Shown here: piece after piece, positions 1-64,000 of the stretch
How positions within the stretch are numbered: the stretch's first letter is position 1
How the letters are laid out: each line of letters begins with the position of its first letter
Notes under the pieces: generated by a model
Database searches by the model: none
The model's input: only the letters and a program-made list of their open reading frames with translations
What the model was told of the DNA's origin: nothing
NCBI RefSeq assembly: GCF_964194155.1
Contig: NC_135881.1
Coordinates: forward strand, 75,578,001 to 75,642,000
DNA length: 64,000 bases
Direction of reading: 5' to 3'
From: Cetorhinus maximus
Taxonomy: Eukaryota
Translations under genes and position numbers: made by a program

Positions 1-524
1 TTATTACGGTGTAATGCAAGTTCTAATGGAAAGAAGCTTGAAGAGGGAGCATTGTAGGACGTAACATTCTGCCACTGACAGGTTACTCTACAGTTAGCAC
101 GTGAGAATTATGAAAAACAATGAGACAACATTCAAAACTCAAATTAAATTCTAATGTCTTTTCTAGATTGGAACAATACAATACACTGTTAGCAATACGC
201 CTGTAACAATTAACCACAAATACATTACAAGAAACATATACATATTATCACCCAGCAAGTGGTTAATTCACTGCCAATTGTACCTCTAACAGCTAACCAG
301 GCTGCTCAGCTAAGCCCCAAATTACCTTTTGCAATAATCTTTATAAACCAAGATCTGTATCAATAACTTCTTTCCTGGTTCATATGGCAATGAAACAATT
401 CAAGTCTCTTAAGTTTCTGACACCTTACAAACTTTTGCTTGGAGAATTAAAACAAGGCTCACCTAAAAAAGTATATAAACTAAACCTGTCTGCTCATTTC
501 TCTGCATTTCAAAAAATAGTATTG

Positions 525-1720
525 GCCCAGGTCTTCCGGTCTCCGGAGGGTCGTACCCTGCAAGATGCATTGGGGGACCCCCTGAAAGTCCCCACACAAG
601 GACTGCACCGGAATTGCCTGGGAAGTTTCAACTTCCATTGGGCAATTACCCTGCGCCTGGAACCCTCCGAAACACCGATTTAAAATTGGAGACTTGAAAT
701 GGTTCCCACTCACTTAGCAGAATAGTTACCCAGGAAAAGTTAAAAGTTACCAGTTCTAACTCCGGGTAACTATACTGCTGACCCCCCTGCACCCACTACT
801 GGACCCACCGACCAATCCCACCCCTGAGACCACACCTCCGACCCCCCAACTAACCCCTTTTCCCCGACAATCCCTCCAACCCCCAATACACCCTGACTCA
901 CTGAATGCCCTACCGACCCTCTGACTCTTGCCCCTATCCACTGACTAGCATCCCCAATCCCCTCACCTCGACCACTTCCCGATTGCCCCCTGCCCCAACT
1001 AACTTCTGACCCCCCACTGATCACTTGACAATCCCCACTCCCTGACTAAACCCCACTCCCCGACTAACTCCCCAACACCCTCTGACCACCTGACTACCCC
1101 CCCCCCCCGAATACCCCTGACCCCCTACTGACCCACCACCCTTCACTACCCCCTACCCGCTGAATACACCCAATTACCTCTCCTGACTAGGTGACCATAC
1201 CCAACCCGCCCCCTGATCACCTGACTAGTCCCCCATCCTGACCCCCCTGACCATCCGACTACCCCCCTCCCCCACCATCAGACTACTCCCCCACCCCAAC
1301 CACCCGAATAACCTCCCCATCCCCCGACTACCCCGAGACACCCTGACCATCCTACAGCCCCGCTGACCACCCAAACCCTCTGACACATCCTAACACCCCG
1401 GCCACTCGACACCTACGCCCTGATCCATTTTACCCCCTAACCCACTGACCTTACACACTGACTTTCTGTCCTAGCTTGTCAAAGTGGCTGGGACATTTAA
1501 ACTTATGGGAATGCAGCAGCTAGTGCCGTAAAAAGGGGGCCTGGCTTTGCTTTCCCTGGCGCTCCTACACTGCACTGGGCTTCAGGAGCAGCTACGCTCC
1601 ACATTTCTCAGCAGGCCCAGGTCGGAAGTCCGGGTGAGAAATGTGGAGCTCCAGGCTAAGGTAGAAAATAGGAGCGGTGTGGAAATCGGATGATGTTTGC
1701 CACTCCATGGACAATTTGGT
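525..1720 (+). mobile_element. Non-autonomous repeat (possibly Harbinger-derived) with an internal C-rich minisatellite at about 780-1450
   Basis: Flanks match 52100-52770 in reverse complement (AGCTAGTGCCGTAAAAAGGGGG near 1520 vs CCCCCTTTTTACAGCACTACC at 52211). Left end GGCCCAGGTCTTCC weakly resembles the local TIR. Ends uncertain. Confidence 0.5.
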
Positions 1721-2607
1721 TAATGGTCAATCAATGCCAGTTTGTGTTCTTGCAGCCTTGAAAAAACTTAAGACCAACTGTATTAGCATTTTTAAAACAT
1801 ATTGATCCCTTATCTTCGAACTTGCTCTCTCTAGTTTCTTGTGAATATAATATAAACTTGCCCAAAGTTCTGACTTGACACCAAAGCTAGAACATTTGTT
1901 TTTTGGTTTCTACTCATTTTACAACTTTTTATGCCTGAAAATGTTTCACCAGTGTTAATTGAAAAGAAATCCCAGTCTGCAGCTGTTACAGTCAACAACA
2001 TTTTGTATTTAATTTAAATTATCAATGCTCCCAGTGGGTTAAATAGCTTCCACAAATCTCAACCACAAGTTTTGTTTAGTAGTACAATTGTCAGTCAAAA
2101 ATATTACAGCTTGTTACACAATAAGTGAGTTATAGATGAGACCAAACAAGGTGATGCTGGAAGAGAAAGTGAAGGAATCTGCTGCCTGGATGGTCATATA
2201 GTTGTTATTAATGCCTGTTCTACTTTGAGAAAGACAAGTGCTGCCTTTGGCATCTTTGTCTTTTTCCTATTGCTTTTCAGTGAGAAAAGATATGGAAGGA
2301 CTGGTCATGGCAACCAAAGCATATGCCATCTGTTTGGTACATCTGTGTATTGGCTCACTATGTTGGAGGTTGATTATATCTGATATTGCAGCTGATAATA
2401 CAGCTGTGGAACTGGCTTAATAGTGGCCTGGATCCAGCCATTGCCACATAGATGTGTTATGGCCTGTAGATGTGGTTGGTGTGGGCTCAGACAATCCCAC
2501 TGTGACACCTATTGATCTTCTTGGCATGCATTCTTTCATCTTGTGCCATTATGGCTATTAAACAATGCAGCTGGGATGCTTTCAAAACAATCCACAACAT
2601 TTATTTT

Positions 2608-2743
2608 GTGCTCTGAAGAGTCATATTCGACTTGAAACATGAATTCTGTTTCGCTGTCCACAGATGCTGCCATAACCTGCTGAGCATTTCCAGCACCTCC
2701 GGTTTTTATTTCAGATTTCCAGCGTCCTCAATATATTGTTTTT
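2608..2743 (+). mobile_element. Short Penelope terminal-repeat fragment with hammerhead-like motif
   Basis: CTGAAGAGTC..GACTTGAAAC followed by the CACAGATGCTGCC..CTGCTGAGCATTTCCAGCA block found at the end of the GIY-YIG elements in this window. Near-TSD ACATTTATTTT/ACATTAATTTT. Confidence 0.7.
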
Positions 2744-3702
2744 ACATTAATTTTAACTTTTCCTGTCAACTAGCAGGGGGGCTCTGCAGCTTGAATTAGG
2801 TTTGTTGTTTCCTGAGCTGGAGCGAATATTCATATTGTAAATGATCCTTTTCACATCTGCTCTTCTTTTACCATTTTCCTGTTGTGCTTTTTGGAAAAGC
2901 TTCAAGAACAACAGGCTTCCTGTGGATTTTGCAAACAATATTTGAATTATTCCATACCGCCCCCCCATGGAAAAATTCCAACCATGCTCTGAAGCCCAAA
3001 AGTTAAGCAATAAGCAGAACACACAAAGTAAAACAAATCAAAAACAGCAGTTAAAAAAAAGGAAAACAAAAAGCAAAATGTCACTACCTTTGAATGCTCA
3101 TGTATGTATCAAGCACCTCTTTGCACCTTCTAAAGAAATGCAAACTCAGCATACAGCGCATTCACATAGATGTTGAGAAATTGTATTTACATATTTCACA
3201 CGCTCACTAGTACTAAAATTAACTTCTTGAAAAAAATGTGCAAAATCCATCAATCTAGCTATTAAATCTGAATGGAAGGCTTTAGGCAGCAGTTTTCCAG
3301 CAGGGACCAAGTGCGATTTTTTGAGTTTCCAAGACCCCACCCGCCTCATTCCACTGACTAGAAAATTTTTTCCCGGAACAACCAAATTTCATTATCATGC
3401 GGACGCAAAATATATTTGCAAAAGCACTTGCTATGCAAAGTGTGTCTATCAGCATTTTCAAAGAAATAAAGTTTAGTTTGGAATCTGACTGCAATCTGAA
3501 TTTGGCAACAATATTTCATTTATATTAGATTATTTATTTTTAGCTGCTTTGAGCTATTCAATTACCTTTCAAAGAGAGCTGCTGTTAAGACAGTTGTTAT
3601 TCTACAGCATAATAAATTTTTATGAATGTTTAATATTAAACAATAAATAATCATATCTTAATAAATTAATGAAATAAATAACAGTAAGATGATTAATCAC
3701 TG

Positions 3703-4409
3703 GGCCATAATATTCCTGTAGCAGGGCATCTAACAGCATTTGCTGAGAGTTATGCTTTCCCTAGCACATTTAGGCTTTAAAACCTTTTGCGTGACAAGTT
3801 GCTAAAAGTGCGAGTTGACAATGATGCAGTGAGGGAAATAGAACATCTGGGACTTGAGTGAACAGGGCAAGCAACTATTTATCTCCTTAACAAATCAGAT
3901 TGAAGCATTGTGAAATTAACAACAGAAGGCGAGAAGGAGGGTGAATTAGAGTGGGTGAATATAATATCAAACTATAAAGAGATGTAAAGAGAGAGAAAGA
4001 AAGAGTGGGTTAAGAGAAAGAGAAAAAGGAGAAATTTAAAAACTTTATTTTACATTCTTAAAATCTCAAGAACATATCAAAAGGTGAAGAAATGAGAGTC
4101 CACAATTGTAGAAGTTAATTTTCAGTGCCAGAGTGGTTGTCTAGGAGTAATTCATACTTATCACATTGTTAACAGACTGAAATGGAAAGAGTTAACTTTC
4201 TGTGATGAGTTTAGTTCTTATCTACCATGCAAGTGGAGTCACTTCATGCCATTCAATACATTTCAATGGTGAGCCAGACAACGAGGTGCCATTTTCTTGA
4301 AGCTAACTGTATACTTGACAGCAACTTCTCAATTTCTGTGTCTAATCACACATTTGCCCTTCTCTGAAGCAATAACTTGCTACCATTATTTTGACTGAAA
4401 GTTATGGGC
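3703..4409. mobile_element. Possible old MITE (Harbinger-like TIRs) with GA-rich centre
   Basis: GGCCATAATATT at 3703 and AAAGTTATGGGC ending at 4409 form an imperfect inverted pair; no clean TSD. Confidence 0.3.
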
Positions 4410-5192
4410 TATCATATCTTTTAAGTAGTAATATCCAGTTTGTGAATAAACTTTGCAACAGCAGTTTTATTGTGTGAATTACAATAACAGATTAAAGAGG
4501 CAATACTCTTCAATTATGCATTACAAAGTGGCTTATAACGGAAGCATTGTCCACAAGTAGCGCAGCCTAGAATTTCATATCCACATCTGTTTCTCTTGGG
4601 AAATGATTACGATTTTCAGAAACACTTAAAGAACATTGTTTAGGAAGATCACATGGTATTTCTTGGCACACTCTTTTGCTAATATAGAACAACATTCAGT
4701 AACTCGCCATGCAACTGGAGGACATTAACCCTTGAACAACCTCCATGAGTTTTAAGTAGCCTGCCTGTTCAGATACTTACACTATTAGAAGCACAATTTT
4801 TACTAGCAGAAGTGTAGATTTTATATACAATCTATTCTTCATCAAAAGTTACTTAACGCCTTATGATTGAAATGTACAGAATTAAATTACTACTTTGCAG
4901 TGTTGGTTTACATTGCTTGATTTGATTTATTAATTCAAATATTTTAATGCAAGAATAAATAACTATGAATTATTAGGAGTAGATTACAGTGAAATGAACA
5001 GCTTATCAGGTCATTTCTTTGTTTATTTTATAACACAGTGCAAAATAGATACTGCACCTTCCTGAACCTCTTAGGGGCAACCACAGAATTTGTCTTTGAC
5101 AATTTTCCTGATAGAATCATTATTCTAAGACACGCTATCCTTTTCAAATGCATGGCTTTATTGTATTTTTTTTTTAAATGGCTACCTCACAA

Positions 5193-6712
5193 ATAGGATC
5201 ACAGAATTGTTACAGTGCAGGCCCATTTGACCCATTGTGTCTGCACCGGCTCTCCAAATAAACAATTCACTTAGTGCCATTCCCCCGCCTTCTCCCCGTG
5301 ACTCTGCATGTGCTTCCTTTTCGAATAACAGTCTAATTCCCTTTTGAATGCCTCTATTGAATCTGCCTCAACCACACTCTCGGCAATGCATTCCAGAACT
5401 TAACCACTCGCTGCATGAAAAAGATTTTTCTCATATCGCTTCTGCTTCTTTTGCAAATTACTTGAAATCTATGCCCTCACGTTTTTGATCCTTTCACGAG
5501 TGAGAACAGTTTCTCCCTATCTACTCTGTCCAGACCACTCATGATTTTGAATATCTCTATTAAATCCTCCCTCGGTCTTATCTTCTTCAAGGAAAACAGT
5601 CCCAATTTCTCCAATTTATCCTCATACCTGAAGTTGCTCAGCCATGGAACCATCCTATGAACCTTTTCTGCACTCTCTCCAATGCCTTCACTTCTTTCCT
5701 AAAGTGTGGTGCCCAGAACTCGATGCAAAACTCCAGCAGAGGCTGAACCAGTGTCCTATACAAGTTCAACATAACCTCCATGCTCTTGGACACTATGCCC
5801 CTACTAAAACGATATGGCATGCTTTGTTAAGTGCTCTCTCAACCTGCCCTGCCACCTTCAATGACTTATGCACATATGCATCCAAGTCCCTCTGCTCCTC
5901 AGCCTCCTTTAGAGTTGTACCCTTTATTTTATATTGTCTCTCCATATTCTTTGTACTAAAATGAATCACTTCACATTTCTCCGCATTGAACTTCATCTGC
6001 CACCTGTCTGCCCATTCCACTATTTGTCCACATTCTTTTGAAGCTCTACGCTACCTTCCTCGCATTTCACAATGCTTGCAAGCTTTGCTAATTTTAAATT
6101 TGTGCCTTGTAAACCAAGGCCTAGATCATTTATATATATCAGGAAAAACAAGGGCCCCAATACTGACCCCTGGGGAACTGCACTGCAAACCTTCCTCCAG
6201 CCCGAAAAACATCCATTAATCACTGTTCTCTGTTTCCTGTCACTCAGCCAATTTTGTTAATGTCCCTTTTATTCCATGACCTATAACTTTGCTCACAATT
6301 TTGTTGTGCAGCTCTGTATCAAATGCCTTTTGGAACTCCATGTGCACCACATCAACAGTATTGCCTTCATCAACCCTCTCTGTTACAACTTCAAAAAGTT
6401 CCAGCAAGTTAGTTAAACATGATTTTCCCTTAAGAAATCTATGTTGGCTCTCCTTAATTAACCCACATTTGTCCTGTGACTATTAATTTTGTCCCTAATT
6501 CTTGTTTCTAGAATTTACCTCACATTGAAGTTAAACTGAAAAGGTGTAACGTTTGCAATTCTTCAGTCCTTGGGAACCACCCCTGAGTCTGAGGAAAACT
6601 GAAAAATTATGGCTGGTGCCTCTGCAATTTCCAATCTCACTTCTCTCAGTATTCTTGGATGCATCTCATCTGGTCCTGGTGCCTAATCAACTTTCCAATA
6701 CCTTATTCCTAT
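5193..6712 (-). mobile_element. CR1 LINE, 5'-truncated, degraded RT and 3' end
   Basis: Minus-strand ORF pieces VPQGSVLGPLFFLIYINDL, WADRWQMKFNAEKCEV and LYRTLVQPLLEFC; 3' tail near 5193. Confidence 0.92.
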
Positions 6713-7073
6713 CTTCACGTGATTATCGTTCAGACTTTGCTTCCCTTCATATGCAGAATATGAAGGCCTACTTATAACCTGATCTGGATTGATTTTACCA
6801 TTCTGATATTATCTTACCATTCTGCTGCAGACCATCACCACAGAGCCCATAGATTATTTTTTTAAGTTTCCTTACTTTTTTTGTGTGTCATTTTTTTTCC
6901 AGTCCTGGCTTCTCTTGTTCAGGTTTCTGGCTGGGAAAGTTCAGATTAACCAGATGTAGACTATAGGGATCTGAATTAAACCGCAGTGTATCACAGTGTG
7001 CTTTGGACTCCATTCCTGAGACTGAATGTTCCACTGTGTTTACTGGGTGCACCTAATCGCAAGGATCACAATT

Positions 7074-8073
7074 TGTAACACACAATGTCATTAATTCCAA
7101 GATGGAAAGTAAAATATGAATTACAATCTTTGATTTTGTTACAAGACTACACCCCTTTATTTTTGAAATATGATTTTTCAACATTCAACTGACTTGAACT
7201 TTTGCAATTTGAACTGGGACAAAAAAAACTGCTTAAAAGTGCAAGGCCACATTCCAAGTGAAAGTGAGAAACCAACAAATCATGTTCAGGGGAGTGTGAA
7301 GAGAGAGACATTTATAACCCAGACATCCATTGAAACTTGTAATTGTCTAAGGAAGAGACATTAAAAATGTAAAATACTGGATATTCAAACAATGGCTGCC
7401 ACAAACAGACCCAGACCTCTTGGAAATACATGATGGGTAAAGATGGCAAGGCTGCCAGCCACTAGAGAGAGAGTGCAGGTGACACAGGCGGTGTCCAGAA
7501 AGCCTTCAGCAGATGAAACAAGCTAAGGGCTGCTGCTCTTACCCTCTCCCTCTTTTGGAATAAGTGTGTTGACCGGTTCGAGAAGTCAACTCTACCAGAA
7601 CCTACCAGTGAACTGAGATCTCATGATCCTTGAAACATTGTCTAGATCTGATTGCATCCAAGAAATCAGCTAACGTAAATTGTGCGCAACGCTTAAAGTC
7701 TACACCTCAAGGGCAATCAAAGGACACATAACTGTGTATTCTTTCACCTTTTTATTGGACTCTAACTGCCCTTATTCCTGATACGTGTGTGTGTGTATGT
7801 GTATGTGTGGGCCCTATTGTCTGAGGGCTAATTGCTTGATGTCGCTTATAAAATTATTTTTCTTGAGTTTAGGGGTTAATAAATTTTCGCTTTCTTTGAC
7901 TCAAGAAAACTTTCTTTGATTTGTTCCTTATTGCTCATGGCTTAAATAGTTAAAAACATTCCCATTTGGAAAACACATATCCTCATTAAAAAAAAACTTG
8001 AACCTTTATTGTGACCAACTAAGAAAGTTGAATAAAGGGGAGCTAGTTCATCCCTTCTCACGTGTTTGTATCA
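7074..8073 (+). mobile_element. Probable solo LTR (about 1.0 kb)
   Basis: Starts TGTAACA and ends GTATCA; flanks AATT/ATTT (near 4-bp TSD); AATAAA at 7878; (TG)n near 7785-7808; no coding capacity. Confidence 0.5.
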
Positions 8074-9029
8074 ATTTACACATGAGGCTAATTCACCTAA
8101 ATAAGGTTGACAGAATTTCATAAAATTAACTGCACACCTGAGCAAAATAAATATATTAAAATCATTAAATTCTCCTTATTGATAAATTGTTAAAACTTAC
8201 TTATGAGAAGAGTAAGTCACAGTTCTGTCCAGAGGATTGACTGTGCCATTATCCATCCAGTTAAAAATGTTCAGCCTCTTGATTACATCTGAATTATTCT
8301 TCAACAAAATTATGTATAGCAAAATTGGGAATCTTTTGAAAACTTCTTACTTGTCACCATTGTGATCTCAGTGTTCTGCATAACATCTATTTACCTAATA
8401 ATAAAACATTGCAGCCCTAATTGGTGGTTGCAGGGAAAGCCTACTTTTTGTTGCTAATATCAGAATAGTAGAAAGGTAGAGCACCACTGGACAAGTTAAA
8501 AACAAACATACGCCATGCCTGGATACACTTTTCTTAAACCACATCAGTACGTCTGATCTCTCCATAATCCCAAGGCATCATTCCCATTTAAATCAGACAT
8601 CCATACTTATTACAGGGACATAAGAGTCAGCATCAACAACAACTTGCAATTATATAGCACCTTTAACATGGCGAATTGTGCTTCACAAGAACATCATCAA
8701 ACAAAATTTGACACTGAGCAACATGAGGGATATTAGGGCAGATGGCCAAAAACTTGGTCAAACAGGTAGCTTTTAGAGAGTGTCCTAAAGGAAGAAAGCA
8801 AGACAGAAAAGCAGAGAAGTTTAGGAATGGAGTTCCAGAGTCAAGGGCCCAGGTAGCTGAAGGCAGGGCCAACAGGTGGAGTGATTAAACTTTGGGAGGC
8901 TCAACAGCGAGAATTGGAGGAGCATAGGTTTCTCAAAAATACATTCAGCTGAATGAATTACAGAAATGGGGAGGGGAAAGGCTATGGAAGGATTTGAAAA
9001 ATAAGAATGAGAATTTTACTATCAAGGCA

Positions 9030-10840
9030 TTTTTTTTTATTCATTCACGGGATGTGGGCTTCGCTGGCTGGGCCAGCATTTATTACCCATCCCTAGTTGT
9101 CCTTGAGAAGGTGGTGGTGAGCTGCCTTCTTGAACCGCTGCCATCCATGTGGTGTGGGTACACCCGCAGTGCTGTTAGGAAGGGAGTTCCAGGATTTTGT
9201 CACAGTGAAGCTATGGCTATATATTTCAAAGTCAGGATGGTGAGTGACTTGGAGGGGAACTTCCAGGTGGTGGTGTTCCCATCTATCTGCTGCCCTTGTC
9301 CTTCTAGATGGTATTGGTCGTGGGTTTGGAAGGTGCTGTCGAAGGAGTCTTGGTGAATTCCTGCAGTGTATCTTGTAGATGGTACACACTGCTGCTACTG
9401 TGCATCGGTGGTGGAGGGAGTGTATGTTTATGGATGTGGTGCCAATCAAGCGGGCTGCTTTGTCCTGGATGGTGTCAAGTTTTTTCAGTGCTGTGGGGGC
9501 TGCACTCATCTAGGCAAGTGGGGAGTATTTCATCACACTCCTGACTTGTACCATGTAGGTGGTGGACAGGTTTTGAGGCGTCACGAGGTGAGTTACTTGT
9601 CACACGATTCCTAGCCTCTGACCTGCTCTTGTAGCCACAGTATTTATATGGCTAGTCCAGTTCAGTTTCTGATCAATGCTATCCCCCCAGGATGTTGATA
9701 GTGGGGGAATTTAGTGATGGTAAAACCAGTGAATGTCAAAGGGTGTTGGTTGCATAATTCTTGTTGGAGATGGTCATTGCTTGACACTTGTGTGACACGA
9801 ATGTTACTTGCCACTTGTCAGCTCAAGCCTGGATATTGTCCAGATCTTGCTGCATTTGGACATGGACTACTTCAGTACTGAGGAGTCGCAAAAGGTGCTG
9901 AACATTGTGCAATCATCAGCGAACATCCCCACTTCTGACATTATGATGGAAGGAAGGTCATTAATGAAGCAGCTGAAGATGATTGGGCTGAGGACACTAC
10001 CCTGAGGAACTCCTGCAGTGATGTCCTGGAGCTGAGATGACTAACCTCCTACAACCACAACCATCTTCCTTTGTGGTAGGTATGACTTCAACCAGTGGAG
10101 AGCTTTCCCCTTGATTCCCACTGACTCCAGTTTTGCTGGGGTTCCTTGATGCCACACTTAGTCAAATGCTGCCTTGATGTCAAGGGCAGTCATTCTCACC
10201 TCACCTTGGGAGTTCAATTTTTTTGTCCATGTTTGAACCAAGGCTGTAATGAGGTCAGGAGCTGAGTGGCCCTGGCGGAACCCAAACTGGGCATCAGTGA
10301 GCAGGTTATTCCTAAGCAAGTGCCGCTTGATGGCACTCTTGATGACCCATTCCACTAGTTAATTGATGATCGAGAGTAGACTGATAGGGTGGTAATTGGC
10401 TGGAACAAAAACAGAATTACCTGGAAAAACTCAGCAGGTCTGGCAGCATCGGCGGAGAAGAAATCAGTTAACGTTTCGAGCCTTCATGGCACTTCGGCAA
10501 GTTCTGCCGAAGGGCCATGAAGGCTCGAAACGTTAACTGATTTCTTCTCCGCCGATGCTGCCAGACCTGCTGAGTTTTTCCAGGTAATTCTGTTTTTGTT
10601 TTGGATTTCCAGCATCCGCAGTAGCTTTTAGCTTTTTGTTTTTATCTCTGGTAATTGGCTGGGTTGGATTTGTCCTGCTTTTTGTGTAGAGGACAAACCT
10701 GGGCAATTTTCCACATAGCCAGGTAGATGCCAGTGTTGTAGCTGTACTTGAACAGCTTGGCTAGGGGCGCGGCAAGTTTTAGAGCACAAGTATTCAGTAC
10801 TATTGCCGGAATATTGCCAGGGCCCATGGCCTTTGCAGTA
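9030..10840 (-). mobile_element. Second non-LTR retrotransposon family (CR1/L2 group, clade not resolved), RT plus 3' end
   Basis: ORF pieces WKIAQVCPLHKKQDKSNPANYR, QFGFRQGHS..ALDIKAAFD and SWNSLPNST..FKKAAHHHLLK; poly-T (minus-strand tail) at 9030. Confidence 0.9.
10404..10648. mobile_element. Fold-back Penelope terminal-repeat insert with 14-bp TSD
   Basis: Near-perfect inverted repeat 10404-10600; TSD TGGTAATTGGCTGG at 10390-10403 and 10649-10662. Confidence 0.85.
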
Positions 10841-11323
10841 ACCAGGTGCCAATGTAGGTCAGCCAGCATGGGGATGATGGGTGAAAAGGGCTTGGTTGGA
10901 GTAAGGACATGGGGAGTAGAGTTTCGAATGTGCTTAGGTTTATGGAAGGTGGAAAATGGAAAGCTGACCATGATTGCATTAGGATAGTCAAGTCTTGGGC
11001 TGACGAGGATGGTTGAGCGTTTCTGTTACAGATGAGCTGGGACAGGGGCACGTTCGGGCATTATTATGGAGGTGGAAATAGGCGTTCTTCGTGATGGCAT
11101 GAATATATGGTCAGAAGCCCATCTCACGGTCAAATATAAGCACCAAGATTGTGAACAGTCTGGCTCAGCCTCAGGCTGTTGGCCATGGCGAAAGATGGAG
11201 TTGGTGGCTGGATGGAACAAAATTTGTGTCAGTGAATGAAGTGACTGGTTGTTAACTAAATTGACTTCTATAAGCATGTCTGATAGATATTATTATAAGG
11301 ACAGGATAGTAATTCATTTATTC

Positions 11324-11866
11324 AAAAGCAAAATACTGTGGATGCTGGAAATCTGAAATAAAAATAGAAATGCTGGAAATACTCAGCAGGTCTGGCGGCA
11401 TCTGTGGAGAAAGGAATAGAGTTAAAGGGCTGAATTTTATCCTAGAGATGGGTAATGAGAGTCAGAGAATTTCCAGGCTTGCCATGCTCACTTCAGGGCT
11501 TCCTGCAAAGGTGGGATTTTTGTCCTGTTGGGTGGTAGGGGGGTGGGGCGGCTGTGGGTGCATACTGGAGATACTGGAGTCAGGCCTGCCACCCCCAGAA
11601 ACATTTCAGAGCATTCGCTGCCATTTTTAAAGGTCCACAGAGTCTCCCCAACTCTGCAAAAATCCAGCTTAACATTTCAGAGCTGTGACATTCACCAGAA
11701 TGGAGAAAAGCTAGAAATGTAATAGGATTTGAGGAATTAAAAGGAGGGAGGGTGGGAAGAACAACAAAAGTGAAGATCTATGAAAGGTTGAAGGGCAGGA
11801 GTGGCTAAATGACACAAGGTTTCATGATGCAGAGATAAAGGGAGTGATAATGGGACAAATAAAGAG
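11324..11866 (-). mobile_element. Penelope terminal fragment interrupted by a MITE
   Basis: AAAAGCAAAATACTGTGGATGCTGGAAATCTG..CTCAGCAGGTCTGGC block; continuation after 11671 resembles 36720-36900. Confidence 0.75.
11427..11670. mobile_element. Harbinger-type MITE (244 bp)
   Basis: TIRs GGGCTGAATTTT / AAAATCCAGCTT; inserted into the GTTAAC of the Penelope repeat; flanks AAA/AAC (alternatively TAA/TAA). Confidence 0.65.
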
Positions 11867-12335
11867 CATAAGACCATAAGATGTAGAAGCAGAAGTAGGC
11901 CATTCAGCCCATTGAGCCTGCTCTGCCATTGAATGAGATCATGGCTAATCTGATAATCCTCAACTCCACTTTCCTGCCTTTTCTCCATAACCCTTGATTC
12001 TCTTACTGATTAAAAATCCGTCTATCTTAACCTTGAATACACTTAACGACCCAGCCTCTACAGCCCTCTGTGGTAAAGAATTTCACAGATTCACTACCCT
12101 CTGAGAAAAGAAATTCCTCCTCATCTCTATCTTAAATGGGAGACCCCCTACTCTGAGATTATGCCTTCTTGTCCTAGACTCTCCCACATGGGGAAATAAC
12201 CTCTCATCATCTACCCTGTCAAGGAACCTAAGAATCTTATATGTTTCAATAAGGATGCCTCTCATTCTCCTAAACTCCAATGAGTACAGGCCCAACCTAC
12301 TCAACCTCTCCTTATAAGAAAATCCCTCCATACCC
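11867..12335 (-). mobile_element. CR1 LINE 3' fragment
   Basis: YKERLSRLGLYSLEFRRMRGILIETYKIL..RRNFFSQRVV on the minus strand; CATAAGAC tail. Confidence 0.92.
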
Positions 12336-12411
12336 AATGGCGACCTGGCAGCCGGTTCAAAAATGGTGCAGGCAGCCCCAGGGAGGCTGCCCGTGTCGGA
12401 GATGCAGCAAC

Positions 12412-14226
12412 ATGGCTGCAAACGAGGATGCAGAGACCAGGCGGGAGGTGAGGTCAGCTGGGCACTCAACCACCCATTTTTCCGACAAGTGCCTCACTGC
12501 CCTCCTGAAGGAGGTGGCTGCCAAAAGGGACACCCTTATCCCCAGGAATGGGCATGGGAGGAAGTGGCAGCCCAGGAGAGCAGCCACAATGTGGTACGGC
12601 ACTGCAGGGTGCAATACCGGAAACAGTTCAATGACCTGCTGCACTTAGGAAGAGTGAGTAACATGTTGGCATAGGTCAGTGTGTTGAATTGTTTTGGGCT
12701 GGCCCCCCAGAGCTCAGGGATGTTAGTCTGAGTGCCAACTGTCAATGATACTGGAGCTGGCCAAGAGGGTGAGCCCTGGCTGCTTGGCCTGAGTGTCTTG
12801 TGCCTCGAGGGCCACGACTCGGAGGTGCCTTTCAAGGTGCTCCTCAGCTGGGGTTGGCCAGGCTGCAATGGCGCTGCAGGTAGAGAGCAGAGTAATCAAT
12901 GCTTCTCTGTCCTTTCAAGAGAAATCATCCCATAACAATATTGAGAGGTCGCGGACTGGCGGAGGACTCCCACATCTCCTCATCCTCTCTCGATATGAGC
13001 AGGAGGCCTTGGAGCTCGAGAGGTGCCATGTATCTCGGTCAAGCGGCTGCGGCGAGACTGGGGTATCAGGTGAAAGTAAGAGTGCAGTGCACTGAATTTC
13101 AGCTTGTGCAACCATTCTAGTGTAGTCTCTTCATTGATGTGAGCCTCAAGCCTGGAGCCCCCATCGATCATTGAAAGACAAAGGCACCATGATGCAGATC
13201 TCCATTGTCTCACCAGAGTGCCTGGCATGTGATGACTTTAACTAATGACAAATCCTTTGGCTCACTTTTAGGTTCACAGCAGGCGTTTGCTCCCCGGACC
13301 CAGAAGGGCCACCCTGACCCCAGAGGGCCACCATGCTCCCCAAGCACCTGCGTCACACCCACTCTCCGAACTAGGCACCAGTGCTGATACCAGCACTTCG
13401 GTGGGCATTAGTTCAGCGGCTGGTATCTCATTGCACCTTGGGACGGCACTTCACACTCACTTGAGGTGCAGGCAGAGGCAGAGAGTGCCCAGGTCACCTG
13501 CAGTCAGAGGAATGCTGGAGACCAGGACAATATTCAGTTGCAGACTGATGATAGGCCTCTGGAGTCGTCCATTAGGCAGCAGATGCTGGAAGTCCAGCAG
13601 GGTGTGCGGGAGGTTCTGGCGGAGATCCAAGAGGGTATGTATGCCATGGTCTCTGTAGTGGGGGAGTCCCTGTGGAATGTGAGCACTGCATTGACCTGAT
13701 GGCCGAGTGCAATGCATCCTCCATTGAGAGAGTGGCGACTCTCAATGAGAAGCTGCTGCAGGAACTGGATCAGGGGTGTCTGGGTTTGCATTCGGACCTG
13801 AAAGCCCTCACACAAGCACTGGCCTCAAAAGCCAGTGTCCATGTGTGAGATGGATGGGGCACCCAGTATCCCAGCTAGGTGCCCATCCATTAATGGTGAG
13901 CAGGGAGGTCCACAGTGACTTCACGTTAGACCACGAGCTGCCTGTCGTCTCTGTGGGCTCCTCTCAAGGCACTCCGGATGATGGCAGCAGCTCCTCTGCC
14001 CCTCTGCCAGTGACCATGGCATCTGATGAGGCTGCGGCAACTGTGGAGATACCAGCCCTGGTACTGGCCGCTCTCTTCCAGGCAGGGCCAGCACGGGCTC
14101 CACTGGCTACCAAGGTCATCAAGGCCAACATGGCAGCAGAGTCAGGAGGCTGCTTCCAATGCTGGTGCCAGCGTGGGGGGAACATCTAGACGTAGCAGCC
14201 GTAAACGTAAGTTGAAAGCACATTAA
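12412..14226 (+). pseudogene. Harbinger Myb/SANT-like DNA-binding protein, 3 exons (12412-12653, 12919-13075, 13272-14226)
   Basis: HFSDKCLTALLKEV..AWEEVA..QYRKQFNDL, then EKSSHN..RTGGG, a coiled-coil-like segment and the basic tail RRSSRKRKLKAH. Frameshifted; first acceptor is CAA instead of CAG. Confidence 0.8.
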
Positions 14227-14557
14227 GCACATGAGGGACTGGACACGGGTGATTTTTTGTTCCCCCATTTTGTTTTTCTTTTTTTAATGGTGTGACTACC
14301 AACACTGGATATTGTTCCATTCAACTCTTATGTGAGTTCCAACATTAAATTACATTTGCTTTTGTGTTATTGGCCTGAGTATGCTTCATTTGTTTTGTAT
14401 ATGGCGGGTAGGCCAGTATGTAATGCTGGACGTGGGTGGCTAGAAACTTAATTGCACAGGCACTGAGTGTATCTTGGAGGCCAAGGAAATGGTCATTTCT
14501 ACGATCCAGGATGGAGATGGCAGCCCTGGCATGAGGTGGTAGTTCTTATTTGTCAGC

Positions 14558-15793
14558 TTAGCTGAAGGAGCGTTGGGTCAAGGCGTCCCTGGTATCCCCA
14601 CCTCCCTGGAGGTTACCGAGGCCTGGGTCTATGCCCTCAGCGTTCTGCTCACTGTGCTCATCTCCTGACTCACTACTGGACTCATCCTCTGTGGCCTGTG
14701 CAACTGCGTCAACATCCTCTTCCTCCAATGGGTCCCTCTTTGCCAGTGCCAGATTGTGGAGAGTGCAGCATGCAACTACTATCAGTTACACCCGCTCTGG
14801 GGGGCATTGCAGTGCGTCCCTTGAACGGTCCAGGCATTGGAAGCGCATCTTGAGAAGACCGGTGGTTCTCTCTACCACCGCCTTTGTGGAGGTATGGCTC
14901 CTGTTGTACCGCTGCTCGGCCTCTGTTCTTGGGTGGCGGAGAGGCGTCATGAGCCAACTTTTCGAGGGATAGCCCTTGTCACCCAGCAGCCATCCATCCA
15001 GTCAGGCTGGAGCACTGAAGAGTCCCGGTACCTGGGAGTGTCTCAGGACGTACGTGTCATGGGAGTTGCCAGGGTACCTTGCACGGACTTGCAGAATGTG
15101 CATCCTGTGGTCACACACTATCTGTATGTTTATAGAGTAGAATCCCTTCCTGTTGACGAGGCACCCAGCTGACCCACTGGTGCCCTGGTGGCCACATGTG
15201 TGCCGTCGATGGCACCCTGGATGCGGGGGAACCAAGCAATCGCCGCAAAGCCTCTGGCTCGCTCAGCCTGGCTGGCCTCATCCGTACGGAAATGAAGGAA
15301 AGTCAATACCCGCCTGAACAGAGCTTCTGTCACCAGCATGATGCGAATGTGGACAGAAGATTGGGAGACTCCACACAGATTTCCCACGGAGCCCTGGAAA
15401 GAGCTGGAGGCATTGAAGTTGAGGGCCACTGTGACCTGCAGAGCCACTGGCAAGGGGTGTCCACTCACACAGCTGGAGCTGATCTCCAGCCCAATCATCT
15501 GACAAATGGATGTCATGGTCTCCCTGCAGAGGCAGAGCCTCCTTCGGGCATTGCACCTTGGACATATTGAGGTATCTGCATCGCTGCCTGTAAACCCTGG
15601 CAGCAGGATAGTGGAGTCTTCTGCAGCGCCTTCTGCCTTGGGCTACCTGCTGGCCCTGCGCTCCTTGTGTCTGCACCTCTCCTTCCACAGGTCCCTCCCC
15701 TGGAAGCTGTATTAGGACACTTGGCCTCCTCTCCCTTCTGTACCTCTCTTCCTCCTCAGAGGAGGTGCCTCCAGCGGAGACCACAATCCTCAT
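14558..15793 (-). pseudogene. Harbinger (HARBI1-like) DDE transposase, disrupted
   Basis: [70 protein letters not shown]; several frameshifts. Confidence 0.92.
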
Positions 15794-16268
15794 TATCAGG
15801 GTAAGGGAAGGCTGTCTGAAACCTGGAAGGGTCCACACAGTCCACATCCCACGGGGGCCTGGAAGACACCAATGAGTCCAGAAATGAAGCCTCGAAATGC
15901 TAAGAATGAAGCTCAATCAGAGATTAAGCTGCCAAGTCTCAATAAGCCATCAGCAGCAAGTTATCTCCAAAACTCCTCACTACTCACATTGACAATGCTG
16001 CTGACCCATCTTATCCCACCAGGGGGTGAAGTTTTGCAAATGTTGGCTGCCCGCCTGCCCGAGCGAAAAATTGCACTGGCAATGTCAAATCACTGTCAAT
16101 TGGGTTGTCAGGGGCCTTAACTAGCCTCTTAATTAATGGTGGGCGTGGCTCCACTTCCACACACACCCATCAAGCGAAATATCATGCGAATGTCCGACAT
16201 CATCACATGTCATTTTATGCTCGTTCAGATCAGGCACGCGCCTGTCTGATGAGCTGAAAATTCTGCCC

Positions 16269-16668
16269 ATTGGAGCTTAGATGAATGAGGGGTGATCTTA
16301 TTGAAACATAAAATTTTGAGGGGGCATGACAGAGTAGATGCTGAGCGGATGTTTCCCCTCATGGGGCCTAGAACTAGGGGGCACAGTTTAAAAATAGGGG
16401 ATCCCATTTAAGATGCGATAATGGGGGACTTCTTCTCTAAGCCCTTGGAATTCTCTTACCCAGAGAGCAATGGAGGCTGGGTCATTGAATATATTAGATA
16501 GATTTTTAATCTACAAGGAGGCAAGGGTTATGGGGTGGGGTTGGGGGAGCTGGTATGCAAGTGCTCTTAAGTCCACGATCAGATCAGCCATGATCTTATT
16601 GAATGGTGAAGGCTCAATGTGTTGATTGGCCTACTCCTGCTCCTACTTATTCTAATCTTATGATCTCA
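16269..16668 (+). mobile_element. CR1 LINE 3' fragment
   Basis: GAATGAGGGGTGATCTTATTGAAACATA..GATCAGCCATGATCTTATTGAATGG..CCTACTCCTGCTCCTA and TCTTATGA tail. Confidence 0.88.
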
Positions 16669-16767
16669 TAACTAGATCTAGTAATGTCTCTCCTCTTGTA
16701 TGCATATGAAGAAAGAGTTTTGTAATCATTTTCAGAATTCTATTCCCATTTTGCTACTGAATCTATG

Positions 16768-17457
16768 GGGCAGGATTTTTCGGTCGGTGGGTGAGCGTGA
16801 TCGGTGGGCCTGGGATTGGCTGGGGAACGAACCGCTGACCGTGATCGGCTCCCGAACGTGATTTCACGCTGGCTAGCCAATTAACGGCCAGTCAGTGTGA
16901 AGTGCGCGCTGAAATGCTCAGTGCTGCCGGGGTGGGGGCGGGAGGAGAGCAAGCGTTGACGTAAGTGCGGGCGAGGGCAGAATGAAAGTTCCCTGATGGC
17001 AGACAGCTGCCTCAGGGAGCTTAAGACTTGAAAACAATTAAATAAAGTTTTTAAAACCAGGAGAAAAATGTCCAATCATCACAATCAGTCACCTGAACAT
17101 ATACATTATAAAATTGCTTGCCATAAATTATTATTTTTTAAAAATTTCATATAGGAAACCTCACCCGCCCTTGGATGAGGTTTCATGAAAAATGCAAAGT
17201 GTGCCTGGCCGATTTGTCCGTCTGCCAGCCATAAAGTTGGATGTACCATGAAAAATCGGAGACAATTACAACTTTAATGACCTTAATAGGCCTCTTAATT
17301 GTCAGCGGATGTGCTTCCGACTTTTGCACACACCCACTGACTGAAATAATGCGCAGGCGTGGGATGATGTCGGGACGCTCGCCCGGTGTCATCCTGAGCG
17401 ATTTTGCATCCGATTGGGTCAATAACACACCTGCATACCAACCTAAACATTCTGTCC
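16768..17457 (+). mobile_element. Harbinger type-A-derived MITE (690 bp), TSD ATG
   Basis: TIRs GGGCAGGATTTT / AACATTCTGTCC; ATG on both sides; termini homologous to the ends of A1 and A2. Confidence 0.85.
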
Positions 17458-17919
17458 ATGTCTGTCCCACTTGATAAGTGGGTATTTAAAAATCTCCTGG
17501 AAGAATCATTGTAGCCATGATTTTAACTCTATCCAGCTGTCCACAACTCGCCTAGCGACATGAGTTGGAAACCCAACCACTGCTTGGGAAATGAAGCTCT
17601 GGTGAGTTTAATTAACATGCCTCTCATTTATATGGGAATAAAGCACTGGATATTTTTTACAATGGATGGTCAACCGCAATGATTGGCAAGTTGAAAATTT
17701 ATTTCTGCAGCTGTCTTAATTTTGCAAAGTGCTACATATAATTGGTTAGGTGGCTGTTAAGCCAGTTCAGAAGTGTGAAACCAACATAGTCAAATGTTTG
17801 GCATCAACATTAACATCAAAGTGCTGAAAGATTCTTCCTAAGTGAAAACTTCTGATTTTACATAGAATTTGTTGATGCTAAGGATCTACTAAAAAAGTGC
17901 ATGTACCAATTAACTCCTG

Positions 17920-18618
17920 GGCCAGGATTTTCAGCTCGGTGTGCAGGCACGCGCCTGACACGCCCGAGCATGAAATAGCACGCGACGACGTCAGGCGAGT
18001 GTCCCGATGTCCTCGCGCACTTGCGATATTTCAGTCAGTGGGCACACACGAGAGTCAGCAGCGTGCTCGCTGACAATTAAGAGGCCTATTAAGGCCCTTA
18101 ATCAGGTAATTGAGATGAATTTTTCGCTGCCTGTCCAACCTTACGGTTTGCAGGCGGCGAATAGACCAGGCGGCCCTATGCAATTTTTACAAAACATCAT
18201 CCATGGGCAGGATAAGGTTTCCTACAGTGATAAAATTAAAATAAAATAAAAAAATTTTAAACTCATTTTTAAATTGACCCTCTTCATGTGACTGAGTCAC
18301 ATGTGGAGACATGTCTATATTATTTGTTGATTCTTCATTTTTCATTTTTAAAATCTTCAGCTCCCTGAGGCAGCTCTATGCCTTTAGGGAGGTTTCAGTG
18401 ATCACACACCCCCGCGCCTGTGCAAACTTCAGCACTCATGCTCCTCCTGCCCCCACCCCGGCAGCACTGATGATCTCAGCGCATGTTTCACGCTGGCTGC
18501 CCGTTAATTGACAGCCAGCGTGAAATCACGGTCGGGGCCCAATTGCAGGCGGCAGACTGTTTTGCGCTGCTCCCAGGCCCGCCCACCGCGCCTGCACGAT
18601 GAGAGGAATATCCTGCCC
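17920..18618 (-). mobile_element. Harbinger type-A-derived MITE (699 bp), inverted relative to the preceding copy
   Basis: TIRs GGCCAGGATTTT / AATATCCTGCCC; flanks CTG/CTA; reverse complement aligns to 16768-17457. Confidence 0.85.
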
Positions 18619-20486
18619 CTAGTATCAAAAATGGAAAGTTGTTTGGCAGTGTCTTTTTTATCTGAGGGTGAAAGCTCTGCTTTGAAAGGTATTATCTCTC
18701 CCCTCCTTCTCTTCGGTAATGCAAAACCAATGCAGTTACTGAAAAGAACTGCTTTAATGAAGCTTTAGAGAACTGAAGCTGTGCCTTGCAGTTTGTTTAA
18801 TGTGCAGCAGTAAATAATTGATACAAGGCGGGCACCATTCATAATAGATTGGGTTTGACATGACCATCGCTCAGGGTTTAAGCTTCCTTAACAAACATAT
18901 TATCAATCATGCTCCACTAACTAATTCTGTAGATTTTGAAGCTGGAAGTTTCATAATGGAGAATCTTAACATTTCTTAGAGAGCAGGATGTACATTATAA
19001 CAGCTATATTCCAGTAGATGGGAAGGCTTCTAATCTAGTGCACTATTACCATTTAGGAAGCATAAAAAACATTTCTAAAATACATTCCACTATTATCACT
19101 GGAGCACTGGTCTTTACCAACTTTCTTTTTCTTCTTAGCTTAATTTCATACAGAGTGGAAGGATTCCAGAAAGCATAAATTCCCTATCACACATGGAATG
19201 CAGCAGTTCTGTTAATTACAGCGATACATAAGGAAACAGCAGCCTGTACAAACTGACTAAATGGGAAGACTGCTGTGAAGTGATGTTACTGGACAAGAAA
19301 GTCATATAAACATGCCACTACCCTTACTTCCACTTTTGTTGCCGTGTTATCCTTAGGTTCACAAATTAAGCTGTGCACCTTGGACAGAATTGTGTGAACT
19401 CTGTACCTTTGCCAATCAAAGATGCCTAGGTCATCAATTTCAAACTGCACCAGCCACTGTGGTATGGACGGATGGATGGAAGATAATATCACTTGGAACG
19501 TGTAATTGGAGGACAGAGTTATCTTCATCTAGAGAATAGAGTGAGCCAAAATGGACTGGTACTTTGGACTGGTTTTTAATCTAATTGCATGCACTATATA
19601 GCACTGTTTCTCGTAATTAGCAATGGGTTTGTGCTGAGAAGCCAGTCATGCCAAAGAGGAGGAAGAATCTCCTGAATTCTACATTTCAAACTGAGCAGAA
19701 GCTGTTACATATACACTGTGGTCAGTCTTTTCACTGACATTCAGGGAGTGATCCTTATCTCACCATTTAGGCCAACATATGCATACTACACGTCATACCT
19801 TTTTGGCACTGGTAGCCGCAGACAACATAAAATTACCGAGGACATCTAAGTGTGTGTTGCAGCTGTTAGGGTCCTAGCTCAATGTGGTCCTTTCCTACGG
19901 CCTGTAATTAATGCGGTTCTCAAGACAAGAGCGCAGGACATCAGGTGCCCACTGCAGTGAAGGCCGGCAGCACCCATTGTGAGTCCAGTGGGAGCACTGC
20001 TAATGGAGGGACAGGAAGGCACCACAGCTGCCAATAGTGCCTTGGAGTGAATGCAAAGTTCACTGCATATGGCCATTAGAGACACCAGTCTCCATGATTT
20101 CTTCACTTAATGGCAAGGCTGTGATATGAGCTACCGATGAGTTTTGAGGCTCCAACCTCCCATGATGAACCCAGGGGCGGACACAGCGGGGAGCCAAGCG
20201 ATGCTCACAAAATTTCCGCTGTGTCCAAAAGTAGGGGCTAGATTGCCTTTTAAGTGCCTTGATTGCAGACCTACCGCCACCGAGCGGGCAGCTGCTGCTG
20301 TAGGGATTCCACCTCCAGGAAGATCTCCTGGAGGTGGGAACACATACTAGGGACCCAACCCTATATGCGGCATTCCAAATTTCCACACCCTCCCTCTGAA
20401 TGCATATTTTAGTTTAAAAAATCGTCTTTCATATTGTCACACTTCTAACCATCATAAATTCCATTGTCTGCATTTAAAATAAAAAT

Positions 20487-20603
20487 AGGGGAGGGGTTGG
20501 TGTACTGATAATGTCACTGGACTAGTAATCCAGAGGGTCAGGCTAATGCTCTGGGGACACAGTTTTGAATCCCAATACGACAGCTGGTAGAAGCTGAATT
20601 GAA
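20487..20603 (+). mobile_element. tRNA-derived SINE head fragment
   Basis: A-box-like TGGTGTACTGATAATG, CTGGACTAGTAATCCAGAG and degenerate B-box TTTGAATCCC. Confidence 0.6.
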
Positions 20604-20739
20604 GGTGACCTTTGTAAACTCATCAGGCTTTAATTACACCCTCTCACCAATGGTAACATCTCAATTTTGGATCACCCAGCCCTTAAGGCTGTACCGTTGA
20701 AAAGCTCCTGTGCTCCAACCAATTCTACTTCTCTGCTTT

Positions 20740-21775
20740 CCAAGTTGTGACAACCTATATTATTGAAATGTCCACTACCATTCATGACTGAATGTGACAG
20801 GACTCCAAGCTTCAGTCTAATCTGTTGGTTGTTAGATCACTTAGCTCTGTTGTGATGGGATCCCTGGTTTCAAAGCTTGTATCTTTTGGGTCAGGCCATA
20901 ACTGAAAGGGAAACTGAACCTTTAGGTTTCTAGAGAAACTAAAACTGAAGCTGGATGAAAGCAGATAAAAGACACAGAGCTATTGCAGCTCGAATCACCC
21001 AGCATTGCAGTGAAGGAATGCTAAGGAAAACGGAGGCTGAATCACGAGCTGACAATAGACAAATAGGGTTGCTGCAGCTGTTTATGTTACTTAAGGTATG
21101 TGATTGCCCAGACTTGGCCATATAGTGCACAGGGCTGTTACTGAGAGCTTGAATAAAGGTGATTCTGCCATCAAGACTGATGTGAGCAAAGCTGAGGAGG
21201 TTCTGCAGAAGTGCGCCATTTTGGTGAAGGCCTTCCCTGCGGAATTCAGTTTGGATGAAAGCTGCTGTCAAATGAGAGTCAGTGGCTAAATCCTTGAAGA
21301 AAAGGAGCTGGAATTCTATTTGAGGAGGTTCAGAGCTTTGAAGAACTTTGTGGCTGAAATTAGTTCCATATATGCTGATTGGATTGCCCAGTAAATCCGT
21401 GAGATTTTTCTTTGTCGTATCTGCTATTTAATGTGTAATTTATAGTTTATATTGACCTCAATGTGTCTGTTAATTCATGTTTAATTCATGTTTAATTTGG
21501 TTTGACTGTTAAAGTAGAAGTTACAAGAAGTGAAATCTTGTCCATTGGTTTTCTCATCGGAGTCATTCGGTAAATTTGATTCTTTTGGTTTGTTGGTCTC
21601 CACAGGAATCATAACACTGTCTACCACATGCTGCACCTGCTATTCAACATGCATGTATCCCTGTGTTCTGTGTTCACCAGGCTGGAATATCATTTTCAGA
21701 TATGCCTGGTGCTGCTCCTGGCATGCCCTCCTGCACTCTTCCATTGAGCCAGGGTTGATCCCCTGACTTGATGAG
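20740..21775 (-). mobile_element. LINE fragment (probably the family at 9030-10840) split by a solo LTR
   Basis: TATGCCTGGTGCTGCTCCTGGCATGCCCTCCTGCACTCTTCCATTGAGCCAGGGTTGATC recognised as a LINE ORF2 segment; left boundary uncertain. Confidence 0.5.
20851..21616 (+). mobile_element. Solo LTR (766 bp) with 4-bp TSD CTGT
   Basis: TGTGATG...CATAACA termini; CTGT at 20847-20850 and 21617-21620. A 4-bp TSD is typical of Gypsy-type integrases. Orientation inferred. Confidence 0.75.
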
Positions 21776-21779
21776 TGTA

Positions 21780-22175
21780 ACATTTGGAATCCCCAAGTCC
21801 TTTGACACCACCCCAGTATTTAAAGAAGATTAGAAGTTTGTGGCCAGCACCTCCACAATTTCTACCCTTATTCCCTCAGCAATCTAGGATGCATCTTTCC
21901 AGACCAGGTTGCCCACTTTGAGTACATTTAGCCTCTCTAGTAAGTCCTCTTTATACTTCATCCAGTATCCCAGAAATTCCTAATTTACCATAGCTTTGGA
22001 AAGCTCCTCTTCCTTGGTAAAAACCTTTGCAAAGTGCTTACTTAGTTCTTTAGCCATGCCTTCTGATCCCACCAATAGACCTCCATTTCAGTCCCCGATT
22101 ACCCTGCCACTCCTGTGACAACACTTTTACTGTTAACATGCCTTTCAAAGACCCTCGAATTCCCTTTTATAAAGA
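21780..22175 (-). mobile_element. CR1 LINE internal fragment
   Basis: Similar to 32080-32480 (GGCCAGCACCTCCACAATTTCTACC..GGATGCATC..GAATTCCCTTTTAT). Confidence 0.7.
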
Positions 22176-22179
22176 TTAG

Positions 22180-22280
22180 ATTATATAATGGACTGATTTG
22201 GTTGCTCTACAGAGAGCCAGCATGGACTCGGTGAACTGAATGGCCTCCTTCTATGCTATAATGACTCTATGCCTCTATAA
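22180..22280 (+). mobile_element. CR1 or CR1-dependent SINE 3' tail
   Basis: GAGCCAGCATGGACTCGGTGAACTGAATGGCCTCCTTCTATGCT followed by a GACTCTAT tail. Confidence 0.7.
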
Positions 22281-22997
22281 TCTTCCCATCGCTTCAGTAT
22301 CCTTTGACCCCACACTTTCAGAGATTTAAACAGCAGCTGGGTGATCTGTTCCCAAACTTCTGGTATTCTAAGCCACAACAGGGTAATCGCTCTGCTGACA
22401 CCAATCCTTCTGATTTTTCTTCTCTGATATCTGCACAGAAATGCCGGATTTAGGAACTAAGCAAAGTGGAATATCAAACCTATATGCCATCGCTCTGTGG
22501 AGCTGGGTTTAGTGCTCGAGTATGCTGTTCCATTGTGCCCCACAAAATGTCCATCTCCCAATCCTGAAGATTTGGTCATAATGTCTAAAATAATTGTAAA
22601 GATGTACTAAACCTAAGAGGGTCATAGGAGCTGAAACAAAAAAATGAACATAAAATCTTCAAAGCTCTATTGTCATGAATATTTATAATAGTTCTATACA
22701 AGGAACAATCACAGGTGAATTGAATAATTGAAATAAGGAAAAATTATACTGATAATTCCTGATGATCCAAGCAGTTTTATCTAGGCAATGAAATCCCAAA
22801 GATAATAAGACTAACTGACTGAATCAATTGAGAATTTCTCATTGATGAGTGTTTAGCATCTGATCCTTATTTGTACATTGCCTATCTGAAGTGTTCGTAA
22901 ATTACTTTGAGGGGTTCTTTAAAAATGCACTCTGTGTTTCTGGTGCTGTGATGCCGAAAGTGTACATAGGTGTGACATCTGTCTTTGTCCCAAATCA

Positions 22998-23523
22998 CAG
23001 GAGAAAGTCCATTTTAATAATCGGGGTGGGTGCCTGTGCCGGTACTGGGGTGCATGCTCCAGGGATTCATCAGCGTGACACTGTGCTTACTGGGAGGGAA
23101 GTGTCAAACATTGCAGACCCCGCCCACTGAAGTTGGTTCAGCCTCACCCAAGAGGTGAGTGATCTCTCTTGGATTAACAGCCGTTTGAATACATTGGATT
23201 CCACATTTGACCCTGTTACAGCAAGTACACCTCCATGAACCAACTCCTGGCTATACAGGAAGTAGAGATGTGGAATTTCCAATGGAAGTTCAGGATTCTG
23301 CCAGTCCCCTACACAAAAGTGATGATGGGGAGAAGTTGCAGGGGGTGCGGGATGGATGAAGATGGGTGATTGGGATATTGGCAGTGAGGAGAGAATAGGT
23401 AAATTAAGCATTTGCCTCCTATTTTCATTGGAATTCGTCTTCGGAGTTAGGGATAGAAACTAGTTAGAAACAGGTCTGCCCAAATTCCAGCCGCTCTGCT
23501 CTCACTGCCACAGATTTCTGCCC
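22998..23523. mobile_element. Possible old Harbinger-derived MITE
   Basis: Ends in GATTTCTGCCC (TIR-like); shares CCAATGGAAGTT with the 525-1720 family; no TSD seen. Confidence 0.3.
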
Positions 23524-23949
23524 CAAAATAGACCAAATTTTAATTTTTGAGTAACTGTATCAGTTTCATCTATGCAGATGATTCAGTTTGGAAGAATTTT
23601 ATTTGTTGACTTTATAAAAAATGGGAAATGCGCCTGTTTGTGAATGTTGACTTTCAGTCTCAATGTACTGAAAGATATGACCAACAGCTTTAGTGGCGAT
23701 ATTACCTGTAGACTTATTGAACATTCTGAATGATAGAGACTATCAGCCACTTATCCATTTGTTGCGACAACAAATGCTCAGCATGCTTTGGTGGGGTAAT
23801 CAACCAATAAAGCTCTGAAGTACAGAGATTTGGATTTCAGATACCAGAATTACGGTCGCATTGCCTTTAGCTATACCAGCTATTTTAGCATTAATGAAAG
23901 AACATTAGGACAGCAGCCAAAAATGACCAGAATGCAAATAGGTCCTAAG

Positions 23950-26900
23950 ACTAAAAAACCCAAAAAAGGCAAACATGCTGTTGGGTGTGTACTTTAGGCC
24001 CCCAAACAGTCAGGGAGAGATAGAGGATCAAATTTCAGAGAAATGTAAGAGTAATAGGGCAGTAATAGTAGGGGATTTTAACTAAACAAATATTGACTGC
24101 GATAGTTTTAGTGTGCAAAGTAGGGAGGGAGCAAAATTCTTAAGTTGCATCCAGGAGAACTTTTTTTAGTCAGTACGTAGAAAGCCCAACAAGGGAGGGG
24201 GCAGTTCTGGACATAATATTCAGGATACAGCCGGGCAGGTGGAAGGCAGATCTGTAAGGGAGCCTTTTGGAGATCGTGACCATAACTCAGTTAGATTTAG
24301 GATAGTTATGGAAAAGGGTAAGGTTGGGCCAGGAATAAAAGTTCTAAACTGGGGAAAGGCTAATTTTACTAAGATTGAGATACGATTTGGCCCAAGAGGA
24401 CTGGGAGCAGCTACTTGCAGATAAAACTATGTTAGAACAGTGGGAGGCATTCAAGGAGGAAATAGCGAAAGTACAGGGCAGATATGTTCCTGTAAAGACA
24501 AAGGGGGAGTGGGTGGAACCATGTCCGGAGAACCTTGGATGTCAAAGGACATAAAGGTTAGGATTAAGTAAAGAAGAGAAACCTATGGCAGATATCGAGG
24601 GCTCAATACAGCAGAGTCCCTCGAGGAGTATGAAAAGTGCGGGGGGAATCTTAAAAAAGAAATTAGGAAAGCTAAGGGAGTGCATGAGAAAGCATTGGTG
24701 GGTAGAATAAAGGAAAACCCAAAGGGGTTTTTTAAATATAGAAAGAGCAGGAGAATAGCTAGGGAAAGAGTAGGGCCAATTGGGGACTATAGGGGTAATG
24801 TGTGTGTGGACCCAGAAGACATGGGTACAGTCCTCAATGAATACTTTGTGTCAGTCTTCACAATGGAAAAGGATGATGCAGGTATGGACATTAGGGTGAA
24901 GGACTGTGAAATATTAGAGCAAATTAACACAGAGAGAAAGGAGGTACTAGCCGGTTCAGCGGCCTTAAAAGTGGCTAAATCCACAGACCCGGATGAAATG
25001 TATCCCTGGCTTTTGAGGGAGGTGAGGGGAGAGATATCAGGGGCCCTGGCAGTAATTTTCAAATCCTCTCTGGCCACAGATGAGATGCCAGAGGACTGGA
25101 GGACTTCTAACATTGTCCCATTATTAAAAAAGGGAGGAAGGGATAGACCAGGAAGTTACAGGCCAGTCAGACTAACCTCAGTGGTGGGGAAGTTACTAGA
25201 AAGAGTTCTGAGTGACAGAATATATCTGCACTTGGAGAGACACGGATTAATCAGGGCTCGTCAGCATGGATTTGTTAAGGGAAGGTTGTGTTTGACAAAT
25301 TTGATCAAATTTTTTAAGGAGGTAACCAGGAGTGTTGATGAGAGTAATGCATTTGATGTGGTCCACATGGTCTTTGGCAAGACTTTTGATAAGGTCCCTT
25401 ATGGCTGGCTGGTCAAGAAAGTAAGAGCGCATGGGATCCAAGGCAAAGTGGCATGTTGGATCCAAAATTGACTGAGAGGTAAGAAGCAGAGAGTGATGGT
25501 AGAGGGATGCTTCTGTAACTGGAAGTCTGTTTCCAGTGGGGTTCCGCAGGGCTCGGTGCTGGGGCCCTTGCTGTTTGGGGTGTACATAAATGAATTGGAC
25601 TTTAATGTAGGGGGATTGATCAAGAAGTTTGCGGATGACACAAAAATTGGTAGAGTGGTAAATAGTGAGGAGGATAGCCGTAAACTGCAGGAGAATATCA
25701 ATGGACTGGTCAGGTGGGCAGAGCAGTGGCAAATGGAATTCAACCCAGAAAAGTGTGAGGTAATGTAGTTAGGGAGGGCTAACAAGGCAAGGGATTATAC
25801 TATGAATGGTAGGACCTTGGAAAGTACTGAAGATCAGAAGGAAAAACAAAAATACCTGGAAAAACTCAGCAGGTCTGGCAGCATCTGTGGATAGGAGCAT
25901 AGTTAACGTTTCGAGTCCTAATGACCCTTCAACAGAACTAAGTAAAACTAGAAGAGAGGTGAAACATAAGCTGGTTTAAGGGGGGGGTGGGACAAGAAGA
26001 GCTGGATAGAGGGCCAGAAATAGGTGGAGATAACCAAAAGATGTCACAGACAAAAGGACAAAGAGGTGTTGAACGTGGTGATATTATCTAAGGAATGTGC
26101 TAATTAAGGGTCAAAAGCAGGACAAGCAAGGTACAGATAGCCCGAGTGGGAGTGGGGTGGGGGGAAGGGATCGAAAAAGGCTAAAAGGTAGAGATAAAAC
26201 AATGGATGGAAATACACTTAAAAATAATGGAAGTAGGTGGGAAAAGAAAAATCTATATAAATTATTGGAAAAAACAAAAAGGAGGGGGAAAATCAGAAAG
26301 GGGGTGGGGATGGAGGAGAGAGTTCATGATCTAAAATTGTTGAACTCAATATTCAGTCCGGAAGGCTGTAAAGTGCCTAGTCGGAAGATGAGGTGCTGTT
26401 CCTTCAGTTTGCGTTGAGCTTCACTGGAACAATGCAGCAAGCCAAGGACGGATATGTGGGCATGAGAGCAGGGTGGAGTATAGAAATGGCAAGCGACAAG
26501 GAGGTCTGGGTAATGTTTGCGGACAGACCGAAGGTGTTCCACAAACCGGTCACCCAGTATGCATTTGGTCTCTCCAATGTAGAGGAAACCGCATTGGGAG
26601 CAACGAATGCAGTAGACTAAGTTGAGGGAAGTGCAAGTGAAATGCTGCTTCACTTGAAAGGAGTGTTTGGAACCTTGGACGGTGAGGAGAGGGGATGTAA
26701 AGGGGCAGGTTTTGCACCATCTACGGTTGCATGGGAAGGTGCCGTGGGAGGGGGTTGAGGTGTCACTTTTTCCATTAGTAGAGGGGGTCAATAGCCAGAG
26801 GGAATAGATTTAAGGTAAGAGGTAGAAGGCTAAGAGGGGAGTTGAGGAGAAATCTTTTTACCCAGAGGGTGGTGGGAGTCTGGAACTCACTGCCTGAAAG

Positions 26901-27087
26901 GGTGGTTGAGTCAGGAACTCTTGTAATATTTAAGAAGTATTTAAATATTCACTTGCGTCGCCTTAGCCTCCAGGGCTATGGGCCAAGCGCTGGAAAATGG
27001 GATTAGCGTAGTCAGATCTTTGTTGACCGGTGTGGACACGATGGGCCAAATGGCCTCCTTCTGCGCCGTAAACATCTATGAGTCTAC
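23950..27087 (+). mobile_element. CR1 LINE (endonuclease C-terminus, RT, 3' end) interrupted by Penelope
   Basis: LLGVYFRPP, DHNSVRF, PEDWRTSNIVPLLKKG..QHGFVKG and VPQGSVLGPLLF..KFADDTK; resumes near 26765 after an internal deletion. Confidence 0.95.
25841..26764 (-). mobile_element. Penelope-like element, GIY-YIG endonuclease end and terminal repeat
   Basis: ORF 26324-26791: CNRRWCKTC..NLVYCIRCSQCGFLYIGETKCILGDRFVEH..LGTLQPSGLN. Confidence 0.93.
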
Positions 27088-27960
27088 TGGTGCAGTAACT
27101 TTAACTAATACTAGTGTAAGATATCACAGACTGCAGGGTCATTGAGATCAGCATTTTGCATTGGCAACAAGTTTATGCCTTTATTATTCGGATCAGTAAG
27201 TCGGTTCTAAAATTATAATGCGTCAAGTATTGGCAGAAGATACATGTGTCTTTAACATCGAGTGCTGCGCTTTAGAACAGATTGAAGTCTGTTACCCATG
27301 AAATGTATGCTAATTACTGCCACTCTGAATTTTTCATCTTATATTTAATTGAACTATAATTAAACATAAATTTGCTAAAATGTGAAAGACAAGTATTAAA
27401 GGATAAATCTGAATGAAGTGAACAAGAAGTATACTTTTCACGTAGCATAACCTTAAATCTATGTCAAACTCTACAGTATTCAGTCATTGTTGATGTAGGG
27501 TGAAATAGTGTAACCAAGATACTTAATACTCACACTGTCTTGTGACCATAAAAATGTCTCATGTGAGTGAAGTGTTGAGTTTGGCCTTTTTTTCAGTAGA
27601 ATAGACTAGATGGAGGAAAGAATTGCGGCAAGAAAGATTATTCTGTCCAATTTGCAGATCAAGAACAAGCTATTAGGAATTGCGCGCATTGATTTGACCT
27701 TACCAATGCTGTGTATACTGATGGCTCTCACATCCTAAATGACTATCTGTGATCCCTCTGACAGTCACTGACAGGAGCAGTGAAAGCAATTATAGTTATC
27801 AATGTTTATGCTGCAAGCACCAGAAAAGACATACCCTGTTATTGCACAGTTTATTTTGTACAGTTACAGCAAAAAAATAATGGATATTATTTTCACATGT
27901 AGAGGAGAATTCATATATTTATCTTGAACAACAGATTGTTGGTAAACAATGTTTTTGTGC

Positions 27961-28178
27961 AATTATTGACTTTCCACTGGTTCCGGGAGTCTTGAATCAG
28001 TTCTTCAAAGGGGGTGAACTGAGGAAAGTCTTGTTTCTGCATGATAGTAATTACTGACTTTCCACTGTTTCCGGCAATCTCTTCTCAGTTCTTTAAAGGG
28101 TGTGGGGGCGGCGGGGGTGGGGGGGGGGGGGGGGGGGGGGCGGGACAGAGTGAATATTTGCTTTCTACATGACAGCAA
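27961..28178. repeat. Two-copy tandem duplication (period about 88 bp) with a poly-G expansion in copy 2
   Basis: AATTA(T/C)TGACTTTCCACTG(G/T)TTCCGG at 27961 and 28049; run of 22 G at 28119-28140. Confidence 0.8.
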
Positions 28179-28229
28179 TCCTCAGCATGCATAAGCAATA
28201 CTTTCCTTCAATTTTCTTTTTCAACTTTG

Positions 28230-28520
28230 TCCTGGAGGTGCTGACTCACAATGGGACATTGAACAATGGGCACCAGCAGTCAACTGCTGACATACTGTGT
28301 TAGCTTAGACAGGGGTGTGTCAGTCAGCCATTCGATGATAGTGGTCCTGATCCAACCTTACACATAAAAGTTCTTTCCAACAGAAGTCACTGAATTTTGA
28401 ATAGGAGTAGAAACATGGCTGCTCTTAACCTTCCCTGTGCCAGAGGTACCGAGGTAGCACCCCAACTATTGCCCAAACTAAGCTCATCTAGCTCAATGTA
28501 GATCAAGAATTAAAGTTATT
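28230..28520 (-). mobile_element. Degraded LF-SINE-like element
   Basis: TTCCAACAGAAGTCACTGAA..AGGAGTAGAAACATGGCTG..CCAGAGGTACCGAGG resembles the LF-SINE core as recalled; not verified by search. Confidence 0.45.
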
Positions 28521-30630
28521 GCCTCTGGGCTTGATAATGTAAACACAAAGTACAGCCTGTACCCATGGCAGTGGAGGAATTTTAAGTAACGTTTAAAGGT
28601 TTGGATACCTCAGCGGCACCCTTCAAAGCACATTACATGGGGGTCTACAAAATGCATACGGGAAGATTTTCCTTCTTCACCCCCTTCCACTGCAATCCAG
28701 CACTGAATTAGAGCAGCACGCCAAAGTGTACTACTCCTATCCAGTCTCCAGCTGTGCCAGTATATCTTATATCAGCCATTAACATGGCCCGGAGACAGTC
28801 CTAGCAGGTTCTATCACTAGTATAAGGGGCATAAAAGTGAGGCGGAACGGCAACCCCCTCAGGTCTGCAGCTGCCTGTGAGACTACAGGAATTCAAATCC
28901 TCTGGCTCCCAATGATGCTCTTGGGTGCTTACTGTTGAAAGAATGCACCTACCTTTTAAGTGTCCTGTCTGTTTCTGATGCCCCCAATAGCTTAACTGCC
29001 CAGTGAAGGCTTGGGGCAGGCTGCAGTGCCATGTTTCCTGGGCATATCTACACTGACACTCCCAGCAAGTGTGGTGTCAGGAAATGAGGTAGACGGTGAG
29101 AAATGGTCCCTTCCATCTTAATGAGTTGCCTTTGATTGGCCTGTGCCTAACTGTAGAGGCTGATTTCCAATGCCCTTTCCCAAAGGAATACACCAGAAAT
29201 GAACTCGGCTCTTCCTTTCTTCCAGGTCTTTGTAATCATGTAGATGGATGGAGTGCAGGGGCAATGGTCATAACAGACAGGTCTGTTTTTTTTTGTGCAC
29301 CTGCATCTCATGGGTAAATCATGGATCACCAGTATTGGTATTTTGATGGAAATACAATCCCTGGCTATTAAGGACCAAAATCTCCAGAATCCTGCAAGAA
29401 AAGACTCCCCTGACAGTGGTAAAACAAATCATAACAATTTATTATTCTTTTAATGTAAATTATGACTGAAGTGCAATAATATTCTGATATCTACAGCTGA
29501 TTCAAGCCCTGAATAAAGAAACGTTACCAACATATAAAAGTTAAAATCCAAAAGAAACAGCATAACAATAGTCGCCTTCGGTCTGGTAACCATAAAAAAC
29601 ATTATAAAAAGGTCAGCCTGGCCATCCTTTGAAATGTGGAGCTCTGGCAAACAAGTGTATTATTCAGTGCAAGAGCCACAGGCAAGGGGATTGGACCTGG
29701 ACCACTACAAGTCCTACATATACAGATACTAAATCCAGATTGCTGCATGTAGAAAATCTATTCACTCCATCTCATGAAAAGACTCAAACATTCCCACTGC
29801 TACTGGGTTTTGCAATTATTGTTTTCATTATCCCAATATGCAACCATTATCTGTAGGCCTGTGTAAACTATGCAAAGTTTTTTTACCTGTTTGTGGTTAA
29901 ATATAAACTAAATCAATTTTAAAGGATAATCTGACATAGAGAGAGGATGCTGATAAAGACCTTCTTCACACATGCAAGTGAAACTCAATCTTCATCAAGT
30001 ACAATGAGTATATTTCACTAAATTAATAGAATGATCAATTTTTATAGTTGTATTGTCTCAAAATTAAAGGCAATTAATTCAGAAAAATAGTACATAAATA
30101 TATAAAATGCTAATTGTTCTGACTTAATTTTCAGATTTTATACATATATATAATTATATAAAAATCATATACTTATGATACATATTATTGGAGAAACTGT
30201 CTGAAGTCAGCTTTAGCTCAGAGTTTATTGTTGGAATTGTCCTCGATGCTAATTATATAAACTGGTTCTGTGAAATAATCCCAAATTAATTCTCTAACTT
30301 CATCCTTAAGCATTTAACGTTCACTTTGGTTTGCTTTTTTGGAGAAATATACAAATTATTTATAGAATTAAAGTACCATATTCCCCAGTTCCAGTGCCCT
30401 TTTAGATATACATTAAAAATTTAAAACTCAAATAAAATAGCAGAGTACTAGAGTGTTTGACTCCCAAATGCCAGGTCAGGAGTTCAAGAGTGAAAGATGC
30501 TTTCATTTAAACTTACTTTTTGTTCAACTGTGCGAATGTGTTGCTCCTGTTCTCCTTTAACCTCACTCTCCATATTAACCCATATTAACTTTCCATTTCA
30601 GATGGCCTCTTTATTCCCATCCTTTCAATT

Positions 30631-32620
30631 ACAGAATCACAGAATGTTAACGGCACAGAAGGAGGCCATTCAGCCCATCATGCCTGCACTGGCTCTTCAA
30701 ATGAGCATTATGACCGAGTGCCATTGCCCTGCCTTTTCCCCATACCTGCACATTGTTTCTATTCAAATAATCATCTAATGTCCTCTTGAATGCCTCAATT
30801 GAATCTGCCTCCACCACACTTCTAGGCAGTGCGTTCCAGACCTGAACCACACGTTGTGTGAAAAAGTTTCTTCTCACATCACATTTGCCGCTTATGCAAA
30901 TCACTTTAAATCTCTGCCCTTTAAGTTCTTGATCCTTTTATGAGTGGGAACAACTTCTCCCTATCTACTCTTTCCAGCCCCCTCATGATTTTGAACATCT
31001 CTATCAACTCTCCTCTTCACTTTCTTCACTCTAAGAAGAACAGTCCCAACCTCTCCAATCTATCTTCGCAATTGAAGTTTCTCATCCCTGGAACCATTCT
31101 TTTAAACCTCTTCTGCACTCTCTCCCAATGTGTTCACATCCTTCCTATAATGTGGTGCCCAGAACTGTACACAATATTCCAGCAGAAGCCTAACGAGTGT
31201 CTTATATAAATTCAGCGTAACCTCCTTGCTCTTGTCTCTATGCTCCTGTTAATAAAGCTCAGGATACTGTATGCTTTATTAACTGCTCTCTCCACCTGTC
31301 CAGTCACCTTCAATGATCTATGCACATATACGCCCAGGTCTTTCTGCTCCTGCACCCCCTTCAAAATTTCACCCCTTATTTTATATTGCCTGTCCATGTC
31401 CTTCCTACCAAAATGCGTCACTTCACACTTCTTGGCATTGAACTTCATCTGCCACCTATCTGCCCACTCCACCAACTTGTCTATATTCTTTTGAAGTTCT
31501 GCACTGTCCTCCTCACAGTTTACAACACTCCCAAGCTTTGTATCATCCACAAACTTTGAAACTGTCCCCTGCACACCAAGATCTAGATCATTAATATATA
31601 TCAGGAAAGGCAAGGGTCCCAATACCAACCCCTGGGGAACTCCACTACAAATCTTCCTCCAGCCCAAAAAATATCCATTGACCTTTACTCTCTGCTTACT
31701 ATTTTTCAGCCAATTTTGTATCCACATTGCTACTGTCCCTTTTATTCCATGAGCAATAACTTTTCTCACAAGTCTGTTATGTGGCACTGTATCAAATGCC
31801 TTTTGAAAATCCATGTACACCACATCAACAGCATTACCCGCATCGACCTTTTCTGTTACCTCTTCAAAAAACTCCAGCAAGTTGGTTGAACACAACTTCC
31901 CCTTTAGAAATACATGCTGACCCTTCCTCATCAACCCATATTTTTCCACGTGTCTACTAATTTTATCCTGAATAATTGTTTCTAGAATCTTGCCCACCAC
32001 TGAAGTTAAACTGATTGGTCTGTAATTGCTGGGCTTATTCCTACAACCTTTTTTGAACAAGAGCATAATGTATGCAATTCTCCAGTCCTCTGGCACCTCC
32101 CCTGAGTTTAGGGAAGACTGAAAGATTATGGCCAGCGCCCCTGCAATTTCTACTCTCACTTCCTTCAATATCCTTGGATGCATCTCGTCCGGTCCCAGTG
32201 CCTTGACAACTTTAAGTACTGACAGTCTATTCAACACATCCTGCTTATAAATTTTTAAACTTTCTAGTGACAGAGTTTCCTTGTGCATCACCATGGCCTG
32301 GGTAGCATCTACCTCCTTGGTAAAGACAGATGCAAATTATTCATTTAATATCTCAGCAATGTCCCCTTTGTCCATGTGTAAATTCCCTTTTAGGTCCCTA
32401 ATTGGCCCTATTCCTCCTTTTAGTACCCTTTTACTACTTATATGCCTATAGGAGACTTTGGGATTCCCCTTTATGTTGCCTGCCAGTCTTTTCTCATAAT
32501 CCCTCTTTGCCTCTGTAATATGCTTTTTCACCTCCCCTCTGAATCTTCTGTGTTCCTCTTGTTCTCATTTGTATTTTCTACCTGACACCTGTCATAAGCA
32601 CACTTTTTCTTTTATCTTAC
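30631..32620 (-). mobile_element. CR1 LINE with a nearly intact RT region
   Basis: Contains the 360-aa ORF; ACAGAATCACAGAAT tail at 30631. Confidence 0.96.
31212..32294 (-). pseudogene. CR1 ORF2 reverse transcriptase fragment (360 aa, longest ORF in the window)
   Basis: GPDEMHPRILKE, NYRPISLTSVVGK, VYMDFQKAFDTVPH, GVPQGLVLGP, KFVDDTKL; no endonuclease domain. Confidence 0.92.
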
Positions 32621-32759
32621 AGGCAAGATAGCACAGATCACTTCCTTATAACCCTCACCACTCACTTCCCTCTTTCACCTTCCAACATTATTTCCTTCTG
32701 AGTTTCCTCACATCCTGTTTTAACTCAAGCTCTGACATTGATCAGTTCCTTGCCTAAAA

Positions 32760-33358
32760 TCAACATGATTGACAGCTTGGCTTCCAGTCGAGTGGGGAGC
32801 ACTCTGGGGGAGGCCGCAGGAGCAGATTAGTTTGATCCCCTTCCCAAAGGGTTGGGGGGGTTGGGGGCAGTGTCTGATCCTGAAGTAGGGTACGGAGTCC
32901 AGTTCCCGATCGTGAGGGTGGGTAAAGTGGTTTGATCCCTGATCCCTGATGGGGTCTAACCCAGTGGGGGAGGGATTGCTGTAAGGAGGTGAGCCCTGAT
33001 GGTGGGGGAGTTTGGGGTCTGGAGGAAAGCAATGCTACTCTTCTTGGCCCACAAACTGTGCTGTGAAACTCCTTACGTTCTCCCTGAGCCTGTCTTTACC
33101 TTGCTGCAGCTGCTGGGTTTCCTGAAGCCCAGGACACCCAACAGGCCACTATTAAACCTGCAAAGCAGGTTAAATCTGGGGATCCCAGCCTCATTAACAT
33201 ATTTAAATGTCAAACTGTCTCCTGGCAGCCCATTGCTTGTCCTGCATAAGTAATGCTAGAAGTTAATGGGTTGGGGCTGACATGTTCAGAATTTTTGCCT
33301 GCATAACCCTCCCACATGCACCCAATCCCACCGACTCACCCATGATAAAATTCCCCCC
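32760..33358. mobile_element. Possible non-autonomous DNA-transposon remnant
   Basis: G-rich segment ending in the TIR-like AAAATTCCCCCC; other end not found. Confidence 0.3.
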
Positions 33359-33915
33359 AAAGATGTTTCTGCTTGTGAGAATAGCAAAACCAGAGGCCAT
33401 CAATAAAAAGGTGGTCACCAAGAAACCCAAGAGGGAATTCAGAAGAAATTTCTTGATCCAGAGAGCGGGACGAGAGTCATTAGATGTACAACTTACAACT
33501 TTTCAGAATGTCCAACACCCCAAACCATTACCTTTGGAAACCCCTAAGGATCTATTCTTGGCCCTTTCCTATTTCCCATCTACCTGCTGTCCCTTGGAGA
33601 CATTATCCAAAATCACAACATGAGATTTCTCATCTACACTGATTACGCCTAGTTCCAACTCTTCACTGCTATTTTCAAACACTCTACCATTATGGTCAGA
33701 CTGCTTGTTTGACACCCAGTAGTTGATGATCTGCAATTTCTTCCAATTAAATATTGGGAAGACTGTGACAACCTTTGACCCAGAAGCAGTATAGTAAGGA
33801 AATTTGTAATTCCTTTAAAAGGTCTGTGAAATCTGTAATTGTTTTCAAGAATGTTTGAAAATGACTTTTAAGAATTTGCATCAAATGTAAAGGGAACAAT
33901 TGTAATTTTCTTGGA

Positions 33916-34130
33916 TATGGAATGCACTGCCTGGGAGGGTGGTGGAGGCGGGTTGCCTCACATCCTTTAAAAAGTACCTGGATGAGCACTTGGCACATCA
34001 TAACATTCAAGGCTATAGGCCAAGTGCTGGTAAATGGGATTAGGTAGTAGGTCAGGTGTTTCTTACGTGTCGGTGCAGACTTGATGGGCCAAAGGGCCTC
34101 TTCTGCACTGTGTGATTCTGTGATTCTGTG
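33916..34130 (+). mobile_element. Young CR1 3' end with GATTCTGT tail
   Basis: TGGAATGCACTGCCTGGGAGGGTGGTGGAGGC..GATGGGCCAAAGGGCCTCTTCTGCACTG then (GATTCTGT)2. Confidence 0.9.
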
Positions 34131-34220
34131 AAGAAGAAATACTGGTCCATGTGACCAGGTGGCCCTTGACCTGGAAGCAGAACTCACAGTAAGGAAGTTA
34201 AGAAAAAAGCCATGTGGTTG

Positions 34221-34280
34221 GCAGACATAAAGGAGAGCTGCAGACACAAAGGAGAGTTGCAGACACAAAGGATAGCTACA
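34221..34280. repeat. About 19-bp tandem repeat x3 (GCAGACACAAAGGAGAGCT), possibly within an LTR fragment starting near 33764
   Basis: Three adjacent copies visible. Confidence 0.7.
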
Positions 34281-34739
34281 AGCAGAGGAGCTGGACGGTG
34301 AAAGCCCAGATACAGACACAAAGAGAAAACAGACAGAGACAGAAAGAGGAACCCAGAGAATTCTTGTAAGGAGAAGACGTAAATCACTCCCAGGAAAGGA
34401 TTGTTTTCTTCTATTTGGCAGATAAGGAAGCAGGAGCTCTTGGAGGCAATGTGTGATCTGGCAAAAAGCTTTAACACCTGGAAAGGGGAATAGCTCAGAG
34501 ATGCTAATAAGCTGGGTGCTTTCTCAGAAGTGGCCAAACCATGAACTGAGGTGTTATTGGTTTGTTGACTGAAAAGGAACTCTAGAAAGTTACTCTATCA
34601 GGACTGTCATTACCCGCGGGAGTGCGGATTCTTAAAACTGTGCCTTAATTGCTGATGGTGATTGTTCCCATGAAACTCAAAAATGACAGCTGTTGGATAA
34701 GACCCTTGACCTACCCTGCATGAGTAGAGAACAACCCGC

Positions 34740-34999
34740 TGTTGTGGGCGGATGATCGAGCGGTGGTGGGGGGCGGGGTGAATAATTCCAGCGGGCTGGC
34801 CTTAGAATGATACGCAGATGTATTACAATGAGGTTCCCGATGTCCAATGGCAGGGAACGTGGCCTGCCATTGACAGATTAAGCAGATGATCGCAAACTGG
34901 TTTCATGACTTTGTGAAACCAATTTCCAGCCTTCTCGCCACATTGTCCACTCACGTCGCCGAGCACACCTTATGCCAGCGGGCACGGAAAATTCCACTG
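34740..34999 (-). mobile_element. Isolated terminus of a type-B-like Harbinger element
   Basis: CCTGCCATTGAC..CGCAAACTGGTTT matches the reverse complement of 54040-54085; ends GGAAAATTCCAC. Confidence 0.5.
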
Positions 35000-35159
35000 A
35001 AAGTCAAATTTACCTTATTTGAAGTATCACTTCTTTGTTAATTCATGTGTAATTTGCATTGGTTCTGAGTCATGTTGAAGTAAAATCTACTGAAGTAAAA
35101 TAATGGAATCTTATTCATAATGTCTTCGTTTGGGGGTCATTTTTTGGTTTATTGCTTCC

Positions 35160-35612
35160 CCACGGGGATCACAACAAGACTAAATGTTGCTCAGAAAACA
35201 CAGAGATGATGGATGTATGGTATTTGTTACAGGTTAGAATACAGGCAGCTAGTTTGGATGATCTCAAATTTGTGGAAGGTGTAAGATGTGGGGACCAGCC
35301 AGGAGAGCACTGGAATAATCAATTCTGGAGGTAACAGAAGCAGACAAGTTAAGACAGTGTAGAGATGGGCAATGTTACATTGGTAGCTATAGGCAGTCTT
35401 TGTAATAGAAAGGGTGTAGGATCAGAGCTCAGATTGGGTCAAGTTGAGCCTCCAAACATTGTGATTCAGTCTGAAACAGTGGTCAAGGAGTAGAATGGAG
35501 TCACCATTGAGAGAATGGAGTTTGTGGCAGAAACTGAAAACGATAGTTTTCATCTTTTTGATGTATAATTGGAGGAAATTGCAGCACCTCCTGTAAAAGC
35601 TGTCAGATAGCA
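35160..35612 (-). mobile_element. L2 LINE fragment
   Basis: LSDS..CCNFLQLY.KKMKTIVF on the minus strand; similar to 10860-11280. Confidence 0.7.
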
Positions 35613-35946
35613 CAACAAAAGAAAACTAACAATCAGAGTGAAAAATCACCCCACACCTCTTTTTATTTTGAAAAAAATATTAGTTGCAGCATATAAAACT
35701 TGGCTTCAGTTTAAGGCAGCTGTCTAAAATGGACTGTGTAATATAGCACAAGAATATAGTAAATCTGGTAAGAAGATTACTACAAATAGGGAAATTGCTA
35801 AACCTTAGGTACATCTGTGGATGTAGTTTGCATAACATATAGCATTCAAATCACAGGAGTCAGATCCACTTTCAAGAGCACTGTTAGACTGCGGCATTAA
35901 AAAGACAGTTTCATCAGAACTTTGAAATTGTAACACTTCAGTTAGA

Positions 35947-36058
35947 AAGAATGAACTTGCATTTGTACAACACCTTGTTACTTCTCTCAGACTCAGCCTA
36001 GAGTGTATCACATCATTAAGTGCTTTGAAGCGTCTTTATTGTTGTTGCATAGGGGAAT
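35947..36058 (-). mobile_element. SINE/L2-type 3' tail fragment
   Basis: GAATGAACTTGCATTTGTACAACACCTT, the same tail type as at 8633 and 62415. Confidence 0.5.
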
Positions 36059-36671
36059 GAAGGTTTTGTAAGTTTCAGCAGTTTTGCCTGGGCTCCTGGG
36101 TAAAGCACAATTGTTATTGTTCAATCTGGCGAGTGGCGGAATGGGGAGAGTTGGTGGTGGTAGAAGAAAACTGAAACAGTCTAGATGGGTGCATTCTAAT
36201 AGCTAACGATGAACACAGCTGCCTGGCCTTAAAAGAGCTGATGACCCAAAACTTCCTTTTCAGGCAGAAGCTGGAGCCAGCTGCCTGTATAAAGGCGAAA
36301 ATTGATAACCAACTAAAATTATCCAATGGTATCACATATTATCAATTTCAGTTCTGTATTCTTAATTTTTTGGCATACCTGTAATCTGCTTCCATATTAA
36401 ACCTCCGCAAATACATTGAGAGAATATAGAACTGGACTTTGAAATGGAATATTGAATCTGCTATGTCCATATGTGGGAGAGGGAGAGACTTCTGTCTCCA
36501 TTAGCTGTCATCATGAGTGTTTATTTTATTCTATTCCAGTACCTCCCACACACTATTCTCTTCATTTCACACAAGTGGGTTGTAAAAATAACTCTAAAGG
36601 ATTTTTTTTTGTTTTTCAAAATAGGGTTTTTTTTATGAACTTCATGTAAGGTAACAATAAACTCTTAATAT

Positions 36672-38575
36672 TAAGAAAATACACAGCAGGTCTGGCAGTA
36701 TCAGTGGAGAGAGAAAGAGTGTTAACATTTCAGGTCAAGGGCCTTCAGAACTAAAGGAAGATAGGCATGTAATAGGTTTTGTGCAAGTGAAAGGAGGGAG
36801 GGGAGGAAGAACAAAAGGGGTCTGTGATGGGGTACAGGGCAGAAGAGAGTAAATGACAAAAAATTTCATGGTACAAAAGGCAGAGGCAGTGGTAATGGCT
36901 GTAGCAAAGAAACAAAAGATTTAACCAGAGTGAGTGTTAATGGCAGAATATTGAACAGCTGGGTCCAAAAACAAAAACATCAAAAACAAGATAAAGACAG
37001 CCACATGCAAAAAATAAAAAATGGGGACAGAGATTACAGCCTAAAATTGTTGAACTCAATGTTGAGCCCAGAAGACTGTAAAGTAATCAAAAGATGAATT
37101 GCTGTTCCTTGAGCTTGTGCTGAGTTTCATTGGAACACTATACTAGACCAAGGACAGAGATGTCAGCATGAGGGCAAAGTGGAGAATAAAATGGCAGGAA
37201 CCGAAAACTTGGGGTCATGCTTGAGGACCTACCAGAGGTGTTCCGCAAAGCGGCCACCCTATCTCCGTTTGGTCTCCCTAGTGTAGCGGGGAACCACATT
37301 GTGAGTAGTGAATACAGTATATTAAATTGAAAGAAGTACACGTAAACTGCTGCTTCACCTGGAAGGAGTATTTGGGGTCTTAGGTAGTTGGAGGGGGAAG
37401 AGGAGGAAAAATGGCATCTATTACATCTCCTACATTTGTACAGGAAAGTGGCGTGGGAAGGGGTCAAGGTGATTGAGGAGTGGACCAAAACACTGGGGAG
37501 GGAACCGGCCCTTCAGATTGCTGACTGACAGGGAGGGGAGGAGAAGGTGTGTTTGATGGTGGCATCACACTGGATGTGGCAGGAATGGCAGAGGATGATC
37601 CATTGAATGCGGAGGCTGGTGGGGTGGAAGGTGAGGACAAGGGGGACTCTATCATGGTTCTGGGAGGGCGGGCAAAGGGCAGGTGTAGAAGTGTTGAAAT
37701 GAGTCAGGCACAGTCAATGGCCTTGACAACCACACGTGGCAGGGGAATATACTTAGAATACTTTGACAGCACCTTTCAAATCCACAAATGCTACCACCAA
37801 GAAGAACAAGGACAGCAATGCATGGGAACACCACCACCTGCAAGTTCCCCTCCAAGCCACACACCACCCTGACTTGGAACTGCATCACCGTTCTTTCACT
37901 GTTGCTGGGTCTATATCCTGGAATTCCCTCCCTAACAGCACTGTGAGTGTACCTACACCACATGGACTGCAGCAGTTGAAGAGGGCTCAGCATGATCTTC
38001 TCAAGGGGAATTAGGGTTGGGCAACCAATAATGGCCTAGCCATAAATGCCCACATCCTGTGAAAGAATTAGAAAAAAGAAAAAAGAAGACATATTAGAAG
38101 CACTGTTGTGAAAGGTTGCATCATCAGAACAGTTGTGACAGAGGGAGAAACGGAGAATGGAATGGAGTCCTTACAGGAAGCATGGTGTGAAGAAGTGTAG
38201 TTGAGTTAGCTGTGGGAGTCAGTGGGCTTATCATGAATATTAGTTGATAAGTCTCCAGCAATAGACAAAGAAATTGAGGAAGGGAAAGGAAGAGTTGGAA
38301 ATGTGCCATGTGAAGGTGAGAGAAGGGTGGAAATTGGAAGCCAAGTTGAAGAAGCTTTCCAGTTCTGGAACAGAACAGAAAAGGCACCAATACAGTAATC
38401 AATGTACCAAAAATGAGTAGAATCCCAAGTATGGCTGGAACAAGGAATGTTCCACATATCCTACGAAATGTTAGGCATAGATAGGACTCATGAGGTTATC
38501 AATAGCAACACCTTTATTTTGGAGGGAGTGAGATGAGTTAAAGTAGAAAATGTTCAGTGAGAGAACCAGTAAACT
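36672..38575 (-). mobile_element. Penelope-like element (RT end, GIY-YIG, terminal repeat) interrupted by a LINE 3' end
   Basis: Aligns to 25841-26764; CRRCNRC and LSIAGDLSTNIHDKPTDSHS on the minus strand. Confidence 0.85.
37755..38085 (+). mobile_element. 3' end of the second LINE family inserted in Penelope
   Basis: WEHHHLQVPLQATHHPD..SWNSLPNST..LLKGN; A-rich tail at 38072-38085. Confidence 0.9.
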
Positions 38576-39187
38576 CTTTTAGATAAGCTTTACCACCACA
38601 TTGAAACATCTCTTAGAAGACAGTAGTGTTCAAAATTCAGACTGCTAAAGTTTAGATTTTCAGCTTGGTGACTAAACTGCAGAGACCTCAGTCAGCCTTC
38701 TAAGTTTGGTGCAAGCACCACAACATTCTGTTAAGTACAATCTCAAAGCATACATGCAATGATGCACATTTCAGTCCTGACGTGCTAACTTTCACTTATT
38801 TAAATACTTACTTAAATACTTAAAACCAAAACCATTTTGCTACAGTGCATCTTTGACACCCTCAATTGCTACATGCAAAGTTGCCTTCACTCATTACTTT
38901 CCTAGGAAGCTGAATCATGACAATAATTTCTGTAACAAATGGCTTCATATCTGTGTAAACACGTCTGTTAATTGAAAATTCATTGCATGTTTAATTGTAT
39001 TCAAGGTGTAGGCACTAACTGGGGATTTATCTGCACTCATAAATGTAGAAGCTGGCTGAAACTGTGTTGAATGGATCTTGAGGTGCATATGTAATATACA
39101 TCTCTGTGAATAAAAGCTTGTAAGTCTATTAAGAATTAGTTCCATTTATATCCTTCATTGCCTGGCTATTTGAATTTAAACATCTAC

Positions 39188-39451
39188 TGTTAGATGCATA
39201 ATGTAGAGTGAAGTGTAGGGTATACATGATGCTGATGTAATAATGATGTCAGGTCACATGACTGAGAAGCAAAAGAGATCTGGAAAGTGGAGAAGCTCCA
39301 ACCTCTTGTAGAGTTCCAAATGTACAAATAATTGTTGTAAATAAAGAGTAATGGTTTTGAGAAACTATAGCATTGAGCAACACACTTTGGGAGAGCAGGC
39401 AACCCCCAAAACCCCTTTCTAGATCTTGACCACACAATGAAACACACAACA
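39188..39451 (+). mobile_element. Possible short solo LTR
   Basis: TGTT...AACA termini and internal AATAAA near 39339; no TSD found. Confidence 0.3.
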
Positions 39452-40338
39452 GCCATTACTTGCTATTGTATAACATTTACAGTATAAACTTCTTACATCT
39501 GCTTCTCTTCTTATGGGATAGTGCGATGCATTACTTTTGATAACAGACTAGCAGAAAAAAGTCCATATAATCGCCAGGCCCTCAGTTCTTTGAAAAGGTG
39601 ACATTCACATGACAGGTAGCTATCATAATATTGGTCTCATTATACTAACACAAAATATTTACAGAGTCTGCTGAGGTAGGGAAAATGCTAACTTTATTTG
39701 AGAAACAACTTACTATGGCTCAATCTTGCCATGAGGTTCATAAGAGAGAGCAAGGCCATGAGCTATTGTATCACTTCCTGTGAAGATGTATACTGTGCCT
39801 CATTAGCATATCACACACTTGGAATTAACCCCCTGTACTGCAACTATCACAGTGTGGATTGTTGGAGTCCAGCCCCCAAAGCTGAGGTGTGTACATTTTT
39901 ATCATCCAAATTATTCTCATCCTATCTACTCATCCACCCACTGACGGACACCAGAGCCAGCATATTAGCACAAGAATGTGGAACTCCTTATGCACAAATT
40001 TTAACCATTGTAATATCTCTTCCTTCTCTAGCTGTGAAATGGGAGCAATTTCACCTGAGCATTGTGCTGAAGTAGCCAAGAGCTTGACTGCTTCACTCTA
40101 CCTTAATCTGCTAATGTCAGCTCACATACATCTTCTGTATGGGAGTTTCTGTATTATCAATGATAAAGATGTGTAAGTGATTCACAAAGCACAGGTGGGC
40201 AGGAGGACTGGTGATGGAAGCAAAGGAAGAATGGGAACCTGCTGTCCAAAAGTCTCGCTTGTCTTTTTATTTCTCACAGACCCCACAGGATCTGCTTTGA
40301 AAAGGAAACTTGAGGAACAGCACCTCTCCTTTTGATAC

Positions 40339-41450
40339 TTTTTTTATTTATTCATTCACGGGATATGGGCTTCGCTGGCTGGGCCAGCATTTATTGCCCA
40401 TCCCTAGTTGCCCTTGAGAAGGTGGTCGTGAGCTGCCTTCTTGAGCCGCTGCAGTCCATGTGATGTAGGTACACCCACAGTGCTGTTAAGGAGGGAGTTC
40501 CAGGATTTTGACCCAGCGACAGTGAATGAACGGCGATATATTTCCAAGTCAGGATGGTGAGTGACTTGGAGGGGAACTTCCAGGTGATGACGTTCCCAGA
40601 TATATCTGCTGCCTTTATCCTTCTTGGTGGTAGCAGTCATGGGTTTGGAAGGTGCAGTCAAAGGAATCTTGGTGAGTTGCTGCAGTGCATCCTGTAGATG
40701 GTACACACTGCTGCACTGTGCGTCGATGATGGACGGAGTGGATGTTGAAGGTGGTGGATGGGGTGCCAATCAAACGGGCTGCTTTGGCCTGGTTGGCATT
40801 GAGTTTCTTGAGTGTTGTTGAAGCTGTACTCAACAAGGCATTGAAGAATATTCCATCACATTCCTGACTTGTGCCTTGTAGATGGTGGACAGGCTTTGGG
40901 AAGTCAGGAGATTTTTTTTATTCATTCATGGGATATGGGCCTCGCTGGCTGGGCCAGCATTCATTGCCCATCCCTGGTTGCCTTTGAGAAGGTGGTGGTG
41001 AGCTACTCTGCAGATTTCCCAGCCCCTGATCTGCCCTTGTAGCTGTAGTATTTATATGGCTAGTCCAGTTAAGTTTCTGGTCAATGGTAACCCCTAGGAT
41101 GTTGATAGTGGGGATTCAGCAATGGTAATGCTATTGAATGTCAAGGGGAGATGGTTAGATTTTCTCCTGTTGGAGATGGTTATTGCCTGGCCCTTATGTG
41201 GTGCAAATGTTACTTGCCACTTATCAGCCCAAGCCTGGATATTGTCCAGGTCTTGCTGCACATGGATACAGGCTGATTCAGTATCTGAGGAGTCGCGAAT
41301 GGTGCTGAACATTGTGCAATCATCAGCGAACAAGCCAACTTCTGACCTTATGAAGGAGAGAAAGTCATTAATGAAGCTGCAAAAGATGGTTGGGCCTAGG
41401 ACACTACCCTGAGGCACTCCTGCAGTGATGCCCTGGAGCTGAGATGATTA
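40339..41450 (-). mobile_element. Second LINE family, RT C-terminus and 3' end
   Basis: PQGSVLGPTIFCSFIND..FADDCT; colinear with 9030-10040. Confidence 0.92.
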
Positions 41451-42299
41451 GGCATTTTACAGCTTTCCAGACTCAACACAGAGTTCCAAAGTGTCAGACC
41501 TTGACTCCTGCCCCTATTTTGTTTCCTTGTTCTTTGCTTATTTTGTTTTTTTCATTTTGTTTCTTTGTTTTTTTTGCTGTCGGGTGAAAACTGTTTGTGA
41601 TTCTGCAAGTCACAGCTCCTCTCAACACATCTTTTTAGAGTTGTAACCACATCATTTTCTCCCAAGTAAAGTCACAAGTCATATTTTTAAAGCCAAAGTC
41701 AGTGGTTGGGATTTTCTGCTTCCACCTGGGGAATTGGGAATCGTGGCAGGTGGGAGCACTAAATTTGGAGTGAAGAGAAATGTCAGTTACCTGCCGGTGG
41801 CAAAATAAGTTGGAATTTTCCTTCCCCGACTTTCATGGTGGGTCAAGTTTGCCCCTGCTCCATGCCGGGAAGCACATTTTCACCACTTTGCATCTCGTGA
41901 ATGCTCATTAAAAACACAACACTGGACTCACGTTCACACTCCAAATTTAAATGTCCCACCAGCGGATAATTCGAACCGTCTGTTTCACGACCGGCGTGTA
42001 CCTGGCAACCTCCACTTCGCTAGTGAGTTCAAGGTACGTAGGTGCTTCTTTCATCTGCCTTTCACAGCGCTACTGCAAGGTCTCGGTGCTTCTCTGAAGA
42101 GGCGCCAAGGCTGCTGCACGAGAGGCAATACCAGCAGGAAGGGGGAAGACACAGGTATGGTTGGGGGGAGTGCGTGGAGCAAGGGAGGGAAGGCAGGAAC
42201 ACAGACGCATGACTGGGAGGGGACACGAGTGGGGCACAGGATGGAAGGGGGAAAGGCAGATGCATGACGGAGGGGTGGGGGGAGTTGTCAAAGGTACAG

Positions 42300-42945
42300 A
42301 GAGTGGTAGTATGAGACACCCTGAAGCTGAGGGCACACTGTCGGGGCAGGTTCAGAATACAGTCCTGTGGCTGAGGGCACATTGCTGGGGGCAGCAGCAG
42401 AAGGCAGCCCTGGGATTGAGCGGGCCACGCTAGAGGACTCTGCCTGGCATGCATGTCTTGTTCCTGGTCCTGGGGGGGGAAGGCCTCTCTGGGCAGCGAT
42501 GGGTTGGGCACAGCATGCTGTGCAGGCATGGTCAGTGCACAACAGAGGTTGATCCTGGGGGTTGGTGGATCCATATTGGGAAACAGATGGCATAGTCACG
42601 GTCAGGGGAGGTATCTGCATCCGGTAAAGGGGGAGCTGGTAAGTCCTGGGCAGATATTAGAAGGTCTCATGGGGGAGATGTCCTGGAAAATTCACGATAC
42701 TTGTGGCCTCAAGAAGGGGAGGGGTCAGGTCCACATAAGGAATGGGCACATCGACAGAAAAGGGTTCGGGGGAACACAGGAATATCAGCATAAATGAAGG
42801 TTAGCTCCAGGGTGACAAGGGAGAGGCAGGAGGGTGATTGGACGGAGGGGAGTTAGGATGTGGTGAGGATGGAGGAGGATAGGTGGGACTTGAAGAGTAA
42901 TGAGGGAGTTTGGAAGCTGGCCTTAAACAGAAACTGCAGTACCAC
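42300..42945 (-). pseudogene. Harbinger type-B ORF3, Pro/Val/Ile/Thr-rich protein of unknown function (frameshifted)
   Basis: Manual translation VLQFLFKASFQTP/ITLQVPPILLHP/PEPFSVDVPIPYVDLTPPLLEA/RMQIPPLTVTMPSVSQY aligns to 54886-55595; 3' end uncertain. Confidence 0.65.
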
Positions 42946-43482
42946 AAGGCACCCCAATAATTTTCAGCTTAATTCCTGCAGATCATGGCCAGAATTTTCC
43001 TGTTGGCATGAGGGGGCGGGCCCCGCATACTGACGTGTAAAATGACACGTGGTGATGTCGGGTGAGCGTCCCAATGTCACTGCGTGCCATCGCGATATTT
43101 AGGTGGGCGGGCGTGTGATGTTCTCCGATGCGCGCCCGCCATTAACTAATCATGTAGTTAAGGCCCTTGAGGCAGCAACTGATGGCAATTTTTCAGGGCC
43201 CGTAAAATCTTCAGGACGCCGCAAGGGCGCAACGGGCAGGTTGGTAGGAGACATTTGTATAAATCTCAACCACGGGCGGGATAAGAGGGGTGAGTGGGGT
43301 CATGAATGTTATCTGTCAGATATTTAAGTGTGAAAGTTACTGATACTTGCCTGTGTGAGCAGGAATACTTCAAAACTCATAACAGCTGCTTGGACAGGAG
43401 TCATATCCTTCAGGTCAGGACTCTACAGTAAAGATCATTTTTGGGGCCTGGAGCTTTCAAGAAGCCTTCCCTTAGCCTGGAA

Positions 43483-44719
43483 ATGGGAGTTGTGCTCTCC
43501 ACTGGAGGCACCTCTTCTGAGGAGGAAGGGAGGGCCAGAAGGGGGAGGAGGCCAGGAATCCACATTCAGCCTCCAGGGAGGCAACCTTTGGGAGGAGAGG
43601 TGCAGGAACAAGGGGTGCAGGGCCAGCCGGAAGTCCAAGGTGGAAGGGGGCCGCAGAAGATGCCACTATCCTGCTGCCAGGGTATACGGGTAGCGAGGCA
43701 GCTACCTCAATATGTCTGAGGTGTAGTGCCAAATGAGGCTCCATCTCTCAAGGGAGACAGTCACCTCCATCTGCCAGATGATAGGCCCTGAGATCTGCAC
43801 AAACTGTGTGGGTGGCCACCCCATGCCAGTGGCACTAAAGGTCACGGCTGCCCTCAACCTCTATGCCTCCGGCTCTTTCCAGGGCTCAGTGGGTGATCTT
43901 TGCGGTGTCTCCCAATCAGCTGTCCACACTTGAATCAAGCAGGTGACAGATGCTCTGTTCAGGCGTGCATTGACATCCATCCACTTCCGTTGGGACCAGG
44001 CAAGCCAGACACAGTGAACCAGAGGCTTCGCGGCCATTGCTGGCTTCCCCCGTGTCCAGGGTGCTATAGACTGTACGCATGTGGCCATCAAGGAGCCAGC
44101 GGGTGAGCCCGGTGCCTTCGTCAACAGGAAGGGCTTCCACTCCACGAACGTGCAGATAGTGTGTGATCACAGGATGCGGATTCTACAAGTCTATGCAAGG
44201 TACCCAGGCAGCTCCCACGACGCCTACAACCTCAGACACTCCCAGGTGCCGAGGCTCTACAATCCTCTAGCCCGGCTGGATGGATGGCTACTGGGTGACA
44301 AGGGCTATCCCCTCAGAAGATGGCTCATGACGCCTCTCCGCCACCCAAAAACAGAAGCTGAGCAGTGGTACAATAGGAGCCACGCCTCCACAAGGGCTGT
44401 GGTGGAGAGAACCATCGGTCTTCTCAAGACGCGCTTCCGATGCCTGGACCACTCAGGGGACGCACTCCAATACCCCCCAGATCGTGTGTCACTGATAGTG
44501 GTTGCATGCTGTGCTCTCCACAAGCTGGCGCTGGAAAGGGGTGATGCAGTGGATGAGGAAGACATAGACGCAGTTGCTCCGGATGCACATGATGAGTCCA
44601 GCAGTGAGTCCGAGGATGAGCACACACAGCAGAATGCTGAAGGGGTAGATGCTGACCCGGGCATACTCCAGGGAGGCAGGGACACCTGGGAAGCTTTAAT
44701 TCAAAGAACCTTCAGCCAG
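43483..44719 (+). pseudogene. Harbinger (HARBI1-like) DDE transposase with in-frame stops
   Basis: [75 protein letters not shown]; several premature stops. Confidence 0.94.
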
Positions 44720-45044
44720 CCCACCACAGATGGACCCCCAACACACGCCAGGGCTCAAGTTCCATACTCGATACCTGAGTGGTAAATCTGCCTGGATAGT
44801 AACATGAACTAAGGCCATTGTCAATAAATCTCAATGGCAAACAACTCACTCATAACATCATGGGTTCCAATCCACCTGCAGAAGTAAGGAATCACCCTGA
44901 GGCATGGCAACATATCATAATTTAATGAGATTACAAACGTAACTTCAGAAACCAAAAAGCAAAAAGGTGTTGCACATCACACCAAGTCTTCAATAAACTA
45001 CTATGGGGCAACATAAAAGCACCAGTGAGAAATCCTTGGTGTGC

Positions 45045-47286
45045 CTAAGATGCCTTAAATTTATTCTTATGAGTACTACGCCTAGATGTTGTCGCCTCGC
45101 TAGCACTGCATCTGAGACAGCCTGCTCACTGTGCTGTCCTGTTGGCCTCAATGACCTTGGCAGGCATCCCCTGGCCTGTGGAGCCTTTGATGGCCCCACC
45201 TGGGAGGGAGCTGCCAGTTCCACGGCTGGCATCTCCCCAGTTGCCGCAGCCCCATCGGATGCCACAGTCACTGACAGAGGGGTGGAGGAGCTGCTGCTCT
45301 CATCCGGAGCACCCTGAGAGTAGTCTGCAGAGATGACAAGCAGCTGCTGCATCAACGTAAGGTTGCTTTGGACCTCCCTGTTCACCATAGATGGATTGGC
45401 ACCGAGCTGGGATACTTGGTGCCCAAACCATCCCCAACACGGGCAATGACCAGCTGAGGTCAATCCCGCTGTGAGGGCTTGCAGGTCCAAGTGCAACCCC
45501 AGGAGGCCCTGATTGTTTTCTGGAGGAACCTTTCCACGAGAGTCACCACTCGCTCCATGAAGGAAGCAAGATGTTCGGCCATGAGGCTCATTGCATTGGT
45601 GTTGCCCCGCATCAGCACGGGCACCATGCCACGCATTGCCTCATGTATCTCTGCCAGATCCTCCCGCATGCCCTGCTGCACTTCCAGCGTATGCTGCCTC
45701 ATGGATGACTCCAGAGGCACATCATCAGCCACCGGCCGAGCATGTGCCTGGTCCCCAGCAGTCCTCCGACTGCTGATGCCCTGGGCACTCTCTGTCTCTG
45801 CCCGTGCCTCAAGTGAGTGTGAAGTGCCCTCACCGCCATACCCCGGGATACTAGCTGAATATCTAATTTGCACCGAGGTGCCACTATCTGCGCTGGTGCC
45901 TTCTGGCAGAGATAGTGTGACGCTGGTGAGTGGATTCCCTCTGGGCCCTCAGGTGTGAGAGGATGGCCCCTCTGCCTCCTCCTCCTGGCCCTGTTCTGAT
46001 GATGCTGAAAGGAAGAACAAGGACGTTTGATTGTGGAGACAATTTCAATGTGCATGCCGGTCCCCTGGACCATTATGCGCTCATCCTTCCATAATCAATG
46101 GTCACCCCATGTTGCAAACTTCAATCACTGAGCATTCAGCAGTGCCATGGCTTCTGGGGCACACATGGTGACCTCAGCGCTCGGCAAACATACCTCCCAG
46201 TGATACCCCAGCCTCACCGCCACCGGTTGACCTGGGCGCATGGCGTCTCTCCAGATCCATGTCCTGCTGCTCAAAAAGTGTCAGGATTGCCAACCGGGCC
46301 TGGCCTCCGCCAGTCCGCATCTGCTCAGAGGAATTGTGCGTAGTCTTCTTCTGAAAAGGAGAGAAGAGCATTGATTTGTCCAGCCTGTAGCTGGATTCCC
46401 ATCGCATCCCTGGCAACCCAGCCAGAGTGGGACGTTGCAGGGCTCCAGTTCTTCGTTACCCTGCAGCTGCCGCACACTCACCCAAAGAAGCCAGGGCTGA
46501 CCACCCCCATTGCCCAAATACTGCCTCCTTCACATGTGGCACCACAAGGTGTAACCTTGCTAAGCAAGGAGGCACAAGCACGTGGAGCGCAAAGACCAAC
46601 AGATGGATTGGTGCCCCGCCAACTGGAAGTTCCCCTCCCAACATGTTAGTACCCTGACTTTGACATGCTTCCCAGTTCCAGCACTCTGCCTGGGTGCAGA
46701 TCCTTGACTTTCAACCCCATTCTACACTCTGGGTGTCAGTGTCACACATGCCGCGGGTGCAGAACCCATCTCAGCACAACCCTCTCAGGGTGAACTAGGC
46801 ATGGGCAATATCTGCTGGCCCACCCAGCGTGGGATACATGCCGTGAAGGATTCAATGTTGTAACTGTACTCGGAGTTACTGGGGGTGGGGTGGGGGGGGT
46901 GGGGTTGCGGTTGGGGGGAAAGGGTGACGGCTGCATTAAGTGACCAGAGCCAACATGGTACTCACCCTTCCCGAGTGCAGGAGGTCATTGAATCTTTTAC
47001 GGCACTGGGCCCATGTGCACCGCACCACATCATGGGAGCTCACACTCTCAGCCACCTCCTCCCATGCACGTTTGTTCAGATGGGGAGGCATCCGCCTCCC
47101 ATCCCTTGGAAGCAGGACCTCCGGCCGTGCTGCCATCTCCTCCAGGAGGGTAGCTAGGCACTCACCAGAGAAACGATGGGCATACTGCTCCGCTGGCCTA
47201 CCCTCCAGCCTGGCCTGCCCCACTGGCCTACCCTCCAGACTTGCGTGCTGCACAGTTACCCTCTGCTGTGCTCTTCTGCCAGCCAT
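45045..47286 (-). pseudogene. Harbinger Myb/SANT-like protein, 3 exons (47286-46966, 46350-46194, 46004-45045)
   Basis: Exons 1 and 2 splice in frame at GT-AG sites: RFSGECLATLLEE..AWEEVA..QCRKRFNDLLHSGR|KKTTHN..RTGGG; exon 3 frameshifted. Confidence 0.85.
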
Positions 47287-48154
47287 TGTAAGCAGTCTTG
47301 CAAAGGCTACCAGGCCTTCATTTAAACAGGCCGCCAGGTCACCATTGGATCCAGCAGTCTGTGCACGCCTGCCACCGCCCGCCTACTCCCGCTATCCTCG
47401 GGAGTCGAGAAATACGCTGGGCGGGCCTTAATTGGCCCGTCTGTGTAAAATGGCGGCACGGACCTGATTGCGGGCGGCGATCGGGTCCACGCCTGCCTAC
47501 TCCCGCTCAGCCCGCCCAACATGGGGAAAATTCTCCCCCATGGCTCAGCTGGGATCTGTTAACATGTGCCTTATGCCAATTGAAGCATTTTGACACCTTA
47601 ACTCATGGAGCACATTCATGCAAGAAGACATTAAGTCTTGGGGAAATGTTTGATTTGGTCTGATTGCCCACATGTGTGTAAGGGAAACATGTAATGAGGG
47701 AAGAGGGTGCAAATAATTAAGGTGCCACAGCTCATGGGCATAAGCATCAAGCTCTAGGCAAGGGTCCACATCATCATTTCAATGGTCATGTCTTACAGGC
47801 CACAACGCTTGCAGCCATGAAACTGGAGTGAGTCTGGACTAGTGTCTAGCTACAGGAGTCTAAAGGAGCCAGGCTGACGGTAGCCTGATTGAGGGTGAGT
47901 GCACATGGCTGTATTCACCCTGTTCATAACCCCATAGTCAACTCACTGTCATGTTGGAGTGGGCTGTTCAGCCACCTGTGAACCTTTAGGATGTGTTTCA
48001 GCATCAAGGGGTTGCCTGGGGAAGACATGTCATGAATGAGGGCAAGTCCATGGTTCCATGCTGGCCTCGTGCTATGCCGACTGAGGGAAGGCATTTCAGG
48101 GTAATATGCAATCATGTCTCCATTCTATTTGACCACAGATACAAGGAGGAGTGT

Positions 48155-48866
48155 ATGATGCAGGCTGTAGGTAATGCTGCCTTCTTGATAGCTCTCATAC
48201 AAGTTTGGGGAAGAAGGACTCGTCACTATAGGGCACAGCTTAAGGAAAAGCGCCACCCTGACGATCAAGAGCCAACAGGGGCTGAGGAAGGCCCTGATGC
48301 TGCCGAGGAGGAACCACATCCATGGAGGAATTTGGCATGACCAAGGGTTTTCAGAAGATGCCCATCATACTTAGAGAGGAGCGAGAGGCAGTGCCGTAGA
48401 TGCCTGCGATTGTCAAGGGATGTGATGGATCATATCTGCCAGATCCTCTGTAAGGATCTCACTCTGCATGGACTGGGAGGCCATCCAATGCTGGTCATGC
48501 TGAAGGTAACTGCCATTCTTAACTTTTGTGCCAGCGGATCATTCCAGGGCTCCATTGGAGACCTCTGAAGAATATCGCAACCCTCTGCTCATAAATGTAT
48601 AAGGGAGGATACCGCTGCCCTTTTCAATAAGGCACTATCATGCCCAGTTCTCCAAGGATGAAGCCAGCCAGGCTGCTAGAGCAGTGGGATTCGTAGCGAT
48701 CTCCGACGTCCCACAAGTGGAGCCTGTAATTGGCTGCACGCATGTGGCCTTAAGAGCTCCCTGGCAGCAGCTAGTTAGGTTTATCAGTAGAAAAGACTTC
48801 CACTCTCTCAACGTGCAGCTGATCTGTGATCGGCAAAAGCAGATAATGCAGGTTTGTGCGAGGTGT
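48155..48866 (+). pseudogene. Harbinger transposase of element B1, N-terminal half
   Basis: LKVTAILNFCASGSFQGS, VIGCTHVALRAP, RKDFHSLNVQLICD; truncated after QVCAR. Confidence 0.85.
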
Positions 48867-49372
48867 ACGGCTGTAGTAGTTAATGGTGTATGATGAGGGC
48901 CTTTGCTGGGGGAGGTGGGGGTGGGGGGGGCGGTGGCGGGGTTGGGGGATGAAGAAAGAGAGGAGAGGCACAAATAGCTGCGGCAGAATTGGATGCAAAA
49001 AAGATTGCAGGGTGGGTAGAATGATGGAAGTCTTGTGGGAATTTTGGATGGCTGTATTGGAAAAATGGAACAGGAGCGAAGGAGGGGCTGTGGGGGAAGA
49101 ATAGGACTGTGAGTGGGGGAATGCAGGGGGAGGAATGGGACTATGAGTCGGGGGAGTGCAGGAGGAAGAATGAGACCGTGAGTGGGGGGTGGTGGGGGCT
49201 TGCAGGTGGTCAAAGGGAACATGAATGGGGGGGCGGGTGGTGCAGGGGAGCAAGAGGAACGTGAGTTCAGAGGTAGGAGTCGGTGGTATCAATTGAAGAA
49301 TCCTGGGGGGGCAAAGCGAGGGAATTGGCTGTAGGATTGAATAGTTACATTTACAGGAGTTAATGTTATGCA

Positions 49373-49687
49373 CTAGGGTGGGAGGGTGAGGGTCCTGCGA
49401 AGACGAGTGAAGGGGCGGTTAGGGTTGTTGGAGAGGAAACAAAATGAAACGCAGATCTTTGGTGTGGGAAGGACAAGGGTGGGCATAGGAATGGTGACTG
49501 GGGTGGGCTCTTTGGGGAGGAACGGGATGTGGACATTCACTGTAACTGTTGCAGGGTGGGGTTCGAGGATGACCATGGAGAGGTTGATAGTGATACACGG
49601 GGGCATCATTGCTGATGGGGGGATGGTCTGGGTAATGGGGGGAGGGTAAAAGGTATTTAAACGAGCCTTGAAGAACACACTCACCAT
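49373..49687 (-). pseudogene. Diverged homologue of Harbinger ORF3 (104-aa ORF)
   Basis: MVSVFFKARLNT..PITQTIPP..VNVHIPFLPKEPTPVTIPMP aligns to both ORF3 copies; GCAGCCATGG Kozak context. Confidence 0.5.
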
Positions 49688-50292
49688 GGCTGCTCCAGAT
49701 TTACCCAGTGCCCCGAAGTCCAGATATGGAAATGCTGGATGGGATTAGGGTCATCGGGTGGACGGAGCTGGGTGTCAGCTCAACTAGACAACTAAAGGGG
49801 AATCCAAACATGTCGTCCTGACTAGGCAAAAGTGATTGTATTGAAAAGGCTGTGACGGGTCAAAGAGCAGTGTTGGGGGGGGGGGATTCTCGCTGGTAGC
49901 TCACAAGGGCCATGGCAAAGATCAATGTCTCCCTGCACACGCATGATTCCAGAGGGACATAGACCCAGGCAGGGCTGTCCCCTTGAATATAGGGGGTACG
50001 CACAGGCATTAAAGTGAACAGACACAATGGAAAGACAGCAGACCTCCTTAAAGTGCAACTGTACATATATTAACTAGTGTGCATTAACAAAAAGCAATGA
50101 TAGTGCATTTGTGCCACTATAGTGAGATCAGTATTTCTTTATTTAACATTTCCTGCCACTGTGTCTCGGTACTTTCCTGACATCTGCAGCAGGGGTGAAG
50201 GCAGACTGCTGACCCTGTGCCCCATTGCCTTTGATGACCTTGGCCGCGGCCTCTGAAGCCTTGAGGCCTGGAGGGCCCTGGCTTATTCAGGC

Positions 50293-50715
50293 TGTTGTAT
50301 TTATACAGTATCTTTAATGTAATGAATCATCCCATGGTGCTTCATTGAGGCATTATAAAACAAAGTATGAAACGAAGGCACTTAAGGAGATATTATCTCA
50401 GATGACCAAAAGAGGTAGGTTTTAAGGAATGTATTAAAGGAGGAAAGTGAGGTAGAGGGGTGGAAGGATTTTAGGAGGGGATTCCAGAGTTTGGGGCCTA
50501 GGAAACTGAAGGCATGACCTCCATGTAAAGTGATTAAAGTTGAAGATGGCAAGACACCAGAATTAGAGGAGCATAGATAGCTTGGAGGCTTGTGGGGTTG
50601 GAAGAGATAACCTAGATAGGGAGGGTGGGACCATGAAGGAATTTGAAATAAGGGCAAGAATTTTAAAATCAAGACGTTGCTTGTCTGGGAACCAATGTGG
50701 GTCCGCAACCACAGG
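50293..50715 (-). mobile_element. L2 LINE 3' end
   Basis: ADPHWFPDKQRLDFKIL and GGHAFSFLGPKLWNPL..FLKTYLF. Confidence 0.85.
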
Positions 50716-50890
50716 GTGACATGGAAATGGGATTATGTGCAAGAGCAAAAATGAAAAATTTATATTTTCCCAAAAATCATTCCAAAGTACAAGCATGTCA
50801 CTCTGGGCTTTGCAAGCCTTTAAGGGTAGCCTGCACTATCTGTTTTTCAAAATGTGCAATGACATTTTCAACACATATTGTTTACACTGA

Positions 50891-51100
50891 AATAAAAACA
50901 GAAAATGCTGGAAAAGCTCAGCAGGTCTGACAGCATCTGTGGAGAGAGAAGAAGAGTTAACGCTTCTGAAGAAGGGTCTTACAGACTCAAAAAGTTAACT
51001 CTGTTTCTCTCTCCTTCAATGCTGTCAGAACTGCTGAGCTTTTCCAGCATTTTCTGTTTTTATTTCAGATTTCCAGCATCTGATGTATTTTGCTTTTTCT
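50891..51100. mobile_element. Fold-back Penelope terminal-repeat insert with 15-bp TSD
   Basis: Inverted arms around a CTGAAGA motif; TATTGTTTACACTGA at 50876-50890 and 51101-51115. Confidence 0.82.
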
Positions 51101-51237
51101 TATTGTTTACACTGAGCTTACTTTGGTGCAACATCTGGAGCTTCGCCTTCTAGCTTCGGCAGTCGATTATGTGGCACATGATAATTTTTAAATCAGCATT
51201 TTGCTAATTCCTGTGAGGCAGATGAATGCGGGCTTCA

Positions 51238-52045
51238 TGTCGCTTGCCATTTCAACTCGCCATCTTGCTCTCATGATCACATATCCGTCCTTGGCCTGCT
51301 GCAATGTTCCAGTGAAGCCCAACGCAAACTGAAGGAACAGCACCTCATTAATCGATTAGGCACTTTACAGCCTTCCGGACTTAATGCTGAGTTCAGGCCA
51401 TGAACTATGTCCACCATTTTGACACTTTTTTCCCAACTCCCACCCCTCACAGGTCCAGTCTGTAACTTGTTCTGATGTTTGCTTTCAGAGAACACTGACC
51501 TTGTTCCGCTATTAACACATTCTGCTATCTGAGACTTTATGCCACTATTAGCACCTCCTTTAGTCTTTAACACTATCATTATCGCTCCTTTTTCTGTGTC
51601 CATGACATCTTTGTCAAATCTCCCCTGAGCTCCCACCTAACCCTGACCTACTATTTTTCTCCATCTGCTCCAACCCCTCCCTTCATATAAAATCCATCAC
51701 ATTTCTACCTTTCTTTAACTCTGAAGAAGAGTCATGCAGACTCAAAACATTAACTCTATTTCTCTCTCCACAGGCACTGCCAGACCTGCTGAGTTTTTCT
51801 AGAAATTTCTGTTTTTATATTATTAAATGAAGGGGAAGATGTGCTTGGTGGTGGGATCATGATGTAAATGGCAGAAAGTGATCTGGTGAATACAGAGGCT
51901 ATTAAGATGGAAGTGGTGACATGGGAGCTCCTGTCATTGTGAGAGAACGGAGATGGATCACTGTGGAGCCATGAAAACTGCTGAGGTAAAACTTCATCTG
52001 AGGTAAAGAACATTTCGAGAGCTCTGGTGTTTACAATGGAAGCAT
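51238..52045 (+). mobile_element. Penelope-like 3' part (plus strand to about 51820) followed by an inverted internal fragment
   Basis: Reverse complement of 26330-26500 (RKLKEQHLINRLGTLQPSGLN); terminal repeat at 51717-51820. Confidence 0.8.
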
Positions 52046-52099
52046 CAGTGTCATTATCAGCTTCGAAACTGTTGCATCCGATGCTGATCAGTTAGAAAA

Positions 52100-52770
52100 C
52101 CGCACACTTAACTTGGTACATTTAAAAGGACCCGACTTCTAAAGCACCATCTGGCTCAGTGCAGGAATCCATGAGGAGACCCACAAAAGAGGATCAGTGC
52201 AGAAGTCACACCCCCTTTTTACAGCACTACCGGCTGTATGGAAAGTTTGAATGTTAGTGAATGGGTGGCTGGATAAATGTGGATGAGTGGGGTGGGTAGG
52301 GTGGGAAAGTGGGTGAAGTGGGCAGGTGGGTGAGGTGGCTAAGTAGGTAGGGGTAGGTGGGTGATGTGGGTGACTGGGTAGATGGGCAGAGGGTAGAGGC
52401 TAGGTTGGTAATCGGGTCAGGGGGGGTTTAGTCAGGTTGGGTCAGGGTGGGGAGGGTGGTTAGGTTGGGTCAAGGGGGTAGTCAGGTGGTCAGGGGGGTA
52501 GTCGGGTCAGGTCATGAGGGTTGTCGGGGCTCGGGGGCTAGTTGGGTGATCGGGAGGTAATCAGAAAGGTCGGGGGAGGGTGACTGGGGCTTAGTTGTGT
52601 AGATACCCAGGTGTTAGACTAGACTTTAATCAGTCTAACATTTCCTCGGTCGCTATTCGGGTAAGTACATTGGAACTGTCCAATGTCTCCGACTCTAACT
52701 CAGACTCAGAGACATCTGTGGAGTGTCCTGGTAAGCATGGGAATTGCCCATCAGAAGTTTATAAAATTGT
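52100..52770 (-). mobile_element. Second, inverted copy of the 525-1720 repeat, with G-rich minisatellite at about 52280-52590
   Basis: Unique flanks match 630-775 and 1495-1635 in reverse complement. Confidence 0.6.
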
Positions 52771-54885
52771 CCCTTTTTCACCACATGCTTTCCAAATCTA
52801 GTATTTTATTAGTGCATGAACGAAACTTGTGGTATGTATAATCCGTTTCTCTTTTCGTTTCTTGCAGGTGGAGACTGCGTGCCTTGCTTTGTCAGCAGGC
52901 AGAGTTCATGCAAGGTCACTTTCCCAGGACCTTCTAACTGTGTTTGTGTTTTCCAAGCATGTGGGATTACAAATAATGTACCCCCACCAAACTAGTTTCA
53001 TCTTTCTTTGTAGAATAGGAAAGTTTCCTGTGGTGTGAGTGACTTGGTATTTTTATCCCACTCAGCCTGAACTGACAGGAAGTGATTCCTTTGTAAATAT
53101 TGGAAGAAGCCGTTTGATGGAATTGCCATTCAGCTCTGTCATCCATTTAGCCTTCAATGCTAATTAATGTGTCAATGAATGTCATATGGATCATTTATGT
53201 CAGTGATATGTTGTAATTGGTAGTCCCCGCCCTAAGGTGCTGACTGAATATCTGGAATATGCCATGTATGCAGTTTTTGGTGAATTTTGTTTCCATCATT
53301 AGAAAGGATATAAGTACTAGGAAGCTGAATGTTTTCTCATTTTGGCCACACAGGCTACTAAATAGCAAAGTGATAGGCTTAAATATTCCACCCAATCGTA
53401 CCCACAGACAATTAGCACACACAAGATTGACAAAAAGGCTCAGTGAGCCTATTAAGATGTATCAATGCCTGACTATAACTATAATATTGAGTGCTTCTTG
53501 AAGATTTCACCATCACAATGTCTTGCTTTTAGTGTCACTCTATAAATGAAAGCATGCACATGTGATCACCAGCCAGCTTTCCCCGATTAGGCACAGCTGC
53601 CAAGATGCCACGATCCACATCTACAGGCATTGGCATAGACAGTGTGGAAGTTGCAGTGCCAAGGTCGCTGAAGTGTAGATGTAGAGTTGCCACCACCTGC
53701 TTGAAGAACACCTGCAACTACAATGCAGCACAGAGCTGGCAGACAGTGACAGTAACAATGAGTTATGATCTGAAACTTGACTCTCCCTCCTGGCAGGTAT
53801 GTTGCAATGCTGACCTATGGGGCTGTGCCATGAGTTGACTTGAAGACAGCTCTCCTCAGAACCCTCTTGAGCACCGCTTGCGCTTAAGCAGCCATCAAAC
53901 AAAGGATTGGTGCTGACTGCTTTGTTACTTCCTGCGGAATGAAGTGTTGACTAAATCAAGGTGGAACTTTCCCACCCTGCCCGTGGCAGGCGGGAGCAGT
54001 GAATCCAGCGGGAGTCAAAATATCAGAATAATGCCGGTGTAAAAACAGTTCGCAATTCTCCTGATGGCAGGTCAATGGCAGGTCGGGTATCCTGCTGACT
54101 AGTGGCATGAACGCCATTTGCATTCATTAACTTCTCATGAATGCTTATTAAATTAGCTGCTTGCCAGAATCACGTGCTCCTTCCAACCTTACGTCACGCC
54201 AGTGGGAAATCGCGTTGGTCTGAATCATGTTTGAGAAAGAGTGGCATGCAGCGGTTGGACCTCACTTCGCTGGTGAGATGAGTGCAACATTCATGGCCCA
54301 CCTGCCACAACACTGCGCCGATCTTGTTGCATTGCCAGTGGAATGCCACACTGCTGGGGGTGTGGGGTTAGTTTGCTTCTGGTGGGTGCCACCGTAGTCC
54401 AGAAGGGCACTACTATGCAGCAATACTCAGGCCGGGCTGAACTTTCAGACAGAGACCAGCATTTCAAGCGGTGGGGGGGGGGGGGTTGTTGGTAACGGGG
54501 CGGGGGGGGAGATGGGGGGGTGGTGCATGACAAACACACGAGGGGCAAAGGGGAAGAAGGGCATTGAAAGGGGTTAGGGGGTGGGGGAAAGATGGAAGGC
54601 AGAGGGAAGACCGAGGGGTGGGAAGCTAGAACCTGACAAGGGAAACTGAAACACTGACAAAGAAGGGGGTGGATGGGATAACATATTAATGGGTGGGAAG
54701 GAATGCTTGCAGAGTCCGGAATAGGAAAGGCGAGGGTGGGGGGTTGTTGTGTTAGTGTGGCACAATTGGGATGGGTCGCACTGAGACTCATGAAGTAGGT
54801 GGGGGTAGCTGGGAAGGGAGACAGTGTAGTGTTCAGTCACAAGGGCATGGGGAACCCACTGAAAGTCAAAGTCCTTGTTCTGGGG

Positions 54886-55595
54886 CTAGTGGATCGGAGT
54901 GAGAAAGTAGAGACTCTCTTTGGGCTCACAGTCAGGAGTGAGAGAGTAGAGATACTCCTTGGACTCACGGTCATCAGTCAGAGAATATAGACAGCCCTGG
55001 GGCTCTGTGGACCTCACAGTCAAGAGTAAGAGAGTTGAGACAGTCCTGGGGTGCAGCGGGTCATGCTGCAGGGCTATGCACCATGTTGTACTCCTACTCC
55101 AGGAGGGGCAAGGGCTGTGTGCTAAATTGGGATAATGCACAGCCTTGTGTGCAGGGCTGTCTCACAGTTTCTGTCCATGGGCTTGCCTGTCTCTGTACTG
55201 GGCTGCAGATGGGATGGTAATGGTTATGGGAGGCATCTGCAGCCTGGATTTGGAGAAACTATAATAAAGGGGAGGGGTGGGGGGGGTGGGGGGGCTATGT
55301 GAAGGTCTGCTAGGTGGGGTGAGTCTCCTCTGTAGGTGACCATGCACACAGCCTCAATTTGGGGAGGATGGAGGTCCACATGGGGCATGGGCATGTGAGG
55401 AGTGATGGGCTCAGGGGCGAGGGTAGGAATGTTGACCACAACAAGAATGGGATCCATTATTACTGGGTGATGCTGGGGAATAACAGGAGGGAGCACTACC
55501 TGCACATCCTGAGGTTCCAGGTAAATTTCTGGGACGTGCACAGTGAGAGAGGGAGCATTGAAGCTGGTCTCAAAGGAATAGCAGAGAACTACCAT
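54886..55595 (-). pseudogene. Harbinger type-B ORF3 (copy in B2)
   Basis: MVVLCYSFETSFNAPSLTVHVPEI..PEPITPHMPMPHVDLHPPQIEA, then after a frameshift RLQMPPITITIPSAAQY; AAGATGG start context. Confidence 0.65.
54895..55050. repeat. 39-bp tandem repeat, about 4 copies
   Basis: CTCACAGTCAGGAGTGAGAGAGTAGAGA.. units; 13-aa periodicity visible in the ORF track. Confidence 0.75.
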
Positions 55596-56289
55596 CTTGC
55601 ACTATCAAACTAATGGCAAGTTATAAATCAAAAGTAGAAGCAAATCCAACTGGGAGGTGTCTGAGGCAATGTGGGAGGAGCACCCTGCTGAACTAAGAGG
55701 CCTTTTCTGGTGGCGGCCTCTAACTTGGTAGTACCACAAGATTAAAGTGGAGTCAGAACTGAGAGAAAGGAGGAAGACCTCCTTGAGAAGCTAGCCATTG
55801 GATCCCATGCATTTTACCGTGTTGTAACAGGGAAATGTAGGACTCTCTGGCTTAACATTACAGTCACTGCATTTCAACAATAACACACAGGAATGTGAAA
55901 TTTGGGAATTGAGGCAACCATTAAGGTATTGCATATATGGCACCCCATCAATGGAAGACTTTCATGTGCTTCCCAGAATTGGCATTTGTAATGGGTCAAA
56001 GGGCACCTAGTCATTAATCTTGAGCAATTTATTGCGAATGAGTATGGCAGATCTGAGATTGGAGCGCAAGCCTTCTCCAGCCACTGTGGGATTCAGATGT
56101 TAAGTCTCAGGGATGGCATCTTGGTCACCTCGATGTGTCTGCTGGTGCCTGAGGTACAAGGCTAGTAGGGCAGAAGCCACTATAGACCATTACAGTTGCT
56201 ACTGGTTCAAGATTGTGAGCTTCACTATGTTCACTCATTATTCATTAATCTATTCAATCTATCATTTCAGAGAGAAAGACAAAACATTT

Positions 56290-58299
56290 ATGGATCAAGG
56301 GGGCTCAATGCTGCCTTTTTGAGGGTTCTAATACAATGGAGGAGGAGAAGAAGGGACAGGATTAGCTTCAGGAGGATGCCCCGCCTGAGTTCAAGGGTGC
56401 AGGGGAGCCACAGCAAGGACATGAGGATCAGGAGGATAGGCCCAGAGTATGGAGGACACTCGCTAGACCAAGGGTACACCAAAGAAGACGCTCCTATTTA
56501 CAGATGAGTGAGAAACAATGCTACACACATCTGCACTTCTGCGGAGCTCTGGTAGATCATGTCTGCCACAGTTTTCATGGAGATAAATGTGAAGTTATAT
56601 GCTTCAGTGTGAAAAACAGAAAGGCAGAGTATTATTTAAATAGGGATATATTGGGAAATGTAGACGTACAAAGGGATCTGGGTGTCCTTGTACACCAGTC
56701 AATGAAAGTAAACAGGCAGGAGCAGCAAGCAATTAGGAAGGCAAATGGTATGTTGGCCTTCATTGCAAGAGGATTTGAATTCAGAAGTAGGGATGTCTTA
56801 CTGTAATTATACAATGCTTTGGTGAAACCACACCTGGAGTATTGCGTGCAGTTTTTGTCTCCCTGCCTAAGAAAAGGATATACTCGCCATCGAGGGAGTG
56901 CAGCAAAGGTTCACTAGGCTGATACTGGAGTTGGCAGGACTGCCATATGAGGAGAGATTGGTTCGATTGGGTCTGTATTCACTAGGGTTTAGAAGAATGA
57001 GAGTGGATCTGATTGAAATGTATAAAATTCTAACAGGACTAGACAGACCAGATGCAGGGGGGATGTTTCCCCTGGTTTGGAAGTCTAGAACCAGGGCCAC
57101 AGTCTCAGGATACAGGGCAGGCTATTTAGGACTGAGATGATGAAAAATTTCTTCAGTCAGAAGGTGGTCAACCTCTGGAATTGTCTACCACAGAAGGCTG
57201 TGGGTTCCGGGTCACTGAGTATATTCAAGAGAGAAATTGATAATTTTTTGGATATTAAGAGCATCAAGGGTATGGAGTGAAAACAGGAATATGCCGTTGA
57301 GATAGAGGATCAGCCATGATCATATTGAATGGCAGAGCAGGCTCGAAGGGCTGAATGGCCTACTCCTGCTCCTAGTTTCTATGTTTCTATGTTTCTATGT
57401 TTCTAAGACCTAATGCCCCATGGAGTGAGTGGCTATCCTCTCCAGTGGCCTTGAAGGTGACTGCCATGCTCGATATCTTTGCCTGCAGGTTGTTCCAGGG
57501 ATCCACAGGGGACTTGTGCGTGGCATCTCGCAGTATGCCACACATAGATGCATCAAAGAGACCACAGAAACCCTCTACGCAAGGCACATCATTATGTAAG
57601 ATTCATACTCAATGAAGGTAGCCAGGCTGCGAGAATCAATGCAGCTATCTCAGGCTTCCCAGGAGTGTAGGAAGTGGCTTTAAGGGCTCCACGGCAGCAG
57701 CCCCTAATGTTTATCAACTGTAAAGGCTTTTATTCCATCAATGTTCAATGGATCTGCAATCATCAGAAGCACATAATGCACTTTTGTGCCAGGTACCCTG
57801 GGATTTGAACTTTCATACATCCTGAGTAACTCCCAGGTGCCTCAGATATTCGAAGGGCCTGAGGTGTCTACAGGGCTGGCTGCTTGGGGATAAGGGGAAA
57901 CCACTGAAACACTGGCTCATGACACCAGTGCGTTGGCCTCAGAGTGCTTGGGAGGAGAGGTACAACTCCACACGGTCCCTAATTGAGCAGACCATTGGCA
58001 TTCTGAAGAAGAGCTTCCGATGCTTGGACCATCAGGTGGCACGCTGCAGTACACTCCAGATAGGGTATCCCGCATCATCGTGGTGCGCCCTTCACAACTT
58101 GATATTGCAAAGAGGTGATCCCTTGCCAGAGGGTGAAATGGAGGAGGATAAGAGCTCCTCAGAGGATGAAAGGCAGGAGACCCAGGAACCTGAAGAGCCT
58201 GGTGAGGGTCAGCTTCCACAGGACAATGCAATCAAGGAAGCACGACATGGAAGACATACTCGCGCCACTTTAATTGGAACCAGGTTCCATGAGAAATAA
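56290..58299 (+). pseudogene. Harbinger transposase of element B2, split by a CR1 insertion
   Basis: [50 protein letters not shown]; first catalytic motif (AIDCTH) deleted. Confidence 0.88.
56569..57405 (+). mobile_element. CR1 LINE 3' part inserted in the B2 transposase
   Basis: DKCEVI..QRDLGVLVH..YEERLVRLGLYSL; (TTTCTATG)n tail. Confidence 0.95.
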
Positions 58300-58489
58300 A
58301 GTGAAGGCAAGGGGAGATGGTCACATTTCTCCTGTCCCTGAGAGCCATTCCATTGCATTGAAAGGGATGTCCAATCAGTCACATCAAGAGCAAGTTTAGC
58401 ATTCACACTTGCACCTCCCTGTCTCATGATTCACCAGGTCATGACCCTGTATGCGCTCGGCCTGGGAAGTGACAGTCGACACAACAACA

Positions 58490-58704
58490 AGAAACCCTCT
58501 ACGCAAAGCACATCATTATGTAAGGTTCACACTCAATGAAGATAGCCAGGCTGCGAGATTCAATGCAGCTATCTCAGGCTTCCCAGGAGTGTAGGATGTG
58601 GCTTTAAGGGCTCCACGGCAGCAGCCCCTAATGTTTATCAACTGTAAAGGCTTTCATTCCATCAATGTTCAACGGATCTGCAATCATCAGAAGCACTTGA
58701 TGCA
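58490..58704 (+). repeat. 215-bp direct duplication of 57566-57780
   Basis: Near-identical copy, including the same internal deletion. Confidence 0.92.
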
Positions 58705-59169
58705 GTCGTCGCCACATTAATGAGAAACCACAGCGGTCAGTGAGATGAGGACATGGCCGGGAATATCAGCCTCCCGTCCAGGTCTTATCCTTTGGCACTA
58801 CCACTGAGGAGACACAACTGTCACTGATTCCTCGAGGCGGCTGAGCTGCCCTCACACACAGTGGGTTGTGAGGAAAAAGGGTTCCAAGTGCATTGATCAC
58901 ACACTTCCGATAAAGATTTTAACACATCTACCTGACATCACACAAGGGTGCGGAAACTATCTTCAGTGAGGTTGACATCACAAGAATGTGAATCTCACAG
59001 AGTGAGACTATAACTGAGTGGGAGGATGGCAAAACTTCAGAATAAGAGGATTCAAATGTACATAATTACAACACCTTTGGTTCACCATGCCATTCACATA
59101 CACATCTAATGTATTAACAATTGTGCAATATTTTTACAGTGGTTGCGCACCCGTGACCCAAAAGTGATT

Positions 59170-61027
59170 TCAATGTTTCTTAACTTCCCTAACCCTACTA
59201 CTATGTATAGGTGCAGCCCCGACATCCGCAGCAGAGGTGGAGGCAGCCTGCTGACTGCTACATCTTGATGTTTGTGATGACCTTGGCAGACATCCTCTGG
59301 TGGCTCGAGGGCCCCAGCCTAATAAGGGTCTCCTGCTCAGAGGCAGATGCACCCTCCTCAGCCTAAGCAACTGAATTGAATGAACGGGGTCACAGGCAGA
59401 GAGGATTGTGAGAGGCTGGACATCCTTGGAGTGTCCTGAGTGGAGGACCCTGGGGTGTCTGACTCTCATCCTCCATGAGGCTTCCCGAGGTCCCCTCCCT
59501 GACTTCTTGAGGAGAAAGGGCACCTGGATGGAGGTCAAGATGCCTCGTTCCCCTCTCGCCTAGACATTGATGCTGCCCACTAGTGTGTGTGGTCATGGAG
59601 TCCAGGGCCGAGTGCAAATCCTGCTGGAACAAGGTCTCCATGGTGGCCGCCAGCCTTCCCATGGCAACTCGAGGCACTCGCATGTCGGAGCCACGACATG
59701 AGACAGAACGCGGATGGATTCCTCCATCCTTTGCTCTAGTCTGCTGGGAGACTGCTGCATCTCTGCCTGATGTTCCTGATGCCCACATCCTGTTGTTGCA
59801 TATCCAGCATTGTGTTGGCTCATCATCTGAGTTGGACTCAGCGGGTAGCTGGTCTCCAGCAGCCCTCCAAGTGCCAGGTACCTCAGCTGTCCCTGCCTCC
59901 AACTACTGCGGGAATGTGTCAGTGAGATCTTCTCCAGTGGGTGACCCTGACCCTAATCTAGAGCTATGCCCCACCGAGGTGTGTGCCTCTGTGCTGATGG
60001 AGGGCACGGATGAGTGCAGTGACGGTTCTTTGGTGGCTTCCTCATCCGAAGTGGTCAGGGGGGTGGGGCTTCATTTGGCCATCCTTCTCTGGCAAGATTT
60101 ACTGGTGTCAATAAGAGAGAGAAGAGAGTTTTAGTTCATGAGCAGCAAAATACAAGATTGCATTTCACTCACTGTGAATGTCAGGGTGTGATAAATTCAT
60201 GGAGTGTCATCCATACTATGCTGCTGGGAGAAGCCGATCTTCCCTTCCCCACAGGAGTGATCCCTGTCCTCCCCAGCCTGCTCAGTGGCTTCCTCCTTGA
60301 ACTTGATGAGGTGAACAATGTCAGCTGCCCCTCCCCTGGTCTGGAATCTTTGATGTCAGTTGTGGGTCAGCTTGCCCTGGATGAAGACAAAAAGTGATGA
60401 GGAGGGAATGACCATTAGTTGGGAAATGTGCCTGATCCTATGTGTGGACCTTCTCCCCAGAAGGGGCTGAGGATGGACTGTGAGCAACATGATCGATGAG
60501 AAGGTGGTGATGTGAAAGTTTCTGTGAGACATTTGTCGCCGCTAAAGATGTTGTATGAGAACCCTGAAGGGATTAGCAATTTGAATGCATGATTCCATAA
60601 CGAGAGTTTGACATTGGAGGGAATTAAAGGATGACTTACACTGACAGAGCATCTGGGATCATTCACCTTCTTCCTGTACTGGATGGTGTTGCGGGTGCAG
60701 TGGCCAGCTGTGCTGTCCTCCTCTGCGATGGACTCCCAGGCCTGAGAGGTGAGGCAGGTGTGCTTTCTGAAGCTGTCCCTCGGGTACAGCACAGCCCTAT
60801 ACTCCCGCATTCCTTGTATCAAAGCCTTAAGGGCTGGGTAGGAAGTAGTGTGGCTTGCAGGCTTAGCTCTGAAGAAGGGTCATATGAACTCGAAGCGGTA
60901 ACTCTGTTTCTCTCTCCACAGATGCTATCAGACCAGCATTTTCTGTTTTTATTTCAGATTTTGAGTATCTGCAGTATTTTGCTTTTTTTTTTTGGCTTGC
61001 AGGCTTCTTCCTTCGGTTGCCAGGCAT
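59170..61027 (-). pseudogene. Harbinger Myb/SANT-like protein of B2 (exon 1 61027-60640, exon 2 60376-60217, exon 3 to 59170)
   Basis: Removing the 60865-60992 insert restores MPGNRRKKPA..ALKALIQG..QAWESIAEE..IQYRKKVND; exon 2 GKLTHN*..QTRGG; basic C-terminal tail. Confidence 0.8.
60865..60992 (+). mobile_element. Short Penelope terminal-repeat insert with 14-bp TSD
   Basis: TGGCTTGCAGGCTT at 60851-60864 and 60993-61006. Confidence 0.85.
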
Positions 61028-61093
61028 CTCTGTGCATGTCCTGGAGACAGCTGGGCTGGAGAGAGAGAAATGTGTGTGCGTGCTCGGGTGGCG

Positions 61094-61101
61094 TTTATAT
61101 A
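61094..61101 (-). promoter_or_regulatory. Candidate TATA box of the B2 Myb/SANT gene
   Basis: TATATAAA on the minus strand about 67 bp upstream of the reconstructed ATG; element A2 has TTTAAA upstream of its ATG (about 47321). Confidence 0.4.
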
Positions 61102-61350
61102 TGGTGCCCGGACCTTCGAGCCCGTCAGGTAATGGCGGGCAGTCAAATCTACTCCTGACCTACCAGGTGATTCAGAGATACTCGCCTGTGCATAATTAAT
61201 GAGCTTCCAAGTGCTGAATCAGCCGCGATTTCCTGCCATTCCAACCAATGGGATACGTAGCGTGGAACCTGCCCACCACGGCATTCAGTTTCAAAAACAG
61301 AAAATTCCGTATGATTTTGCAGATAACTTACATCATTTCTGCTTAAAACT

Positions 61351-62027
61351 GGGCAGAATTTTGCCCTTGATGGGCGGGTGGGCCCCACTGGCTCGGCGGT
61401 GGGGCGGGCAGCTGATCGCCGCCACCAAAGCTGGCCCCGCCGCCATTTTAAGTGGGCGGGCTGCCCGATGGGAAGCGCTATGCACTTCCTGTGTGACGGG
61501 GGAGGGATTCCCCAACTGCCAGGGTGCGCTTTTTCGTGTATGTGCACGAAAGAGCGCACATCTCCCTGAGACTAAGTGCTGCCTCAGGGAAATCGCTGAC
61601 AGTGTTTGAAAGTTTAAAAATAGAAAAATAAAGAAAATATTAACATGTCCCCCCTCATGTGACAATGTCACAGGAGATGGGACATGTTAATAAATATCAT
61701 AGAAACTTTATTAAAGTTTTTTAAAACAGACATGAATCTTCATCCTGCCGGTGGATGAGGTTTCATGTATTATCAGAAGCCCGCTGGAGCTCCTGGCGTG
61801 CCCGCCAGCCTTAAGGTTGGACGGGCAGGGCCTTTAATTGATTTAACTACCATGTCAACAGCCTCAACTGACCATTGACAGGTCGGCGGGCAGACAGCTG
61901 ATCGTGCTGTGCCCGCACCTTCCTGAATGTTTAAATGGGGCGGGATGACATCGGGGATTCCCCCTGCATCATTTTCGCGTCGGCAAGCGGGCCCCACCCC
62001 CAACTCGCCGACGGAAAAATTCTGCTC
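61351..62027 (+). mobile_element. Harbinger type-A-derived MITE (677 bp), TSD ACT
   Basis: TIRs GGGCAGAATTTT / AAAATTCTGCTC; ACT on both sides. Confidence 0.88.
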
Positions 62028-62207
62028 ACTATGTATTTAGAGATCCGTTGTTTTCCTTGTGCTGTTCATTAAACTAGGAGTAGTCAATTGATAATCTATA
62101 TTTTGAAGAGCCACAGTGCTGCTGATGGAATCCTTGAAATGACAATCTACATGTATGACAAATGAACATACTTCCAATTTCCATGACATTGTCACTGAAA
62201 ATTCCTG

Positions 62208-62386
62208 GACCAGGATTTTCGGCCCTGCCGCAGTGTGTCTCCCTGCCACCGCCGCACCCCCCCACCCCCCCCCACCCCCCCACTCCCCCACCCCCCCAGT
62301 GGATGTGGTGAGTCATTTATATCTCCATTCAGGTCGGCGGGACTGTAATATCCCGCCAGGTGGGAGGGGCCCGTAAAATCCTGGCC
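62208..62386. mobile_element. Small Harbinger MITE (179 bp), TSD CTG
   Basis: TIRs GACCAGGATTTT / AAAATCCTGGCC; CTG on both sides. Confidence 0.85.
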
Positions 62387-62411
62387 CTGAAGTTTGATTC
62401 AAGCACGCAAA

Positions 62412-62775
62412 AAATGAATGTTTGCATTTATAAAAAAATATTATCACCTCTCTCAGAAGTGTCTCACATACAAACACAGCAACCATTTTGAACATGAACA
62501 GCAAGTTCCCACAAACAGCAATACAATGGATATGTAGTTAATTTGTTTCGATGATAATGACTGGGGAAGAATGTTTGCAAGGTCACCAGGAGAACTTACT
62601 ATTTTCCTTTAAAAACACCATGCCGTGAGTTGGGACCTCGGGTTAGCATCTCATCCAAAGATCTGTAGCTCTGTCAGTCATATGGTGAAATATAAACTCA
62701 AATGTGGTGTAGGCCTTGTACCTCAGCCTGGACAAATAGTGCTGAGATTGCTACTAAATAAGCTGGACTGACATA
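62412..62775 (-). mobile_element. Degraded DeuSINE (SacSINE1-like)
   Basis: GACCTCGGGTTAGCATCTCATCCAAAGA resembles the Deu core as recalled; CAGCAAGTTCCCACAAACAGCAAT and an L2-type tail. Confidence 0.6.
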
Positions 62776-63453
62776 TTAGTGAGTAGCTAACAATCAGAAG
62801 GGCTCAAACAGGTAGAGTGCAAAATTCTGCAAATTTGTATCAAACAAAAACTTATTAGAGCTGCATGAGCATTTCGATGATTTAAAAATTGGACCCAATC
62901 TGCTGCTATTTATGTTGGCTCCATATTAGATTGCGCATAATGGAAGAGTTACCCAAATGTTTCCTGTGTTGGATACTGTTGAAATGCAGCTGCATCTAAT
63001 TGATCGTCAACAGGACGAAGTCCTTAAGCACAGCATGAATGATTTTTCATTGGAACAGTTTGGAGCCAAACATACCATTTTCTGCCTCGCTGTGAGCAGT
63101 TTGGGTTGTCATTTTCCAGCCATAAGTAATTTGAAGAGCAGCTCAATGGAAAGTTACTGCAGCATTATCTCCATGATGCTAGAGAAAGGTACTTGACTTT
63201 TGCACCCTTCCTTCCCATTAACTATATTGTGTTGCATTGAACTGTACCAGTTCTTAACTTGGTAATCAAATGCACTTGATTATGCAGTTTTTAGTGCTGA
63301 AGATTGTTTGAATTACAACAGGCAAATACTGTATTGCATATATTTTTCACTCCATTTTTATGTGTGGTGAGGACAGGAGCTTTTTTCTTTTTTCTTGCTT
63401 CCTCTCTTTCTCTGTCTCTTCCCATTAAAAGCCCTGCCTACTTATTTCACAGA

Positions 63454-63747
63454 ACTGCCTCAGGTAGATTAGCTTAAGTTTAAAAAATTTTAATAAGGGA
63501 AAAAAATTTTTTTAGGACATGTCCCCCCATGTGAAACTGTCACATGAGCTGGGACATGTCTATGAATTTTATTAACAAATGTTTTAAGCCTTTAAAAAGC
63601 TTCACGAAACCTTGCCCGCCCATGGATGAGGTTCCATGAAAAATGCAAAGGCTGCCTGGGCTCTTCGCCTGCCCGAAGTCACCACGTGTAATTTTACGCT
63701 TTGGCGAGCAGGCCCTGTCCCCGCTCGCTGAGCCAAAGATTCTGCCC
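63454..63747 (+). mobile_element. Partial Harbinger MITE (right part, internally deleted)
   Basis: Aligns to 61578-62027; TIR AAGATTCTGCCC followed by ATG. Confidence 0.78.
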
Positions 63748-64000
63748 ATGGAATTTACAGATTAAAGAGAGAGAAACATATATAAAGAAGCAAGAGAGGT
63801 GATGCTGTGGAGCCATGTAAGAACTAAAGGGAGTGTGTATAACAGCCTTGGGGAAGCTTCCAGCCATGTTTTCAAAAATCTGCCGTGTCCAGTAACTAAA
63901 GTTGGAGAAAAGCCTTTGTAATTCTGTTGTCGAGTGGGTGCTGTGGTAAATTTGTTGGCTTGCTATTTAAATTTTAAAATCTATTTTGGACTGTTGCCTT

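Follow-up and report, generated by a model that had tools for sequence, protein, structure and literature searches.

A third gene under purifying selection in Harbinger transposons, retained in elements that lack a transposase

The window analysed is a 64-kb stretch of the 4.0-Gb Cetorhinus maximus genome. It carries Harbinger transposons of several lineages, three of which hold a copy of an additional gene, ORF3. The features are, in order of position:

12300-16268, minus strand: another type-A Harbinger, sharing 74% identity with the nested copy below; no ORF3 match
41703..48864, plus strand: host element of the S2 ORF3 copy (left TIR at 41703, ORF3, interrupted spacer, transposase remains)
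42540..42948, minus strand: ORF3 of the S2 lineage (ATG region lost, several frameshifts, mutated stop)
42950-42985 and 47540-47600: conserved-looking stretch upstream of the S2 copy, judged by eye
42987..47538, plus strand: nested type-A Harbinger (transposase on plus, Myb on minus, own TIRs, CAT target duplication), without ORF3
48865-50290: transposase-less Myb+ORF3 Harbinger derivative
49267..49687, minus strand: ORF3, S3a lineage copy (one stop and a late frameshift)
49690-49820: conserved-looking stretch upstream of the S3a copy, judged by eye
50121..50266, minus strand: 3' end of Myb in the S3 element, lying ~435 nt upstream of where ORF3 starts; no transposase intervenes
53959..53975, plus strand: left TIR of the S1 element
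54886..55161, minus strand: stretch past the S1 stop codon, without coding signal; likely 3' UTR
55162..55595, minus strand: ORF3, S1 lineage copy (ATG at 55595, TGA at 55164-55162)
55600-55720, minus strand: conserved-looking stretch upstream of the S1 copy, judged by eye
56290..58299, plus strand: DDE transposase of the S1 element (PF13359, E 2e-6), split by a LINE-like insert at 56584-57404
59170..60879, minus strand: what remains of the S1 Myb/SANT gene (PF13873 match at E 3e-4, slightly short of the curated cut-off)

The S1 element thus runs from its TIR at 53959 through ORF3 (minus), a ~700-nt spacer and the transposase (plus) to Myb (minus); its right end is not fixed. Part of its transposase is duplicated directly, with 215 nt at 57566-57780 and 58490-58704 being 95% identical. 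The S2 consensus matches 41703-42989 and 47539-48864, so that the spacer is broken at 42986 and resumes at 47539, with the host's own transposase remains at ~48140-48864. The preliminary description had placed the 42948 copy of ORF3 in a type-B element, which is right (TIR at ~41703), though a type-A Harbinger is nested in the spacer. A contig from a second organism spans this S2 copy (41889-42945), showing 70 differences in ~1060 bases, and breaks off close to the nested element; the S2 insertion it covers is possibly orthologous. Elsewhere in the window, 10404-10600 holds a 96-nt inverted repeat that is nearly perfect and has a loop of 5 nt.

Harbingers normally encode a DDE transposase and a Myb/SANT partner. 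The carriers of ORF3 belong to the Harbinger/PHIS superfamily by their transposase, their Myb/SANT gene, and their TIRs with 3-bp target duplications. The DDE_Tnp_4 domain was found in type A (PF13359, E 1e-36) as well as in S1, and the Myb/SANT domain in type A, in S1 and at two S3 loci (PF13873/PF13837), with the curated cut-off reached by two of these four pieces. Identical 3-bp flanks stood at TIR-like ends in 14/40 type-A, 6/40 type-B, 4/20 S1/S2 and 3/20 S3 loci, counts which used a loose TIR motif and may include some chance pairs. Among 27 duplications, a single TAA fitted the TWA of strict PIF/Harbinger and none the CWG of NuwaI, with one CAG seen separately. The available text of PMC4482050 describes PIF/Harbinger elements with two ORFs and classes of target duplication. 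The elements found here resemble canonical PIF/Harbinger and Nuwa, as the accessible parts of PMC4482050, PMC9392472 and PMC9179366 present them, in DDE_Tnp_4, Myb/SANT, short TIRs and 3-bp duplications, but differ in carrying a third conserved gene and in having variable duplications (ATT, CAT, AAT, TGT and others) rather than a fixed TWA or CWG.

ORF3 comprises 136-143 codons. The preliminary description had correctly placed its start at 55595 but extended it to ~54886, whereas the frame stops at 55164-55162, so that 55595-55162 on the minus strand encodes a protein of ~140 aa. The Cys cluster and the SPLAWPAQ/SPAA*PAA block, through which homology of the protein was said to continue, both lie past the stop and gave pN/pS of 1.17-1.26 in all three sense frames. 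By contrast, the reported identities of two peptide blocks (16/34 and 10/17) and the substitutions in the second (5/1/8 by codon position, four synonymous codons) were reproduced exactly. Both copies then known are indeed frameshifted in the window: the S1 copy within a poly-C linker (~55270-55310), and the 42948 copy, which also lacks an ATG and has a mutated stop at 42542-42540. A third, more distant copy at 49687-49267 had been overlooked. This S3a copy was detected with consensus peptides, to which it is about 40% identical; it scores E 3e-29 with an HMM whose alignment includes it, and 29% (E 4e-4) against the S1 copy by direct BLASTP. By eye, ~130 nt upstream of the ATG also look conserved across S1, S2 and S3, without a clear coding signal, and are a possible promoter or 5' UTR.

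Selection on ORF3 was assessed from 102 copies grouped by tree, 4 of which were left ungrouped, by comparing five S1/S2 group consensuses. These consensuses yielded the open frames that the preliminary description had proposed looking for: S2b is open over 136 codons, S1x and S1z are open up to a CpG-derived stop two codons short of the final stop, and in S1y and S2a the frame slips by one base within C-runs. The S3b consensus is likewise open, and S3a1 and S3a2 are open in three gap-free pieces. Computed on two blocks either side of the poly-C linker, dN/dS was 0.20-0.33 in nine of ten S1/S2 consensus pairs and 0.51 in the tenth, with zero stops. The antisense shadow frame gave 0.29-0.60 but with 5-9 stops, and the remaining frames 0.59-2.8. 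As had been anticipated, the ORF3 ratios lie well below 1 and far under the neutral control (copy decay, same method), which gave 0.77-0.78. The transposase, at 0.04-0.17, is more constrained than ORF3, and a sliding scan found low ratios without stops only over these two genes. The earlier proposal of an extra protein gene with past purifying selection, tied to Harbinger ends and antisense to the transposase, is thus supported, and we consider it very probable that ORF3 is a genuine protein-coding gene of these transposons.

The end of the gene was also informative. A Leu codon followed by a stop occupies the equivalent position in 56/61 S1, 16/24 S2 and 31/36 S3a copies, the stop being TGA in S1 and S3a and TAA or TAG in S2. 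The proteins of S1, S2 and S3a all end in Leu despite differing in the residues before it. The frame is kept across the poly-C linker in 6/28 S1 copies (selected on DNA) and 14/30 S2 copies. Because the linker is scrambled in copies, the C-terminal frame in S1 rests on the consensus and the substitution pattern. An alternative C-terminal frame (GCRCLP) was rejected, as substitutions avoid the second codon position of the YRLQMPP frame, which is also the one retained in the distant S3 clade. Stops and neutral ratios likewise led us to discard an N-terminal extension of ORF3 and a frame of ~100 codons further upstream in S1. Between S1 sublineages, DNA identity was 0.93-0.94 in ORF3 and 0.83-0.90 in transposase and spacer, the opposite of the S3 pattern described below.

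S3 elements, which are abundant and bounded by TIRs, combine ORF3 with Myb in the absence of the transposase. Their ORF3 is colinear with that of S1/S2 at 32-43% amino-acid identity, with synonymous sites near saturation. In 20 S3 loci of 10 kb, Myb lay upstream on the same strand in 16 and a transposase lay between Myb and ORF3 in none; two loci had a transposase 3.5-5 kb off, outside the shared sequence. The S3b consensus spans ~3.3 kb from TIR to TIR and holds Myb and ORF3 only. S3b has additionally lost the C-terminus and 3' UTR of Myb to a deletion; its Myb frame therefore continues to a stop ~45 nt short of ORF3, an arrangement which could yield a two-gene mRNA. S3a1 (28 copies) and S3a2 (30 copies) share an identical Myb-spacer-ORF3 junction. 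Between them ORF3 has dN 0.12, dS 0.69 and a ratio of 0.17 (95% bootstrap 0.09-0.28), against 0.67 (0.45-1.05) for Myb exon 3 and 0.72-1.39 for the spacer. ORF3 therefore stayed constrained between two transposase-less lineages. In every S3 pair, divergence at four-fold sites is 2-3 times higher in ORF3 than in Myb exon 3, and hence some of the selection may predate transposase loss or may reflect cassette exchange. The constancy of the ratio suggests a rate difference instead.

We also examined how ORF3 is distributed across the genome. The S1 ORF3 peptide was matched at 150/150 scored places out of 11,478 candidates, and S3 ORF3 gave 21,859 and 29,664 first-pass candidates. Pieces of the transposase gave 122,163 (type A) and 64,253 (type B). 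A transposase lies within 1.5 kb upstream of ORF3 in 53/71 S1 and 21/29 S2 loci but in 0/55 S3 loci and 0/58 further S3a loci (four of which repeat earlier loci). As previously stated, type A lacks ORF3: 2/40 type-A loci match it, both outside type-A sequence. Type B had been credited with ORF3 on the strength of its two window elements, but among 40 type-B loci, namely the top 20 transposase matches and 20 selected for long frames, only 11 matched ORF3, 10 of them in the expected place. In the loci examined, ORF3 never occurs in an element type without Myb. ORF3 thus tracks the Myb gene and not the transposase, and three gene sets have been amplified: transposase, Myb and ORF3; transposase and Myb; and Myb and ORF3.

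Among the remaining 29 type-B loci, 17 with both flanks kept were inspected, and 16 of these have lost the gene through one common deletion, whose junction maps ~100 nt upstream of the ATG. In the consensus of this ORF3-deleted S1 lineage, the transposase is open over a stretch of 352 codons, and Myb exon 3 is open as well. Its copies fall inside S1 in the midpoint-rooted transposase tree, built without an outgroup, where they make up 24 of a 28-leaf clade (support 0.9). ORF3 is accessory because this younger lineage deleted it yet kept an intact transposase and Myb, and because type A never shows it. It is likewise dispensable for transposition, since the deletion lineage went on to amplify with those two genes. 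The accessible text of PMC9392472 gives transposase and Myb as what cut-and-paste requires.

The ORF3 protein (136-143 aa) is 20-24% Pro (about 22%) and 32-38% V/I/L/F/Y. It shows no membrane helix by hydropathy and no catalytic, membrane or DNA-binding motif; its pI is 4.4-8.8 and its charge is not conserved. All five consensuses carry a 7-residue repeat, with self-similarity at lags 7, 14 and 21 (z 1.8-5.0). An AF2 model from the cross-clade alignment was all-beta with short strands throughout (mean pLDDT 78.8, pTM 0.46), whilst the shallower S1/S2 alignment gave a poor model (pLDDT 55). ORF3 is thus predicted to be an extended all-beta protein of h-x-h-x-x-P-P heptads, perhaps loosely like the proline-strand repeats of periaxin/AHNAK or ApoB.

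No family had been recognised for ORF3 in the preliminary description, and no described protein was matched in our sequence or fold searches. Pfam, queried with 46 aligned members, returned no family, only two single weak matches, and neither a SET nor a TET/JBP enzyme. A search of 5.8 billion proteins (one copy, the 46-row alignment and longer proteins) found no relative, and an HMM scan of 1.84 billion representatives with the S1/S2 alignment found no credible one, its lone match (E 2e-4) being a tandem-repeat peptide judged spurious. PDB sequences, PHROGs, ESM Atlas, viral contigs and Rfam held no ORF3 relative; a single metagenome match was a 17-residue chance match without HMM support. 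Three fold searches with the pTM 0.46 model (Foldseek PDB, Foldseek viral, VIA wide) found no relative, with best values of E 0.6 (PDB), E 1.3 (viral) and Z 2.8 (VIA). ORF3 is apparently an undescribed accessory gene family within the known Harbinger superfamily.

Two readings would deny ORF3 the standing of a separate gene. The frame could be a by-product of C-rich non-coding sequence, yielding no protein. Its DNA is indeed C-rich with unstable poly-C tracts, and recognition by a protein language model was low (1078, 975), a measure that is not decisive for gene reality. This reading is nevertheless highly improbable and already contradicted by a third-position bias of 17/8/50 without stops, by a stop position conserved despite differing stop codons, and by an alignment that stays colinear although amino-acid identity is 32-43% and synonymous sites are nearly saturated. 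Alternatively, splicing could join ORF3 to the Myb transcript as its 3' exon, or ORF3 could arise by alternative splicing. In every lineage it follows Myb on the same strand, and in S1 and S2 its ATG is preceded by a pyrimidine tract and CAG. In each of the three clades, however, homology begins at a Met in strong start context. Myb exon 3 ends at a stop of its own in the S1, S3a and S3b lineages (in S3b in a different frame from ORF3), and S1y has two non-CpG in-frame stops immediately before the ATG. We regard a splicing origin as quite unlikely.

As to function, we favour a model in which ORF3 would serve the Myb/SANT protein of the element as a non-catalytic partner and promote the expression or mobilisation of its family. 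In Harbingers, family-specific DNA binding is the role of Myb, which would bind family-specific sites and bring ORF3 there. At these sites, ORF3 might act as an adaptor or decoy against host silencing, or help to recruit transposase from another copy. A Myb-recruited adaptor is favoured because Myb is family-specific and ORF3 was never found without it, and a benefit restricted to the family would explain retention of ORF3 in a transposase-less element. The co-retention of ORF3 and Myb may, though, reflect position on the element only, and ORF3 was lost in one lineage without blocking later amplification. We put the probability that ORF3 is such an adaptor, keeping its family expressed or attracting transposase in trans, at roughly 0.4, all of its functional steps being inferred. 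A less probable alternative is that ORF3 acts on the host cell and not with Myb, blunting host defence (piRNA, KRAB-like or DNA-methylation factors) or favouring survival of germ cells that carry the element. Its moderate constraint and fast charge turnover fit an arms race, and plant DNA transposons have anti-silencing genes such as VANC (according to the available portions of PMC12730594 and PMC10398659). Against this, a freely trans-acting factor brings little gain to the copy encoding it, which makes selected retention in transposase-less lineages harder to explain, and ORF3 has no homology to known effectors. It is rather unlikely that ORF3 is a self-limiting repressor of transposition, whose loss would raise activity. 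The KP deletion repressors of P elements are a comparable self-limiting case. The sets without ORF3 look younger (7% from consensus for the ORF3-deleted S1 lineage and 5% for type A, versus 9-18% for ORF3-bearing groups and 28% for one), and most type-B transposase loci examined (29/40) lack an ORF3 match; but both younger sets were partly selected for long transposase frames, which biases them young, and the ORF3-bearing S3 elements amplified heavily, as their 29,664 and 21,859 first-pass candidates indicate. The adaptor reading also has a bolder form, which we hold to be doubtful, in which the lineages split the gene set (transposase and Myb; Myb and ORF3) and complement each other in trans, with ORF3 the first known anti-silencing cofactor of a vertebrate DNA transposon and a new proline-heptad beta family.

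No third ORF in a vertebrate Harbinger was found described in the open literature, where PMC1131882 and PMC3627910 contained nothing bearing on it; Repbase, Dfam, subscription journals and supplements may carry an earlier annotation. Three-protein mosquito Harbingers were reportedly described by Kapitonov and Jurka in 2004. HarbingerS (with a SET methyltransferase) and PHISTA TET+ are likewise Harbinger-superfamily elements with an extra gene, proposed to be anti-silencing; as the accessible part of PMC12730594 describes them, however, they are oomycete and rust-fungal and carry recognisable enzymes, and the third protein of PHISTA replaces Myb, whereas ORF3 has no enzyme domain and stands beside a normal Myb. 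The MADF-only derivatives of Caenorhabditis inopinata are also TIR elements with a DNA-binding gene and no transposase, with inferred mobilisation in trans (PMC13668399, available text); unlike them, S3 retains a second gene, ORF3, under measured purifying selection. VANC of VANDAL/MuDR, the source of our functional model, is similarly an optional transposon gene thought to be family-specific (PMC12730594 and PMC10398659, in the parts available). It belongs to another superfamily and kingdom and has no sequence match to ORF3; VANC is itself a DNA binder, while no DNA-binding motif is seen in ORF3.

Vertebrate Harbingers have been described as two-gene elements, and this genome adds a third gene without a known relative. 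Harbinger Myb genes have been domesticated repeatedly in vertebrates, which makes an ORF3-derived host gene worth seeking. The Harbinger expansion found here is very large although, in their available text, PMC4482050 and PMC9179366 report the superfamily as absent from sharks and from elephant shark, respectively; an expansion is also described in newt (PMC5741667, accessible part). That ORF3 was kept under selection without the transposase raises the question of what a protein of a DNA transposon does for the copy that encodes it, and the two-protein Harbinger assay in human cells, cited in PMC9392472, makes this question directly testable.
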